64,000 nucleotides of DNA from Deltaproteobacteria bacterium (GCA_021824125.1 JAKALO010000001.1:9722-73721); one strand, 5' to 3'. Counted from the first letter of the stretch, positions 1-64,000 are shown. A program made the numbers and translations. Notes: a model not told the origin generated them from the letters alone.

Positions 1-634
1 GGACCTCCTCGTCGCTTTCCGTTTTTTCACCACCGGCGATGACCACGGAGGACGCGCACCCGTCGGTGACCTCCCGGAACGTTTCGGGGCTCCCCGTGTA
101 GGGGACCTTGACGATGTCCGCGCCCATCTCCGCGCCTACCCGCGCCGCGTGGCGCACGTAGCGAACGTCGTATTCGTTCCTGATCTTCGGGCCGCGGGTG
201 TAGATCATCGCGAGCAGCGGCATCCCCCAGCGCTGGCAGGCGCTGGAGACCGCGCCGAAATCCCGGAGCATCCGCGCTTCGTCGTCGGCGCCAAGGTTCA
301 CATGTATGGACACCGCGTCCGCGCCCATCTGCAGGGCGTCCTCCACCGTCGCAACGAGGACCTTCGTGTTCGAGTCCGGGGAGAGGTTCGTGCTGGCGGA
401 AAGGTGAATGATGAGACCCAGGTCTTTCCCGTAGCCGCGGTGGCCGAACATGGCGGCCCCCCGGTGCACCAGGGCGGCGTTGGCGCCGCCCTCGGCGATG
501 AGGTTGGCGGCTGGCGGAACCTGGACTAGCCCGGGGATGGGTCCGACGGTCACCCCGTGATCCATAGGCACGATCACCGTCCTCCGGGTGTTCCGGTCGA
601 TGATCCGCTCCATGCGGATTTTCTTTCCGATCAT
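1..634 (-). CDS. Class I aldolase family protein (DhnA / ADH-synthase type), C-terminus beyond window edge
   Basis: Minus-strand ORF with ATG at 634 ([36 protein letters not shown]...[19 protein letters not shown]...) preceded by SD-like GGAAGGGGAG. The sequence resembles DhnA-type class I fructose-bisphosphate aldolase / 2-amino-3,7-dideoxy-D-threo-hept-6-ulosonate synthases. The ORF runs off position 1. Confidence 0.65.
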
Positions 635-685
635 CTCCGCTCCCCTTCCGTCCGGCCGTTTATGGGAGAAACATGCCCGCCGGAT

Positions 686-2251
686 TTACTTGAAGACCCC
701 GCGAACCTTGAGAAGATCGTTCAGGTAGGTGGTGTTGTCCGCGTACTTGAGCGCCTCTTCGTATTTCACTTTGCCTGCCGAGACCATCTCCGCCAGGTTC
801 CAGTCGATGCTGACCAGCTCTTCGGTGTTCGCCTGCATAAGACCGCGCATCTGGTTGACCTTCCCTTCCCGGATGGCGTTCCGGACGCGGAGCGACGTGC
901 CCATCTTCTCCCACGCGAGCGTCCTGCCGGGCCCGTTCGCCCGGCGCAGGAGCCTCTGGGAGAACACCAGGAGCAGACTCTCCGCCAGTTGCGCGCGGAT
1001 CTGGGGCTGCTGGTTCCCCGGGAAGATGTCGATGATACGGTCCACCGAGGCCGTCGCGCTGTTGGCATGCAGCGTTCCCATGACAAGGTGCCCCGTCTCC
1101 GCCGCCGTCAACGCGATGGAGATGCTCTCGTAGTCGCGCAGCTCTCCGATGACTATAACGTCCGGGTTCTGCCGGAAGATGTGCCGCAGGCCGTCGGCGA
1201 AGGACAGCGTGTCGTTCCCCACCTCCCGCTGGTTGATGTTCGAGTTCTTGTGCCGGTGCGTGAACTCTATCGGGTCCTCTATCGTTATGACGTTGGCCTT
1301 CCGTTCCCGGTTGACCACTTCCACCAGGTTGGCGAGCGTGGTGGATTTCCCGTGGCCGTTGGGTCCGCTGATCAGGATGAGCCCCTGCGTCTTGAGCGCG
1401 TATTCACGGAGAAAATCCGGCAGCCCGAGCTCGGCCGCGCTCGGGATGGAGTCCGCGACGTGCCTCGCGGTGAACGCGATTGAGCTTCGTTGCCTGTAGA
1501 GGTTGCAGCGGAAACGTGCCACTCCTTCGAGCGAGTAGGCGAAGTCGAGCTCCTTGAAGTCCTGGAACGTGCGCCTTTGCTCGGGGGTCATGATCTCGTG
1601 GATCATCTGCTCGATTTCCGCCGGCTTGAACGCGGGCAGGGACAGTCGCCGGATCTCGTTGTCGACGCGGATCGACGGGATGGCGCCCGCGGACAGGTGC
1701 AGGTCCTGGCCCTTCCAGGACACCAGCGCTTCAAGGAGGCTTTCCAGGGTCTTCTCCACCTTGACCCTCTTTCCGGTCGCCTTCTCGCCCTGGAGCTTCA
1801 GATTCACCGTGCCGTAGCCGTGGGTCTGGAAGAACGCGAGCGCCTTCTCGAAGTGGACCGCGGAGAGGATCACCGGCTTTGTGCTGTGTCCCGACTGGAA
1901 CTCCACGTCCGAAAGGGCGGAGAGGTCGGTCGGGTCCACCATCCCGATGACCAGGCGCTTCCCCTCGAACCCGATGGGCAGGAGACGCCGCAGGCGGACG
2001 GTTTCGAGCTGGACCAGCCGTTGTATCGAGGAGGGGACCTCCACCTTGTCCAGGTTGATGTGCTGCATTCCCATCTGCTCGGAAAGGGTGTTCAGTAGCG
2101 CTTCCTCGCTGAGAACCCCCAGCCGGATGAGGTTTTCCCCAAGCGTACCCCCGAGCTGGCGCTGGGTCTTGAGCGCCTGCTGAAGCTGCTCTTCCTGGAT
2201 CAGGCCCGCCGCAACCAGTATCTCGCCTATCTTCAGCTTTTTATCCGTCAT
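686..2251 (-). CDS. PilT-family type IV pilus retraction ATPase with an N-terminal MshEN (T2SSE_N) domain
   Basis: 521-aa ORF. The C-terminal two-thirds carry PilT/PilU hallmarks (Walker A GPNGHGKSTT, ITIEDPIEF, GHLVMGTLHANSA). The N-terminal ~140 aa contain two tandem MshEN-type motifs (KIGEILVAAGLIQEEQLQQALKTQ and LGENLIRLGVLSEEALLNTLSEQ). Confidence 0.85.
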   Translation of the reverse strand: MTDKKLKIGEILVAAGLIQEEQLQQALKTQRQLGGTLGENLIRLGVLSEEALLNTLSEQMGMQHINLDKVEVPSSIQRLVQLETVRLRRLLPIGFEGKRLVIGMVDPTDLSALSDVEFQSGHSTKPVILSAVHFEKALAFFQTHGYGTVNLKLQGEKATGKRVKVEKTLESLLEALVSWKGQDLHLSAGAIPSIRVDNEIRRLSLPAFKPAEIEQMIHEIMTPEQRRTFQDFKELDFAYSLEGVARFRCNLYRQRSSIAFTARHVADSIPSAAELGLPDFLREYALKTQGLILISGPNGHGKSTTLANLVEVVNRERKANVITIEDPIEFTHRHKNSNINQREVGNDTLSFADGLRHIFRQNPDVIVIGELRDYESISIALTAAETGHLVMGTLHANSATASVDRIIDIFPGNQQPQIRAQLAESLLLVFSQRLLRRANGPGRTLAWEKMGTSLRVRNAIREGKVNQMRGLMQANTEELVSIDWNLAEMVSAGKVKYEEALKYADNTTYLNDLLKVRGVFK

Positions 2252-2325
2252 GCTCCCCCCAACCGTATATTGCGCATAGTTTCCCTCAAATCTAACGCAG
2301 AGAGGGAAAAATGGGCAATATCAAT

Positions 2326-3129
2326 TTACTCCCTGTTCCGGGAGCACACCCGCGCAAGCGCGCACAAGTCGCATTCGCCCCTTTGTTTCACGGTGCACTC
2401 CTTCAGGATTCCGATACGCGTCAGCGCGAAATCGAACCGCACCGGGTCCTCCGGGCACACATCCCGGAAGGCGGCGGTGATTTCCTCCGCCATCTTCCAA
2501 TCCGCCGTGCGCCGGCGCGTCATCCCCAGCCAGCGCCCTATCCGGGCCATGTGCGTGTCGACGGGAACGATCAGGTCGCGGGCGGGAAATGCCGGCCAGA
2601 TCCCGAAGTCGACCCCGTCGTCCCCCCGGGCCATCCACCGCAGGAACAGGTTGTGGCGTTTGCAGGCCGAGCCCTTCAGGGGATCGGGGAACAGAAAGGA
2701 TCGTTGCCTGGGCAGGGAAGGCCCCCATGCCCCCCGGAATTCCCCGAGAAACCGCGCAAGCCGTTCGCGGGTCCCGGCCCCCGGGCCTTTCGTCCCTCGC
2801 AGGTACAGGGATTCCAGGCTCCCGTGCTCGAGGTACATCGCCCGCAGGCAGCCCAGAAAAAGTCGCACCCCCTCCGGTGATATGAACCGGTGCCCCAACC
2901 CGGAGAGGCGCCCCGGGAAGACCGGGCGCGGACCTGCGAGGGCGGCGTGCGGCGAAGGACCCAGCGCGGCGAACAGCCGCTCGAGAAAAGCCTTGATCTG
3001 GGGTACGTTCCCGAAGGCGAACGACGCGGCGATGAAGGCGGACGACTCGATGTCCTCCCGCGAGCTATAGCGGTGGGGAAACATGACGGGATCGGAGGAA
3101 TGCGGCGCCGACCCGTGGGCGGCCAGCAC
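2326..3129 (-). CDS. TIGR02757 / DUF2400 family conserved hypothetical protein
   Basis: The C-terminal ~270 aa of a long minus-strand reading frame match the DUF2400 pattern (DPVMFPHRY...FIAASFAFGNVPQI...DTHMARIGRWLG). The frame upstream of ~3170 is an artefactual extension through hisG in another frame. The start is uncertain; candidates are GTG at 3129 or ATG at 3084, both weakly supported. Confidence 0.55.
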   Translation of the reverse strand: MLAAHGSAPHSSDPVMFPHRYSSREDIESSAFIAASFAFGNVPQIKAFLERLFAALGPSPHAALAGPRPVFPGRLSGLGHRFISPEGVRLFLGCLRAMYLEHGSLESLYLRGTKGPGAGTRERLARFLGEFRGAWGPSLPRQRSFLFPDPLKGSACKRHNLFLRWMARGDDGVDFGIWPAFPARDLIVPVDTHMARIGRWLGMTRRRTADWKMAEEITAAFRDVCPEDPVRFDFALTRIGILKECTVKQRGECDLCALARVCSRNRE

Positions 3130-3164
3130 CGCATTGAGCGCTTTTACGAGAGGAGCCGGGGCCG

Positions 3165-4052
3165 TTACGGTATCACCTTGTTCAACGGGTACTCGACGAT
3201 CCCGGACGCGCCAGTCTTCTTCAGCACGGGGATGAGCTCCCGGACGGTTTTCTCGTCCACGATCACCTCGAGGCTGAACCACCCGGCCTCGCTCAGGGAC
3301 GATATCGTCGGATTCTGAAGGGCCGGCAGCACCTTGATCACCCGTTCGAGGTCGGCGCGGGAGACGTTCATCTTCAGCCCCACCTTCTCCATCGCCCGGA
3401 GCGCGCCTGTGAGCAGCATGGCGATGTTCTCCATCTTCTGCCTTTTCCAGGGCTGCCTCCACGCATCCCGGTTCGCGATAAGCACGGTGGTCGACTCCAG
3501 GATCGTGTCGACGATCCGCAGGTTGTTCGCGTGCAGGGAACTGCCCGTCTCGGTCAGCTCGACGATCGCGTCCGCGAGCCGGGGCGCCTTGACTTCGGTC
3601 GCCCCCCATGAAAACTCCACCCGCGCGTTCACCTTCCTGCCCTTGAGGAAGCGGCGGGTGTACTGCACAAGCTCGGTGGCCACCCGCTTTCCCCGCAGGT
3701 CCTCGATGCGCCGGATCGGGGAGTCGTTCGGAACGGCCACGACCCACCGGACGGGGCGGAGCCCACCCTTGGCGTACTGGAGGGTGCACACCTCCTTGAC
3801 CTTCGCGTTCTGCTCCAGGACCCAGTCCCGCCCCGTCAGGCCGAGGTCGAGGATCCCGTCCTGGACGTAACGCGCCATCTCCTGTGCGCGGATCAGGAGC
3901 CCCGACAGCTCCTGGTCGTCGATTGACGGTATGTAGCTGCGGGACCCCACGGTAATCGTGAACCCGGCCTTGCGAAACAGGTTCAGCGTCGAATCCTGCA
4001 GGCTGCCCTTGGGCAACCCGATGCTCAGTACCTTGCGGGACGATTCCTTCAT
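3165..4052 (-). CDS. hisG: ATP phosphoribosyltransferase, long form with C-terminal regulatory domain
   Basis: 295-aa ORF ([19 protein letters not shown]...) with a HisG catalytic fold and a C-terminal regulatory domain. Confidence 0.9.
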
Positions 4053-4143
4053 GTCGTTCCTTCCTTGAAACGTGAAAAGCGCATTCTACTTTCGCGGATG
4101 CGCCAAGGCAACCTGGAATCGGGAGTCGCCGCGGACTGTCCAC

Positions 4144-5799
4144 CTACGGAGGGCATGGCTCCGTCGGGGATTTCGCCGCCGTGGACGGTTCCCCCGGCAC
4201 TCCGCCGATCTTGCGGATCGCATCCTCGGCGGCCTTCCGGACCTGGGGGTCCTTGTCGGCCAGGAGGTCACGGAGGGGGCGCATAACGCGGGTGAACCCG
4301 ACCTCCCCCAGCGCGGACGCCGCGCGGGCGCGAACCGCCGGGTTGTCGTCCTGGAGCGAGAGGAGAAGGGGTTCGACGACCACTTCACCCATCTGGGAAA
4401 GGACGAAGCTGGCGACGAAGCCTACCCGCTCGTCGGCCAGTAGGCGGATCAGCGGGTATATGGCCCTCGTGTCCTTGATCTGCCTCATGGTGCACAACGA
4501 GGCGATCCGTGTTCCGATGTCCTCCTCCTTGTTAAGGGTTTCAAGGCACCCCTCGAGCACCCGGTCACCCATCCCCTCGAGCACGTACTGCTTCCAGTAG
4601 TCGAGCTCCGGATCGTTGCTTCTGCGCAGCAGGGGGCGGAGGTTCGCGTCCCCGAACTGCCGGAGCGCCATGATGCATAGCCACCTGATCTCCGGGTCTC
4701 CGAGCCCGTTGACCAGTCCTTCGACCGACGCCGGGTCCGCGATCGCCATAAGGGCGGCGACCGTGGAGACCTTGACATCCGGGGAAGGGTCACGCAGCAC
4801 CTCGAGGAGAATGGGCATCGCCGCGCGGTATTTGCTCTTCCGGATCGACGTCGCGGCGCCGATCTTCTGCAGGACGTTCCCGCCGCGAAGCATCCGGAAG
4901 AGGATCGGGCGGCCCGCGTCGGGCATCCGCGCGAAGGCCTCTGTGGCCGCCTCGCGGACATTCGGATCGTTGTCGTCCAGGTAGGAGGCCACGTCCTCAA
5001 GTATGGACGGGTCCGCCGTCTCCCCCAGGGTAAGGCAGGCGTAATACCGCACCAGCGGTGAAGGGTCGGAAAGGATCTTGCGAAGGTAGAGCAGCGTTTC
5101 CCTGGTGCCCATGGCCCCCAGGGCGCGGATCGCCCCGACCCGTATGTCGACGTTCCCGTAGGAAAGGAGGGAGGTCAGGGCCGCGGTCGCGTCCTCCCCG
5201 AACTTGGGCAGGGACTCGATCGCCGCGTCGCGGACCGACGGGTAGACGCTGTCGACTTTCGCCATGACCAGCCGCAGCCCCCCCTCGCCCCCGAACTGGG
5301 CGACGGTCTGGATCGCCTGGACCTGGACCGACGGGTCCGAATCGTTGAGCGCGGCCTGGATGGATGGGGCAGCGGCCCGGGCGTCGAGCTGCCTCAGGAT
5401 GAAGAGGGCGTTCCGGCGGACGACCGGATTATTATGCTTCAGGGCAAGCACGGTCTTTCGGACGGATTCGTTGCCTATATTGATGAGCGCGCCGCTCGCG
5501 AGCCATCGAACCTCCTCGCTGTCGAGCGCCCCTATCAGCGTGTCCACCGATGCGGGGCCGAGGTCCACGAGGCGTTTCATGGCGTGGCTTCGAACGGCCA
5601 GGTCCCGGTCCTTCAGGAACGGCAGTATCTCCTTCGCCGCCTCCGTGCCCCCCTTGTCGAAGAGCACGTCGATCGCCTGCGTTTTCTCCTTCTGTGCGTC
5701 CTCCATCGGGATTTCCGCGCGCAGAATCGTGGAAGCCGAAAACAGGGACAGAAATAACACAAGCGGGAACGACAGGTGCAATCGGGCGCTTCGGTACAA
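4144..5799 (-). CDS. Secreted HEAT-repeat (PBS lyase HEAT-like) protein
   Basis: 551-aa ORF with an N-terminal signal peptide (LSFPLVLFLSLFSASTILRA). It contains more than ten repeats of the DPxxxVRxxAxxALG type typical of HEAT/PBS-lyase repeats. Confidence 0.7.
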   Translation of the reverse strand: MYRSARLHLSFPLVLFLSLFSASTILRAEIPMEDAQKEKTQAIDVLFDKGGTEAAKEILPFLKDRDLAVRSHAMKRLVDLGPASVDTLIGALDSEEVRWLASGALINIGNESVRKTVLALKHNNPVVRRNALFILRQLDARAAAPSIQAALNDSDPSVQVQAIQTVAQFGGEGGLRLVMAKVDSVYPSVRDAAIESLPKFGEDATAALTSLLSYGNVDIRVGAIRALGAMGTRETLLYLRKILSDPSPLVRYYACLTLGETADPSILEDVASYLDDNDPNVREAATEAFARMPDAGRPILFRMLRGGNVLQKIGAATSIRKSKYRAAMPILLEVLRDPSPDVKVSTVAALMAIADPASVEGLVNGLGDPEIRWLCIMALRQFGDANLRPLLRRSNDPELDYWKQYVLEGMGDRVLEGCLETLNKEEDIGTRIASLCTMRQIKDTRAIYPLIRLLADERVGFVASFVLSQMGEVVVEPLLLSLQDDNPAVRARAASALGEVGFTRVMRPLRDLLADKDPQVRKAAEDAIRKIGGVPGEPSTAAKSPTEPCPP

Positions 5800-5871
5800 G
5801 AAACCCTCCCGTCGTGAAGTCGTCTTACTGTATCTTTTTTATACACGCCAGGCAATTCATCCCGGGAACCC

Positions 5872-5911
5872 GGTCATGGATTTGGGCCCATGACCCGTAA
5901 ACCTGTACAAT
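5872..5911 (+). promoter_or_regulatory. Putative operator palindrome GGTCATGG-N8-CCATGACC overlapping a candidate sigma70 promoter (-10 TACAAT at 5906-5911) upstream of the DUF2064 gene
   Basis: Perfect 8-bp inverted repeat at 5872-5879 / 5888-5895, about 60 bp upstream of the ATG at 5952. A TACAAT hexamer lies 17 bp downstream of a weak TTGGGC. Confidence 0.3.
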
Positions 5912-5951
5912 GGAAGCGGAATAACCTTGGCCACCGCGGGGAAACCACGTA

Positions 5952-6773
5952 ATGGAACGCCTCGACACCTTGATCCTCTTCGGGAAAGCCCCCGTTCCCG
6001 GAACGGTAAAGACCAGGCTTTGCCCCCCTTTGTCGCCACGGGAAGCGGCCGGGCTTTACTCCTGCCTCCTGGAAGACGCCGCGGAAGAAGCCGGAAGACT
6101 CCGGGGGGTCCGCCGTTACATCTTCTTTGCCCCCCCGGAAGGCGAAGCCTACTTCCGCGCGGGAACATTCTCCGCCTTTCACATTCGTCCGCAGGCCGGG
6201 TCGGATCTCGGGGAACGGATGGAGAGGGCCACGCTGGCGGCGTTCGCCGGCGGGGCGCGCAGAGTGGTGGTCATCGGCGCCGATTGCCCCGCGCTGTCCG
6301 GAGGTATCATCCGTTCAGCCTTCCGTGAACTGTCGAACGCCGCCGGGGCGGTGTTCGGCCCCGCCGAGGACGGGGGGTACTACCTCGTCGGCCTTGGCGA
6401 GCCCGCCCCTTTCCTGTTCCGGGGAATCGAGTGGGGCTCCCCAACGGTTCTTGCGACATCCCTCTCGCGATGCCGGGATGCCGGGATCCCTTACGCCCTG
6501 CTGCCCGGCAAATCCGATGTGGACACCGCGGAGGACCTGGTGTCGCTCAGACGCTGGGCCCGCGCCCACGCCCGGCCCCCCTGCCCCCGGACGCGGTCAT
6601 GGCTTAAGAACTTCCTTCCGGCGATCACCTGCTCCGGGAGCGCGGTCTCGTTGCCGCGCCCGGACGAATCAGGGTCCGCCCCATCCCCAGGTCGACGATC
6701 TCGCTCCGCAGGATCACCTCCTTCAACCCTTTGCGTGGGACCTCGATCCCGAAGCTTCCGGTTTCCCCGTTGA
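5952..6773 (+). CDS. DUF2064 family protein (2-phospho-L-lactate guanylyltransferase-like fold)
   Basis: ATG at 5952 (MERLDTLILFGKAPVPGTVKTRL...VVVIGADCP...DGGYYLVGL...DVDTAEDL). The last ~60 aa are low-complexity and overlap the convergent gene at 6625-7305 by 149 bp. The true C-terminus may be affected by a frameshift. Confidence 0.65.
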   Translation: MERLDTLILFGKAPVPGTVKTRLCPPLSPREAAGLYSCLLEDAAEEAGRLRGVRRYIFFAPPEGEAYFRAGTFSAFHIRPQAGSDLGERMERATLAAFAGGARRVVVIGADCPALSGGIIRSAFRELSNAAGAVFGPAEDGGYYLVGLGEPAPFLFRGIEWGSPTVLATSLSRCRDAGIPYALLPGKSDVDTAEDLVSLRRWARAHARPPCPRTRSWLKNFLPAITCSGSAVSLPRPDESGSAPSPGRRSRSAGSPPSTLCVGPRSRSFRFPR

Positions 6774-7305
6774 GCAGCGCCCCCTCTCCCATAAATTCGG
6801 ACTTCGGGAAAAACGTTTTTTTCTCCCGCCGGCCGTCACGGTAGACGATCTCCACCACGACGCCGATCGACTTGAGGGACAGGTCGGGGACATCCTCCCC
6901 CTTGTTCGTCACCATCACGGAGAGAAGGACGCCCTTGTCCACTTTTTCCTGCTTCACCTCGATGGGAAGCTCCGGGTTCGGAACGACGGTCACCTTGTGC
7001 CCGACCCAAACCCCGTAGACGAGGAACAGGAGGAGGAAGGCGGCCAGCAGGGGACCGGCCACCTTGATCCACTTTCCGTGGAGGACCCACAGGTCGGCAA
7101 GGTACTCGATCCTGACCTTGCCTCGAAGGAGATTCCGGAAATCATCCTCTTTCCGCCTCGCGCGGGAAACGGCCGGCTTCCCCGAGGGGGGCAGGGCATG
7201 CTTGCAGTGCGGGCACACGGCTTCGGCCGCCGCGATCTGTATGGTGCAATACGGACAGGAGATGAACTCCTGGTCCTCCGTCGAAAGCCCGGCCTTCTTC
7301 TTCAC
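6625..7305 (-). CDS. Zinc-ribbon (MJ0042-like) single-pass membrane protein with a C-terminal beta-rich domain
   Basis: GTG start at 7305 preceded by AAAGGCGGA and lying 17 nt after the pepA stop. CPYC...CPHCKH zinc ribbon, one TM helix (VAGPLLAAFLLLFLVYGVWV), then an extracytoplasmic domain. The upstream extension to 7431 in the ORF track overlaps pepA and is rejected. Confidence 0.5.
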   Translation of the reverse strand: MKKKAGLSTEDQEFISCPYCTIQIAAAEAVCPHCKHALPPSGKPAVSRARRKEDDFRNLLRGKVRIEYLADLWVLHGKWIKVAGPLLAAFLLLFLVYGVWVGHKVTVVPNPELPIEVKQEKVDKGVLLSVMVTNKGEDVPDLSLKSIGVVVEIVYRDGRREKKTFFPKSEFMGEGALLNGETGSFGIEVPRKGLKEVILRSEIVDLGMGRTLIRPGAATRPRSRSR

Positions 7306-7321
7306 GGACGTCCGCCTTTGA

Positions 7322-8848
7322 TCATTGGGCCCGCTTCCTTCCCTCCTGCGACAGGAACTCGACGATGAGCCGCACCGGGGCGCCGGTAGGGCCCGGGGCG
7401 TACCCCATCCTTTCCTTCTCACGCCACGCAACGCCGGCGATGTCCAGGTGAACCCAGGGGGTGTCTCCGGCGAACTCCTTCAGAAAACAGGCGGCGGTGA
7501 TCGTGCCCGCCTCCGGTCCGCCGATATTCTTGAGGTCACCGATTTCGCTTTTGATCTGCTCGAAATACTCCTCGTGGAGCGGCAGCTCCCAGGCCTTCTC
7601 GCCGGACACCCCGGACGCCTCCTTAATCATGGAGAGAAGCTTTCCGTCGTTCCCGATCATGCCCATCGTCACGCTTCCCAACGCCACGACGCACGCACCG
7701 GTAAGCGTCGCCGCGTCGACCATCGCGGCCGGGCGGTACCGCTTCTTCGCCCAGGCCATGGCGTCCGCAAGGATGAGCCTCCCTTCCGCGTCCGTGGAGA
7801 GCACCTCGACCGTTTTCCCCGACATCATCCGGATGACGTCACCCGGCCGGTAGGCGGCGCCGGAAGGCATGTTCTCCACCGCCGGCACCACGGCGACGAC
7901 GTTTACCGGTATCCCGACTGCGGCGGCGGCGCGGACCGCGCCCAGCATCCCCGCCCCCCCGGCCATGTCGTACTTCATCTTTTCCATCCCCTCCCACTTC
8001 TTCAGGGAGATTCCGCCCGTATCGAATGTGACCCCCTTACCGACAAGCGCCGTCCAGGGCCCCCCGGGACGCCCACCGCGGAACTCCGCGACGATGAGTC
8101 GCGGGGGAGCATCGCTCCCCTTGCCGACAGCCAGGATCCCGCCCATACCCCACGCCTCGATCTCCTTTTTCCCGAACACCCGGACGCGGATCTTTTTCGC
8201 CGCAGCGGTACCAAGCCCTTTCGCCAGCGCCTTGGCGGCGCGGGCCAGCCCGTCAGGCCGCAGATCCCCGGGCGGAGAGGAAACAAGGTTCCGCGCCCAG
8301 TTGACCGCCTCTCCGACGCGGGCGCCATATTCAAGCCCTTTCCTGATGGGGGATGCGAGCAACCGGTTGTTCTCGACCAGCCGGAACCGCCCCACCCGGT
8401 TCTCCTTCTCCGACTTGTAGCGGTCGTACTCGTAATTGGACAGCGCCGCGCCGAGCGCGGCGAACCGCGCAGCGGCCTCCGGGTCCAAACCTCCGATCCC
8501 GGCGCCGTGAAGCACCGAAGCCACGGTCGCAAGCTTCAGCTTCCTCGCCAGCCGCACCACCGGAAGCGCGGCCTGCCGGACCAGGTCCAGTGAGAACTTT
8601 TCCTTTTTCCCGAGACCGAGGACCAGCACGCGGGGCGAGGCGACCCCCTTCACGGGGCGCAGGAGAAGCGTCTCCCCCCATTTACCCTGAAAGTCGCCGT
8701 CCCGTATCGCCGCGGTAATCGCGCCCTCGAGCGCCGCGTCCACCGCGCCGGTCGCGCCACCCGGTCTCTTCACTCCCTCGAAGAGGTTCACCACCACCAT
8801 ATCGGCCTTGTGCCGGACGATGTCCCCCATGACCAGTTCTATCTTCAA
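7322..8848 (-). CDS. pepA: Leucyl aminopeptidase (M17 family)
   Basis: M17 signature region (NTDAEGRL, VGKGVTFDTGG). The likely start is TTG at 8848 (MKIELVMGDIV...) with GGGAG upstream. The ORF track extends it to 8914. Confidence 0.85.
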   Translation of the reverse strand: MKIELVMGDIVRHKADMVVVNLFEGVKRPGGATGAVDAALEGAITAAIRDGDFQGKWGETLLLRPVKGVASPRVLVLGLGKKEKFSLDLVRQAALPVVRLARKLKLATVASVLHGAGIGGLDPEAAARFAALGAALSNYEYDRYKSEKENRVGRFRLVENNRLLASPIRKGLEYGARVGEAVNWARNLVSSPPGDLRPDGLARAAKALAKGLGTAAAKKIRVRVFGKKEIEAWGMGGILAVGKGSDAPPRLIVAEFRGGRPGGPWTALVGKGVTFDTGGISLKKWEGMEKMKYDMAGGAGMLGAVRAAAAVGIPVNVVAVVPAVENMPSGAAYRPGDVIRMMSGKTVEVLSTDAEGRLILADAMAWAKKRYRPAAMVDAATLTGACVVALGSVTMGMIGNDGKLLSMIKEASGVSGEKAWELPLHEEYFEQIKSEIGDLKNIGGPEAGTITAACFLKEFAGDTPWVHLDIAGVAWREKERMGYAPGPTGAPVRLIVEFLSQEGRKRAQ

Positions 8849-8942
8849 TTTACACGCTCCCGTCCGCGACGATGCGCCTCCCTGCAAATTATGGGGCCAA
8901 CGGATGGTTGTCAAGGATAGATGAAGAGGAAATCACGGACGG

Positions 8943-9156
8943 AGCGGCGCTCGAATGCCGCCGGATTTACCTGCCCGGGGCTCTGAGGAATCCATCGCGG
9001 AAATACGGCGAGCACCGAGAGCGCCGATGCGCCGCGACAGCGAGGCGCGCGACTGAGGCGTACTGCCTGTACGCCGCAAGGAGCGCAACGAAGCTGTAGC
9101 GGATGCAGCGGCGCTCGAATGCCGCCGGATTTACGGGATGGGTTCCTCAGAGCCCC
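8943..9156. repeat. Intergenic structured repeat element: two perfect 28-bp direct repeats (8943-8970, 9107-9134), each followed by one arm of a 14-bp inverted repeat (8977-8990 / 9143-9156)
   Basis: AGCGGCGCTCGAATGCCGCCGGATTTAC occurs twice, 164 bp apart. GGGGCTCTGAGGAA and TTCCTCAGAGCCCC are exact reverse complements. The interior carries further hairpins (GGCGTAC...GTACGCC). A related motif ATGCCCGCCGGATTTAC occurs at 673-689. Confidence 0.6.
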
Positions 9157-9851
9157 AGGTAGGCTTCCTTGACGTGGGGGTCGGCCAGGAGCTCCTTCCC
9201 CGTACCCTGGAGGACGACGCTGCCGTTTTCCAGGACATAGGCGCGGTCGCAGAGCGCAAGCGTCTGCCGAACGTTCTGCTCGACGAGGAGGACGGTCACC
9301 CCCTCCTTGTTGATCCGCTTGACGATGTTGAAGACGTCCTCGACGAGGATAGGGGCCAGCCCGAGGGACGGCTCGTCGAACATGAGCAACCTGGGCAATG
9401 CCATAAGCCCTCGCCCGATCGCGCACATCTGCTGCTCACCGCCGCTCAAAGTCCCCGCCGCCTGCTTCCTCCGTTCCTTCATCCTCGGGAAGAGTTCGTA
9501 GACCCACGCCAGGGTTTCCCTCCGCTTCTTTCTTGCCTCGGGGGCCAGGGACCCCATGACCATGTTCTCCTCGACGGACATCTCGCGGAATAGACGCCTC
9601 GCCTCCGGGACATGGACAACCCCGTGACCGATGATCCGGTCGGCGGGCAACCGGTCCAGCCGGACGCCGTCGAAAACGATCGTTCCGGCCTTCGGCCGCA
9701 GGAGCCCCGAGATGGTCTTCAAGGTGGTCGACTTCCCGGCCCCGTTTGCGCCCACGAGCACCACGATCTCCTTTTCGCGCACCTCGAAGGAGGAGCCCCA
9801 GAGCACCTGGAGGTCGCCGTAGAAGACGTCGATGGCGTCGACCTTAAGCAT
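9147..9851 (-). CDS. livF: Branched-chain amino acid ABC transporter ATP-binding protein
   Basis: 234-aa ABC ATPase (GANGAGKST, LSGGEQQM) and the last gene of the liv operon. Its stop codon lies inside the right inverted-repeat arm of the element above. Confidence 0.9.
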   Translation of the reverse strand: MLKVDAIDVFYGDLQVLWGSSFEVREKEIVVLVGANGAGKSTTLKTISGLLRPKAGTIVFDGVRLDRLPADRIIGHGVVHVPEARRLFREMSVEENMVMGSLAPEARKKRRETLAWVYELFPRMKERRKQAAGTLSGGEQQMCAIGRGLMALPRLLMFDEPSLGLAPILVEDVFNIVKRINKEGVTVLLVEQNVRQTLALCDRAYVLENGSVVLQGTGKELLADPHVKEAYLGL

Positions 9852-10563
9852 AGTCCGTCCCCAGGTAGGCCTCGATCACATCCTTGTTCTGCGCCACTTC
9901 CTGCGGAGTCCCCTCGGCGATGGTCTGACCGAAGTTGATCGCGTGGATGCGGTCGGAAATCGTCATTATCACGTGCATGATGTGCTCGATGATGATGATG
10001 GTGGTGCCGCTGTCCCGGATCTTCCTGATGAGATCGATCGCCTCCAGGAGCTCCGTCGGGTTGAGTCCCGCCGCCGTCTCGTCCAGCAGCAGGAGGTCCG
10101 GGCCGGTGGCCATCGCCCGCGTGATCTCCAGCCGCTTGCGCCCCGCGATCGGCAACGACCTGGCCAGCACGTCCTTTACGGAGGAGAGGCCGCAGAACTC
10201 GATGGCCTTGAGCGCCTTTTCCCGCGCTTCCTGCATCGCATTGCACCGGGAAAACGCCGCGGCGATGACGTTGTCGAAAACGCTCATGCGGCCCAGCGGC
10301 TTCACGACCTGGAATGTCCTCCCGATCCCCAGCTTGCAGATCCGGTGGGTCGGAAGATTGTGGATCTCCCGCTCCTTGTAGAGGACCCTGCCCGAAGTGG
10401 GACGGTGGTACCCGCTGATCATGTTGAAGGTGGTCGTTTTCCCGGAGCCGTTGGGGCCGATCAGGCCGAAGATTTCCCCCTGACTCACCTCGAACGTGAC
10501 GCCGTTCACCGCGGCAAGCCCGCCGAAGTACTTGACGAGTTTTTCAACCTTGAAGTAGGCCAC
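9844..10563 (-). CDS. livG: Branched-chain amino acid ABC transporter ATP-binding protein
   Basis: 239-aa ABC ATPase (GPNGSGKTT), GTG start, 8-nt overlap with livF. Confidence 0.9.
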   Translation of the reverse strand: MAYFKVEKLVKYFGGLAAVNGVTFEVSQGEIFGLIGPNGSGKTTTFNMISGYHRPTSGRVLYKEREIHNLPTHRICKLGIGRTFQVVKPLGRMSVFDNVIAAAFSRCNAMQEAREKALKAIEFCGLSSVKDVLARSLPIAGRKRLEITRAMATGPDLLLLDETAAGLNPTELLEAIDLIRKIRDSGTTIIIIEHIMHVIMTISDRIHAINFGQTIAEGTPQEVAQNKDVIEAYLGTDYA

Positions 10564-10573
10564 GTGCGGCTCC

Positions 10574-11578
10574 TTACACCGCGGTTTTCATGCGAAACAC
10601 GCTCTTCCTGATCTTCGGCCAGTCGCCCACGATCCCGTTGGGCAGCACCAGGATGACCACGACAACCAGGATTCCGAACCCGAGAACGTGCGCGCCGGTG
10701 ACCGCCTCGGCGAGCACACCGAGTGCGTCGGATCCAGTAACAATCGCGAGATACTTGAGGAGCCCGAAGAATCCGGAACGGAACAGCTCCTGGACCGTGA
10801 CCATGAGAAAAGCGCCCACCATCGGCCCGTAGACCGTCCCGACCCCTCCCACGATGCCCACGAGTATGGCCATGATGGAGATGTCGTGGAGGGAAAACAC
10901 CACCTCGGGATCGATGAACCCCATGTAGTTCATGTAGAGTGCTCCCGCCACCCCGGTCCAGAAGGCCGCGATGCCCAGCGAGAGCATCTTGTAGAAATGG
11001 GTGTCGATCCCGAGACTTTCCGCCGCGTCCTGGTCCTCCCGGATCGAGACGAAGTAATACCCGGGCTTGGCGTGGACGACCCAGTGGATGCTGAGCATGC
11101 TGAAGGCCGCCAGCGCCAGGGCCACGTAATAGTAGGGGACCTTCGACACGAAGGAGGGCATGATCAGGATGCCCACCATGCCGCCGGTGAATCCTTCCGC
11201 GATCGTCGCGGCGTGCCGCAGGACCTCGTTCAGCGCGAGGGTGGCCAGCGCGAAGTAGGCGCCCCGCATCCGGAAGCAGATCCAGCCGAATGGGAGCCCC
11301 ACCGCCACCGCGACGAATCCCCCGATGGCCAGTCCCCACCACGCGGAGACCTGGAGATGCGTGGACAGAAGCCCCGCGGCGTACGCGCCGCTGCCGAAAA
11401 AGGCGGCATCCCCGAAGGAAACCTGGCCGGTGTACCCGGCGATGAGGTTCCACGCCGACCCGATGACCACCCACATCAGGAACAGGATCATCAGGTGGCG
11501 ATAGTAATTGTCCTTGACGACGAGAGGAAAGAACGCGAGGACGGCCAGCACGAGCAGGGCCACCAGTTTCTTTTTCAC
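10574..11578 (-). CDS. livM: Branched-chain amino acid ABC transporter permease
   Basis: 334-aa polytopic membrane protein of the LivM type. Confidence 0.85.
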   Translation of the reverse strand: MKKKLVALLVLAVLAFFPLVVKDNYYRHLMILFLMWVVIGSAWNLIAGYTGQVSFGDAAFFGSGAYAAGLLSTHLQVSAWWGLAIGGFVAVAVGLPFGWICFRMRGAYFALATLALNEVLRHAATIAEGFTGGMVGILIMPSFVSKVPYYYVALALAAFSMLSIHWVVHAKPGYYFVSIREDQDAAESLGIDTHFYKMLSLGIAAFWTGVAGALYMNYMGFIDPEVVFSLHDISIMAILVGIVGGVGTVYGPMVGAFLMVTVQELFRSGFFGLLKYLAIVTGSDALGVLAEAVTGAHVLGFGILVVVVILVLPNGIVGDWPKIRKSVFRMKTAV

Positions 11579-11592
11579 GCGCCGGCTTCCCC

Positions 11593-12465
11593 CTATATTT
11601 TCGTCAGGCGCTTGAAGCCGCCGGGCAGGAAGAGCAGGACCAGCACGAAGATGGTCATCCCGATGATGTTCTCGTAATCCATGCTTATATAGGTGGCCCC
11701 GAAGCTCTCGGCGAGCCCGAGGGTGACCCCCCCGAAGATGGCCCCGACGGTCGACCCGAGGCCGCCGAGGATGGTGATGATGAAGGCCCTGGCAGTGAAC
11801 GGCCCTCCGATGTCAGGAAACACGTAGTACACGGGGGCGAGGAGGCACCCCGCGGCCGCCACGAGTCCCGAGCCGAGGCCGAACGTGATGATCGTGATCC
11901 GCCCGGTGTTTACCCCCATCAGGACCGCGGCGTCCTTGTCCTGGGCGGTCGCCCGGATCGAACGGCCGATGTCCGTCTTTATGAGGAAGAAGAACATGGC
12001 GACGGTAAAAGCGATGGCGATGATAAAGGAGATCCCCAGCGCGATGCTGAAGGAGATGTTACCCAGGAAAAACGTCGCGTTCGAGTAACCGGTGCTCACC
12101 GACTTGTAGTCCGACTTGAAGATGAACCGGATGATCTCGGTTAGAACCATACCGATCCCCACGGTCATGAGGACCTGGTTTTCGGGAAGGATCGTGTCCA
12201 CCTTCAGGAGGGGATTCAAAAGGAAGCGCTGGATCAGGCAGCCGAGGAGGAACAGGGCCGGCATGGCGACGAAGAGTGATATGTACGGGTCTACGCCGGC
12301 AAGGTGCAGGACGTAGGTGATGTACATCGCCACCATCATCAACTGGCCGTGCGCCAGGTTGATGATGCCCATGACGCCCATGATGAGCGTCATGCCGATA
12401 CCGATCAGCGCGTACAGCCCGCCCTTGAGGATGCCCGCGACGAGGGTCTGGAGAAAAACATCCAT
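11593..12465 (-). CDS. livH: Branched-chain amino acid ABC transporter permease
   Basis: 290-aa polytopic permease of the LivH type. Confidence 0.85.
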   Translation of the reverse strand: MDVFLQTLVAGILKGGLYALIGIGMTLIMGVMGIINLAHGQLMMVAMYITYVLHLAGVDPYISLFVAMPALFLLGCLIQRFLLNPLLKVDTILPENQVLMTVGIGMVLTEIIRFIFKSDYKSVSTGYSNATFFLGNISFSIALGISFIIAIAFTVAMFFFLIKTDIGRSIRATAQDKDAAVLMGVNTGRITIITFGLGSGLVAAAGCLLAPVYYVFPDIGGPFTARAFIITILGGLGSTVGAIFGGVTLGLAESFGATYISMDYENIIGMTIFVLVLLFLPGGFKRLTKI

Positions 12466-12498
12466 CAGAACTCCGGTGTCGGGCCCAGGAACCGGTTA

Positions 12499-12534
12499 AT
12501 AAAAAGGCCGGGCGGTTGTAATAAGGCCGCCCGA
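12499..12534 (-). terminator. Rho-independent terminator / intra-operon attenuator between livK and livHMGF
   Basis: On the minus strand a 7-bp GC stem (CGGGCGG/CCGCCCG, 11-nt loop) is followed by TTTTTATT. It sits 36 nt after the livK stop and before livH. Confidence 0.5.
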
Positions 12535-12569
12535 CCTGGACGGGTGTTCGACTTCCGCTTGCGGCTGGC

Positions 12570-13769
12570 CTACTTCCGTTCGTTCCACTTGGGAACGGGA
12601 AAAATGAATTTCTTGTCCGCGACTCCCTTGGGCCACACGGTCTCCAGGCTCCCCTTCTGCCACTGCACCAGGAAGGTGGGGATCTTGTTCTGCTGGGTCT
12701 TCTTGTCGTAGGAGACGAACTTCACGGGACCGAAGGCGGTCTTCATGTCGGTCGTCGCGAGGGCATCGCGGACGTCTTTCGGCGTGATCGTCTTCGCCCG
12801 CTTGAGGGCGTCGGCGACGACGTAAAGCGAAGCGTACGCCTCGGCGCCGTGGTACTCGGTGTCTTCCTTGTATTTCTTCGCGTACTTGTCGAAGTATTCC
12901 CGGGCGCCGGGGTAAGGGGCGGTTTCCACCCAAAGGGCGGCTGAGAACACGTACTCGGCCGCGTCACCCGCGTTCTTATGGAACTCGGGAAGCGTGAAGC
13001 CGGCCCCCCCCCCTATGAAGAGCTTGGGGTTGAGGTCCAGTTCCTTCGCCTGGCGCATCAGGAGGGACGCATCCATGACGTAGGAAACCATGTAGACCAG
13101 GTCGGGGTTCAACGACTTCACTTTCGTCAGAAGCGGCTTGAAGTCGACGGCTCCCTTGTGGTACCCCTCCTTCGCGACAACATCGATCTTGAGCTTCTGG
13201 CAATCCTCCTCGAACGACTTCGAGCTGGACTGGCCGAAGAGGGAATTCTCGTATAGGATGACGGCCGTCTTGGGCTTTACCACCTGCTCCAGGAAGGTGA
13301 CGACCGCAGCCGGGTATTCGCTGGCGGGCGGGTTGATCCGGAAGACGTAATCGTACCCGCTCTCCGTGATCTTGTCCGCCGACCCGGTGGTGACCATGAA
13401 GGGGACCTTGAACTGCTGGGCCACGGCAGTCGCCGCCGCGGTGACGGAACTGGAGTACCCGCCGGTCAGGACCGGGACCTTTTCCCGGGAAATCAGCTTC
13501 TCCACGGCGGACCGGCCCACGTCGGGCTTTCCCGTGTCGTCCTCGAAGAGAAGCTCCAGCTTTTTCCCGTTGACGCCGCCTTTGCCGTTGATCTCCTCCG
13601 CCGCCATTTCGAACGAGCGTTTCTCGATCTCGCCGAACTTCGCCTGCTCACCGGTCAGCGGGAGAACGATCCCGACCTTTAAGGTCTCGGCGGCCACGAC
13701 GACGCTTCCGATGCATAACCCCAGAACGACCGCGAATACTGCAAAGACCAGTTTTCTCCCTGTGCTCAT
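12570..13769 (-). CDS. livK: Branched-chain amino acid ABC transporter substrate-binding protein (LivK/LivJ family)
   Basis: ATG at 13769 with a GGAGGA SD and a signal peptide (MSTGRKLVFAVFAVVLGLCIGSVVVAA). Type I periplasmic binding fold. The ORF track start at 13850 is rejected. Confidence 0.85.
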   Translation of the reverse strand: MSTGRKLVFAVFAVVLGLCIGSVVVAAETLKVGIVLPLTGEQAKFGEIEKRSFEMAAEEINGKGGVNGKKLELLFEDDTGKPDVGRSAVEKLISREKVPVLTGGYSSSVTAAATAVAQQFKVPFMVTTGSADKITESGYDYVFRINPPASEYPAAVVTFLEQVVKPKTAVILYENSLFGQSSSKSFEEDCQKLKIDVVAKEGYHKGAVDFKPLLTKVKSLNPDLVYMVSYVMDASLLMRQAKELDLNPKLFIGGGAGFTLPEFHKNAGDAAEYVFSAALWVETAPYPGAREYFDKYAKKYKEDTEYHGAEAYASLYVVADALKRAKTITPKDVRDALATTDMKTAFGPVKFVSYDKKTQQNKIPTFLVQWQKGSLETVWPKGVADKKFIFPVPKWNERK

Positions 13770-13804
13770 TTGCTCCTCCGAAGGCCGATATTGTTGATAT
13801 TCCT

Positions 13805-13841
13805 GAAGTGAACCGCGGATCGATTTTAACCGGTTCACTTC
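13805..13841. promoter_or_regulatory. 12-bp perfect inverted repeat GAAGTGAACCGG-N13-CCGGTTCACTTC, 36 nt upstream of the livK start codon
   Basis: Seen directly. It lies between the fabG-like stop (13921) and the livK start (13769). No T-run follows on the minus strand, so an operator is more likely than a terminator. Confidence 0.35.
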
Positions 13842-13920
13842 GATGGACAAATGGATAATACCATAATAGTGACGGATACCAACCGCGATTTTTACAGGTA
13901 AAACAGGGCTTACCGTGGTC

Positions 13921-14679
13921 TCACCCCGGCATGTTCAGCCCACCGTTCACGCTCAGCACCTGCCCGGTGATGTAGGAGGCCTCGTCCGAAGCGAGGAAAC
14001 GGATGGCCGCCGCGATCTCCTCCGGCTTCCCCAGCCTCCGGAACGGGATCCCCCGCTTGATCGCCTCGATGACCTTTTCCCCGTCCCGCGTTCCGAAGTT
14101 TTCCGAGATGAAAGGGGTATCGGTCGGCCCGGGGCAGAGGCAGTTGACCCGGATCCCGTGCTGGGCGACCTCGCGCGCAATGGCCTTCGTGAACGCGATC
14201 ACGCCGCCCTTGGCGGCGGAGTATACCGCCTCGCCCGAACTTCCCACCCGTCCTGCGTCCGATCCCAGGTTCACGATCGAACCGCCTTCCTTCCCGTCGA
14301 TCATCGCCTCGAGGGCGACGAGCGTCCCGTGTATAACGCCCATGAGGTTGATCCCGAGCACCTTCTCCCAGTCCGCGGGAACGGTGGACAGGAACGGGGT
14401 GACCCGGTCCCACCCGGCGTTGTTCACCCAGATGTCCAGGCGGCCGAAGCTCTCCAGCACTTTCCTCCCCGCTTCCCGTACCTGCGGTAAAACGGCAACG
14501 TCCGTCCGGATGAAGAGGGCCCGCGCGCCGGCCTTCTGCCCCACCAGGCAGAGGTGATCCGCCATGTCGTCGCGAACGTCCGCGACCGCCACGTGGACCC
14601 CTTCGGCCAAAAACCGCCTGGCCGCCGCGAAGCCGATGCCGCGCGAGCCCCCGGTGACGACCGCCACTTTTCCTTTCAT
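13921..14679 (-). CDS. SDR-family oxidoreductase (3-oxoacyl-ACP reductase-like)
   Basis: TGGSRGIG Rossmann motif and catalytic YSAAK. Strong AGGAGG SD upstream. Confidence 0.85.
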   Translation of the reverse strand: MKGKVAVVTGGSRGIGFAAARRFLAEGVHVAVADVRDDMADHLCLVGQKAGARALFIRTDVAVLPQVREAGRKVLESFGRLDIWVNNAGWDRVTPFLSTVPADWEKVLGINLMGVIHGTLVALEAMIDGKEGGSIVNLGSDAGRVGSSGEAVYSAAKGGVIAFTKAIAREVAQHGIRVNCLCPGPTDTPFISENFGTRDGEKVIEAIKRGIPFRRLGKPEEIAAAIRFLASDEASYITGQVLSVNGGLNMPG

Positions 14680-14797
14680 TTACGTAAACCTCCTCCTTGG
14701 GGACAATCCCGATCCTTAGCGCCCGATATCGCCAGGAGCGTCCCACACCAAGCGTAACATTGACAATTCCCACTGGCTATACTACCGTTTTTCCCAT

Positions 14798-15526
14798 ATG
14801 TTTCCGGCGCGCCACTTCCTTGCCATCGGGGCCTTCTCCCTGCTGGCTATACTCCCCGCCTGCACCGAAAAACTGGCGAAGCAGACCGGGCTCACCGCAC
14901 AGGACCTGTACACAAGGGGTCAACAGAAATCCGCGGCTGGCAAGCCGGGCGCCGCAGGCGAGGCGTTCCAGGTCCTCCTCGAGCGGTTCCCCAACTCCCC
15001 CCTGGCCGCGAAAGCCCAGCTGGGCCTGGCCGATGCCCGCATGGAGAACAAGGAGGACCTCGAGGCGGAGGTCGCCTTCGACGATTTCATCCGCCTGTAC
15101 CCTGCGAACGACAACATATCCTACGCCCTATACCGGAAAGGGGAACTGCTCGCCAGGCAGGTGCCCGACACCGGCCGGGACCAGAGCAAGACCGTGGAGG
15201 CGGTGAAGGCGTTCACGCTGGCGCGTGAGAAAAACCCGAACGGACCCTACGCGGAAAAAGCCGCCGCGAAAATCGGCCGGCTGCGCAACCGGCTCGCGGA
15301 GCACGAGAGCAACGTGGCCTCCCACTACCTCCGCCGCAGGAATTACGAGAGCGCCGAGGTCCGCGCCAGGCGTGCGGTTTCGGACTACCCCGACACCACC
15401 GCCACCCCCCTCCTGATGTCCATCCTCGCGAAGGCGGTGGAGAAGCAGGGCAGGAAGGAGGAGGCAGGCGAGATACGCGGTACCCTCGCCGAAAAGTTTC
15501 CCTCTGGCGGAGGTAAAAAACCTTGA
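14798..15526 (+). CDS. bamD: Outer membrane protein assembly factor BamD-like TPR lipoprotein
   Basis: Lipobox LAILPAC followed by TPR repeats; length and layout fit BamD/YfiO. Confidence 0.65.
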   Translation: MFPARHFLAIGAFSLLAILPACTEKLAKQTGLTAQDLYTRGQQKSAAGKPGAAGEAFQVLLERFPNSPLAAKAQLGLADARMENKEDLEAEVAFDDFIRLYPANDNISYALYRKGELLARQVPDTGRDQSKTVEAVKAFTLAREKNPNGPYAEKAAAKIGRLRNRLAEHESNVASHYLRRRNYESAEVRARRAVSDYPDTTATPLLMSILAKAVEKQGRKEEAGEIRGTLAEKFPSGGGKKP

Positions 15527-16239
15527 ACCGCGACCTCTCTACGCTCATCACCATCGGGAAGCGTGCCTTCGAGGAAAGGGACTTCTTCCGCGCGGAGAAA
15601 CTGCTGCGCGAGGCGCTGGGGGGCGGGGCGAACTACCCGGACATCCACTACATCCTGGGCCTGATCTATCACCAGTGGGGAAAACTCCACCAGGCAATCG
15701 AGTATCTCGAGAAGTCCATCGAGCTCAATCCGGGATACACGGAGGCGCTGCTTTCCCTATCCATAACCCTCAACGACATGGGCCGGTACGAGGAGGCGAA
15801 GGCCGTCTACCAGCGGGCGAGCGCATCCGTATCGCCCCCCGGCGAGCACACGCGGTGCGGCCTGTTCCGCGGGAAGATCGCGAACCTGCACGCGGAGCTC
15901 GGCGGTCTGTACGTCGCGCTGGGGCAGACCGAGGACGCGATCCATGAGTACCGGAAAGCCCTGTCCGTCGCCCCGGAGTACCCGGACCTTCGCATACGCC
16001 TTGCGGCGGCCCTGCGGGAGGCGGGCCTTCTGGAGGAAGGACTGGCGGAGATCGTGCACGTCCTGGAAAACCGCCCCGGTGAAGTCTCGGCGCTGATCCA
16101 GCAAGGGATCCTGCTCTACCTGCTGGGAAAAAAGGAGAATGCCCGCCGTGCGTGGGAGGAGGCCCTGTTCCGCGACCCGCTGAACAAGCTCATCCAGCTC
16201 TACCTGCACACCCTGGAGCGGGAAGCCTCCGGGGCTTAA
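15523..16239 (+). CDS. TPR-repeat protein
   Basis: TTG start overlapping the bamD stop, with a GGAGG SD. Multiple TPR units (YHQWGKLHQAIEYLEKSIELNPGY...). Confidence 0.6.
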   Translation: MNRDLSTLITIGKRAFEERDFFRAEKLLREALGGGANYPDIHYILGLIYHQWGKLHQAIEYLEKSIELNPGYTEALLSLSITLNDMGRYEEAKAVYQRASASVSPPGEHTRCGLFRGKIANLHAELGGLYVALGQTEDAIHEYRKALSVAPEYPDLRIRLAAALREAGLLEEGLAEIVHVLENRPGEVSALIQQGILLYLLGKKENARRAWEEALFRDPLNKLIQLYLHTLEREASGA

Positions 16240-16250
16240 CCCCTCCGGGG

Positions 16251-18881
<2,631 letters not shown>

Positions 18882-18898
18882 TGTCGGCTTTTGTCCTC

Positions 18899-19348
18899 TC
18901 ATTCCTGGATGTCGGCAAAAAAAACCCCGATCGCCTTCCTGCACGCGTCCGGGGGAAACCCCCGCCCCGCAAGGAAACGGAACGCCTTCGCGGCCCCCTC
19001 ACGCCCGGGAGCAAGCCCGCCCCGGAACTTCTTACGCAGGGCGGCCGAAGCCGCGGCCAGCTCCTCCTCCGCCGAGGATGAGTTCCGCAACGCCTCCTCG
19101 ACCAGCGCGGGGGGAAACCTGCGCGCCCGAAGGGTCCATGCTATCTTCCCGGAGCCGTAGCCTCGCGTTTCGCGGTACGAACGGACCAGATGATCGCACA
19201 ACTTGGGGTCGTCCGCCAACCCGAGCTCCCGTAGCCTGCGTATGACACTTGCCGCCTCGACGTCCGGAAACCCTTTTTTCGAAAGCCTTTCCCGGATCTC
19301 CCCCTCGCTCAGGGACCGCCGGGAGAGCATCCACAAAGCGGCCCGCAT
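18899..19348 (-). CDS. recX: Regulatory protein RecX
   Basis: Three-helix RecX repeats. ATG at 19348; an alternative TTG at 19411 would overlap pilT. Confidence 0.75.
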   Translation of the reverse strand: MRAALWMLSRRSLSEGEIRERLSKKGFPDVEAASVIRRLRELGLADDPKLCDHLVRSYRETRGYGSGKIAWTLRARRFPPALVEEALRNSSSAEEELAAASAALRKKFRGGLAPGREGAAKAFRFLAGRGFPPDACRKAIGVFFADIQE

Positions 19349-19379
19349 CGCCCCGCCGGGCGTCCCTTCCGGGGTCCTG

Positions 19380-20507
19380 CTACTTCTTCGGCTGCTGCTC
19401 GTTCTTGTCAAAATCCTCCCAGCTCAGGTCGGATGTCGAGGACACCCCGCGGACGCGGAGCGCGAAGTCGTCCGGGTTCGACGCCTGCCGGAGCGCCTCC
19501 TCCAGGGTGATCAGCCCATCCTTGTGGAGCATCATGAGCGACTGGTCGAACGTCTGCATACCGTAGCTCGTGAATCCCTGCGAGATCGCCTCACGGATCT
19601 TCTTGGTTTTATCCTTGTCCTCGATGTACTCCTTGACCCTGGCGGTGTTGATCAGGACCTCGATAGCCGGGACGCGCCCCTTCCCGTCGGCCTTCGGCAC
19701 CAGGCGCTGGGAGATGACCGCCTTGAGTATGGAAGCCAGCTGGATCCGGACCTGCTTCTGCTGGTAAGGCGGGAAGGCGGCCACGACGCGGTTGATCGTC
19801 TCGCCGGCGTCGAGCGTGTGGAGCGTCGACAGGACGAGGTGCCCCGTCTCGGCGGCCGTGATGGCCGTCTCGATCGTCTCGAGGTCGCGCATCTCGCCGA
19901 CGAGGATAACGTCGGGGTCCTGGCGAAGGGCGCTCTTCAGCGCCCCCGAGAGCGAAACGGTGTCCACTCCCAGCTCCCTCTGGTTGATGATGCTCTTCCT
20001 GTCGCGGAGGAGGAACTCGATGGGGTCCTCGATCGTGATGATGTGGCAGCTGCGATGGCAGTTGATGTATTCGACGATGGAGGCCAGCGTCGTGGACTTC
20101 CCGCAGCCCGTTGTCCCCGTGCACAGGACCAGCCCGCGGGTTTCCATCGCGACCTTCTCGATGACCTTCGGCAGGTGCAGCTCCTCGAAGGACTGGACCC
20201 CGACCGGGACGACGCGGAGCACCATCCCGATGGTGCCCCGCTGGACGAAGATGTTGACGCGGAACCTCCCGAGCCCCGATACGCTGTAGGCGCAGTCCAG
20301 CTCCTGAAGGTGTTCGAACTTCTTGCGCTGTTCGTTGGTCAACATGCTCGCCGACATTGCCTGGAGGTCTTCCGCCCGCAGCGGCTCCTTCACCTTGAGT
20401 GGGACGAGCGTCCCGTGGATACGGAAAACCGGGAGCAGGCCCACCTTGAGGTGGACGTCGGAGGCCCCGTTCCGAACAGCCGACTTGAGGATCTCGTTCA
20501 GTTCCAT
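19380..20507 (-). CDS. pilT: Type IV pilus twitching motility ATPase PilT
   Basis: 375 aa. Canonical PilT motifs (GTTGCGKSTT, IITIEDPIEF, GHLVLSTLHT). SD AAAGGAG. Confidence 0.9.
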   Translation of the reverse strand: MELNEILKSAVRNGASDVHLKVGLLPVFRIHGTLVPLKVKEPLRAEDLQAMSASMLTNEQRKKFEHLQELDCAYSVSGLGRFRVNIFVQRGTIGMVLRVVPVGVQSFEELHLPKVIEKVAMETRGLVLCTGTTGCGKSTTLASIVEYINCHRSCHIITIEDPIEFLLRDRKSIINQRELGVDTVSLSGALKSALRQDPDVILVGEMRDLETIETAITAAETGHLVLSTLHTLDAGETINRVVAAFPPYQQKQVRIQLASILKAVISQRLVPKADGKGRVPAIEVLINTARVKEYIEDKDKTKKIREAISQGFTSYGMQTFDQSLMMLHKDGLITLEEALRQASNPDDFALRVRGVSSTSDLSWEDFDKNEQQPKK

Positions 20508-20521
20508 TCAGGGGGCTCCTT

Positions 20522-21553
20522 TCAGGGGGTTCCTTCCTTCGCGGCGCCACCGGAATCACCGATGCCGTAATGCGCCAGTATCTTCTTGCGCAGCTCGGAA
20601 GCGATTTCCGGGTGCTCCTTGAGGAAACCCCGGGCGTTCTCCCTCCCCTGCCCGATCCGCTCGCCGCCCAGGGAATACCACGCGCCGCTCTTCTCGACCA
20701 TGTCGAGCCCGGTCCCGACGTCCAGCAGGTCCCCTTCCCTCGAGATACCCTCCCCGTAGAGAATGTCGAACTCCGCCTCGCGGAACGGGGGGGCGAGCTT
20801 GTTCTTGACCACCTTCACGCGCGTATGGCTGCCTATGACCGCGTCGTCCTTCTTGATCTGCGTCACCCGGCGTATGTCCATCCGGACGGAGGCGTAGAAC
20901 TTGAGGGCGTTGCCGCCGGTCGTCGTCTCCGGATTGCCGAACATCACCCCGATCTTCATCCGGATCTGGTTTATGAATATGACCGCCGTATGCGACTTGC
21001 TTATCGTGGCCGTGAGTTTCCGCAGGGCCTGGGACATCAGGCGGGCCTGGAGGCCCATATGAGAGTCGCCCATCTCCCCCTCGATCTCCGCCTTGGGGAC
21101 GAGCGCGGCGACGGAGTCGATGACCAGCACGTCCAGCGCGCCGCTCCGCACGAGCATCTCGGCGATCTCGAGGGCCTGCTCCCCGGTGTCCGGCTGGGAG
21201 ATCAGCAGGTCCTCCGTTTTCAGGCCCAGCCTTCTAGCGTACCCGAGATCTAGCGCGTGCTCGGCGTCGATGAAGCCCGCGATGCCGCCCTGCCGCTGCG
21301 CCTCCGCGACGATGTGCAGCGCCAGCGTCGTCTTGCCGGAGGACTCCGGACCGAAGATCTCGGTCACCCTCCCGCGGGGGATGCCGCCGACCCCCAGCGC
21401 CACGTCGAGCGACAGCGCCCCGGTTGATATGACGGCGATGTCCTTCGCGGGGACGTCCGCACCGAGGCGCATGATCGCGCCCTTCCCGTAGTTCTTCTCG
21501 ATCGCCGAAAGCGCCATGTCGAGCGCCTTGCGGCGGTTCGCATCCTGGCTCAT
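20522..21553 (-). CDS. recA: Recombinase RecA
   Basis: 343 aa, unmistakable RecA ([40 protein letters not shown]). Confidence 0.95.
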
Positions 21554-22146
21554 GTTCCCTTCTCCTCCCCTTCCGTCTGCACAGGTCTCGCCGCCAGCGG
21601 CACGTCGCGCAACACGAAGTACGAAGCTCCCCGGGGTGACAGCCGGCTCTCGTACAAACGGTACGAGGCAACCCGGACAACGCCGAACCGTTTCGCGGAA
21701 ACGGCCCTTGCGAATTCATCGCCCCACCCCGGCGGGAGCCCGTCTCTTGCGCGACCAACCGTGATGTGCGGGTGGAAAGGTCTCCCCTCGCGGGGAAAAC
21801 CTGCGCCGGAAAGCGCGTTTTCCATATTCTCATGCAACTTCCCGACCAATTCAAGCGATTCCCGGATGCCGACCCAGATGACGCGCGGCGCGCGCAGCGA
21901 AGGAAAACCGCCGGCACCCTCCACGAAGAACTCGAAAACCGGAACGTCTCGCACGGCTTCGGCAAGCAGGGCGGCGATCCGGTCGACGCGATCCCCGGAG
22001 GTTTCCCCGAGAAACTTCAGCGTTACATGGAGGTTTTGCTCCGGCGTCCAGGAGACCCGGGGGCGCCTGGCCATCAGCGGCGATACAGCATCGACGATCG
22101 CGCGTCGGCATTCCGGCGGGAGGCCTATCCCGACGAACATCCTCAT
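21550..22146 (-). CDS. thpR: RNA 2',3'-cyclic phosphodiesterase (2H family, LigT/ThpR)
   Basis: Two HxT/S motifs ([14 protein letters not shown]). ATG at 22146. The stop overlaps the recA start (ATGA). Confidence 0.8.
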
Positions 22147-22147
22147 T

Positions 22148-22648
22148 TCACGCCCCCTGCCCTCCCTCGACAAGGGACAGGAGCTCGGCAAGGGCCCAGG
22201 CGACGGTTCCCCGCCGGACGGTTTCGCGGTCCCCGGGGAACCGACGCCGGTGCGACCGCCGGACCTCTCCCGCGGAAATCGCGAGACACACGGTTCCCAC
22301 CGGTTTGTCGGGCGTCCCGCCGCCGGGGCCGGCGATCCCGGTGATCCCCACCCCGATGTCCGCGCCGAACCGTGCCGCCGCGCCATCCGCCATCGCGGCC
22401 GCGACCGCCTCGCTCACGGCGCCCGAGGACTCTATCAGCGACGCCGGCACGCCGAGGTCCCTCGCCTTGGAGGCGTTCCCGTACGCGACGACCCCTCCTG
22501 CGAAATAGGCGGAACTCCCCGGAATGTCCGTGACCGCCGCGCAGAAGCCTCCCCCGGTGCACGACTCGGCCACGGCCAGCGTACGTCCCGTCCGGACGAG
22601 CGCCGCCCCGAGGCGCATGGAAAGATCGCGGATCACCGCGTCAGCCAC
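22148..22648 (-). CDS. CinA C-terminal domain protein / nicotinamide-nucleotide amidohydrolase PncC-like
   Basis: 166 aa (LAVAESCTGG...GITGIAGPGGGT). Confidence 0.8.
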   Translation of the reverse strand: MADAVIRDLSMRLGAALVRTGRTLAVAESCTGGGFCAAVTDIPGSSAYFAGGVVAYGNASKARDLGVPASLIESSGAVSEAVAAAMADGAAARFGADIGVGITGIAGPGGGTPDKPVGTVCLAISAGEVRRSHRRRFPGDRETVRRGTVAWALAELLSLVEGGQGA

Positions 22649-23109
22649 ATGATCCCCCGGTAAGCCAGGTTGGCGTACACCCCCGCGACCAGGTCGTCGG
22701 CGACAACGTAAAAAGCCCCTTCTTTCCTGTCCGCCCAGGCGGCGGGGCCGAATTTAAGGATATCGAAAAACCGGAAGAGGAAAAACAGGAGCAGGGCCGG
22801 CTTCCAACCCCAGGGTATCCAGGTCGCCGCGAGGAGCATCCCCGCAATCTCGTCGATGACCACCGAGGAAGGGTCCTTCTTCCCCGTTTCCCGCATCTCG
22901 ACGCTCACCGAGGGAACCGACAGGAGGAGCACGGCCCCAAGAATCCCGAAATGCGCAATTCCCGTTCCGCCCCCCAAATACCAGAGGGGCAGGGCCAGGA
23001 GGGAGCCGATCGTCCCGGGGATGAAGGGGGAAAAACCGACCCCCATGCCGGAGGCCACCGCCCTCCAGACCGCGACTGCCCGAAAACGCTTCCCTTGAAT
23101 AATTGCCAT
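22633..23109 (-). CDS. pgpA: Phosphatidylglycerophosphatase A
   Basis: ATG at 23109. PgpA membrane protein (GFSPFIPGTIGSL...VVIDEIAGM). It lies upstream of an AT-rich divergent promoter region at 23110-23195. Confidence 0.8.
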   Translation of the reverse strand: MAIIQGKRFRAVAVWRAVASGMGVGFSPFIPGTIGSLLALPLWYLGGGTGIAHFGILGAVLLLSVPSVSVEMRETGKKDPSSVVIDEIAGMLLAATWIPWGWKPALLLFFLFRFFDILKFGPAAWADRKEGAFYVVADDLVAGVYANLAYRGIMWLTR

Positions 23110-23195
23110 AATTAGGGTATCAATTTTACATCGATAATAAACAATCGTAATAAATAAAACAGGGTGTCTGACAGAAGGGGCGGCCTGCCGCAACA

Positions 23196-24740
23196 ATGAC
23201 GGAAGGCGAACTCATAGGACGAATCACCCGGGCGATCGCTGAACTCGCCAAGGGGATGAAAAGCGTGGGCTTCTACCCTCCGGGGCACCCGACGCTGATA
23301 CAGATCATCTCCAAGATCATTTCGAATTTCGAGGAAATCCCGCTTCCGGAGGCCGGCCTTGAAATAGACGTGACCAGGAACGCCCTTCTGTTCCAGGACA
23401 CTCCGCTCCCCGCGCCGAACAAGACAGTGATCGACCTGAACAGGGAACTCTACATAAGGCAGGCCAGCAAGATCATCTTCCTGCCCAACCTGAAGCCCAG
23501 CGAGATGGTCGAGTTCCTGGGGATCCTTTCCCGCGACATCCAGGAGATCCAGGACGAAGGGGGGATCGAGCGATTGCTCCTCCGGAAGAAAGTCTCCCGG
23601 ATCTGGGCGAACCGTGTGGACTACCTGGGATTGACGGAAATGCTGAAAAAAGAGGAGGCCGGATCCGAAGACCCCGAAGGCGACGGCATGGAAAACGGCG
23701 AACTCCAGGATTCCCTCGATGACATCGCTCCCGAGGAATTGACCATAGGGGACATCATCTCGATGATCGAGAAGGAGTCCGACCCCGTTGCCTACCGCGA
23801 CCACCTGATCGCCCTTTCCCGCGCCCTGTACAACGAGCGCATGGACCGGAAGATAGAACACGCCTCCCGTGCGCTCATGATCTTCGCGGGCCACGTCCAG
23901 CAGCCGCCGATGCAGAATCCGGAGATCGCCAATCTCGCGCGACTCGGGATCAAGGAGATGGCGTCGGACGAGCTGGTCGCCCATTACATCCATCTTCTCC
24001 GGGACAAGGGCGGAAAGGGCCGAAGGGAGGTGGAGACCGTGCTCACGGCGTTCGAGGACCGCGCCGTGAAACCGCTCCTGAAGACGCTTGCGGACGAGGA
24101 GGACCTTCTCCTGCGGAAATCGATCGTCGAGATCGTCGTCAGGATCGGCAGGCCCGCGGTTCCCGCCATCCTCGAGAACCTGAACGATGCCCGGTGGTTC
24201 ATGGTCCGGAACATGGTGACGATCCTGGGGAGCCTCGGCCTCCCGGACCTCGCCCCGCACGTGGCGACAACCCTGTCGCATCCCGATCTTCGCGTCAAGA
24301 AGGAGGCGATCAAGGCCCTTTCCAAGCTCCCCCACCCTTCCGCGGTCACCTCCCTGGGGGAGCTCTGCTTCTTCCCGGAGGAGACCGTGGCGCTCACAGC
24401 CACCGCGGCCATGTCCGCCAAGAAGGAGTCCGAGGCCGTCCTGACGCTTTACAGGCGGGCGGTCGAGAAACGGTTCTTTTTCCCCAACTACCGGCTCGCA
24501 CACGAGGCGATCGACTCGCTGAGGACGATCGGCACCGACGAGGCGATCACCGCCCTGGAGGAGATTCTTAGAACGTCGGCGATCCGGGAGACGCAACGAT
24601 TGCGCGCGATGAAATCCCACGCGCTGAGAAGCATCTCAAAGATACGGGGGGAAAAAGCCAGGGAAGCGCTCCAACGTTGCGCCAAGGCCCCGGAGGGATA
24701 CCTGAGGATGGAAGCGGAGCGTCTTTTAAAGGTCACATAG
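23196..24740 (+). CDS. Protein with a DUF3391-like N-terminal domain fused to C-terminal HEAT repeats
   Basis: 514 aa. The N-terminal ~130 aa align with the N-terminus of the adjacent HD-GYP protein. The C-terminal half has PBS-lyase-type HEAT repeats. Confidence 0.6.
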   Translation: MTEGELIGRITRAIAELAKGMKSVGFYPPGHPTLIQIISKIISNFEEIPLPEAGLEIDVTRNALLFQDTPLPAPNKTVIDLNRELYIRQASKIIFLPNLKPSEMVEFLGILSRDIQEIQDEGGIERLLLRKKVSRIWANRVDYLGLTEMLKKEEAGSEDPEGDGMENGELQDSLDDIAPEELTIGDIISMIEKESDPVAYRDHLIALSRALYNERMDRKIEHASRALMIFAGHVQQPPMQNPEIANLARLGIKEMASDELVAHYIHLLRDKGGKGRREVETVLTAFEDRAVKPLLKTLADEEDLLLRKSIVEIVVRIGRPAVPAILENLNDARWFMVRNMVTILGSLGLPDLAPHVATTLSHPDLRVKKEAIKALSKLPHPSAVTSLGELCFFPEETVALTATAAMSAKKESEAVLTLYRRAVEKRFFFPNYRLAHEAIDSLRTIGTDEAITALEEILRTSAIRETQRLRAMKSHALRSISKIRGEKAREALQRCAKAPEGYLRMEAERLLKVT

Positions 24741-24750
24741 GGAGAGATCC

Positions 24751-26142
24751 ATGGACCGGCGCGAACAGGAACTTCTGATCACCAAGCTCATAAGGGCGCT
24801 CGGGACGTCCCTCAAGAACCGTGGGATATATCCCGCCACGCACCCCCAGGTGCGGAACCCCGTCGAAAAAATCCACCAGGACCTTCTCCTCTTTTTCGTC
24901 GACAGGAACGAACTGGTCCTCGTCATCACGGACGGCACGCTGGTCTTCGAGGGAGTCCCTATCTTCAGCCTGACCTCCTCCCTGGAAAACTTCATGGACC
25001 GCCTCGGCAGGATCGGGGTGCCCGCGATCATCTTCGACAAGGGTCTCACCGTGGGCGACATCGACACCTTCGTGAGATTCCTCCACGAAACCAGGGAACA
25101 GGGGCTGCCTCCGAAAAGGATCCAGGAACTCCTGGAACAGGCCGGGGCCGCCCACATACGGGTCAAGCCGATGGAGGAGGAGGAGGAGGACGACTACGCG
25201 ATAGCCCACCAGGTCTACGACAACGCCGTTTCCGTCGTGGTCTCGATCCTGCGGGACGTGCGCATGGGCCGGATACCCTCGGGAGCCGAGTCCGAACAGG
25301 TGGTCAAGGACATGAGCAGCATGCTCACGCGGAACCGTGACGCCATGCTCGCGCTGACGCTCATCAAGAACTACGACGAGTACACATACAACCACTCCGT
25401 CAACGTGGCCGTCCTATCCCTGGCCATCGCCGACGCCATGTCGCTTCCCGGCGAGACCAAGGTCGACGTTGGCGTCGCGGGGCTCCTGCACGACATCGGA
25501 AAAACGCAGCTTGCCCTGGAGCTCATCCGCAAGCCCGGAACGCTGAGCGTGAAGGAGTTCGAGGAGATCAAGAAACACCCGGACGAGGGGTTCCTCCTCC
25601 TCACGAAGATGTCCCACATCCGGCCGTCCTCCGCCTACATGGTCCTCGAGCACCACATGCGGTTCGACAAGACGGGGTATCCCCAACCCAACCCGGAACA
25701 TACCGTAAACCCCAACTCGAACATCATCCCGGTCGCCGACTGCTACGACGCGCTGACTACGATGCGCTCCTACCAGAAGGCCAGATATCCGCAACAGGCC
25801 CTCGATATCATGACGAAGATCGCCGGCAAGTCCCTCGACCCGGAAATCGTGTCCCTGTTCGTGAATACGATGGGCGCATACCCCGTGGGAACGATGGTCC
25901 GCCTGAACACCATGGAGATCGGCGTGGTATCGGGATCCGGGCGCGACGGAGAAAAAGGCCGGAAAGTCGTGGTGCTGTTCGACCGGGACGGGAAACCGCT
26001 CCCATGCCCGGAACAGGTGGATCTCGTCGAGGGGGGCAAGGCGACGGAAACGGACCAACGGGCCATCCTGGGAACGGTGAACCCGAACCTCTACCCGTCG
26101 ATGCCGAGCGAAAACCTGTTCCTCTCCGCCGCCCCCGCGTAA
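24751..26142 (+). CDS. HD-GYP domain c-di-GMP phosphodiesterase with a DUF3391-like N-terminal domain
   Basis: 463 aa. HD-GYP signature (HHMRFDKTGYPQ). Confidence 0.85.
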   Translation: MDRREQELLITKLIRALGTSLKNRGIYPATHPQVRNPVEKIHQDLLLFFVDRNELVLVITDGTLVFEGVPIFSLTSSLENFMDRLGRIGVPAIIFDKGLTVGDIDTFVRFLHETREQGLPPKRIQELLEQAGAAHIRVKPMEEEEEDDYAIAHQVYDNAVSVVVSILRDVRMGRIPSGAESEQVVKDMSSMLTRNRDAMLALTLIKNYDEYTYNHSVNVAVLSLAIADAMSLPGETKVDVGVAGLLHDIGKTQLALELIRKPGTLSVKEFEEIKKHPDEGFLLLTKMSHIRPSSAYMVLEHHMRFDKTGYPQPNPEHTVNPNSNIIPVADCYDALTTMRSYQKARYPQQALDIMTKIAGKSLDPEIVSLFVNTMGAYPVGTMVRLNTMEIGVVSGSGRDGEKGRKVVVLFDRDGKPLPCPEQVDLVEGGKATETDQRAILGTVNPNLYPSMPSENLFLSAAPA

Positions 26143-26185
26143 TCCCGCGTTCCACCAGGCCGGCCCGTAAGTCGGGCGAACGTGG

Positions 26186-26761
26186 TCAGGCGTCTCCGCG
26201 GCTCCACTCCGCAAGCGCGCAGGCAACCGAGGCCCTCACCGACTCGTTCTCCGCGTCGGCCTGCAGGAGCACCTTCTCCCACCCGTCTTTCCCCGCCGTG
26301 AGCGCGTACGCCACCACGGCCTTGCCGGCGACCTCGGGGTCGGGGTTGGCGAGGTACCTCTCGATGATGGGCGCCAATTCCTTCCGGCGTGATTTTCCGA
26401 GGGTCTCTAAGATGTTCCCGAGCACGACCCCCTGTTCGCGGGGAAGTCGATCGACGAGGGCCTTCAGGACCGGCACGGTGGGTGAAAACGCGAGCACGCG
26501 GGCGGCCGCCCCCCGGACCTCCGCTTCGCGGTCGGAAAGGGCGGCAAAAAGCAGGTAGACCCCCTCCGTGCCGCCGATGTCCTCGGCGGAGAAGACCACC
26601 CGCATGCGCTCTTCGAGTGTCCCCGTCCGCAGCGTCTGCAGGCAGGAGGGAACCGAACGCTTCGCGCGCAACCGGTCCATCGCGGCGGAAGCCGCTTCCC
26701 GCACCCCCGGTGAAGGGTCCGTCAGCAATTTCCGAAGAGTTTCCTCGATCCGGTCCACCAC
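26186..26761 (-). CDS. HEAT-repeat protein
   Basis: 191 aa with repeated DPxxxVRxxA motifs. GTG start. Confidence 0.55.
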   Translation of the reverse strand: MVDRIEETLRKLLTDPSPGVREAASAAMDRLRAKRSVPSCLQTLRTGTLEERMRVVFSAEDIGGTEGVYLLFAALSDREAEVRGAAARVLAFSPTVPVLKALVDRLPREQGVVLGNILETLGKSRRKELAPIIERYLANPDPEVAGKAVVAYALTAGKDGWEKVLLQADAENESVRASVACALAEWSRGDA

Positions 26762-26903
26762 GGCCTTTTCCCCCTTTCCGGGATGCGTATAGTCTTACCG
26801 GAGGCGGGCCGCTTCGTCAATCCGGCGCGGCGGGCGGTCATCCGTTCCACGGGTTGACGGTCCCACGGAAACGCACGTACACTCTCCTGCAGGGGGACGT
26901 GGA

Positions 26904-27335
26904 ATGGTCGATTTGAAGGGCAGGCTGCTCGCGCTCGATTTCGGCAGTCACCGCATCGGGGTCGCGGTGTCCGACCCGCTCGGCATCACCGCCCGGCAGC
27001 TGGAGGCGATCCGGCGGGAGGGAGACCGTAAAGACATCGAGGCGATTCTTTCCTTGTCGAGGGAGCACGGGGTGGAGACGGTACTGGTCGGCCTCCCGCT
27101 TCTCCCCGACGGCAACGAAGGATCGCAGGCGGTCAAGGCGCGGCGGTTCGGGGAGAAGATCAGGGAGCTTACCGGCCTGCCGGTCGCCCTCCGGGATGAA
27201 CGGTTTTCCACGGCGCAGGCGGAGCGCCACCTCATCGAATCCGGCGTCCGGCGCGAAAAGCGGAAAGAGGTCCGGGACAGCCTCGCCGCCGCACTGATCC
27301 TGCAGTCCGCACTGGATGCCCGGAGCCGGAAGTAA
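26904..27335 (+). CDS. ruvX: Holliday junction resolvase-like protein RuvX/YqgF
   Basis: 143 aa (LLALDFGSHRIGVAVSD). Confidence 0.85.
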   Translation: MVDLKGRLLALDFGSHRIGVAVSDPLGITARQLEAIRREGDRKDIEAILSLSREHGVETVLVGLPLLPDGNEGSQAVKARRFGEKIRELTGLPVALRDERFSTAQAERHLIESGVRREKRKEVRDSLAAALILQSALDARSRK

Positions 27336-27343
27336 GTCCCCGG

Positions 27344-28342
27344 ATGGTTTCCCAGCGGATCAAGGTATTTCTCGCGATATTTCTCGCCGCGGCGGTCGCC
27401 TTCTCTTTCCTTCTCATGGACACCCCCCCCTCGAAGGAATGGAAGCCGACCAACGTTATCGTCCCTAAAGGAAGCCGCTCCTCCGAGGTCGCCCGCCTGC
27501 TGGAGGGCGAGGGCGTGCTTGCGCACCCCCTGGTCTTCCGGGCGCTGGTCCTTGCGACAATGTCTGGGAGGAGCCTGAAGTTCGGCGAGTACGCATTCCA
27601 GAACCCCCCGTCCACCGTGGAGGTATGGAGGAAGCTTTACCGGGGCGAGGTGGCCAGATACTCCGTGCTGGTGCCCGAGGGATCGAACCTTTACGATATC
27701 GCGATGATCCTCGACGAGCTGTACCTCGCCGATCCTGAGGAATTCCTGGAAACCGCATCCTCCCCGGATTTCTTAAGACGACTGAACATCCCCGGAAAGA
27801 CCGCGGAAGGATTCCTTTTCCCGGACACCTACCTGCTGGACAAATCGATGTCCGCCGAGGACATCATCGATGTCATGGCCCGGCGGTTCCGCCGAAAGTT
27901 CCTCCCCGAATGGGAGGAGCTGGCGCGCAAGGACGGGTTCTCCCTCCTGGAGATCGTGACAATCGCCTCGATCATCGAGAAGGAGACAGGAATCTCCGAC
28001 GAGGGGCCCCTCGTGTCCGCCGTCATCCGGAGGCGCCTTTCCCTCAAGATGCCGCTCCAGATGGACCCCACGGTCGTCTACGGCCTGAGGCGTTTCGGCG
28101 CCGAACTGACGAAGAAGGACCTTCGGACCCAGTCGCCGTACAACTCGTACCTGAACCGCGGGCTTCCCCCGGGGCCGATCGCAAACCCGGGTCTTTCGGC
28201 GATCAAGGCCGCCCTTTTCCCCGCCGACACGGATTACCTGTACTTCGTGTCCCGCAACGACGGGTCCCACAAGTTTTCCAGGACGCTCGACGAACACAAC
28301 CTGGGGGTGGTTTCTTTCAGGAAGGGCGAAACGCCGAAATGA
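27344..28342 (+). CDS. mltG: Endolytic murein transglycosylase MltG (YceG family)
   Basis: 332 aa with an N-terminal TM helix and the YceG domain. Confidence 0.9.
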   Translation: MVSQRIKVFLAIFLAAAVAFSFLLMDTPPSKEWKPTNVIVPKGSRSSEVARLLEGEGVLAHPLVFRALVLATMSGRSLKFGEYAFQNPPSTVEVWRKLYRGEVARYSVLVPEGSNLYDIAMILDELYLADPEEFLETASSPDFLRRLNIPGKTAEGFLFPDTYLLDKSMSAEDIIDVMARRFRRKFLPEWEELARKDGFSLLEIVTIASIIEKETGISDEGPLVSAVIRRRLSLKMPLQMDPTVVYGLRRFGAELTKKDLRTQSPYNSYLNRGLPPGPIANPGLSAIKAALFPADTDYLYFVSRNDGSHKFSRTLDEHNLGVVSFRKGETPK

Positions 28343-28356
28343 GACGGGCGGGCGGC

Positions 28357-28755
28357 CTACTCCTCGACCTCGCCCGCGGGAACTTTCTTGATCCCCTCTT
28401 CCGGCTCCTCGCGCATGTACTTCTCCTCGCGCTCGAGCTTCTCCTGGCACTCTACGCAGTACTTTGCGAAGGGGACCACCTTCAGCCGCCCCTTGGGGAT
28501 CTTTATGCTGCATTCGTCGCACAGCCCGTAGGTGCCGTCCTCGATCCGGTCGATGGCGTCGTCGATCCGGCCCAGCTTCTTCTTTTCGCGGTCGGTGAGG
28601 ATCATGTCCAGTTCCCGCGTGCGCTCCTCAGTCACCGAATCCAGGATGTCCCCGATGTCGGTCATCACCCCCTCGGTCGACACCTTCGATCGCCTGGCGA
28701 TTTCCCGCACGAGATCCTCGCGCATGCGGAGCAGCATGTCCTTGATCGACTTCAT
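28357..28755 (-). CDS. DksA/TraR-family C4 zinc-finger protein
   Basis: 132 aa with a coiled-coil region and C-x2-C...C-x2-C (CDECSIKIP...CVEC). Confidence 0.8.
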   Translation of the reverse strand: MKSIKDMLLRMREDLVREIARRSKVSTEGVMTDIGDILDSVTEERTRELDMILTDREKKKLGRIDDAIDRIEDGTYGLCDECSIKIPKGRLKVVPFAKYCVECQEKLEREEKYMREEPEEGIKKVPAGEVEE

Positions 28756-28795
28756 GCGATCTATCCCCCCAGACAGGAGATTAAAAAATTACGTT

Positions 28796-28823
28796 AGTAT
28801 AACCGGAGTCGACCGCCTGTCAA
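28796..28823 (-). promoter_or_regulatory. Putative sigma70 promoter for the dksA-like gene (-35 TTGACA at 28823..28818, 16-bp spacer, -10 TATACT at 28801..28796)
   Basis: Read directly on the minus strand. The -35 overlaps the rimO stop codon. A GGGGGGA SD precedes the ATG at 28755. Confidence 0.5.
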
Positions 28824-30172
28824 CCGGTTTCGCGAACGGTTGTCGCGAACAGGTCGCATTCCCGGGCTCCGGTAACCCGGGCCCGGCAGAAACGGCCGGC
28901 GGAACCCCGGTACCCCGAAAGCGAAACGCCTCCGTCCACTTCCGGCGCCTGCCCCCGATGACGGCCGGTCGCGCGTCCACCGGGCCGGGTTTTTTCCACC
29001 AGCACCTCGATTTCCCTGCCGACCATGGCGGAGTTCCTTGCGGCGAGGATGTCCGCCTGCGCATCCTGGATCCGGCGGGCCCGCTCCATCTTCACCGCCT
29101 CGGGCACCTGGGGGCGCATCGAGAAGGCCGGAGTCCCTTCCTCGCGGGAATACGGGAACACACCGAGGTAATCCCAACGCGCCTCGTGGACGAACCGGAT
29201 GAGCCGGTCGAACGCCCTTGCCGTCTCCCCGGGAAAACCTACGATAAGGGAAGTCCGGAGGAAAACCCCCGGTAGCCGCTCCCGGAGCCGTGCGACGAGC
29301 CTGCGTACATCGTCAGGGGCGTAGCGCCGCCCCATCCTTCCCAGGACCTCCGCATCGATGTGCTGGACGGGGATGTCCAGGTAGGGGCACAGTTTCTTCT
29401 CCGTGGCCAGGAGGTCGATCAGGGGCCCGTCCACCCTTCCCGGGTAAAGGTACAGCAGCCGGACCCACCGGATTCCAGGCACCGCGCAGATCTCGCGCAC
29501 CAGGGGGACGAGGGCGCCTTTCTCCCCGCGTTCCGTTCCGTACGAGGTGATGTCCTGCCCGATCAGGTTGATCTCGCGCGCTCCCCGGCGCACGAGCATC
29601 CGGGCCTCCGCGAGGACGGACGCCTTCCCCCTGCTTTTCAGCGGCCCGCGGATAGCCGGTATCGTGCAGTAGGAGCAACGGTTGTCGCACCCCTCGAGGA
29701 TCTTCAGGAACGCGGATGCGCTGCCCTCCGCCGGAACCCGGTGGCGGTAGGCGTCGTCTTCGAGCGCCTCGCCGGCAAAACCGCCGCGGGGCGCGTCCCC
29801 GGCAACCAGCCTCAGGACCAAACCGGGGATCTCCGGGATGTCTCCCGGCCCCACGAACAGGTCCACCTCGGGAAGCAGCTTCGGAAGGTCGTCCCGGTAT
29901 CGCGTCGCCAGGCAACCCGCAACGACCAGGTGCCGGATCCTTCCCTTATCCCTCGCCCGGGCGAGGGAGAGGATCTCACCGATCGATTCCTCCTTCGCGT
30001 CCCGGATGAAGCCGCACGTGTTGACGATGGCGACGTCCGCGCGGCCGGCGGAGACGACCCGGCACCCCCCCTCGGTCAGGAGCCCCGTCATCACCTCGGT
30101 GTCCACCGTGTTTTTCGCGCACCCAAGCGTCAGGATCCGCACCGTCGGGGGATGCGCCGTTTTCGGGGTCAT
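28820..30172 (-). CDS. rimO: Ribosomal protein S12 methylthiotransferase RimO (MiaB-like MTTase)
   Basis: 450 aa with a radical-SAM CxxxCxxC (CDNRCSYC), an N-terminal MTTase domain and a C-terminal TRAM domain. Confidence 0.8.
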   Translation of the reverse strand: MTPKTAHPPTVRILTLGCAKNTVDTEVMTGLLTEGGCRVVSAGRADVAIVNTCGFIRDAKEESIGEILSLARARDKGRIRHLVVAGCLATRYRDDLPKLLPEVDLFVGPGDIPEIPGLVLRLVAGDAPRGGFAGEALEDDAYRHRVPAEGSASAFLKILEGCDNRCSYCTIPAIRGPLKSRGKASVLAEARMLVRRGAREINLIGQDITSYGTERGEKGALVPLVREICAVPGIRWVRLLYLYPGRVDGPLIDLLATEKKLCPYLDIPVQHIDAEVLGRMGRRYAPDDVRRLVARLRERLPGVFLRTSLIVGFPGETARAFDRLIRFVHEARWDYLGVFPYSREEGTPAFSMRPQVPEAVKMERARRIQDAQADILAARNSAMVGREIEVLVEKTRPGGRATGRHRGQAPEVDGGVSLSGYRGSAGRFCRARVTGARECDLFATTVRETG

Positions 30173-30837
30173 CCGTCGACGACCTTGACGCCTTCCGGCT
30201 TCCGGAACCGGAACATCCCGTCGGGCAGGGAGGAGTCGAGCACGGTCTCATCAAGGAAGAGGTGGTTCGACCCGCCGAGGCGGTCGTAGATGTGGACCTC
30301 TCGCACCACCAGGTCGGCGTCCCCGACCACAAGGTCGATGCGGCGCACCTCCGGCGCCCCGTCGCCGCGCGGAACGAGACGCAACGCCGTCTCCCCCTTT
30401 CCCTTCAGGGACACCGACTCCTCGACCCGGAACATCGCCGTGATATCCCCCTTCCCGAACAGAAGGAGGAGCGGGACTTTCCCGCCGAGCGCCTTTTCGT
30501 CGATCTTCCGCCGGAAGAGCTGCGGGGAGTCCGCGGGCCTGAAGTACAGGTGCTCCCCGTCCGCGAGGAAAACCTGGGCGTCCTTGCCCCGGTAATCCCA
30601 GCGCATCTTTAGGGGTCGCTCGAAGAATACGCGCCCGGAGGCCTTCCGGACGATGCCGAGGTTCTGCAGCGGAACCTCCTGGCGGAACCCGGCGGAAAAC
30701 GTCCTCGCCGCGGAGTACTTCCGCGCGACCTCACGCAACAGGGCCTCCCCCGCAACCTCCGCGGCCGCGTGTGCCGCGGAAAGCATGAAAACCAGGAGGG
30801 CCGAAAGCACGGCCCCCGATACCTGGTGCCTGGACAC
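30169..30837 (-). CDS. lolA: Outer-membrane lipoprotein carrier protein LolA-like
   Basis: 222 aa with a signal peptide and LolA fold features. Conserved ftsK-lolA adjacency. Confidence 0.7.
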   Translation of the reverse strand: MSRHQVSGAVLSALLVFMLSAAHAAAEVAGEALLREVARKYSAARTFSAGFRQEVPLQNLGIVRKASGRVFFERPLKMRWDYRGKDAQVFLADGEHLYFRPADSPQLFRRKIDEKALGGKVPLLLLFGKGDITAMFRVEESVSLKGKGETALRLVPRGDGAPEVRRIDLVVGDADLVVREVHIYDRLGGSNHLFLDETVLDSSLPDGMFRFRKPEGVKVVDG

Positions 30838-30849
30838 GAAATTCTCCTT

Positions 30850-31452
30850 TCAGGTCGTCACGCCGACCGCCCGCAGCGATTGCAGCAGGGAATCGTGCGA
30901 CACGTAGCGGATCCCGTTCATCCCGACGCGCCGGGCCCCTTCCGCGTAGGCCTCGATGTCGTCGATGTAGACGCACTCCCCCGGAGGCACGCCGAGCTTG
31001 GCGAGAGCGTCGCGATAGATCCCCTCCGACGGCTTCATCTCCTTGACATCGAAGGAGAGGGTCACGGAGTCGAAGAGGTTGAAAATCTCCACATTCCTGA
31101 TGTAGCGCTCGTAATGCCACTCGTTCGTGTTCGACAGGAGGCCGATCCGGTATCTGCCCTTCAGGTTCCTTATCAGGCCGATAGTCGCGGGGATCGGCGT
31201 GAAGATGCCCGTGTACGCATCGAAGAACTCATCGCCGGATATCGACAGCCGGCACTTGCGCGCCGCCTCCCGGAGGAACCCGTCGGACGACACGAGCCCG
31301 CTCTCGTACCGGCGGTGCAGGTCCGAGCCGAAGATCCCTTCCCTCATGTCCTCGAGGGACATGTCCGTATGCGGCAGCAGCTTCCGCAGGAAGAGGTCGT
31401 TGTCGAACGCGCAGATCACGTTCCCGAAGTCGAACACGACCGACCGTATCAC
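30850..31452 (-). CDS. HAD-family hydrolase
   Basis: GTG start at 31452 with an AAGGAG SD. HAD motif I (VVFDFGNV). Confidence 0.7.
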   Translation of the reverse strand: MIRSVVFDFGNVICAFDNDLFLRKLLPHTDMSLEDMREGIFGSDLHRRYESGLVSSDGFLREAARKCRLSISGDEFFDAYTGIFTPIPATIGLIRNLKGRYRIGLLSNTNEWHYERYIRNVEIFNLFDSVTLSFDVKEMKPSEGIYRDALAKLGVPPGECVYIDDIEAYAEGARRVGMNGIRYVSHDSLLQSLRAVGVTT

Positions 31453-31456
31453 CGCC

Positions 31457-33598
31457 CTACTCCTTGCGGGCCACGTAGACTTCCCGGGGCTTCCCGCCCT
31501 CGGACGGGCCGACGATCCCCTGGCGCTCCATTTCCTCGACGATCCGGGCGGCGCGGTTGAACCCGATCTGGAGGCGGCGCTGGAGGAGAGAGACGGACGC
31601 TCGGCCGGCCTGCACAACGACCTCCACCGCATCGTCGAACTTCGGGTCCCGGGAGGGGTCGGGTTCCTCTTCCTCCGCCGCCAGCGCGGTTATGGAAGGC
31701 TCGTAGACGGGAGCCCCCTGCCCCTTGAGGTGATCCACGACGCGCTGGATCTCCCCCTCACCCACGTAGGGGCCGTGGATGCGCAGTATCCCACCGACCC
31801 CCGGCTGCAGGAAGAGCATGTCGCCGAATCCCAGGAGCGTCTCCCCGCCGGACTGCTCCAGTATGGTCCGGGAGTCGTACTGGGACGCCACCTTGAAGGA
31901 GATCCGCGCCGGGAAGTTAGCCTTGATGATCCCTGTTATGACGTCCACCGAGGGCCGCTGGGTGGCGAAGATGAGGTGGATCCCGGCTGCGCGGGCCATC
32001 TGGGTCAGGCGGGTGATGGAATCCTCCACGTCCCGGCGCGAGGTCGTCGTCATCATGAGGTCGGCCAGCTCGTCGATAACGATGACGATCTGGGGGAGGC
32101 GCGCAAGCTCCTCCTCCTCACCGTTCCGCCCCTTCACCCGGAACGCCGACCGGGACCGCTTCTCCACCAGCTGGTTGTAGGCGTCGATGTGCCGGACCCC
32201 GTTCTCCACCATGCTCTTGTACCGCCCCGTCATCTCCCCCACCGCCCACTTGAGCACGTGCCCCGCGTCCTTCGGCTGCGTGACGACGCTGCGGTACAGG
32301 TGGGGGATCCCCTCGTAGGGGGTGAGCTCGAGCATCTTGGGATCGACGAGGATGAGGCGGACCTCCTCCGGCGTCGCGCGGAAGAGTATCGACAGGATCA
32401 TGGAGTGGAGCGCGATGCTCTTGCCCGAGCCCGTCGCCCCGGCGATCAGCAGGTGGGGCATCTTCGAGAGGTCGCGGACCACCGGCTCCCCGAAGATGTC
32501 CTTCCCGAGGGCGAGCGAAAGCGGGGACTCGGACTCCGCGTACGCCTTGCTGCCCAGGATCTCCCGGAGCACGATGGGGAAGCGCTCATCGTTGGGGATC
32601 TCGAATCCCATCACGCCCTTCCCGGGGATGTTGGGAACGACGCGGACCGACTCGCACCGCATGGCGAGGGCGAGGTCGTCCCCCATCGCGACCACGCGGT
32701 TAGCCTTGATTCCCGGCGCGGGCTTGAACTCGTAGGTGGTGACGAGGGGGCCGGTCCGGATCTCCGTGATCGCCCCGTCGATCCCGTACTGCGCCAGCTT
32801 CTCGATCAGCGCGCGCGCGTTCCGCTGCAGGGCCTCCTCGTCCGCTCCGTTCCCCGAGACCGGCGGCGGCTCCAGAAGGTCCAGGGAAGGGAGGACGAAT
32901 TCCTTGCCCGCGGCGCGGGGGGCCTGGGCCGACTCGGCCGCCGGCGCCGGTGCAACGATGCGCGGGGGCGCATCCTTCGGGGGTTCACGCGGGGTCTTAT
33001 CATCCCATTCGTCCTTCCTCGAGGAGAGCTTCTCCTTCACCATCGCCCGGACCTGCTCCGGGCTCTTCTTCTTCCGCCAGAGGGAGGGGAGGCCGCTGAG
33101 GGGAAGGCCGGTGAGCAGCATAAGCGAGAAAAGCAGCAGGGCGGTGAGGCAGAGGAGACCCCCCACGGGGTTCAGCAGCCACCCGATGAAGTTGACCCCG
33201 AGCAGGTATCCCACGATCCCCGGCAGGAAGATGTCCTGGTCGATAATCCGGATGTGGCCGGTGAAAAAGCTCAGGATCCCGAGCAGGGAGACCACGGCGA
33301 GCAGCCCCCCCGCCGCCCGGCCCCATCTCCCGGTGATTCCCTCGCCACGGAAGGTCCAGTAGGCAAGCGCAAGGCAGAGGAGCGGAAAGCCGATAGCCCC
33401 GATGCCGAAGAGCTGGAGGAGCAGGTCGGAGAGGATCGCTCCAACCCAGCCTCCCCAGTTGCGGACTTCCCCGCCGCCGGAATTCCAGGAGGAAAGGGAC
33501 GGGTCGACCTGGTGGAACGAGACCAGCGCGACAGTCAGGAAAACCCCGATCGTCAGGAAGAGGATGGCGAGGGCGTCCCGCCGGATCTTCTCGCTCAC
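31457..33598 (-). CDS. ftsK: DNA translocase FtsK
   Basis: 713 aa with N-terminal TM segments, a Pro-rich linker, a Walker A motif (GATGSGKS) in the ATPase domain and a C-terminal gamma domain. Confidence 0.9.
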   Translation of the reverse strand: MSEKIRRDALAILFLTIGVFLTVALVSFHQVDPSLSSWNSGGGEVRNWGGWVGAILSDLLLQLFGIGAIGFPLLCLALAYWTFRGEGITGRWGRAAGGLLAVVSLLGILSFFTGHIRIIDQDIFLPGIVGYLLGVNFIGWLLNPVGGLLCLTALLLFSLMLLTGLPLSGLPSLWRKKKSPEQVRAMVKEKLSSRKDEWDDKTPREPPKDAPPRIVAPAPAAESAQAPRAAGKEFVLPSLDLLEPPPVSGNGADEEALQRNARALIEKLAQYGIDGAITEIRTGPLVTTYEFKPAPGIKANRVVAMGDDLALAMRCESVRVVPNIPGKGVMGFEIPNDERFPIVLREILGSKAYAESESPLSLALGKDIFGEPVVRDLSKMPHLLIAGATGSGKSIALHSMILSILFRATPEEVRLILVDPKMLELTPYEGIPHLYRSVVTQPKDAGHVLKWAVGEMTGRYKSMVENGVRHIDAYNQLVEKRSRSAFRVKGRNGEEEELARLPQIVIVIDELADLMMTTTSRRDVEDSITRLTQMARAAGIHLIFATQRPSVDVITGIIKANFPARISFKVASQYDSRTILEQSGGETLLGFGDMLFLQPGVGGILRIHGPYVGEGEIQRVVDHLKGQGAPVYEPSITALAAEEEEPDPSRDPKFDDAVEVVVQAGRASVSLLQRRLQIGFNRAARIVEEMERQGIVGPSEGGKPREVYVARKE

Positions 33599-35251
33599 CT
33601 ATAACTCCAGGACCACGGGCAGGATGACCGGCTTCCGGTCGAGCCGCTTGTTGAAGTACCTGCGCAGCGCCCTGCGGATGTCGGTCTGGATCTCCGCCGG
33701 GTCCTTCCTGGTCTCGACGCCGCTCTCCTCCCACGCATTGAGGACGACCTCCCGGGCCTCCTCGACGCTCGCCTCGGAGCCGTTCTCCGTGACCACGCCC
33801 CGGGTCACTATGTCCGGTCCGTACACGATCTCGCCGGTGGCGGAGGACAGGGCCAGCACCACCATAACCACGCCGACCTTGGAGAGCTGGTAACGGTCCT
33901 TGAGGACGAAGCTCTCCACGTCCCCGACTCCCTTGCCGTCCACGAAGAAGCGGCCGACCTCGATCTTCCCGGCCCTGGACATCTCGCCGCCGCGAAACTC
34001 CAGGATGTCGCCGTTCAGAGCCATCTCGGCGTGCGGCACCCCCGCCTCCCTCGCCAGGTTCCTGTGCCGGACGAGAAACCTGGGCTCTCCGTGGACAGGG
34101 ATGAAGTATTTCGGCGCGACGGCGCCGATCATGATCTTCAGCTCCTCGCGGCTGGCGTGGCCGGAGACGTGGACCTCGGAGATCTTCTCGTGCAGCACCT
34201 CGGCCCCCGCCAGGAAGAGGTGGTTGATCACGCTGGCGATCGCCCGCTCGTTCCCCGGGATGAACTTTGAGGAGAGAACCGCCGTGTCCCCTTCCCGGAC
34301 CCTGATGTACTTGTGCTCCCGGAGCGCCATCAGCGTCAGGGCGGAGCGCGGCTCCCCCTGGCTCCCCGTCGTCAGCACGACCACGGTGGCGTCCGGCATC
34401 GTTTCCGCATCCTCGACGGGAAGCAGTATATCGGGCCGGGGAAGCTTCATGTATCCGAGTTCCAGCGCCGTGGCGACGTTCCTCACCATGCTCCTGCCGC
34501 AAAGGGCGACCCGTCGGCCGCGACGGGCGGCGGCGGAGAGGACCCCCTGTATCCGGTGTATGTTGGAGGAGAACATCGCGACGATAACGCGCCCCGGGGC
34601 TGCCTCGAAGATCTCGGAAAGGGCCTCGCCGACGAACGCCTCCGACAGGCTGTGCCCTTCCCGCTCGACGTTCGTGGAGTCCGAGAACAGCGCCGTGACC
34701 TTCTCACCGGGGGCGAGTCGCGCCAGCCTTTCGATGGCCGTGGGCACGCCGTCCGGCGGCCGGGGGTCGATCTTGAAATCACCGGTGTGCACGAACACGC
34801 CTTCCCCGCACCGGAAGATGTAGCCCACTCCGTCGGGTATGCTGTGGCAGACCGGGAAGGACTCGACGTCGAAACTCCCCACCCGGAACCTCCCGGACCT
34901 CTCGATCGGGACGAGCCTCGCCGACCCGTCAAGGCCGTGCTCCGCGAGGCGATGCCGGAGAAGGCCCAGGGTCAGTGGAGTCCCGTAGACCGGGACGTCG
35001 AATTCCTTTAGAAGGAAGGAAACCGCCCCGATGTGATCCTCGTGGCCGTGGGTCAGCAGAAGCCCGGAAAGGCGATTTGCCGTCTCCTTCAGGACGCCGA
35101 AGTCCGGGATGACATAGTCGACCCCCAGCATCGTGTCGTCGGGGAACATCAGGCCCGCGTCCACCATAATGGCCGATTCCCCATCGTCGAACAGCATGGA
35201 GTTCAACCCGATCTCGCCAAGCCCTCCCAGCGGAACCACCCGCAGCGGCAA
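33599..35251 (-). CDS. rnj: Ribonuclease J
   Basis: 550 aa. Metallo-beta-lactamase HGHEDH motif plus beta-CASP and C-terminal domains. TTG start with an AGGAG SD. Confidence 0.9.
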   Translation of the reverse strand: MPLRVVPLGGLGEIGLNSMLFDDGESAIMVDAGLMFPDDTMLGVDYVIPDFGVLKETANRLSGLLLTHGHEDHIGAVSFLLKEFDVPVYGTPLTLGLLRHRLAEHGLDGSARLVPIERSGRFRVGSFDVESFPVCHSIPDGVGYIFRCGEGVFVHTGDFKIDPRPPDGVPTAIERLARLAPGEKVTALFSDSTNVEREGHSLSEAFVGEALSEIFEAAPGRVIVAMFSSNIHRIQGVLSAAARRGRRVALCGRSMVRNVATALELGYMKLPRPDILLPVEDAETMPDATVVVLTTGSQGEPRSALTLMALREHKYIRVREGDTAVLSSKFIPGNERAIASVINHLFLAGAEVLHEKISEVHVSGHASREELKIMIGAVAPKYFIPVHGEPRFLVRHRNLAREAGVPHAEMALNGDILEFRGGEMSRAGKIEVGRFFVDGKGVGDVESFVLKDRYQLSKVGVVMVVLALSSATGEIVYGPDIVTRGVVTENGSEASVEEAREVVLNAWEESGVETRKDPAEIQTDIRRALRRYFNKRLDRKPVILPVVLEL

Positions 35252-35300
35252 ACGCGTCTCCTTTGAATGCCTTGAAAGATAAACGTTATCACAATCCCGC

Positions 35301-36032
35301 TTATCCGCGGGACGGCGTGCCGGCCTCCGCCTCCTCCAGCGCGGAAAGGACCCGACGCCGGGCCTCCCCGGCGATCTCCTGCCTGGACAGGGGCATGCCC
35401 GCCGTGAAAACCAGCGGCTCGAGCACCCGCACGACCATGTCCGCCGGCCGGAAGATCAGGGCCCCCTTGGGAAGGGCGCGTCGTCCCCCGTCGATGTAAA
35501 CCGGAAGAACCGGGACTCCCGCTTTCTGGGCGAGGTAGAACGCACCCGGCTTGAATTCGCCGATCGTTCCGTCTGCGCTGCGCGTCCCCTCGGGGAAGAT
35601 GACGACCACCTCCCCGTTCCGGATCCGCCGGACCGCCTCGCGCATCAGGTGAACCGAGTCGCGGGGATCTTCCCGGTCGACGAAAAGGTTGCCTGCATAG
35701 ACCATGGACTTCCCGAAGATGGGGATCTCCCCAAGCTCCCGCTTGGCCAGGAACTTGATCTCCTTCCGGTTCCGGAAGACCGAGATAAACAGGGGGATGT
35801 CCAGCAGGCTCTGGTGGTTCGAAACCAGGATCGCCCCGCCTTCCGGCAGGCGCTCCAGCCCTTCCACCCGAACCCGCCACCCGCCGATCCGGATGACCTG
35901 CCTGCCCCACCACGCCATGACCTTCGCCGGGGAGCCCGACGGGGAGCCGACTACCCCGCAAAGACACGCTGCCAGCGAGCCTGCAAAGGTGAGCAGGATT
36001 ATCGCGACGGACCTGATCGCGCCCGTGATCAC
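35301..36032 (-). CDS. plsC: 1-acyl-sn-glycerol-3-phosphate acyltransferase
   Basis: Acyltransferase motifs NHQSLLD and FPEGTR. GTG start at 36032 (or TTG at 36035) overlapping the radC stop, with GGGAGGAAG upstream. Confidence 0.75.
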   Translation of the reverse strand: MITGAIRSVAIILLTFAGSLAACLCGVVGSPSGSPAKVMAWWGRQVIRIGGWRVRVEGLERLPEGGAILVSNHQSLLDIPLFISVFRNRKEIKFLAKRELGEIPIFGKSMVYAGNLFVDREDPRDSVHLMREAVRRIRNGEVVVIFPEGTRSADGTIGEFKPGAFYLAQKAGVPVLPVYIDGGRRALPKGALIFRPADMVVRVLEPLVFTAGMPLSRQEIAGEARRRVLSALEEAEAGTPSRG

Positions 36033-36643
36033 CAACCCGCTTCCTCCCGGAAGCTGTAGAACGAATTGTCGCCTATTATGACATGATCGAGCACGGCGAT
36101 TCCGACGATTCCTCCCGCCGACCGCATCCTTTTCGTCGCCTCCCGGTCCTCGGGGCTGGGGGAGGGATCGCCGCTCGGGTGGTTGTGGACCAGGAGGATC
36201 GCGGCGGCGCGCTCCCGGACGGCGGGCGCGAACACTTCGCGGGGGTGGATGAGGCTCCCGTTCAGGATGCCCGTCGAGACGCGGACGTCGTGCGTACGCC
36301 TGTTCTTGACGTCCAGCAGTACCGCCAGGAAGACCTCGACCTGGTAGTCGGCCATGAGGTAGCGGTACCGCTCGAACACGTCGGCCGCCGACCGGAACGG
36401 CTCGGGGGGCGCGGAAGGAGCCGAGAGCGCCCGGCGGACGAGTTCCACCGTGGCTTCCCAGCGCGCGCGCGGCCCCGCGTCGGCCCCTTCCTCCCCGACA
36501 GCCGCCCCCCGCATTACCTCCCACTCCTCCCCGAAGGCGGCGCGAAACAGGTCCTCTTCCCCCACGGCCTCCAGCGGCCTTCCGTTCCGCCCCGGGTCCT
36601 TCCGCATCGCGCCCCCTTCCCTCCCCGAATGGATGAGGGGCAT
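36029..36643 (-). CDS. radC: RadC-family JAB/MPN domain protein
   Basis: 204 aa with the JAMM motif (HNHPSGDPSPSPED). Confidence 0.85.
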   Translation of the reverse strand: MPLIHSGREGGAMRKDPGRNGRPLEAVGEEDLFRAAFGEEWEVMRGAAVGEEGADAGPRARWEATVELVRRALSAPSAPPEPFRSAADVFERYRYLMADYQVEVFLAVLLDVKNRRTHDVRVSTGILNGSLIHPREVFAPAVRERAAAILLVHNHPSGDPSPSPEDREATKRMRSAGGIVGIAVLDHVIIGDNSFYSFREEAGW

Positions 36644-36694
36644 TCAAGTTCCATTCCAAAATATCCCGCCGGGAACCCGCCCCTTTCGGCGATA

Positions 36695-37651
36695 ATGATG
36701 GTTATGGATTTCGAAGAAGCCAGATCGGCGGTCCGCCTGTTTCGCGCGGGGGTGGAATCGGTTCTCCTTGGGAAACGCGATGCGGTCGACCTCGCGATCT
36801 CGTCCTTCCTCGCCGGCGGGCACATCCTGCTGGAGGACGTCCCGGGAACGGGGAAGACCACGCTGGCGCGGGCCATGGCCGCGGGAATCTCGGGGAAGTT
36901 CCGCCGCGTGCAGTTCACGAGCGACCTGCTTCCCCAGGATGTCCTGGGCGTTCACATCTTCGATCCCGAGAAACGCGGCTTCACCTTCTCGCCCGGCCCA
37001 CTGTTCGCGAACATCGTTCTCGCGGACGAGATAAACCGTAGCAATCCGAGGGCGCAGAGCGCCCTGCTCGAGGCGATGAGCGAGCGGCAGGTTACTATCG
37101 ACAACCGGACCTATCCCCTGCCCGACCCTTTCCTGGTCATAGCCACGCAGAACCCCTTCGACCAGCACGGGACCTATCCCCTCCCCGAGTCCCAGCTCGA
37201 CCGTTTCAATCTCCGCCTGCGGCTATCCTACCCGGACCGGGATTCGGAACTGCACCTGATCCGGGAAAGCAACCTCTTCACCAGCCGGGACGGGATCCCG
37301 GCCGTCCTCCACCCCGGGCAGGTGACCGAGTGCCGCGCCCTGCTCGACCGGGTCACGGTCCGCGAACCGGTCCTCTCCTACGTTTACCGGATCGTCGAGG
37401 CGACGCGGGTGCACCACGCGGTCCGCCTCGGGGCATCCCCCCGCGGGGCCATCGGGCTGAAGACCACCTCGCAGGCCTTCGCGTTCCTTTCGGGCCGGGA
37501 TCACGTCGTTCCCGGAGACGTAAAACGGGTGGCGCCCGCCGTCCTGTGCCACCGCATCTTCCTGAAAGGGTCCCCGGAGGCGGATACCGCCACCGACTCG
37601 GCCGCGGCGGTCCTGTCCGAGATCCTCGAGGCGATCCCCGCGCCGGCATGA
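36695..37651 (+). CDS. MoxR-family AAA+ ATPase
   Basis: Start at the ATG cluster 36695 (MMVMDFEEA...). Walker A GTGKTT. The long upstream frame from 36083 is rejected. Confidence 0.9.
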   Translation: MMVMDFEEARSAVRLFRAGVESVLLGKRDAVDLAISSFLAGGHILLEDVPGTGKTTLARAMAAGISGKFRRVQFTSDLLPQDVLGVHIFDPEKRGFTFSPGPLFANIVLADEINRSNPRAQSALLEAMSERQVTIDNRTYPLPDPFLVIATQNPFDQHGTYPLPESQLDRFNLRLRLSYPDRDSELHLIRESNLFTSRDGIPAVLHPGQVTECRALLDRVTVREPVLSYVYRIVEATRVHHAVRLGASPRGAIGLKTTSQAFAFLSGRDHVVPGDVKRVAPAVLCHRIFLKGSPEADTATDSAAAVLSEILEAIPAPA

Positions 37652-38610
37652 AGCCGTCTCTCTCCGGCCTCCGGCGGAGATTCAGACTTCCGCGCAGGCT
37701 CCGGGTCACGTTCGAGGGGAAGGGATTCATCCTCCTCACCCTCGGTGTGGGGGTCGCCGCGGTAAACACCGGCAACAACCTTCTCTACATCGCCCTCAGC
37801 ATGAACCTGAGCCTCATCGTCATCTCCGGGATTCTCTCCGAGTGGTGTATCCGCGGGGTCGCCGTCCTTGTGCGCCATGCCTCGGAGGCGTTCGTGTCCC
37901 GCGAGAGCCTGTTGGCCATCACCTGTACGGCAATGGGCAAACGCTTCCCCCCGACTGCGCTCTCCGTATCCCTGACACTGGATGGATCGCAACTAACGGC
38001 ACGGTTCCCGGAAATCCCAGCCGGCGGCGAATCCACCCGCATACTCTCCGTCCGACCCGCGCGCCGGGGAACGCTGTCCCACGGCTCCTGCTCCATCTCC
38101 ACGCTGTTTCCCTTCGCGCTCTTCGAAAAATCGATGGACGTCCTGCCTCGGGCTTCCCTCGTTGTCTACCCCGAACCGGCGGAAGCCGGCTCGCCGCCAC
38201 CGGGCGAGAGCACCCCCGAGCCCGCGGGGAACGACGGGATTCCGGGCAGGGAGGGATCCGGGATCCGTGGAGCGAGGGAGCACGCCGCCGCGGACCCTGT
38301 CCGGGACATCCACTGGAAGGCGTCCGCACGGATGGGGAGATGGATGGTCAAGGAGCGGGAACGGGAATCGGCCCCCGTGGCGGACCTGCGGCTTCCCGTC
38401 ACTTGTCCCCCGATCGAGTTCGAGCGGCTTGTTTCCCGGGCGTGCGCTTTCGTCCTCCGCTGCGAACGGGAGGGGCGGCCGTATCGTTTGTGGCTCGGCG
38501 ACAGCCTCCGCGTGGACGCGTCCAGGGGGGGGCTAAGGGCGCAGGCGCTGGCCTTCCTTGCGTTCGTCGGCGCGAACGGCGCCCCGCCGGGAGACGGAGC
38601 CGCATCATGA
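37648..38610 (+). CDS. DUF58 domain protein (MoxR-associated)
   Basis: ATGA overlap with the moxR stop. Two TM helices followed by a DUF58-like region. Confidence 0.75.
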   Translation: MKPSLSGLRRRFRLPRRLRVTFEGKGFILLTLGVGVAAVNTGNNLLYIALSMNLSLIVISGILSEWCIRGVAVLVRHASEAFVSRESLLAITCTAMGKRFPPTALSVSLTLDGSQLTARFPEIPAGGESTRILSVRPARRGTLSHGSCSISTLFPFALFEKSMDVLPRASLVVYPEPAEAGSPPPGESTPEPAGNDGIPGREGSGIRGAREHAAADPVRDIHWKASARMGRWMVKERERESAPVADLRLPVTCPPIEFERLVSRACAFVLRCEREGRPYRLWLGDSLRVDASRGGLRAQALAFLAFVGANGAPPGDGAAS

Positions 38611-40686
38611 GATGCGCCCCGGCCTCCTCCCGGTCCCGCACGGGTTTCCTATGGTGGGTCCTGCGCGCCCAGTGGGCGTGGGGGCTCCTGTCGCTGACCC
38701 TGCTGACGGAAGTGTCGCGGCCGGCGGCGCTTTCCGCGGCGGCGGCCTTCCTCGCGGGAACCGTCCTGGACCGTTCGGCCCGGAAAAGGGACGGGTGGCG
38801 CCGCATGGGCGCCCCGCTCGCCCTGCTCGCGTTCGGCGCGGCGGCGGCCGACCTCTTCCTCGGAAGCGGGGACCTGCTCTTTTCCGCTTCCGTCCTCGTC
38901 CTCGGGATTCAGTCGATCAAGTTCATACTGCCTAAAGATTCCCGCGACGGCTGGCAGCTGTCCGCCGTCTCCTTCCTCGAGTTCGTGGCTGCCTCGGCGG
39001 CGACGGCGGAAATACAGTTCGCGGCGTTCGCCTTCCCGTTCCTCGGCCTGTGCGCCGGCGCGATGTGGGCCCTTCAAATCGAGCGAAGGGGGGAGGAGGG
39101 CGACGAGACGGCTCGCCTCGCCCGGCCCCGCTTCGCGGCGAGACTTCTCCTTCTCTCCGCGGCGGCAGGAATCCTTATGACCGTGATTCTATTCGCGGTC
39201 ACCCCCCGGATCGGGATCGGGCAGATACTGCGACGGCTCGGGCGCGCGGAAGGACTCTCCGGCTTCTCCGACACGATCTCCCTGCGGGAGGTCACGGGGG
39301 TAAAGGCGGACCGTCGTGTCGTGGCGAGGGTGGAATTCCCGGAGCTTCCCCCGGGCGTCTCTCCCGCCGGTCTCTACCTGCGCGGCGCCACCTACTCCCT
39401 GTTCACGGGAACCGCATGGATCCGCCCCGAGAGGTACCGGTTCCGGGTCCCGAGGAGCGGGTTCCACTACTTCGTCGCCTCGCCGCCCGCCGGGACACGC
39501 CTGGCGACGGCGGAGATCTCGCTGGAGGCGATGGACAACCCCGCCCTTTTCGTCTACGGGGAACCCTGTCTCTTCGAGGGAAGCCTGGGGGAGGTCTGGA
39601 CTGAGGGACGAGGAAGTTTCTCCCTCGGGTTTCCGGGCCATCCCGCGCTGCGCTACCGGCTGCAGTTCTCGCCGGACGCAAGGCGCCGCGCCTTGCCGGG
39701 GCCGCCGGACGCCGTCGACTACTTGCGGCTGCCTCCCCGGGCACGACGACATCCGGGAGCTCGCCGTCAGGGTCACCGCGGGAGGGAAGACCGACGCCGA
39801 ACGCGCCGAACTCGCGTTGCGGCACTTCGGCGCCGGGTTCCGGTACACGGTCGTCGACCCCGCTTCATCCATCCGCGAATTCCTCTTCGACAGTAGGGCG
39901 GGTTTCTGCGAACACTATGCCTCCGCCCTGGCCCTGCTCCTTCGTGCGGCGGGGATCCCTTCGCGGGTCGCCGCCGGATACCTCGGGGGGGAATGGAGCG
40001 ATGTCGGGAAATACCTGATCGTCCGGCAGTCCGACGCGCACGCGTGGACCGAGGGCTGGATCGGGGGAAGGTGGGTCACGCTTGACGCGACCCCCTATCT
40101 CGGGGAGCGATCCCCCTTCTACTCGCGAACCGGAACGATCGGGATCTACATCGACTGGGCGCGACAGCGGTGGAACAAGTACGTGGTCAACTACTCACTG
40201 AAGATGCAGGCGGAAGGGGTGGCGGGCGGATGGGCGGCTATCGGCCGGGCAAGGGCCGAGATCGGGAACGCGTTCGCGGCGGGAAAGGACTTCCGCCTGC
40301 GGGCGGGCAGGCTCGCGGCGCTTCTGCTCGCGCTGGCGGCCTGCATGGTTCTACTCTTTAAATTCCTGGGCGGCGCCGGGCGCGAAGGGGAATCGGCGGC
40401 CGGCGGGAAAAGCGCGGTCCTTCCCCCGCGACCCTACGCCAGGCTGATTCGCCGCCTTGCGGCGGCCGGGTACCGCGGGTCGCCCGGGGCAACCGTGGAG
40501 GAGATGGTTACCGGAGCCGTGAAGGGACGTCCCGCGCTGGCCCGGGACGCACTCCGGTTCCTTGCCCTCTATCACCGGGAGCGCTTCGCCGCCCGTCCGC
40601 TCTTACCCGGCGAATTCAGGGAGTCCGCGCGGCTCGCGGACCGCATCGGCAGGGAAATCCGCCGGCCCGTGGCGGGGGCAAGGTAA
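38606..40686 (+). CDS. Transglutaminase-domain membrane protein (TgpA-like), apparently frameshifted near 39735
   Basis: ATGA overlap with the DUF58 stop. The N-terminal polytopic membrane region continues in frame A to about 39740. The TGc core (GFCEHYASALALLLRAAGIPSRVAAGY...DAHAWTE) is in frame B from about 39745 to 40686. The switch point is a CCCCGGG run. Confidence 0.65.
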
Positions 40687-41126
40687 TCCCCGCTTTTCCC
40701 GCCGGTCTTCCGAAGCAGCCGGATTCCCGTGATCTCGATCCCGCGGTCGACGGGCTTCACCATGTCGTATATGCTCAGCGCGGCGGCCGAAACGGCGGTG
40801 AGCGCCTCCATCTCGACCCCCGTGGGGGCGACCGTACGCACGCGGGATACCACCCGGATGCTCCCGGTTCCCGGAAGGGAGAAATCGACCGTCGCCTGGG
40901 ACAGGGGGATGGGGTGGCAGAGGGGAAGGATCCGCGGCGTCGCCTTGGCGGCCATGATTCCCGCGATGCGCGCCACGGCCAGGACGTCCCCCTTGGGGAT
41001 CTTCCCTTCGCGGACCATCCTCCAGGAGGAGGGAGAAAGGAGGACCCACCCTTCCGCCACCGCCTCGCGTTCCGTCGCCGGTTTTCCCGAAACGTCGGCC
41101 ATGACGGCCGTACCAGGGTTTTTCAC
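40572..41126 (-). CDS. moaC: Cyclic pyranopterin monophosphate synthase MoaC
   Basis: GTG start at 41126 with a GGGGAAAGGCGGA SD. A ~35-aa non-conserved C-terminal tail overlaps the tgpA 3' end by 115 bp. Confidence 0.8.
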   Translation of the reverse strand: MKNPGTAVMADVSGKPATEREAVAEGWVLLSPSSWRMVREGKIPKGDVLAVARIAGIMAAKATPRILPLCHPIPLSQATVDFSLPGTGSIRVVSRVRTVAPTGVEMEALTAVSAAALSIYDMVKPVDRGIEITGIRLLRKTGGKSGDYLAPATGRRISLPMRSASRADSLNSPGKSGRAAKRSR

Positions 41127-41207
41127 TTTATTTCCGCCTTTCCCCGATCTGAAAACGACCGTGGTATCCTACCCGAATAATTTTCGATCTCCACCCGAAG
41201 GAGCGAG

Positions 41208-42680
41208 ATGCACGTCCGCTTCGTCTATCCCGTCGCCCTTTCCTGCCTCATCCTCCTGTGCGCCCCGCAAGTCGCGGCGCCGGCGGAAAGGGCGGCGATC
41301 TACCCCGGAACGCCGGGGCCGGAAATCGATTCCCATATTCTATTCGAGACCGTCTTCCCGCTCAATGAACTCCTTCCGTCGCGCTGGACCGCCGCGCAGC
41401 GGAAAGAAGTCGCCTACATCCTGGAGCGCATGAAAAAGGACAACCGGATCTTCATCCTCCTGCAGGTCGCGATCGACCCGATCGGCAGGAAGGAGGACAA
41501 CGAGCGGATGGGCATGGAGATATCCCAGGCCATCGCCGATCGGCTGCGGGAGTCCGGCATCCGGCGGGACCGGATCCTGGTCGTGCCGGCCGCGGTGGAC
41601 GTGAGACTCTTCGACGAACCGCGGTGGGGCGGCTTCGCCGGGCGGCAGAAGGCGGTCATCCGCGGACTTCGGGGGGGACCGTGGCTCCAGGTCCGTGAAA
41701 CCCCGGTGACCTTCCGCGAGGAGCTTCCCCCGGAGGGCGTTATCCGCATCATCGACCCGGTCGAGGAGAAAACCGACCACGCCCGCCACGTCCTGAGGGG
41801 AACCGCTGCCGAGGGGGTGCGCACGGTGTCCATCTCCGTCGGCCAGGAAACGAAGACCGCGACGGTCTACCAGGACGGATTCGAGGCGCCCGTGTCCCTG
41901 CAGGCCGGCGTGAACCACATCGTGGTCACCGGACTCGACCCGTACGGCCGCGCCTTGCGGGCATCCCGGGAGATACTGTACACGCCCCCCAAACCCTCCA
42001 TCGTGCTGACCTCCCCGCCCGCGGGCTCCGTGGTCGACATCACGCGCTCCCCGGTCGTCGCGGTGCGCGGGAAAATAAGGAGCCGGAACCCCCTTGCGAC
42101 CGCGTACCTGATCCAGAACGACATCCCGCTCCGCCTCCGCATCGGGGAGGACGGATCCTTCGAGCAACCCGCGGCTCTCATCACGGACGAGGACGTCTTC
42201 ACGGTCGAGGCACAGGACCTGGAAGGGCGCACCGGGGTCAGCGAGCAGCGGAAGGTCGGCGCGCGTGGGATCGCCGAGCGGCCGCTCATGGCGATTCTTT
42301 ACTGGGACGAGGACGACATAGATATCGACCTCCACATCGTCGACGCGAAGGAGTTCCACACCTATTTCGACGCGCCCGACATCTACGAAAGCGCCACCGC
42401 CATCCAGGAAGGAAAGCTTCTCCTGGACAACCGCAAGGGGTTCGGGCCCGAGGTCTTCACGATAGACAGGAACGTACCCGGGGTCTTCACCTTCTCGGCT
42501 GAATATTACCGCGGGAAAAAGGCGTGCCGCGTCTACCTGACCGTCGTGCTGTTCGCCGGCTCGCCCTCCCGCAAGATCGTACGCGTCTTCGGCCCCATCG
42601 TGCTTTCCCCGGCGAAGCGGACCGCACGGCTGGTACAGGTGTCGCTTCCGGGGGGAAACATAGTGGAGTTGCCACACTAA
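41208..42680 (+). CDS. Secreted protein with a C-terminal YfaP/DUF2135-like domain
   Basis: 490 aa with a signal peptide. The C-terminal ~120 aa resemble DUF2135 as I recall it; this is unverified. GAAGGAG SD. Confidence 0.5.
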   Translation: MHVRFVYPVALSCLILLCAPQVAAPAERAAIYPGTPGPEIDSHILFETVFPLNELLPSRWTAAQRKEVAYILERMKKDNRIFILLQVAIDPIGRKEDNERMGMEISQAIADRLRESGIRRDRILVVPAAVDVRLFDEPRWGGFAGRQKAVIRGLRGGPWLQVRETPVTFREELPPEGVIRIIDPVEEKTDHARHVLRGTAAEGVRTVSISVGQETKTATVYQDGFEAPVSLQAGVNHIVVTGLDPYGRALRASREILYTPPKPSIVLTSPPAGSVVDITRSPVVAVRGKIRSRNPLATAYLIQNDIPLRLRIGEDGSFEQPAALITDEDVFTVEAQDLEGRTGVSEQRKVGARGIAERPLMAILYWDEDDIDIDLHIVDAKEFHTYFDAPDIYESATAIQEGKLLLDNRKGFGPEVFTIDRNVPGVFTFSAEYYRGKKACRVYLTVVLFAGSPSRKIVRVFGPIVLSPAKRTARLVQVSLPGGNIVELPH

Positions 42681-42698
42681 CCGGTTCGAGGAGAAACC

Positions 42699-43211
42699 AT
42701 GAGGCGATCCGCCGCAACCATCGTGCTCTTCATCTGCCTGTTCCTCCCCTCCGCGATCATGGCGGCGGAGGAATCCCTTGAAGCGGTCGAAACCGACCTC
42801 GCCGCCGTCCTGAAGGAGATGGACGCGATGTCGTCCGAGCTCGACCGCATCGAGGAATTCACCGCCGCGCCCAAGGCCACGGCGCTACGCATCGAGATCC
42901 TGAAGGTCGGAGACCTTCCCGGACCGGTGTCCGGAAGGCTCCACCTGGGGGGAAGCGTGGAGCATGAAAAGGAGTGGTCGAGGTCGGAGCGGGATCTGTT
43001 CGCCGGCGGCGCCCCGCTCGTCCTGCAGGTCCCTGTTCTCCCCGGGGCATACGCCGGCCGCATCGAGGTCGCCCACCCCGCGTGGAAGACCACTCCCGCG
43101 GCCGATTTCCAGGCGAACGCGCGGAAAGGGGAGACGGTCGTTCTCAAGCTCCTTCTTGCCGCTCCGCCGGGGAAAGCCGATCCCGTCCTGTCGCAGGCGG
43201 CGGGGAAGTAA
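42699..43211 (+). CDS. Secreted hypothetical protein
   Basis: 170 aa with a signal peptide. No recognisable domain. Confidence 0.5.
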   Translation: MRRSAATIVLFICLFLPSAIMAAEESLEAVETDLAAVLKEMDAMSSELDRIEEFTAAPKATALRIEILKVGDLPGPVSGRLHLGGSVEHEKEWSRSERDLFAGGAPLVLQVPVLPGAYAGRIEVAHPAWKTTPAADFQANARKGETVVLKLLLAAPPGKADPVLSQAAGK

Positions 43212-43214
43212 ATC

Positions 43215-46200
43215 TTGAAGGCCGCCTGGCTGCGCACGATCACCGGGGCTCTGCTTGTCGCATCCCTGCTCCCGTGCGCGGGGGCGGCGGGCGGGGATTC
43301 GCCGGGGAGATTGCGGGCTGATTCACCCGAGGCGTTACTCGAACGCGGAATGCCGCTTCCCGCAAGCCGCGAGTTCCTCGTCCTCCCCCCCCCGTCGCGC
43401 GCGAAGTCCCCCCTCCTCCCGGAACTCATGCGACGCCTGTCCAGAGCCGGTTACGACAACGTCGCCCTTTCCCTGTTCGAGGAGACCGGCCCTCATCTTG
43501 CCGAACCTGTCCGTTCGGAGGCGTGCCTCGAAGCAGGCAGAATCCTCTGGCAACTCAAGGAATACGGGAAAGCGTCCGATGCGTTCCGAAAGGTATCCCG
43601 GAAGTCCGGGGCCGCACCCCTGGCCGCCTTCTACCAGGCGAGGCTCCTCGCCGCGGCGGGGAAAGCTCCCGCGGCGCTGCAGGCGCTGTCCGCCGCGCCG
43701 CAGGGCGGCAAAAGAAGCCTGCTCGAGGGCGAGATCGAGATGGCCAGGCAGAACCCCGGCGCTGCCCTGGCGGCCTGGGCCGGCGCGCCGTCCGGAACGG
43801 ACGCGGGATTCCTGGCGAGGCTCCTTTCGCTGTCCCGCGTGGAAAGCGGGGAAGGGATTCGGGAGCTCAAGGCCATCGCAGACAACGCGTCGACGGGGTC
43901 GTTCCCCCGGCAGGCGGCCGCCCGGAAGGCCCTCGCGTCCGCTCTCCTGGGAAGGAAGGATTACGACGGCATGTTGTCCACCGCGCTGAAAGCGCTCGAA
44001 ACCGCCGGGCGCTGGAAGACCGCCGCCGGAAAACCGCTCCAATGGGACGGGACGAGGGAAGGCGCGGCGCGATCGTGGAGATATCTTGCCTCCCTCTTTC
44101 CGTACGACGAGGATGCGCAGAAATTCCTGGCCGTCGGACACCGCTTCTTCGCCGCGACCGCCCTGTACGAAGGGTTGCAAGCCACGGAGGCGGACAGCCG
44201 GGATTTCACCCGCCGCCTGGCAGCCGCGATCGAAAGGGTCTCCCTCGAAGAGAAGGCCGTCGCCGTAAAGCGTTCGCGCGCGGAGGAAATCCGGAAGGAA
44301 ATGCTCGCACGTCGGCGTAAAGCGGTGGAGATGCGGGACCGGCTCCGGAACGCGGCCGGGTCCCTGGGGGTCGAAGCCTGGGGAAGCAGGACCGACCCTC
44401 GAAGAGCCGCCCTTATAGGAGAAACGGGCAGGAAGCTCGCGGCCTTCCGGGACCGCCTGGCCCGCGTTCGCGGGGCCGCGGCGGCGGCGACGGCGAGGGC
44501 TCGCGCGGAGTCCCTTCCGCCGGAAGACCTGAGGATGCTCTTCTACTCACAGGAGCAGGTCGCGAAGCTGGGGGACAGGCTTGACGCTCTCGAGGGGAAA
44601 ACCGCGTTCCTGCGCGTGATCATATGGAACCGCTGGAAATCGGAGTACGTGACACGTCTGTCCGTCCTTCTCGGCAAGGCGGAAGAAACCGCCAGGGCCC
44701 TCGGCGAGGCGGCCGACAGGGCGGGCAAGGCCGTTCCCCCGCTCCACGCGGAGCAGGACAACCTTCTGGCCTGGAAGAAATCGCTGGACCTGTTCCGGAA
44801 AAAGATCGTTTCCGGCGACGCGATCCTTGAAAGAGGGAAGGCGGCGGCGAAGGCCCGGGCGTTGGGCTCCCTTGCGGAGTCCGGACGGGAACTCCTCTAC
44901 GGGATATCCCGGGAAGAGCGCGGGATAAGGTATTTTGCCGCCCGGGCGTCCACCGAATGGCGGATCGAGGATTCGGAAAGGCAGCCTGGCGCCAAAGCGC
45001 TTCCCCCCCCGCGGCGCGCGGAACTGGGAAAGGAGGCGATCCGGCACTGGGAGGCGATCCTCCCTCCCCCGGGAGACCGCGACGATCCCGCCGACGAGAT
45101 CCTGTACGCGTTGGCGGAGCTGAGATTCGAGCAGGAGGAAGCCAGGTTTTTACAAAAGGAGGAAGCAGGCAGTCAGCCCCCCGATTACTCGGCACCCCGG
45201 GCCTTGTTCCGCAGGGTGATCGAAGAGTTCCCGGGAAGCCCCTACACCGAGCATGCGCTATACGGGCTCGCGCTTTCCTGGCAGGAGGAGGGCGCCGTGG
45301 ACAACGCCACCGCCGCCATGAAGGGACTTCTCGCCAGGTTCCCCGGAACCCGCTACGCCGACGAGATCCATCTTCGCCTCGGCGAGTACGCGTTCGACGA
45401 ATACGAGTTCGGGAGGGCCGAGGAGTTCTACCGGAAGGTATCCCGGGAAGCACCCCCCGAGATCCGCGTAACCGCCCTCTTCAAGCTCGGGTGGTCGCTG
45501 TTCCTCCAGGGAAGGCCCGGGGAAGCGGTGGACCCCTTCCTCGCAGGCCTCCTGCTTTCCCCCGCCGCACGGAAAACGGGGGGTGTTCCCCGGGAAGCGC
45601 TCGCCATGCTGGCCCGCTCCCTTGTCGAAGCCGGCATGGAGAAGGAAACGGAAACGCTCCTTGCGCGGCGGGACGCCTCCGGGCATGGACCGGCCGTGCT
45701 CATTGAGATCCAGCGCATCCTTGACGGCCAGAACCGGTACGACGAGGCGACGGCGTTCGCCGACCGGCTCGGAAGCGCGTACCCCTACGCGGCGGAGCGA
45801 CTGGACGCCGAACTCGTCGCGGCGGAAGCGCTCCGGAAAACGGGGAAGGACGACGAGAGCCACGCGCGGCGGGGAAATTTCCACAAGGTCTTCGGGCCCC
45901 GAAGCGCATGGCAGAAATCTTCCGCGAGGAGTCCCGTGGAATCGGCGCGGGCCAACACGGTTTCCGAGGAGGGACTGCGAAGCTCCGCCTTTTACTTCCA
46001 TGCCCGCTCGCGGCAGTCCCCGCCGGGGGACCGTGGGACGATCCTTGGTCTTTATGATGCCCACCTTTCGCTTTTCCCCTCCTCCCCCATGACCGGGGAA
46101 ATCGCTTACCAGCGGGCATGGCTGCTTTTCGAGGACGGGAAAAAAGGCGAGGCGAAAACGGCCTTCGAAGCCGTTGCGCTTCTGCCGGGGGGAACCCGGG

Positions 46201-47642
46201 GTGAGGCCTCCTGGTACATGGCCGTCCAGTGCGCCAAGGACGTTTCCTCGATTACGGACGCCGCTTCGCAGGGCGAGGTGGTCCGCCTCAGTCGTGAGTA
46301 CGAGCGGTTCTTCCCCGGCGGGGAGCGCCTCTATTCTTCCCTCATGGACCGCGCGCGGGCGCACATGAACCTGCGCCGGTTCGACGAGGCGGCAAGGGCG
46401 TCGGAACGCTCCGCCACCCTTGCCAAGTCACCCCCCGAGCTCCGCGCGGCGCTCCGTCTGGCGGGAGACGCCCGGTTCGAGAGGGAGGAGTACGGGGAGT
46501 CGGAAAAGGCCTTCCGCGCTCTGCTCGCGGCGGACCCGCCGCCGGAAGAGGCAAAGGAGGCGGAGAAATGGGTCGGTTTTTCGATGTTCCGCCGGGCGGA
46601 AAAAATGCCCGCGGAAAAGGCGGGCGACGCGGCGGCGCTTTTCGCACGCGTGGACGAGGAATTCCCCTCCCTGGAGATCGCGCCGACCGCCCGCTTCCGC
46701 GCGGGAACGTCGTACGCATCGGCGGGCAGGCCCGCGGAGGCGATCGCGGCGTTCCTTTCCCTGGAGTCTCCGCGCGACGACTCCCCCCTTTCCCTGGATT
46801 CGACCAGGTGGCTGGCGCGGATATACGAAAAATCCGGCGATAACGTCGCATCCGCGGTTCGTTACGAGCGCCTCGCCGCCGTCGAACGGAACCCCGAGGA
46901 AAGGATAAAGATTCTCCTGAAAACCGCCGATCTGTTCTCCATGGGAAAGGACGAGCCGCGAGCGAGGAAAAACCTCCTGGCAGTCGCGTCCATGCCGGGC
47001 GCCCCACCCGACCTGCGGGTCCGGACCCTGTTTCGGGCCGGGGAGAGCGCCTTGATGGAAGGGAAGCCCGAGGAGGCGGAACGGCATTACAGGGAAACGG
47101 TCGCGGCGCACCGCGCCGCCCCGGAAACCTCGCCGGAGGTTGCCGGGAAAGCGCTCTTCCGGATGGCCGAGTCCCGTTTCGCGAGTTACCAGGCACTCAA
47201 GATCGCCCCGCCGCTCGAAAAAACATTCGTGGCCAAGCAGAACTCCCTGGAGGAATGCGCGAAACTATACCTCGAAGCGATCTCCCTGGGCGATGCCGTG
47301 ACGGTGTCGTCGTCGCTTCACCGTCTCGGTGAGGCGTTCGAGGACTTCCGGTCCGCAATCCTCGCCTCCCCTCCCCCGAAAAGGATGTCCGACCGGGAGC
47401 GCGAGGAGTACGTTTTCCTCCTTGAAGAAAAGGCGGCCCCCCTCGAGGAAAAGGCGGTGGAGGCCTACCAGAGGAACCTCCGGCAGGCGGTCGCGGCGGA
47501 TACCCGGTCCGACTGGGTGGAAAAGAGCCTCCGGAGACTGAAAACCCTTCGTCCCGCCCGTTTCGGGAAGAAAGGTGAATATTCCTTTCCCGTGGTGACC
47601 GTCCCCGACTTCCGGGGGATGATCGAGAGGAGCACCCGGTGA
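43215..47642 (+). CDS. Giant secreted TPR-repeat protein (GltD/AgmU/NfsD-like)
   Basis: 1475 aa, TTG start, signal peptide, TPR-like helical repeats and coiled-coil stretches. GTGA overlap with the next gene. Confidence 0.7.
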   Translation: MKAAWLRTITGALLVASLLPCAGAAGGDSPGRLRADSPEALLERGMPLPASREFLVLPPPSRAKSPLLPELMRRLSRAGYDNVALSLFEETGPHLAEPVRSEACLEAGRILWQLKEYGKASDAFRKVSRKSGAAPLAAFYQARLLAAAGKAPAALQALSAAPQGGKRSLLEGEIEMARQNPGAALAAWAGAPSGTDAGFLARLLSLSRVESGEGIRELKAIADNASTGSFPRQAAARKALASALLGRKDYDGMLSTALKALETAGRWKTAAGKPLQWDGTREGAARSWRYLASLFPYDEDAQKFLAVGHRFFAATALYEGLQATEADSRDFTRRLAAAIERVSLEEKAVAVKRSRAEEIRKEMLARRRKAVEMRDRLRNAAGSLGVEAWGSRTDPRRAALIGETGRKLAAFRDRLARVRGAAAAATARARAESLPPEDLRMLFYSQEQVAKLGDRLDALEGKTAFLRVIIWNRWKSEYVTRLSVLLGKAEETARALGEAADRAGKAVPPLHAEQDNLLAWKKSLDLFRKKIVSGDAILERGKAAAKARALGSLAESGRELLYGISREERGIRYFAARASTEWRIEDSERQPGAKALPPPRRAELGKEAIRHWEAILPPPGDRDDPADEILYALAELRFEQEEARFLQKEEAGSQPPDYSAPRALFRRVIEEFPGSPYTEHALYGLALSWQEEGAVDNATAAMKGLLARFPGTRYADEIHLRLGEYAFDEYEFGRAEEFYRKVSREAPPEIRVTALFKLGWSLFLQGRPGEAVDPFLAGLLLSPAARKTGGVPREALAMLARSLVEAGMEKETETLLARRDASGHGPAVLIEIQRILDGQNRYDEATAFADRLGSAYPYAAERLDAELVAAEALRKTGKDDESHARRGNFHKVFGPRSAWQKSSARSPVESARANTVSEEGLRSSAFYFHARSRQSPPGDRGTILGLYDAHLSLFPSSPMTGEIAYQRAWLLFEDGKKGEAKTAFEAVALLPGGTRGEASWYMAVQCAKDVSSITDAASQGEVVRLSREYERFFPGGERLYSSLMDRARAHMNLRRFDEAARASERSATLAKSPPELRAALRLAGDARFEREEYGESEKAFRALLAADPPPEEAKEAEKWVGFSMFRRAEKMPAEKAGDAAALFARVDEEFPSLEIAPTARFRAGTSYASAGRPAEAIAAFLSLESPRDDSPLSLDSTRWLARIYEKSGDNVASAVRYERLAAVERNPEERIKILLKTADLFSMGKDEPRARKNLLAVASMPGAPPDLRVRTLFRAGESALMEGKPEEAERHYRETVAAHRAAPETSPEVAGKALFRMAESRFASYQALKIAPPLEKTFVAKQNSLEECAKLYLEAISLGDAVTVSSSLHRLGEAFEDFRSAILASPPPKRMSDREREEYVFLLEEKAAPLEEKAVEAYQRNLRQAVAADTRSDWVEKSLRRLKTLRPARFGKKGEYSFPVVTVPDFRGMIERSTR

Positions 47643-48823
47643 GAGAGAGCGCCGCCCTTCTTGGAGCAATCGTGGCCGCCCTTGCGCTTTCCTCGTGCGC
47701 AACGCAGAAGATCGTTCTGGCGCCGACCCCGTCGGTGGAGGCCCGGAAGGAGCCTTCCTTGCCTTCCGCCCGCGTGGACGCCGTCAAGGCAACCCCGGTT
47801 CCCGTGCCGACCCCCTCCAAACCGGCGCCGGATTATTCCCGGATGTATTCGGAAGCAATCTCCCGCACAAAGGAGGCTTTCCAGCGAGGCTCGGTGAAGG
47901 AGGCGATCCCCCTCTGGAAAGCGCTTGAGGAGAGTCCCTGGCATGGTGAAGCCGTTTTCCATCAAGGGATTATCCTTCACCTCGCCGGGGACCTCGAGGG
48001 AGCGGCCGCCGCCTATCGCCGTGTCGGGGATCTTCCCCCCGTCTACGAGCCCGCCGCCGCCAACCTCCTGGGGATCTACCTCCTTCGCGGGAACCTCCGC
48101 GAGGCCCGCATCCTGGTGGACCGGTTATTGCCGCCGGGATCCGAGCCGGCCCCCGGCATGCTCCCCGAGCTGCAGTCCAACATCGGGGCGGCGCTGGTGG
48201 AATTCCGCGATCCCGACAGGGCGGCGCGCATTTTCCTCGCGATGCAAGCCAAGGGAATCGCCCCTCCCTCGGTCTCCTGGAACATGGCGGTCCTTGCATA
48301 CCGGAACGGAGACGTGGTGACCGCCCGCCGGATGGCGTCTATGGTCCCGTCCGAGGTCGGAAGTCTTTGGCCCGTCATCGCGTCGCGTTTCGCCTGGGAG
48401 AGGGAGTCCGGCAAGGTCCCGCCGCCGGGCGACGTGCCCGCCGCGGAGCGGAGGATCTCCGCGCTCGCCTGGAACCTCGCGGCTTTCGATGAATACAGGA
48501 AAGGGAACCTCCAGGGAGCGGAGGGCATCCTCGCGCGGAACAAGGAGAATAATGCCCATGTCAGTGAAATAGTCAGCAATCTCGGGCTGATGCAACTGGA
48601 ACAGGGGAAGTGGAAGGAAGCGCGGGAAAACCTGGAGAAAGCGGTGGGGGACGACCCGGGACTGCCGGAGGGATGGCTCAACCTCGGCGTCTACCGGGAG
48701 GTATACGAGGGCAATCCGTCGGAAGCGCTGAAGTGTTTCAATCGTTATGTTATGCTTAACGGTTCGAGGAAGGACGAGGTCAGGCAGTGGATCGAGTGGC
48801 TCCAAAAACCCTCGCCGCGGTAG
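47639..48823 (+). CDS. TPR-repeat lipoprotein (GltE/AglT/NfsE-like)
   Basis: 394 aa with lipobox LALSSC followed by TPR units. Confidence 0.7.
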   Translation: MRESAALLGAIVAALALSSCATQKIVLAPTPSVEARKEPSLPSARVDAVKATPVPVPTPSKPAPDYSRMYSEAISRTKEAFQRGSVKEAIPLWKALEESPWHGEAVFHQGIILHLAGDLEGAAAAYRRVGDLPPVYEPAAANLLGIYLLRGNLREARILVDRLLPPGSEPAPGMLPELQSNIGAALVEFRDPDRAARIFLAMQAKGIAPPSVSWNMAVLAYRNGDVVTARRMASMVPSEVGSLWPVIASRFAWERESGKVPPPGDVPAAERRISALAWNLAAFDEYRKGNLQGAEGILARNKENNAHVSEIVSNLGLMQLEQGKWKEARENLEKAVGDDPGLPEGWLNLGVYREVYEGNPSEALKCFNRYVMLNGSRKDEVRQWIEWLQKPSPR

Positions 48824-49083
48824 CGGTAATCCTTCTGCTCGCGGTTTCTCCCGCGCCCGGGGAAACGGGGAAGGATAGGTCGCCGGCCAAGGGGGCGGGA
48901 AAGACGGACGGTAAAGCGGTCCATCGCCTGGACGAGGTCCGGATCCTGGGCAGCGTCGAACATCCAGGCATCCTCTTCTTCCTTCCCCGCGCGAAATTCC
49001 GGCTCCTTCCGGTCCGGGAGGAGCATGGCCCGAGGGAACGCATCCTCCGGACCGACCGGGGAAACGAGGAGATTCCGGAATGA
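48787..49083 (+). CDS. Small secreted/membrane protein (GltF/NfsF-position ORF)
   Basis: 98-aa ORF with a GTG start. Overlaps the preceding gene by 37 nt and the next by ATGA. Confidence 0.4.
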   Translation: MDRVAPKTLAAVAVILLLAVSPAPGETGKDRSPAKGAGKTDGKAVHRLDEVRILGSVEHPGILFFLPRAKFRLLPVREEHGPRERILRTDRGNEEIPE

Positions 49084-50003
49084 ACGGGGAGCTCCGTCTC
49101 GAAGGGCTGGCGATACCCCCGTGTTCCGTTCAGCAGCGGTTCCTCCGCTTCGCGCTCCTGATGTCGATCACCCTTCACGCAGCCGGCATTCTCACCTCCC
49201 CCTACTGGAACACGCGTCCGGCGGCGCGGGAGGAACTCATGATGGTCGACATCGCGGACATTCCGGCCGCGGAAATGCCGAAGATCCCCGAGATCCCGTT
49301 CACGGCGCCTCCGCCGCCCTCGCCGGCGGAAGCCCATCCCGCGCCGAAAGAGGCTGGCCCCCTCCCCGCGCAGCCGCCTCCGCCACCGACGCGCGAGATG
49401 ATACGGGAAAAGATCGCCACGCGCGGGCTCCTTAAGGTGCTATCCCCGGGAAAAGCCGGAGAGGCGGTCGCCGGCGCCGACCCGTTCGCAGGCATAAAGA
49501 TCCCGAGGGAAATCCGCGTCGCATCGAGGGAACCCGCCACGTCGAACGCATACGAGGTTTCCCGGCAGGATGCGGAGCCGCCCAGGGAAAAAGCCCACGG
49601 CATAGGCAACCAGGTGGCGTCGTCGACGCGGGCGGGCCGTGCCCTCTCCTCCCGGGTGTTCCGGACCGACGCGGGCCTGGAGGGCGAGATCAGCGGCGGG
49701 ATCGAGGACGAAAACCGCGACTCCGGGGTGATCGCGTCAACCGTAAGCCAGTACCGCAGCGGGATCAAATACGCCTACAACAAGGAACTCCTGAAAAACC
49801 CCTCCTTGAGCGGAAAGATCGTCGTGGCTTTCGTCATCCTGCCGAACGGTTCGGTGCAATCCGCGGAGATCCGCCAAAGCAGCGTAAACTGGCCTCCCCT
49901 CGAAGACGCCGTGCTGAAAAGGCTCCAGCACTGGAAATTCCCGAAATCGAAAGGGACCCCGGTGCGGGTCGTGTTTCCCTTCGTGTTCCATCCAGAGATG
50001 TGA
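49080..50003 (+). CDS. TonB C-terminal-domain protein (GltG/PglI/NfsG-like)
   Basis: 307 aa with an N-terminal TM helix, a Pro-rich spacer and a C-terminal TonB-C-like domain. Confidence 0.7.
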   Translation: MNGELRLEGLAIPPCSVQQRFLRFALLMSITLHAAGILTSPYWNTRPAAREELMMVDIADIPAAEMPKIPEIPFTAPPPPSPAEAHPAPKEAGPLPAQPPPPPTREMIREKIATRGLLKVLSPGKAGEAVAGADPFAGIKIPREIRVASREPATSNAYEVSRQDAEPPREKAHGIGNQVASSTRAGRALSSRVFRTDAGLEGEISGGIEDENRDSGVIASTVSQYRSGIKYAYNKELLKNPSLSGKIVVAFVILPNGSVQSAEIRQSSVNWPPLEDAVLKRLQHWKFPKSKGTPVRVVFPFVFHPEM

Positions 50004-51184
50004 CCGCCAGCGTGGAAAAGATCCGGGTCTACACCTGGTTTCCTGCCCTGGTCGTCCTTGCGGCCTTGTGTGCCGCGGACTTCCCCGCCCACGCCGCCGA
50101 TAAGCAGCGACCCGGCCGGAGCCGGAAGTCCCGGAAGGCCCCGCCAAGACCCGCGGTCGGGGGGGTGGCGGACTATTTCTTCGAGGACGCACCTCTCCCC
50201 GACTCCGTGACAGGGGTTCCGCCGGTCGAGGCGTCCGTGAGCGACGTGGATCAAGCACGCCCGTCCCCGGGCGGGCCGGTTCCGCCCCCTGCCTGCGACC
50301 GTACGCCGAATCCGTGCGAGCGCCTCTCGTGGGTCGAGCAGGTGATGTCGATCCGCGACCGGAAGGCGATCCCGCACCTCCGGGCGATGGCCGTCGACGA
50401 CGCCCACGAGCGCGTCCGTGAAAGGAGTCTGGGCGCCCTGGTGATCCTCGGGGACACCGGTGCGGCGCCTCTCTTCCTCGGCCGCCTCTCGGGCGACCCT
50501 TCCCCGGCGGTCAGGCGGGCCGCGGCCGAGGGGATCGGCCTGCTGAGGATACCCGTCCCCCCGGACAGCCTGGCGGAGCCGCTGATCAAGGATTCGAATC
50601 CGCTTGTCCGCGCCGAATGCGCCCGCGCGATCGGCCGGTCGGCCTTCGTCCAGGCGGGACCGGCACTCATGGTCGCCATCCTGAAGGACCCCTCCCCGGA
50701 AGTCCGGGCCCTCTCCGCAGAGGCGCTCGCCGGCATGAAGACCCCGTGGGGGACTGAAGCGCTGAAGCAGGCGGCGCGGGACGAGGACCCGATCGTACGC
50801 CTCTACGTCCTCCGGGGGCTCGTGGAATTCTCCCCGACCGCCGCCGGACCGCTGTTCAAGGAAGTGTGGGACACCACGAGCGACCCCGAGCTGCGCATCG
50901 AGGCCTTTCGCGGGCTCCTTCGCTCCGGGGAGGGGAAGAAGTGGAGCGAGTCCGGTCTCTCCGACAGCGATGCGCGGATCCGCTTCCTAGCCCTGCGGGA
51001 GTGGCTTTCAAACCTTAACTTCGATCCCCGGAATCCCTACACCCGCAACAACAACTTCCTCCCGCGGATCGAGCCGTTTCTCGCGGACTCCTCGCGGGGG
51101 ATCCGCGAACTCGCGAAGGGGTATCTCGAGAACCTGGGGTTCACGGTCCGCCAGTCCGGGTTCGTCTACATCCTCCAGAAGTAA
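50000..51184 (+). CDS. Secreted HEAT-repeat protein
   Basis: 394 aa, GTG start overlapping the upstream stop, signal peptide, multiple PBS-lyase HEAT-like repeats. Confidence 0.65.
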   Translation: MTASVEKIRVYTWFPALVVLAALCAADFPAHAADKQRPGRSRKSRKAPPRPAVGGVADYFFEDAPLPDSVTGVPPVEASVSDVDQARPSPGGPVPPPACDRTPNPCERLSWVEQVMSIRDRKAIPHLRAMAVDDAHERVRERSLGALVILGDTGAAPLFLGRLSGDPSPAVRRAAAEGIGLLRIPVPPDSLAEPLIKDSNPLVRAECARAIGRSAFVQAGPALMVAILKDPSPEVRALSAEALAGMKTPWGTEALKQAARDEDPIVRLYVLRGLVEFSPTAAGPLFKEVWDTTSDPELRIEAFRGLLRSGEGKKWSESGLSDSDARIRFLALREWLSNLNFDPRNPYTRNNNFLPRIEPFLADSSRGIRELAKGYLENLGFTVRQSGFVYILQK

Positions 51185-51223
51185 ACAAGTGCCACCCGTT
51201 ATTGGACCGGATATCGGTCCCAA

Positions 51224-51401
51224 GCCCGCATTTCTCACCGGACTCCGTAGCGAGGCGGTGGAGACGGGCGTGGATACAAGGCGCACGAACTTCGGGCGAC
51301 GCAGGCGTAGTTGAAACTACGTCGAGGAGAACGAAGGAGTGCAACGCAGTAGACATGCCCGTATCCGCCGCCGCAGCAGGAGGCTGGTGAGAAATGCGGG
51401 C
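51224..51401. ncRNA. Candidate structured small RNA (6S-like size) or MITE-like element closed by an 18-bp stem
   Basis: GCCCGCATTTCTCACCGG (51224-51241) pairs with CTGGTGAGAAATGCGGGC (51384-51401): 17 Watson-Crick pairs plus one G.U. The enclosed 142 nt contain internal hairpins. Lies between the HEAT-protein stop and comM. Confidence 0.25.
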
Positions 51402-51542
51402 TAGGTATCCGTCCAGGTTTGAGCGGCATACGGGAGCGCCCTGCCGGACCTTATCCGGATGGTCCCGGCGCACGGTACGCTCCTTGCTGCCCTTTCCCCT
51501 GCGACCAGGCCGTTTCCGGCCAATCTTTCGCGGAAGGGCCCC

Positions 51543-53102
51543 ATGCTCGTTCGAATCCTCTCCTCGACCCTGTGGGGGATCGACGCGATCCCCGTCGAGG
51601 TGGAGACCGACATTTCGCAGGGCCTTCCCTCGTACACGATCGTGGGGCTGCCGGGCAGCCCGGTCCGGGAAAGCGCCGACCGGATCCGCGCCGCCATCCG
51701 GAACTCGGGCCTTCCATTCCCGGGACGCAAGGTTACCATCAACCTCGCGCCCGCCGACATCCGCAAGGACAGCGCGCTTCTCGACCTCCCGATAGCCCTG
51801 TCCATCCTGTGCGCCGAGGGGGCCATCCCGGGCGACGCTCTCGCCAAATACCTGGTCGCAGGCGAGCTTTCCCTCGACGGAGCCCTGAAGCCGGTCCGCG
51901 GGGTCCTTTCGCAGGGGATCCTGGCCCGCCGCCTCGGGCTCGCGGGAATCATGGTCCCTTCCGCCAACGGCGCCGAGGCGCTCCTCGTCCCGGAAATCGA
52001 CGTCATCCCCGCCGCGACTTTGAGGGACGCCGTTTCCGCCTTTTCGGGAGACGGGACCCCGCGGGCGCGCGAGGCGCCGGAACCCGTATCCGCAGCGACC
52101 GCGGAAACGGGACTTTCCGACCTTCGCGACGTCGTCGGACAGCCCGTCGCGCGGCGGGCCCTCGAAATCTCGGCCGCCGGGAACCACGCGCTCCTTCTTG
52201 CCGGTCCCCCGGGATGCGGAAAGACGATGCTCGCCGAGAGGATGCCCGGAATCCTGCCGGACTTCGAGGAAGGCGAGGCGCTGGAAACCGCGCGCGTGTA
52301 CAGCGCGTCGGGCGAGCCTCCATGGCCGCACATCCTGTCCCGCCGGCCATTCCGGGCGCCGCACCATTCCATCACCCAGGCCGGCCTGATCGGGGGAGGG
52401 AACCCGCCGCGGCCCGGCGAGATCACCTATGCCCACGGAGGCGTCCTGTTCCTGGACGAGTTCTCCGAGTTCCGTCCCGAGGCGAGGGAGGCGCTCCGCC
52501 AGCCGCTCGAATCAGGCGAGATCCGCATCGCGCGGGCAGGCAACGTGTACTGCTTCCCGTGCCGGTTCCTCCTTGTCGCGGCGACGAACACCTGCCCCTG
52601 CGGCAATTCCGGCCACCCGAAAAAGATCTGCCGCTGCTCCCCGCGGCTGCTTTCCCGTTTCTCCGGGAAATTCTCCGGCCCGCTCCTGGACCGGATCGAC
52701 CTTTCGGTTTCCGTCCTTCCCATGGCGGGCCACGACTGGTGCGGTCCCGGGGAAGGCGAGGCGTCGGCGGCGGTCCGGGCTCGCGTGAAGAAGTGCCGCG
52801 AGGCCCAGGAGAGGCGGTACGCCGGGAAGCCCTGCCGGACGAACGGAACCGCGCGCGCCCCCTTTTCCGGGCTGGTTGCCCTCTTCTCCCCGGATGCCCG
52901 CACTTTCCTCACGCGGGCCGCCGACCGGCTGGGCTTTTCGGGGAGGGCCCTGGGAAAGATATGTCGCGTGGCACGCACGATCGCGGACCTCGCCGGCGAA
53001 CAGACGGTAGCGCTCCCCCACGTCGCGGAAGCCGTCCAGCACCGGCTGCCCGACTTCGCCCTTCATGGCGGCAAGAAAACAGCGGGACAAGGCCGGGGAT
53101 GA
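51543..53102 (+). CDS. comM: YifB/ComM-family Mg-chelatase-like AAA+ ATPase
   Basis: ATG at 51543. Lon-protease-like N domain, Walker A GPPGCGKT and ChlI-like C-terminal domain. Confidence 0.9.
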   Translation: MLVRILSSTLWGIDAIPVEVETDISQGLPSYTIVGLPGSPVRESADRIRAAIRNSGLPFPGRKVTINLAPADIRKDSALLDLPIALSILCAEGAIPGDALAKYLVAGELSLDGALKPVRGVLSQGILARRLGLAGIMVPSANGAEALLVPEIDVIPAATLRDAVSAFSGDGTPRAREAPEPVSAATAETGLSDLRDVVGQPVARRALEISAAGNHALLLAGPPGCGKTMLAERMPGILPDFEEGEALETARVYSASGEPPWPHILSRRPFRAPHHSITQAGLIGGGNPPRPGEITYAHGGVLFLDEFSEFRPEAREALRQPLESGEIRIARAGNVYCFPCRFLLVAATNTCPCGNSGHPKKICRCSPRLLSRFSGKFSGPLLDRIDLSVSVLPMAGHDWCGPGEGEASAAVRARVKKCREAQERRYAGKPCRTNGTARAPFSGLVALFSPDARTFLTRAADRLGFSGRALGKICRVARTIADLAGEQTVALPHVAEAVQHRLPDFALHGGKKTAGQGRG

Positions 53103-53103
53103 A

Positions 53104-54099
53104 CTACCGCTTGTCCGCGATGTCCCAGAAGATCTTTTCGACGTAGTTCCTGAAGCCGTGGATGAAGGCGCAGCGCCGGTTGAAGCGGGCGAGGGAGCCG
53201 CAGGCGTATACCCCGGGAACGGTGGTTTCACCCGCCGGGGAAATCAGCGGGTACCCGTTCGGCCCGGCGCGGAGTTCGCCCCCCTCCACGGGAATCCAAC
53301 TGGGCACGTACCCCGTCGCGCAGAGGATCCAGTCGTACTCCCTCTCGTCCCCCGAGAGGAAACGCACACGCCGTTGCGCGACGGCGACGGCGGGGTCGGC
53401 TTCGCGGAGACGGACGATCCCGAAGCGGATCAACTCCTTGAGGAGGCTCTCGGAGGCCCCCCGTATGTCCTCCAGTTCGCCCGTTTCGCTGAAGTAGCGC
53501 ATCGGGCCCCGCGTGGAGAGGGTCACCCTGGACGCGCCGGAGAGTTCGATGGCGATCTCGGCCGCGGAATTCCCGCCGCCGATGACCAGGACTCGCTTCC
53601 CCGCGTACGCCATGCAATGGACGAAGTCGTGGGAATGCAGGACATGCGGGTTCGTCGCGATCCCCGGAATCTCCGGGAAGCGGGGGACCGAGGACGCCCC
53701 CGACGCCAGGACGAGGAAACGGCAGGAAACCTCCCCCCCGCTGGTCTCGACGGAGAAACCACCCGGAACGACGGACGCCCGGGTCGCCGCCACGTTCTCG
53801 CTCACCGCCAGGGCCTGCTCCCGGGAGAAGGCCTCCACGTAACAGAGAAAATCCTCGCGGGAAGGGAAGGGCTTGCGGACTCCGGGGAGCTCCCAGATGG
53901 GATGCCGGAGCGTAAGCGACGTCCAGTCGGTCCCGGGGATCGCGGGGGAGAGGAGCACCATGCCCGTACGCATCGCCCTCCAGGACTGCCCGATCTTCCC
54001 CCTTTCGAGGATGCGGTAGTCGATCCCGTGCTCCCGGAGCCGGTACCCAAGCAGCAACCCCGCGGGCCCGCCGCCTACGATCAGGACTTCCTTCCTCAT
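53104..54099 (-). CDS. FAD-dependent pyridine nucleotide-disulfide oxidoreductase (YpdA / thioredoxin-reductase-like)
   Basis: Two Rossmann GxGxxG/A motifs (VGGGPAGL, IGGGNSAAE). Confidence 0.8.
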   Translation of the reverse strand: MRKEVLIVGGGPAGLLLGYRLREHGIDYRILERGKIGQSWRAMRTGMVLLSPAIPGTDWTSLTLRHPIWELPGVRKPFPSREDFLCYVEAFSREQALAVSENVAATRASVVPGGFSVETSGGEVSCRFLVLASGASSVPRFPEIPGIATNPHVLHSHDFVHCMAYAGKRVLVIGGGNSAAEIAIELSGASRVTLSTRGPMRYFSETGELEDIRGASESLLKELIRFGIVRLREADPAVAVAQRRVRFLSGDEREYDWILCATGYVPSWIPVEGGELRAGPNGYPLISPAGETTVPGVYACGSLARFNRRCAFIHGFRNYVEKIFWDIADKR

Positions 54100-54160
54100 C
54101 GGATGTCCCCTCCATCTTCCTCAAGTATATGAATATACCATCCGTAACGGACATTTCGTG

Positions 54161-54189
54161 TTGACATAAACCGGATGGTTCCTTATATT
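54161..54189 (+). promoter_or_regulatory. Putative sigma70 promoter of the rplU-rpmA-obg operon (-35 TTGACA 54161-54166; -10 TTATAT/TATATT around 54183-54189)
   Basis: Perfect -35, 16-17-bp spacer, AT-rich -10, about 40 nt upstream of the rplU ATG. Confidence 0.55.
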
Positions 54190-54225
54190 AAGCAGTTCCT
54201 ATTGCAGCGGGATGGGGGTAGCGCA

Positions 54226-54540
54226 ATGTATGCCGTGATCCGTTCCGGCGGGAAGCAGTACCGGGTTTCCCCCGGAGATATAGTAAACGTGGAAAAACTC
54301 GAGGTCGAGGCCGGCGTTTCGGTCGAGCTTACCGACGTTCTGCTCGTTTCCACCGACGATGGAACGACCGTGGGAACGCCTGTGGTGCCAAACGCGAAGG
54401 TCATCTGCCAGGCGCTCGGCGACGGGAAGGCGAAAAAAGTCGTCATCTACAAGTACAAGAAACGGAAGGGGTTCGCCCGCAAGCAGGGGCACCGCCAGCC
54501 GTTCACGAAGCTTTCAATCCAGGAGATCCGGGTAGGCTAA
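54226..54540 (+). CDS. rplU: 50S ribosomal protein L21
   Basis: ATG at 54226 ([14 protein letters not shown]...). Confidence 0.95.
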
Positions 54541-54563
54541 AGCCGGGCGGGAAGGGTCGGGAA

Positions 54564-54821
54564 ATGGCGCACAAAAAAGGTGTCGGAAGCTCCCGGAACG
54601 GACGTGACAGCCACAGCAAGCGGCTCGGCGTAAAGCGTTTCGGCGGGCAGCACGTAACCGCCGGATCGATCATCGTCCGTCAGCGCGGCACGGCCGTGCA
54701 TCCCGGCGACAACGTGGGGATGGGAAGGGACCACACCCTGTTCGCACTGATCGAAGGCACGGTCCAGTTCAACCGTTTAGGCAAGGACCGCAAGAGGGTA
54801 TCCGTCCTCGCCCTTTCGTAG
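54564..54821 (+). CDS. rpmA: 50S ribosomal protein L27
   Basis: [16 protein letters not shown]... Confidence 0.95.
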
Positions 54822-54836
54822 AAGTCTTCCCCTTTC

Positions 54837-55847
54837 ATGCACTTCATCGACGAAGCCGCCATCACCGTCCGCTCGGGAGACGGCGGACGGGGATGTTGCA
54901 GCTTCCGGAGGGAGAAATTCGTCCCACGCGGGGGACCCGACGGGGGCAACGGGGGCAACGGCGGTAGCGTCGTCCTCCGTGTCAGCCCTCACCTCTCCAC
55001 CCTGCTCCATTTCCGGTACCGGAAAATCTTCAAGGCGAAGCGCGGCCAGCACGGCATGGGGAAGAAAATGCACGGGAAGAACGCCCCGGACCTGGTCATC
55101 TCCGTCCCGGCGGGAACCCTCGTCCGGGACGTGGGAACCGGAGATGTCATCCGCGACCTCACGGCCCCCGGGGAGACCCTGACGGTGGCATCCGGCGGGC
55201 GGGGCGGGCGGGGCAACGCCTGCTTCGTCTCGTCGACCAACCAGGCGCCGGACCGTGCCGATCCGGGGGCTCCGGGTGAGGAACGGGCGCTGCGCCTCGA
55301 GCTCAAGCTGATCGCCAGCATCGGGCTGGTGGGGCTGCCCAACGCCGGCAAATCGACCCTTATCTCCAGGATCTCCCGCGCCAGGCCGAAGATCGCCGAC
55401 TACCCGTTCACGACCCTTTTCCCCGTCCTTGGAGTCGTGTCGCACCGGGACGAGGAGTTCGTAGTCGCGGACCTGCCGGGGCTTATCGAGGGTGCGCACC
55501 GCGGAGTCGGGCTCGGTCATCGCTTCCTCAAGCACGCCGAACGGACGGAGGGGCTCGTCTACGTGGTGGACGCATCCGACCCACCGGAAAAGATCGTGGC
55601 GGCCTACCGCACCGTTCGGGAAGAGATCGGCAAGTTCCGCCCCGGGATGGAAACCCGCCCCTCGATTCTCGCGTTCACCAAGATGGACCTGACCGGCTCC
55701 CGGGAATCCGCGGAAAAGACCGGCGCCCTGTTGAATTTGCCGGCGGGGAGCGTCTATTATATTTCCGCGGTCACCGGCGACGGGATAATGGGCCTCCTCG
55801 ACGGAATGGCGGCACTCCGGAAAACGGGACCATCCGATGAAACCTGA
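54837..55847 (+). CDS. obg: GTPase Obg/CgtA
   Basis: Obg fold with G motifs GLPNAGKST and DLPG. Confidence 0.95.
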   Translation: MHFIDEAAITVRSGDGGRGCCSFRREKFVPRGGPDGGNGGNGGSVVLRVSPHLSTLLHFRYRKIFKAKRGQHGMGKKMHGKNAPDLVISVPAGTLVRDVGTGDVIRDLTAPGETLTVASGGRGGRGNACFVSSTNQAPDRADPGAPGEERALRLELKLIASIGLVGLPNAGKSTLISRISRARPKIADYPFTTLFPVLGVVSHRDEEFVVADLPGLIEGAHRGVGLGHRFLKHAERTEGLVYVVDASDPPEKIVAAYRTVREEIGKFRPGMETRPSILAFTKMDLTGSRESAEKTGALLNLPAGSVYYISAVTGDGIMGLLDGMAALRKTGPSDET

Positions 55848-57006
55848 CACGTCCTCGCCTCGCTCCGCCATCCTCGGGTCCGGGAAGATCCGCCGGATCA
55901 TCGTGAAGCTCGGAAGCGGCACGTTGACCGACGAGTCGCTGGGCCTGCGCGAGCGGACGATCCGGTCCCTGGCGGCACAGGTCGCCAGGATCAGGGAATC
56001 CCGCGGCATCCAGGTCGTCGTGGTTACGTCCGGGGCCATCGCGGCCGGTCGGAAAAAGCTGGGGATGGTCGAACGCCCACGCACGATCGCGCTGAAACAG
56101 GCGGCTGCCGCGGTCGGGCAGACGACCCTTATGCGGGCTTACGAGCGCGCGTTCGAAAAACGTGGGATCAAGGTGGGGCAGCTCCTCCTCACCCACGAGG
56201 ATTTCGGGAACCGCGAGCGGTACCTGAACGCCAAGAACACGCTCGAGGCCCTGCTCTCACACGGCATAGTCCCGATCATCAACGAGAACGACACGGTGGC
56301 CACCGAGGAGATCCGGCTCGGGGACAACGACCACCTGGCCGCCCTCGTGACGCAGTTGATAGGAGCCGACCTGCTCCTGCTTTTGACCGACAGCGACGGG
56401 CTCTACACCCGGGATCCGCACCGGTACCCCGACGCCCGGCGGATCCCCCTCGTCGTAAAAGTGGACGAGGAGCTCGTCCGGTCCGCCGGGAGCATCCGGG
56501 GCGGCTCCGTGGGTATAGGCGGCATGGGATCCAAGCTCCTGGCCGCCCGGCTCGTGAGCGACTGGGGGACGCCCGTGGTCATCGCGGGAGGTCTGTCGGG
56601 GAGATCGATCCTGGACGTCCTCGCCGGAAAGGACACCGGGACCCTTTTCCTCCCACGCGGGACCGCCAGGGCCCGCAGAAGGAAGCTTTGGATCGCCCAC
56701 GCCATGCAGTCTCACGGCACGATCACGGTCGACGACGGGGCGAAGAACGTTCTCATGGAGGGCGGCAAGAGCCTCCTGCCCGCGGGAGTCGTGGACGTTT
56801 CGGGAATGTTCCGGAAGGGCGACGCGGTCTCCATCTGCGACCGGAGAGGCCGGGTCTTCGCCCGCGGGATCACCGCGTGGGACAGCGAGCAGGTGGAGCG
56901 GGGGAAGGGACGGAAAAGCGCCGAGGTCCGGGCGATCCTGGGGGAGGACATCCCCGCGGAAATGGTCCACCGCGACAACCTGACGATATTGCAGGGGGCA
57001 CGATGA
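55837..57006 (+). CDS. proB: Glutamate 5-kinase
   Basis: Amino-acid kinase domain and a C-terminal PUA domain. Confidence 0.9.
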
Positions 57007-58262
57007 CGACTATCCGGGAAAGCGTCGAGGTGGTTTGCAGGGCGGCGAAGGAAGCGGCGTCGCAGATCGCGAAGGCGGACGCTTCCAGGAAGAACGCCGC
57101 GCTCTCGGGCATGGCGAAGGGATTGAGGGAGCGGGCGAACTGGCTCAAGGAGGAAAACCGGAAGGACATGGACGCCGGGAAGGCCAAGGGGCTTCCCCCG
57201 GCCATGCTCGACCGCCTCCTGCTGACCGACGCGAGAATACTGCAGATGGCGGACGGCATCGCGGAGGTGATCGCCCTGCCCGATCCCGTCGGGGAAGTCC
57301 TGAGGATGGGGCGGCGGCCCAACGGCCTTTGGGTCGGGCGGATGCGGATCCCCCTCGGAGTCATCGGCATCATCTACGAGTCGCGGCCGAACGTGACGGC
57401 CGACGCGGCGGCGCTGTGCGTGAAATCCGGGAACGCCGTAATCCTCCGCGGCGGCTCGGAGGCGATACACTCCAACAGCGCGATCGCGCGGATACTGAGG
57501 GAGGCCCTCTCCGTGACCGGCCTGCCCGCGGACGCGGTCTCGATCATCGATCGGACCGACCGCGAAGCCATCGACGTGATGCTCGCAGCGGAGGAGCAGA
57601 TCGACCTCATCATCCCACGCGGCGGGGAAGGGCTCATCCGCAGCGTCGCGGAGAAGTCGCGCATCCCCGTCATAAAGCATTACAAGGGGGTCTGCCACGT
57701 CTACGTCGATGAGGGGGCCGACATCCGGCAGGCCATCCAGATCTGCGTCAACGCGAAGGTGCAGCGCCCCGGCGTCTGCAACGCGATGGAGACGCTCCTG
57801 GTGCACGGGATCGCCGCTCCGGAGTTCCTCCCCCCGGCGGCCGCCGAACTGATGAAGAACGGGGTCGAGCTGCGGGGCTGCCCGGATACCTTGCGGCTCG
57901 TCCCGTCGGCAATGCCGGCGTCCGAAGAGGACTGGGGGACCGAGTACCTCGACCTGGTCCTCGCGGTCAGGGTCGTCGGGTCGATGGACGAGGCGATCGG
58001 TCACATTCGCCGCCACGGCTCGCTGCACACCGAGGCGATCCTCACGAGGGACCACGCCCGGGCGATGCGGTTCGTGCGCGAGGTGGACTCCTCGCTGGTC
58101 CTCGTCAACGCCTCCACGCGGTTCAACGACGGATTCCAGCTGGGCCTGGGAGCGGAGATCGGAATCAGCACCACGAAGATCCACGCGTTCGGCCCGATGG
58201 GGCTTACGGAACTGACCACGACGAAGTTCATCGCCTTCGGGGACGGCCAGGTCCGGGAATAA
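57003..58262 (+). CDS. proA: Gamma-glutamyl phosphate reductase
   Basis: ATG at 57003 overlapping the proB stop (ATGA). ALDH fold. The upstream frame from 56688 is rejected. Confidence 0.9.
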
Positions 58263-58263
58263 C

Positions 58264-58947
58264 GTGACCCGTCCCCCGACACCCGTCGCCCTTTTCGGGG
58301 GCACCTTCGATCCCTTCCACAACGGGCACCTAAGGATGGCGGTCGAGGTGAAGGAGACGCTCCGGGTTTCGCGCGTCGTCATCTTTCCGTGCCGCCAGCC
58401 GCCCCACAAGCCCAGGCGGCCCGTATCGGAGTCAAGGCACCGCCTCGCGATGGTCGCCGCGACGGCGGCGGGATTCCCCTGGATGGAGGCCTCCGACATC
58501 GAAATCCGGCGCGATGGTCCTTCCTATTCCCTTCTCACCGTGCGGGAGTTCCTGCGGGCGGAGCCGTTTTCCGAGCCGGTCTTCGTCCTGGGGGCGGACT
58601 CCTTCGCCGAGGTTTCCACCTGGCACCGGCACGAGGAGTTCCTCTCCTCCTGCGATTTCGTCCTGCTCCCCCGCCCCGGCACGCCCCCCGATCCCGTCCC
58701 TCCGGCCGGCATCCGTATTGAAAAGGAGGACCCGGGTTGCTATAGTTGGAAAGGTGTCGGTTACCGCCTGCCGGGCGGGCGGCGGCTTTTCTGCCCGTCG
58801 CTGCCGGCCTTGGACATTTCATCGAGCTCCATACGAGAGAAGGTCCGGACGGGTAGGTGCATCCGGGGTCTCGTCCCGCCGGAAGTGGAGCGGTACATTT
58901 ACGACCACGGACTTTATGCGGACACGGGGGAGGAAAGACGGCCATAA
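58264..58947 (+). CDS. nadD: Nicotinate-nucleotide adenylyltransferase
   Basis: GTG start. Nucleotidyltransferase motif (GGTFDPFHNGH). Confidence 0.85.
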   Translation: MTRPPTPVALFGGTFDPFHNGHLRMAVEVKETLRVSRVVIFPCRQPPHKPRRPVSESRHRLAMVAATAAGFPWMEASDIEIRRDGPSYSLLTVREFLRAEPFSEPVFVLGADSFAEVSTWHRHEEFLSSCDFVLLPRPGTPPDPVPPAGIRIEKEDPGCYSWKGVGYRLPGGRRLFCPSLPALDISSSSIREKVRTGRCIRGLVPPEVERYIYDHGLYADTGEERRP

Positions 58948-59294
58948 CGACACGGGAAACGCTGGTCCGTTGCGCGCGGCTGGCCCAGGATAAAAAAGCC
59001 GCCGACATCCGGGCGCTGGACGTCCGGGAACGATCCACCTTCACCGACTACTTCCTCCTCTGCTCGGGGATGTCCGACCGGCAGGTCACCGCGGTCGCCC
59101 ATCACGTCGAGGAGTCGCTCAAGAAAGAGGGGCTCAAGCCGCTCGGGATCGAGGGTATCCGGGAGGGGCGATGGGTCCTGCTCGACTACGGCGATTTCGT
59201 GGTGCACGTCTTTCTTTCCAGCGTCAGGGAGTTCTACGACTTCGACCGGTTGTGGGGATCCGCCCCCGAGATCCCCCTCCCCCAGGAGCAATAA
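58944..59294 (+). CDS. rsfS: Ribosome silencing factor RsfS (Iojap family)
   Basis: Conserved core (LAQDKKAADIRALDV...). No canonical start codon follows the strong SD GGAGGAAAG at 58929-58937; the nearest in-frame codon is ATA at 58944. Start uncertain. Confidence 0.7.
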   Translation: MTTRETLVRCARLAQDKKAADIRALDVRERSTFTDYFLLCSGMSDRQVTAVAHHVEESLKKEGLKPLGIEGIREGRWVLLDYGDFVVHVFLSSVREFYDFDRLWGSAPEIPLPQEQ

Positions 59295-59311
59295 CCCGGA
59301 GGAACCCGCAC

Positions 59312-60643
59312 ATGGCGGTCCGACTGCTCTTCCTGCTCTTCGTAGTCATCCTGGTGGGGTTTTCCTACATCTCGCTGCTTAACGGGCAGCACGTCCAGTT
59401 CTTCTACTCCGCCACGCGGCAGATCGAGGTCACCGTCAGCGAGCTGGCGATCCTCGCCTTCTCGCTGGGCGCCGCCATGGTCGTGCTCGGCACGCTGGTG
59501 AAGGACGTCACTATGGCGTCGATGAACTGGAAGGAGCGCAGGGAAAAACAGCGCAGGGAGGCCGCGCGCTCGCGGGTGGCCAAGGCGTCCGAGCTGTTCC
59601 AGCGTGGGATGCTGTCCGGGGCGGCCAAGGAACTGGAGAGGAGCCTGTCCGTCAATCGCGACGACAAGGAGGCGCTCGACCTCCTCTCATCCGTGGAGAC
59701 CGAGAGGGGGAATCACCTGGAAGCCGTCAAGTCCCTGACCCGCGTCAAGCAGATCGATCCCTCCGACCTTTCCGTTTTCATCCGGCTTGCCGCCCTCTAC
59801 CGCCGGATGAACGACCTGGACAACGCTTTCTCCCTCCTGAAGGCGATAGAGGACTCCGAAGGGGAAAACCCGCGCGCATGGGAAGGGATGCGGGATATCC
59901 ATATCCTCCGAAAGGAGATGGTCCCCGCGTACGCAATGCAGAAGAAGATCATGAAGTACAAGGGCAAGGAGGCGACCCCGGAAGACCAGGCTCTTTTCGA
60001 CGCCCTCCGCTACGAGAAGGCGGTCGTCCGGATGGGCGAGGGAAAAGCGGACGACGGGGAGCGCCGGCTCCGCGAACTCATCAAGGACCAGCCGCGGTTT
60101 TCCCCGGCGTACATCGCCCTTTCCGAACATATGCGTTCCCGCGGGAACCTGGAAGAAGCTTCCCAGGTCCTGCTCCGGGGCTACCGGGCGACCCGCAACG
60201 CGGTTTTCCTGATCAAACTCGAAGACATGGGCGTGGAAACGGAAAGCCCGCAGTCGGTTATCGGCGTCTATACCGACCTGCTGCAGGAGTTCCCCTCCGA
60301 TTACGACGCGAACCTGTTCATGGGAAAGTTTTTCCTGCGCCTCGAGATGAACGACGAGGCGGTGGAACAGTTGTTGAAGGCGGAGTCGATAGAGCCGGAG
60401 CGGGAATCCGTTCACATCCTTCTTGCCGAAGCGCTCCGGCGCAGGGGTCGTTATGAGTCCGCCTGCCAGCACTACCAGCGCGCCTTCGGCTACAAGCGGC
60501 GCTACCTCATCCCTTTCCGATGCACGGGATGCGGAAAGGCCACCATCAAGTGGGCGGCCAGGTGTCCCGAATGCGGCAGCTGGAACAGCCACTCGATCGA
60601 CCACGGCCACAGGGAATACATCACCCCGGCCTCCGTGCGCTGA
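59312..60643 (+). CDS. lapB: Lipopolysaccharide assembly protein B-like (LapB/YciM: N-terminal TM, TPR repeats, C-terminal rubredoxin-like zinc ribbon)
   Basis: ATG at 59312 with a GGAGGA SD. The C-terminal CTGCGK...CPECGSW metal-binding knuckle is typical of LapB. Confidence 0.8.
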   Translation: MAVRLLFLLFVVILVGFSYISLLNGQHVQFFYSATRQIEVTVSELAILAFSLGAAMVVLGTLVKDVTMASMNWKERREKQRREAARSRVAKASELFQRGMLSGAAKELERSLSVNRDDKEALDLLSSVETERGNHLEAVKSLTRVKQIDPSDLSVFIRLAALYRRMNDLDNAFSLLKAIEDSEGENPRAWEGMRDIHILRKEMVPAYAMQKKIMKYKGKEATPEDQALFDALRYEKAVVRMGEGKADDGERRLRELIKDQPRFSPAYIALSEHMRSRGNLEEASQVLLRGYRATRNAVFLIKLEDMGVETESPQSVIGVYTDLLQEFPSDYDANLFMGKFFLRLEMNDEAVEQLLKAESIEPERESVHILLAEALRRRGRYESACQHYQRAFGYKRRYLIPFRCTGCGKATIKWAARCPECGSWNSHSIDHGHREYITPASVR

Positions 60644-60659
60644 CGACTCGACCCGGTCG

Positions 60660-61391
60660 GTGACACGGCCGCATCGCGCCCCGTTCGCGCCTCTCTTTGC
60701 GGAGTTCGCCCACCTTTCGGCGTTTCTCACCCGTCCGCCCGCCGACCTGTCCGCCGCCGCCATCCTGGGTTGGCCCGCCTACAAAGGGGGGGAATGTCTA
60801 CGGTGCGGCGCCTTCACGGGGGTCGCCTTCCCCCGCGGATGCTCCGGCGGCTGTCCCTCCTGCACTCCCCCGCCCCCCTTCACCTTCGCGCGCTCCCTGT
60901 TCGCCTACGAGGGACAAGTCCGGGAAGGTATCCGCGCCGCGAAATACGGGAGAAGGGCCGTGGCCGTCGAAGCCCTGGCGGTACGGCTGCACGGGGCCGT
61001 GCGCGACAGGTGGTCCGACCTATTTCCGTTCGGTTTCCGGCCGGCGGTAGTCCCCGTTCCGATCCATCCCCTGAAATATTTCCTCAGGGGGTTCAACCTC
61101 CCCGCGTTCGTCGGACGCGCGCTCGCGCGCCGCGCCGGATGGGCGTTCGCTCCCCTGGCGCTCAGGAGGGGCTGGGACGCCCGTCCCCAGGCCGGCTCCC
61201 GCCTCACGGACCGGAGGGAAAACGTGCGGGACGCGTTCCGCGTCCCCGCAGGCGTGCGAACGCTGTCGGATGTCCTGATCCTGGACGATGTGTACACCTC
61301 GGGCGCCACTGCCGCCGCCTGCGCCGGCGCCTTGAAAACGGCGGGCGCGCGGCATATAGTGGTCCTGACGGTTGCCCGCACCGTCCTCTGA
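60660..61391 (+). CDS. comF: ComF-family phosphoribosyltransferase-domain protein
   Basis: Zinc-finger-like N-terminus (CLRCGAF...CSGGCPSC) and a PRTase motif (VLILDDVYTSGAT). GTG start at 60660 is tentative. Confidence 0.7.
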   Translation: MTRPHRAPFAPLFAEFAHLSAFLTRPPADLSAAAILGWPAYKGGECLRCGAFTGVAFPRGCSGGCPSCTPPPPFTFARSLFAYEGQVREGIRAAKYGRRAVAVEALAVRLHGAVRDRWSDLFPFGFRPAVVPVPIHPLKYFLRGFNLPAFVGRALARRAGWAFAPLALRRGWDARPQAGSRLTDRRENVRDAFRVPAGVRTLSDVLILDDVYTSGATAAACAGALKTAGARHIVVLTVARTVL

Positions 61392-61415
61392 ACCCGTAAA
61401 GGCCCCGGAGTCCCG

Positions 61416-62219
61416 ATGGTCCGCCCGTTCAAGGCTGCCGCACTGCAGTTCCGCATCGACATGGGTAACGTTGAAGCGAACACGGCAAGGGCGTTCGCGC
61501 TCCTCGGGGAGGCCGCCGGCAGGGGCGCCTCGCTGTGCGTCCTTCCCGAGATGTGGAGCACCGGGTTCGCCTATGAGCGGCTGCACGCGCTTGCCGGGGC
61601 CACCCCGAAAATCCTTTACGACCTGCGAAAGTTGGCCGCCGAAAAGCGGATCGTGATAGCCGGCTCCCTCCCGGAGCGGGTGGGCAGGGCCGTCTACAAC
61701 ACGCTCCACGTCGTCAACGCGACAGGCGTGATCACGGGCCAATACCGGAAAACGCACCTGTTCCAGCCATCGGAGGAGCACCTCCACTTCCGGAGGGGTA
61801 CTTCCGCCTCCGTGGCGCACACCGACGTCGGGATCCTCGGCCCCCACATCTGCTACGATCTCCGCTTCCCGGAGCTTTCCCGTAAATATTACCTGGAGGG
61901 TGCGACACTGTTCTGCGTCAGCGCGCAGTGGCCCACGGTCCGCAAGGGCCACTGGGAACTGCTGAACGCGGCCCGGGCGGTGGAAAACCAGCTCTTCGTC
62001 GTGGCGGCCAACGCCGTGGGGAAATCGGGTGATTTCCGTTTTTCCGGCGGCTCCCTTATCCTCTCCCCGTGGGGGGAGCGACTCGCCGAGGGAGGGGAGG
62101 AAGAGGGGCTGGCTATGGCGGTGATAGACCCCGCGCAGGCAGCGGAGGCCAGAAGGAGGATCCCGTGCGCGCAGGACCGGAACGAACGCGCCTACCGGAA
62201 GACCCGGAAAAAAAGATAA
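61416..62219 (+). CDS. Carbon-nitrogen hydrolase family protein (nitrilase/amidase superfamily)
   Basis: Catalytic triad context: E in VLPEMW, K in YRKTHLF, C in HICYDLRFPE. Confidence 0.85.
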   Translation: MVRPFKAAALQFRIDMGNVEANTARAFALLGEAAGRGASLCVLPEMWSTGFAYERLHALAGATPKILYDLRKLAAEKRIVIAGSLPERVGRAVYNTLHVVNATGVITGQYRKTHLFQPSEEHLHFRRGTSASVAHTDVGILGPHICYDLRFPELSRKYYLEGATLFCVSAQWPTVRKGHWELLNAARAVENQLFVVAANAVGKSGDFRFSGGSLILSPWGERLAEGGEEEGLAMAVIDPAQAAEARRRIPCAQDRNERAYRKTRKKR

Positions 62220-62695
62220 TCCCCGTCGGCCGGGCCGCCCCCCTTTTCTCCCGCCTGCGGAGGGAAGGGAAGCGGATCGTCTTCACCAACGGGTGCTTCG
62301 ACATCCTGCACGCGGGTCACGCCAAGTACCTCCGGAAGGCGGCGTCGCTTGGCGACGCGCTGATCGTGGGCCTGAACGGCGACGCGTCCGTGCGGAGGCT
62401 CAAGGGCGAGGGGAGGCCCATCCAGGGGGAGGCCGACCGGGCCTACCTGCTTGCGTCGCTCGCCTGCGTCGCCTACGTGGTGATCTTCCGCGAGGACACC
62501 CCTGCCCGGCTGATCGAGCGCGTGGTTCCGCACGTCCTCGTGAAGGGGGGCGACTGGAAAGGCAGGACCATCGTGGGCGCGGACTTCGTGCACGCGCGGG
62601 GGGGCTCCGTGAGGACCGTGCGTTTTCTGGCCGGGAGGTCCACGACCTCCATACTCCGGCGGGCAGCGGGAGCCGGAAGGAATAGCCAATCCTGA
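62165..62695 (+). CDS. D-glycero-beta-D-manno-heptose 1-phosphate adenylyltransferase (RfaE domain II / HldE C-terminal type cytidylyltransferase)
   Basis: VFTNGCFDILHAGHAKYL nucleotidyltransferase motif. GTG start at 62165 is tentative. Confidence 0.75.
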   Translation: MRAGPERTRLPEDPEKKIIPVGRAAPLFSRLRREGKRIVFTNGCFDILHAGHAKYLRKAASLGDALIVGLNGDASVRRLKGEGRPIQGEADRAYLLASLACVAYVVIFREDTPARLIERVVPHVLVKGGDWKGRTIVGADFVHARGGSVRTVRFLAGRSTTSILRRAAGAGRNSQS

Positions 62696-62711
62696 ACCAG
62701 GAGTCAATACG

Positions 62712-63428
62712 ATGGATAAAATGAGAACCTCCATTTTCCTGCCGCTGGCGGTTTTCCTGGCGTGCCTGCCGTTGGCCGAAGGGCTCTGCGCGGACGGGCC
62801 TGCCCAGGTCCGCGTGGACCTGCATGCTCTCGTGAAGGAAACGCAGCGGGAAAACCAGGCGCCAAAGGAGCTCGGCCTGGTATGGTGGATCCCCACGCAG
62901 TACTGGCGGGCAGCTTTCACCACCGCCGACCCGAATACCGGCACGGAGCAGATCGAGAAGTTCGAGAAGGTGCTCTCGCCATATATCCTGGTCGCGGCGG
63001 TCCAAGGGCAGATCGGCCCGCTCGGGGGCATCCAGTGGACCCAGGAAGACCCATTGCGCTCAAACCTGGCGTTGGTCGACCGGGACGGCCTCGAATACCG
63101 GCCCCTTTCGGGCAATGCCGTCTCCCCGGACGCAAAAAACCTCATCTCCATATTGAGGCCCGTGGTGGCGAACATGCTCGGCCCGATGGGCGAACACCTG
63201 TATTTCATGTACTTCCCCGGCATGACGGACGGAAATACGCCGATCGCCGACCCGCTGGCGGAAGGGACCTTTTCGATCCGGATGGGGAAAGTAACGCACA
63301 AGTGGCGGCTGCCGCTCGGCGCGATGCTGCCCAAGAAGCAATGCACCGTCGACAACGAGCTGTTCAGCGGCGCGTGGAAATATTGTCCGTTCCACGGCAA
63401 GGAACTGGTGCTCGCACCTTCGCGTTGA
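62712..63428 (+). CDS. Secreted hypothetical protein
   Basis: 238 aa with a signal peptide. No recognisable domain. Confidence 0.5.
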   Translation: MDKMRTSIFLPLAVFLACLPLAEGLCADGPAQVRVDLHALVKETQRENQAPKELGLVWWIPTQYWRAAFTTADPNTGTEQIEKFEKVLSPYILVAAVQGQIGPLGGIQWTQEDPLRSNLALVDRDGLEYRPLSGNAVSPDAKNLISILRPVVANMLGPMGEHLYFMYFPGMTDGNTPIADPLAEGTFSIRMGKVTHKWRLPLGAMLPKKQCTVDNELFSGAWKYCPFHGKELVLAPSR

Positions 63429-63471
63429 CCGGGATAGGGTTGGATACCTTGCCTGATAGGGGAACTGACCA

Positions 63472-64000
63472 CTAAGCCCCGGAGCTGATCTTCCGCAGCG
63501 CGGAAAGGAAGAGGGCCACCTGCTTCATGGTGGTGAACGGCCCGGGACTGATCCGCACCGTCCCCTCAGGGAAGGTCCCCAGGGTCCTGTGCGAGTTTGG
63601 GGAGCAGTGCAGGCCAGCGCGGACCATGATCCCGAACCGCCGCTCGAGGCGCAGCCCCGTTTCCGCGGGGTCCATCCCCTCCACGAGGAAAGAGAGAACG
63701 GAAGCGGACCGTGCGGGGTCTCGCGGCCCGAACAAGGTCACCCGCGGGATTTTCGCCATCCCGTCCAGCAGGACCCCCATGATCTCCATTTCCTTGCGGC
63801 GTATCTTCTCCACCCCCATGCGAAGGAGCCATGCGAGGGAAACGCTCAAGCCCGCCATCCCAACGCTGTTCTGGGTCCCCGACTCGAGGGCGTCCGGGTA
63901 GAAGTCCGGCTGGCGATCGTTCTCCGACCGGCTCCCGGTACCTCCCTCTATGAGCGGCACGAGCGGCACTCCCTTGCGGACATACAGGAAGCCGGTTCCC
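63472..64000 (-). CDS. Class V aminotransferase / cysteine desulfurase-like protein, C-terminal part (5' end beyond window)
   Basis: The minus-strand ORF continues past position 64000. The C-terminal small-domain sequence is typical of NifS/IscS/SufS-like PLP enzymes. Confidence 0.7.
   Translation of the reverse strand, partial: GTGFLYVRKGVPLVPLIEGGTGSRSENDRQPDFYPDALESGTQNSVGMAGLSVSLAWLLRMGVEKIRRKEMEIMGVLLDGMAKIPRVTLFGPRDPARSASVLSFLVEGMDPAETGLRLERRFGIMVRAGLHCSPNSHRTLGTFPEGTVRISPGPFTTMKQVALFLSALRKISSGA

Follow-up and report, generated by a model that had tools for sequence, protein, structure and literature searches.

The window, a stretch of 64,000 nucleotides from a Deltaproteobacteria bacterium (GCA_021824125.1), contains between a HEAT-protein operon and comM a block of 178 nt that is closed by an inverted repeat. 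The initial annotation of this DNA left two explanations standing, a structured small RNA of about the size of 6S RNA and a transposable element of the miniature inverted-repeat type (MITE). The question raised by the locus is whether the block is an RNA gene resident at that position or a mobile element that has landed there. The analysis favoured the second explanation: with a probability of roughly 0.9, the 178-nt hairpin is one copy of a non-coding MITE with IS1380-type ends. Coordinates of the features discussed are collected in Table 1.

The two arms, GCCCGCATTTCTCACCGG (51224-51241) and CTGGTGAGAAATGCGGGC (51384-51401), were found by direct reading to form 17 Watson-Crick pairs and one G.U, as originally described, the sole imperfection being G51240 opposite T51385, which is a G.U pair in RNA. 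No further match to the 18-mer arm was found in the 64-kb window with three or fewer mismatches (0.12 expected by chance), and two 18-mer matches occurred in none of 100 shuffles. The inverted repeat reaches from 51220 to 51405, with arms of 27 nt that are 89% complementary. In both the minimum-free-energy and the centroid structures the 178 nt form a single near-continuous imperfect hairpin with small internal loops only, and the GC-rich bubble that had been placed in the enclosed 142 nt does not appear in this fold. An inner hairpin had also been reported; it is real, but the quoted form (CGTAGTT-GAA-AACTACG, 51304-51320) was a misreading of the stem-loop given in Table 1. Folding energies are -116.6 kcal/mol (z -13.9) for the + strand and -91.2 kcal/mol (z -8.6) for the - strand, and no shuffle was as low on either strand. 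The interior of the element has 63% G+C.

Table 1. Features of the hairpin element at the HEAT-comM spacer and of the related element elsewhere in the window
Feature	Position	Strand	Remarks
Left flanking 4-mer CAAG	51221-51224	.	Degenerate target copy; family consensus YTAG
Left terminal inverted repeat CCCGCATTTCTCACC	51225-51239	+	Identical to left end of ~1.7-kb IS1380-type elements L033, L045 and L087
Interior rod-shaped hairpin module, 146 nt	51240-51385	+	136.6 bits with covariance model R1; covarying stems, conserved internal loops
Apical hairpin GGCGTAGT-TGAA-ACTACGTC	51304-51323	+	8 pairs, one G.U, 4-nt loop
Second apical pair, family-conserved G.U	G51305.T51322	+	Alignment columns 67-85
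Right terminal inverted repeat GGTGAGAAATGCGGG	51386-51400	+	Reverse complement of left end; equals right IS1380-type end
Right flanking 4-mer CTAG	51401-51404	.	Target-site duplication
B-type element, same interior module, different ends	8988-9145	+	Flanks CTGAG 8983-8987 and CTCAG 9146-9150

An exact search for the 17-mer AGCCCGCATTTCTCACC, which contains the end of the element, was carried out with one genome per species and gave at least 120 loci. The additional copies of the terminal repeat that would speak for a MITE do therefore exist, in other genomes and in many phyla: among the matches listed, the end occurs in Acidobacteriota, Planctomycetota, Alpha-, Gamma- and Deltaproteobacteria, Verrucomicrobiota, Gemmatimonadota, Nitrospirota and others, and 61 short inverted pairs of ends lie 131-431 bp apart (three or fewer mismatches). 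The genomes come from soil, sediment, groundwater and sponge-associated habitats. These short pairs fall into size classes near 180 and 244 bp, and family members of 177, 180, 181 and 182 nt differ in length by amounts that are not multiples of three. More than one copy is present in several cases: L066 and L118 have two each, Bryobacterales CBDFJA01 (L012, L022, L026) has at least four, and L117 likewise has more than one.

Five pairs of the same ends lie ~1.6-1.75 kb apart (L033, L045, L052, L005 and L087). The long elements of L033 and L045 each enclose one ORF of 455-475 aa, and these ORFs match PF13701 (E 1e-151 and 1e-162) and the NCBIfam model NF033539 for IS1380 family transposases (414 and 389 bits, cut-off 180), while those of L005, L052 and L087 contain IS1380 homologues as determined by tblastn. 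The match between the window element and the full-length insertion sequences (IS) is confined to the terminal ~20 bp; the interior is not derived from the IS and is not a deleted IS, and consists of a rod-like hairpin module of ~146 nt. No IS1380-like coding sequence is present inside the 176-bp element, and no IS1380 transposase is encoded within the 64-kb window. A blastn search of plasmids with the element gave no match.

Flanking sequences were compared for 77 end pairs and were identical on both sides in 39, as CTAG/CTAG (30), TTAG/TTAG (8) or CTAA/CTAA (1). Where the flanking 4-mer is not a palindrome, it was repeated directly in nine copies and inverted in one, indicating a 4-bp duplication of a YTAG target and not an inverted repeat. 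A 2-bp TA duplication was ruled out, since in the eight TTAG/TTAG copies the element end would have to have changed to match. The flanks of full-length IS copies are the same as those of the short elements. As the flanking 4-mers represent this duplication and lie outside the inverted repeat, the element proper is 51225-51400, a total of 176 bp. In the window copy the duplication is imperfect, CAAG and CTAG matching at three of four positions.

Several arrangements of these ends were observed in other contigs. In L005 (174-2081) a 180-bp MITE abuts a full-length IS1380-type element end to end, with a further partial end at 118, so that the short and long forms are co-resident on one contig. 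L117 contains two different MITEs head to tail (5101-5423) with one TTAG in common; their ends are CCCGCATTTCTCACC and CAGTCCGTGGTGAAA, and both carry the interior module (76.7 and 34.7 bits with R1, a covariance model of the interior). The ~244-nt class, represented by L036, L065, L068, L071, L080, L082, L090 and L120, has the same ends; its left ~150 nt hold a related hairpin module, and beyond them lies an unpaired tail of ~75 nt that is richer in A+T. Three viral contigs from IMG/VR (L130-L132) contain the element end. One of these, the 4.8-kb contig L132, has outward-facing ends at both extremities, which fits either a copy across a circular junction or a repeat-induced assembly artefact.

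The same spacer was then compared among relatives. L125 is the nearest, with a HEAT protein that is 83% identical, and its HEAT-comM spacer is 188 nt long against 358 nt in the window. It is collinear with the window spacer after removal of the element, which L125 lacks. The junction reads GGTCC/CAAG-element-CTAG/GTATCCGTCC in the window and GGTCC-CGCG-CTTTCTGTCC in L125. The spacer of L128 (HEAT protein 60% identical) is also without the element, and model R1 finds nothing there. In L127 (HEAT protein 79% identical) a copy identical at 94 of 99 aligned bases (95%) is present in the same spacer, in the opposite orientation and ~66 nt further downstream, next to CTTAG, the contig ending inside the copy. 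The L127 copy is an independent insertion.

A 6-bp stem-loop, GGACCG-GATAT-CGGTCC (51204-51220), had been noted immediately 3' of the HEAT stop codon. It is real and is kept in L125 and L127, only its loop varying, and since these relatives have no element at this site the stem-loop is a feature of the host locus and not of the element. It is possibly a 3'-end stabiliser of the HEAT operon. On the other side of the element, the sequence CGGTACGCTCCTTGCT (51473-51488) precedes the comM/yifB start at 51543 by ~55 nt and is conserved in L125. It agrees with the sigma-54 promoter consensus, TGGCACG-N4-TTGCW, in its GG-N10-GC spacing and at most positions. A MITE upstream of this sigma-54-like site would move any upstream activator site 180 bp further away.

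These comparisons bear directly on the possibility that the block is an independent structured small RNA gene resident at the locus, 6S (SsrS) or similar. Its length of ~180 nt and its long, irregular, largely double-stranded helix do resemble 6S RNA, and the + strand is favoured over the - strand by 25 kcal/mol. However, when Rfam was searched on both strands, as had been recommended, neither 6S (RF00013) nor any other family matched by gathering score or at E<=10. Rfam 15 gave no match by gathering score in the whole window, and the permissive scan of 51100-51600 (E<=10, both strands) returned only noise and no 6S; permissive scans of both elements and a metagenome copy were likewise noise (Twister-P5 at 16.7 bits, TPP at 15, and a plant miRNA hairpin at 42 of 268 bits). 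The large central bubble of 6S is absent, and a simple scan of 51000-51700 detected no sigma-70-like promoter and no intrinsic terminator. Elsewhere the element is mobile, with many copies per genome that have transposon ends and target duplications. Above all, the orthologous spacers of L125 and L128 are empty and the L127 copy is displaced and inverted; the empty sites refute the small RNA gene, which we regard as highly improbable, and the 6S alternative was accordingly dropped.

Could the inverted repeat instead have arisen by chance, or be a terminator or attenuator native to the HEAT operon? Its start only 36 nt 3' of the HEAT stop codon is where such a signal might stand, but the fold energy reached by no shuffle, the hundreds of copies of the family, the orthologous spacers without the element and the absence of a T-run 3' of the stem together refute this reading, to which we attach next to no weight.

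Several other classes of element were considered and rejected. For a retron msr/msd there is no reverse transcriptase nearby, and the element is multicopy with a target duplication; for an integron attC site the R' and R'' core sites are absent. An IS110 bridge RNA or a TnpB omega-RNA would be expected beside a recombinase or TnpB, neither of which is adjacent, and a pattern of conserved loops with variable stems is the reverse of that of a guide. The family does not conserve the GUC and AGAA motifs of the hairpin ribozyme, and one subfamily is without the GGA motifs of a CsrA sponge. REP/BIME sequences are palindromes of 20-40 nt with a conserved GTAG head that are linked to a RAYT transposase and have no terminal repeats or target duplication, whereas the present element is 176 bp long, has both of these features and has partners of the IS1380 type.

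The MITE reading, by comparison, accounts for the small size and missing transposase gene, the terminal repeats, the duplication at the level of the family, the ends shared with IS1380-type elements, the many copies in other genomes, the empty orthologous sites and the independent insertion in L127. Having no gene of its own, the element would depend for its movement on an IS1380-family transposase, supplied in trans from a gene elsewhere, that recognises its ends. It would have inserted into the HEAT-comM spacer after the split from the nearest sequenced relative, landing just 3' of the host hairpin and upstream of the likely comM promoter. It would have no promoter of its own; should it be transcribed by read-through from the HEAT operon, the + strand would give the 3' untranslated region a hairpin of great stability. 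As has been reported of other hairpin-forming MITEs, this structure could stop 3'-exonucleases or serve as a cleavage site for RNase III.

Assemblies of the same species provided further observations. Over 500 nt, L001-L004 are identical to the window except in one internal loop of the element (window 51248-51256), the two versions being CCGTA-GC-GAGG and CC-TACGCTAAGG; the window version fits the family consensus CGTAGCGAG. L003 and L004, which are Logan contigs from the source species, break within the element at about window position 51272, and the L127 contig does likewise. That three independent assemblies end inside the element is expected of a repeated sequence, and hints that those genomes contain more copies.

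It is the interior of the element that departs from an ordinary MITE. About 27 copies of the 177-200-nt class have an interior that aligns with that of the window copy, in one orientation only. With ends removed, 23 interiors were aligned using MAFFT (alignment A1), and the consensus of their individual minimum-energy folds comprised 57 pairs. Standard pairs filled 78.3% of the cells, compared with 61.5% in column shuffles and 31-41% when the partners were slid. Double changes were present in 47 of the 57 pairs, and the covariation score was unmatched in 500 shuffles. The covariation that had been proposed as a check on a small RNA is thus strong, but it holds across a mobile-element family and not across orthologous small RNA loci. 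Unpaired regions are also conserved, namely CAAGGCG, nAG before and GAG after the apical stem, and GCGCAACGnAG.

The module also differs between its strands. The second apical pair is G.U in 19 of 23 copies, and adjacent pairs covary. All 23 interiors are more stable on the strand oriented as in the window, by a mean of 20 kcal/mol, and with R1 the reverse strand of family members scores ~100 bits lower. Arm mismatches are G.T in 169 cases and A.C in 89. In columns dominated by Watson-Crick pairs, G.U variants number 76 against 41 A.C, although these cell counts overstate the independent events because the copies share descent, and counted by column the two are nearly equal (28 and 23). The strand asymmetry is reproduced with DNA folding parameters (-63.1 vs -47.2), so that a role as RNA and a role as single-stranded DNA look alike by this measure.

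The window of the source genome contains one copy of this YTAG family and one of a sister family, termed B-type, which has the same interior module but CTNAG targets. R1 matched the B-type element at 9003-9130 on the + strand (41.2 bits, E 2e-8). It lies between the genes for a leucyl aminopeptidase and an ABC-ATPase, both on the - strand, and the ABC-ATPase stop codon TGA (- strand, 9147-9149) falls within its right flank. Compared with L025 (1005-1215, - strand; flanks CTTAG/CTTAG), mean column identity is 83%. The interior motif AGGCGCGCGACTGAGNCGTA was found in at least 120 metagenome contigs, whereas a strict 33-base pattern combining end and interior had no metagenome matches; B-type copies are mostly 160 bp long. 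Of the 24 copies that have CTNAG on both sides, 19 show an identical central base in the two flanks and none a complementary one, which identifies the CTNAG flanks as a target duplication. Targets of the form C/TNA/G are known from the IS5/PIF-Harbinger superfamily (PMC4482050). No full-length autonomous partner of the B-type was present among the fetched loci.

The fold of the B-type module has the same architecture as in the YTAG family. In 46 de-replicated copies, the share of cells that pair is 89.6%, compared with 82.3% after shuffling and 26-44% after sliding, with double changes in 33 of 52 pairs and an observed score that no shuffle equalled. Two wobbles are conserved (U.G in 38 and G.U in 37 of the 46 copies), 119 G.U variants stand against 40 A.C, and in 44 copies the module strand has the greater stability.

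Three further observations concern B-type copies. A direct repeat of 28 nt (8943-8970 and 9107-9134) places part of the right arm to the left of the B-type element of the window, and is perhaps a remnant of another copy. The hairpin of that B-type element extends to 8970-9163, since the host flank 8970-8987 mirrors 9146-9163, a stretch that takes in the final codons and the stop of the ABC-ATPase gene; this extension looks like the product of template-switch repair or of a rearrangement. In the metagenome copies L134, L169, L173 and L203 a common insert of ~80-90 nt, CCCCAYTCCCGGACGAAATA...GAGGGGCAC, lies within the conserved loop at GCGC/AACG, and may be a smaller nested mobile or hairpin element.

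Gene orientation around the copies was scored with a home-made GC-frame gene caller, which is crude but reproduced the called genes around 51224-51401, and the results are weak. In 19 of 26 YTAG copies and 40 of 68 CTNAG copies the upstream gene runs in the direction of the module strand, a weak bias, and the orientation of downstream genes is unbiased. Many copies directly adjoin a stop codon because the targets contain TAG or TGA.

Usually the ends of MITEs are conserved while their interior drifts. In this case the interior loops and strand-biased wobbles are conserved and the module is common to a family with other ends, which indicates that simple parasitic transposition is insufficient as an explanation. 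One possibility, compatible with the identity of the element as a MITE and concerned only with the role of its interior, is that the rod is a functional single-stranded motif, as RNA or as one DNA strand, that is carried by the MITE or exapted by the host. It might, for example, stabilise the 3' end of an mRNA, act as a substrate of RNase III, bind a protein or take part in transposition as a strand-specific structure. The covarying stems and conserved unpaired motifs of both families argue for such a function, as do the wobbles conserved among covarying neighbours, the excess of G.U over A.C, the consistently greater stability and higher R1 score of the module strand, and the retention of the module with two sets of ends and targets. 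On the other hand, kinship inflates the cell counts and the excess of G.U nearly vanishes by column, gene orientation bias is weak or absent, no promoter was found in the scan, and DNA parameters give the same asymmetry. We hold this explanation only tentatively, at rather less than even odds.

The palindrome may alternatively be kept by processes at the DNA level only, its interior having no sequence-specific function. Intrastrand template switching at quasi-palindromes could homogenise the arms, or a cruciform could assist transposition by drawing the two ends of a copy together. Both strands do fold far below their shuffles, gene orientation is near random in the larger sample, and the B-type palindrome has been extended into its host flank as template switching would produce. 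Yet template switching should erase mismatches, and the wobbles, non-Watson-Crick positions and asymmetric loops are conserved in two families; a bias of G.U over A.C between strands is also unexpected of a symmetric DNA process. This too is a possible account that falls short of an even chance. A broader proposal, which we consider somewhat doubtful, is that the ~146-nt rod is an undescribed and widespread structured motif, of RNA or one DNA strand, with its loops and wobbles under selection, present in at least two MITE families, and that the fold itself has been propagated across phyla. If this were true, the fold could turn an insertion at a stop codon into one that does the host mRNA no harm or is of use to it, or could act single-stranded in transposition.

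As a MITE, the element can be placed among known systems. Members of the IS1380 family (IS1380, ISEcp1 and ISPme1, for example) are described in ISfinder as having ends that begin with CC and direct repeats of 4-5 bp. The ends of the present element likewise begin with CC and its duplication is 4 bp, and its 15-bp ends are identical to those of the ~1.7-kb NF033539/PF13701 elements, but it is only 176 bp long, has no transposase gene, and is unrelated to them beyond the ends. The piggyBac elements have a 4-bp palindromic target, TTAA, and ends that begin with CCC, which parallels the CTAG target and CCCGC ends found here. The parallel is one of description and not of end homology, as piggyBac is eukaryotic, uses another target sequence and is autonomous with MITEs of its own. 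IS1380 transposases serve as the outgroup in piggyBac phylogenies (PMC10813416).

Hairpin-forming bacterial MITEs such as Correia, ERIC and Chunjie are well known (PMC3184786, PMC10969869). Correia/NEMIS of Neisseria, ERIC of enterobacteria and Chunjie of Geobacter uraniireducens resemble the present element in their small size, intergenic position and lack of coding sequence, in having terminal inverted repeats and a target duplication, and in being able to form very stable RNA hairpins, but they have no sequence relation to this family. Chunjie is given as 178-235 bp and about -98 to -130 kcal/mol (PMC3184786), and as A+T-rich with 21-bp ends and 9-bp direct repeats (PMC3184786, PMC6042816). 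The present family differs from it in its 15-bp CCCGC... ends, 4-bp YTAG duplication, G+C-rich composition and occurrence in many phyla. MITEPsy1 of Pseudomonas syringae, for which transposition in vivo was shown, generates a 4-nt duplication of CTAG or YTAA (PMC3189936) and is a precedent for the duplication seen here, although it is 100 nt long, with ends GGAAGGTCTGAAAAAGCC, an IS5-family partner and restricted hosts. The family itself appears to be undescribed: its end sequence was found in no paper in a literature search, and it has no Rfam family. Keyword searches of two reviews (PMC10969869, PMC3184786) found no mention of a covarying interior with conserved loops that is common to families whose ends differ.

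The feature at 51224-51401 is thus an ordinary kind of object, a MITE, and the reading as a small RNA or 6S is rejected. For annotation of this genome, a false small RNA candidate is removed and an unannotated intergenic block of 180 bp becomes a recent transposon insertion. It belongs to a family of small transposons, distributed over many phyla, whose YTAG or CTNAG targets often coincide with stop codons. The most notable part is the conserved, strand-biased and covarying interior common to two MITE families with different ends. If the interior fold is functional, a structured RNA or single-stranded DNA motif, and not a gene, would be the cargo spread by these mobile elements, and the hundreds of natural variants would offer a ready system for testing the effects of hairpin MITEs on adjacent transcripts.
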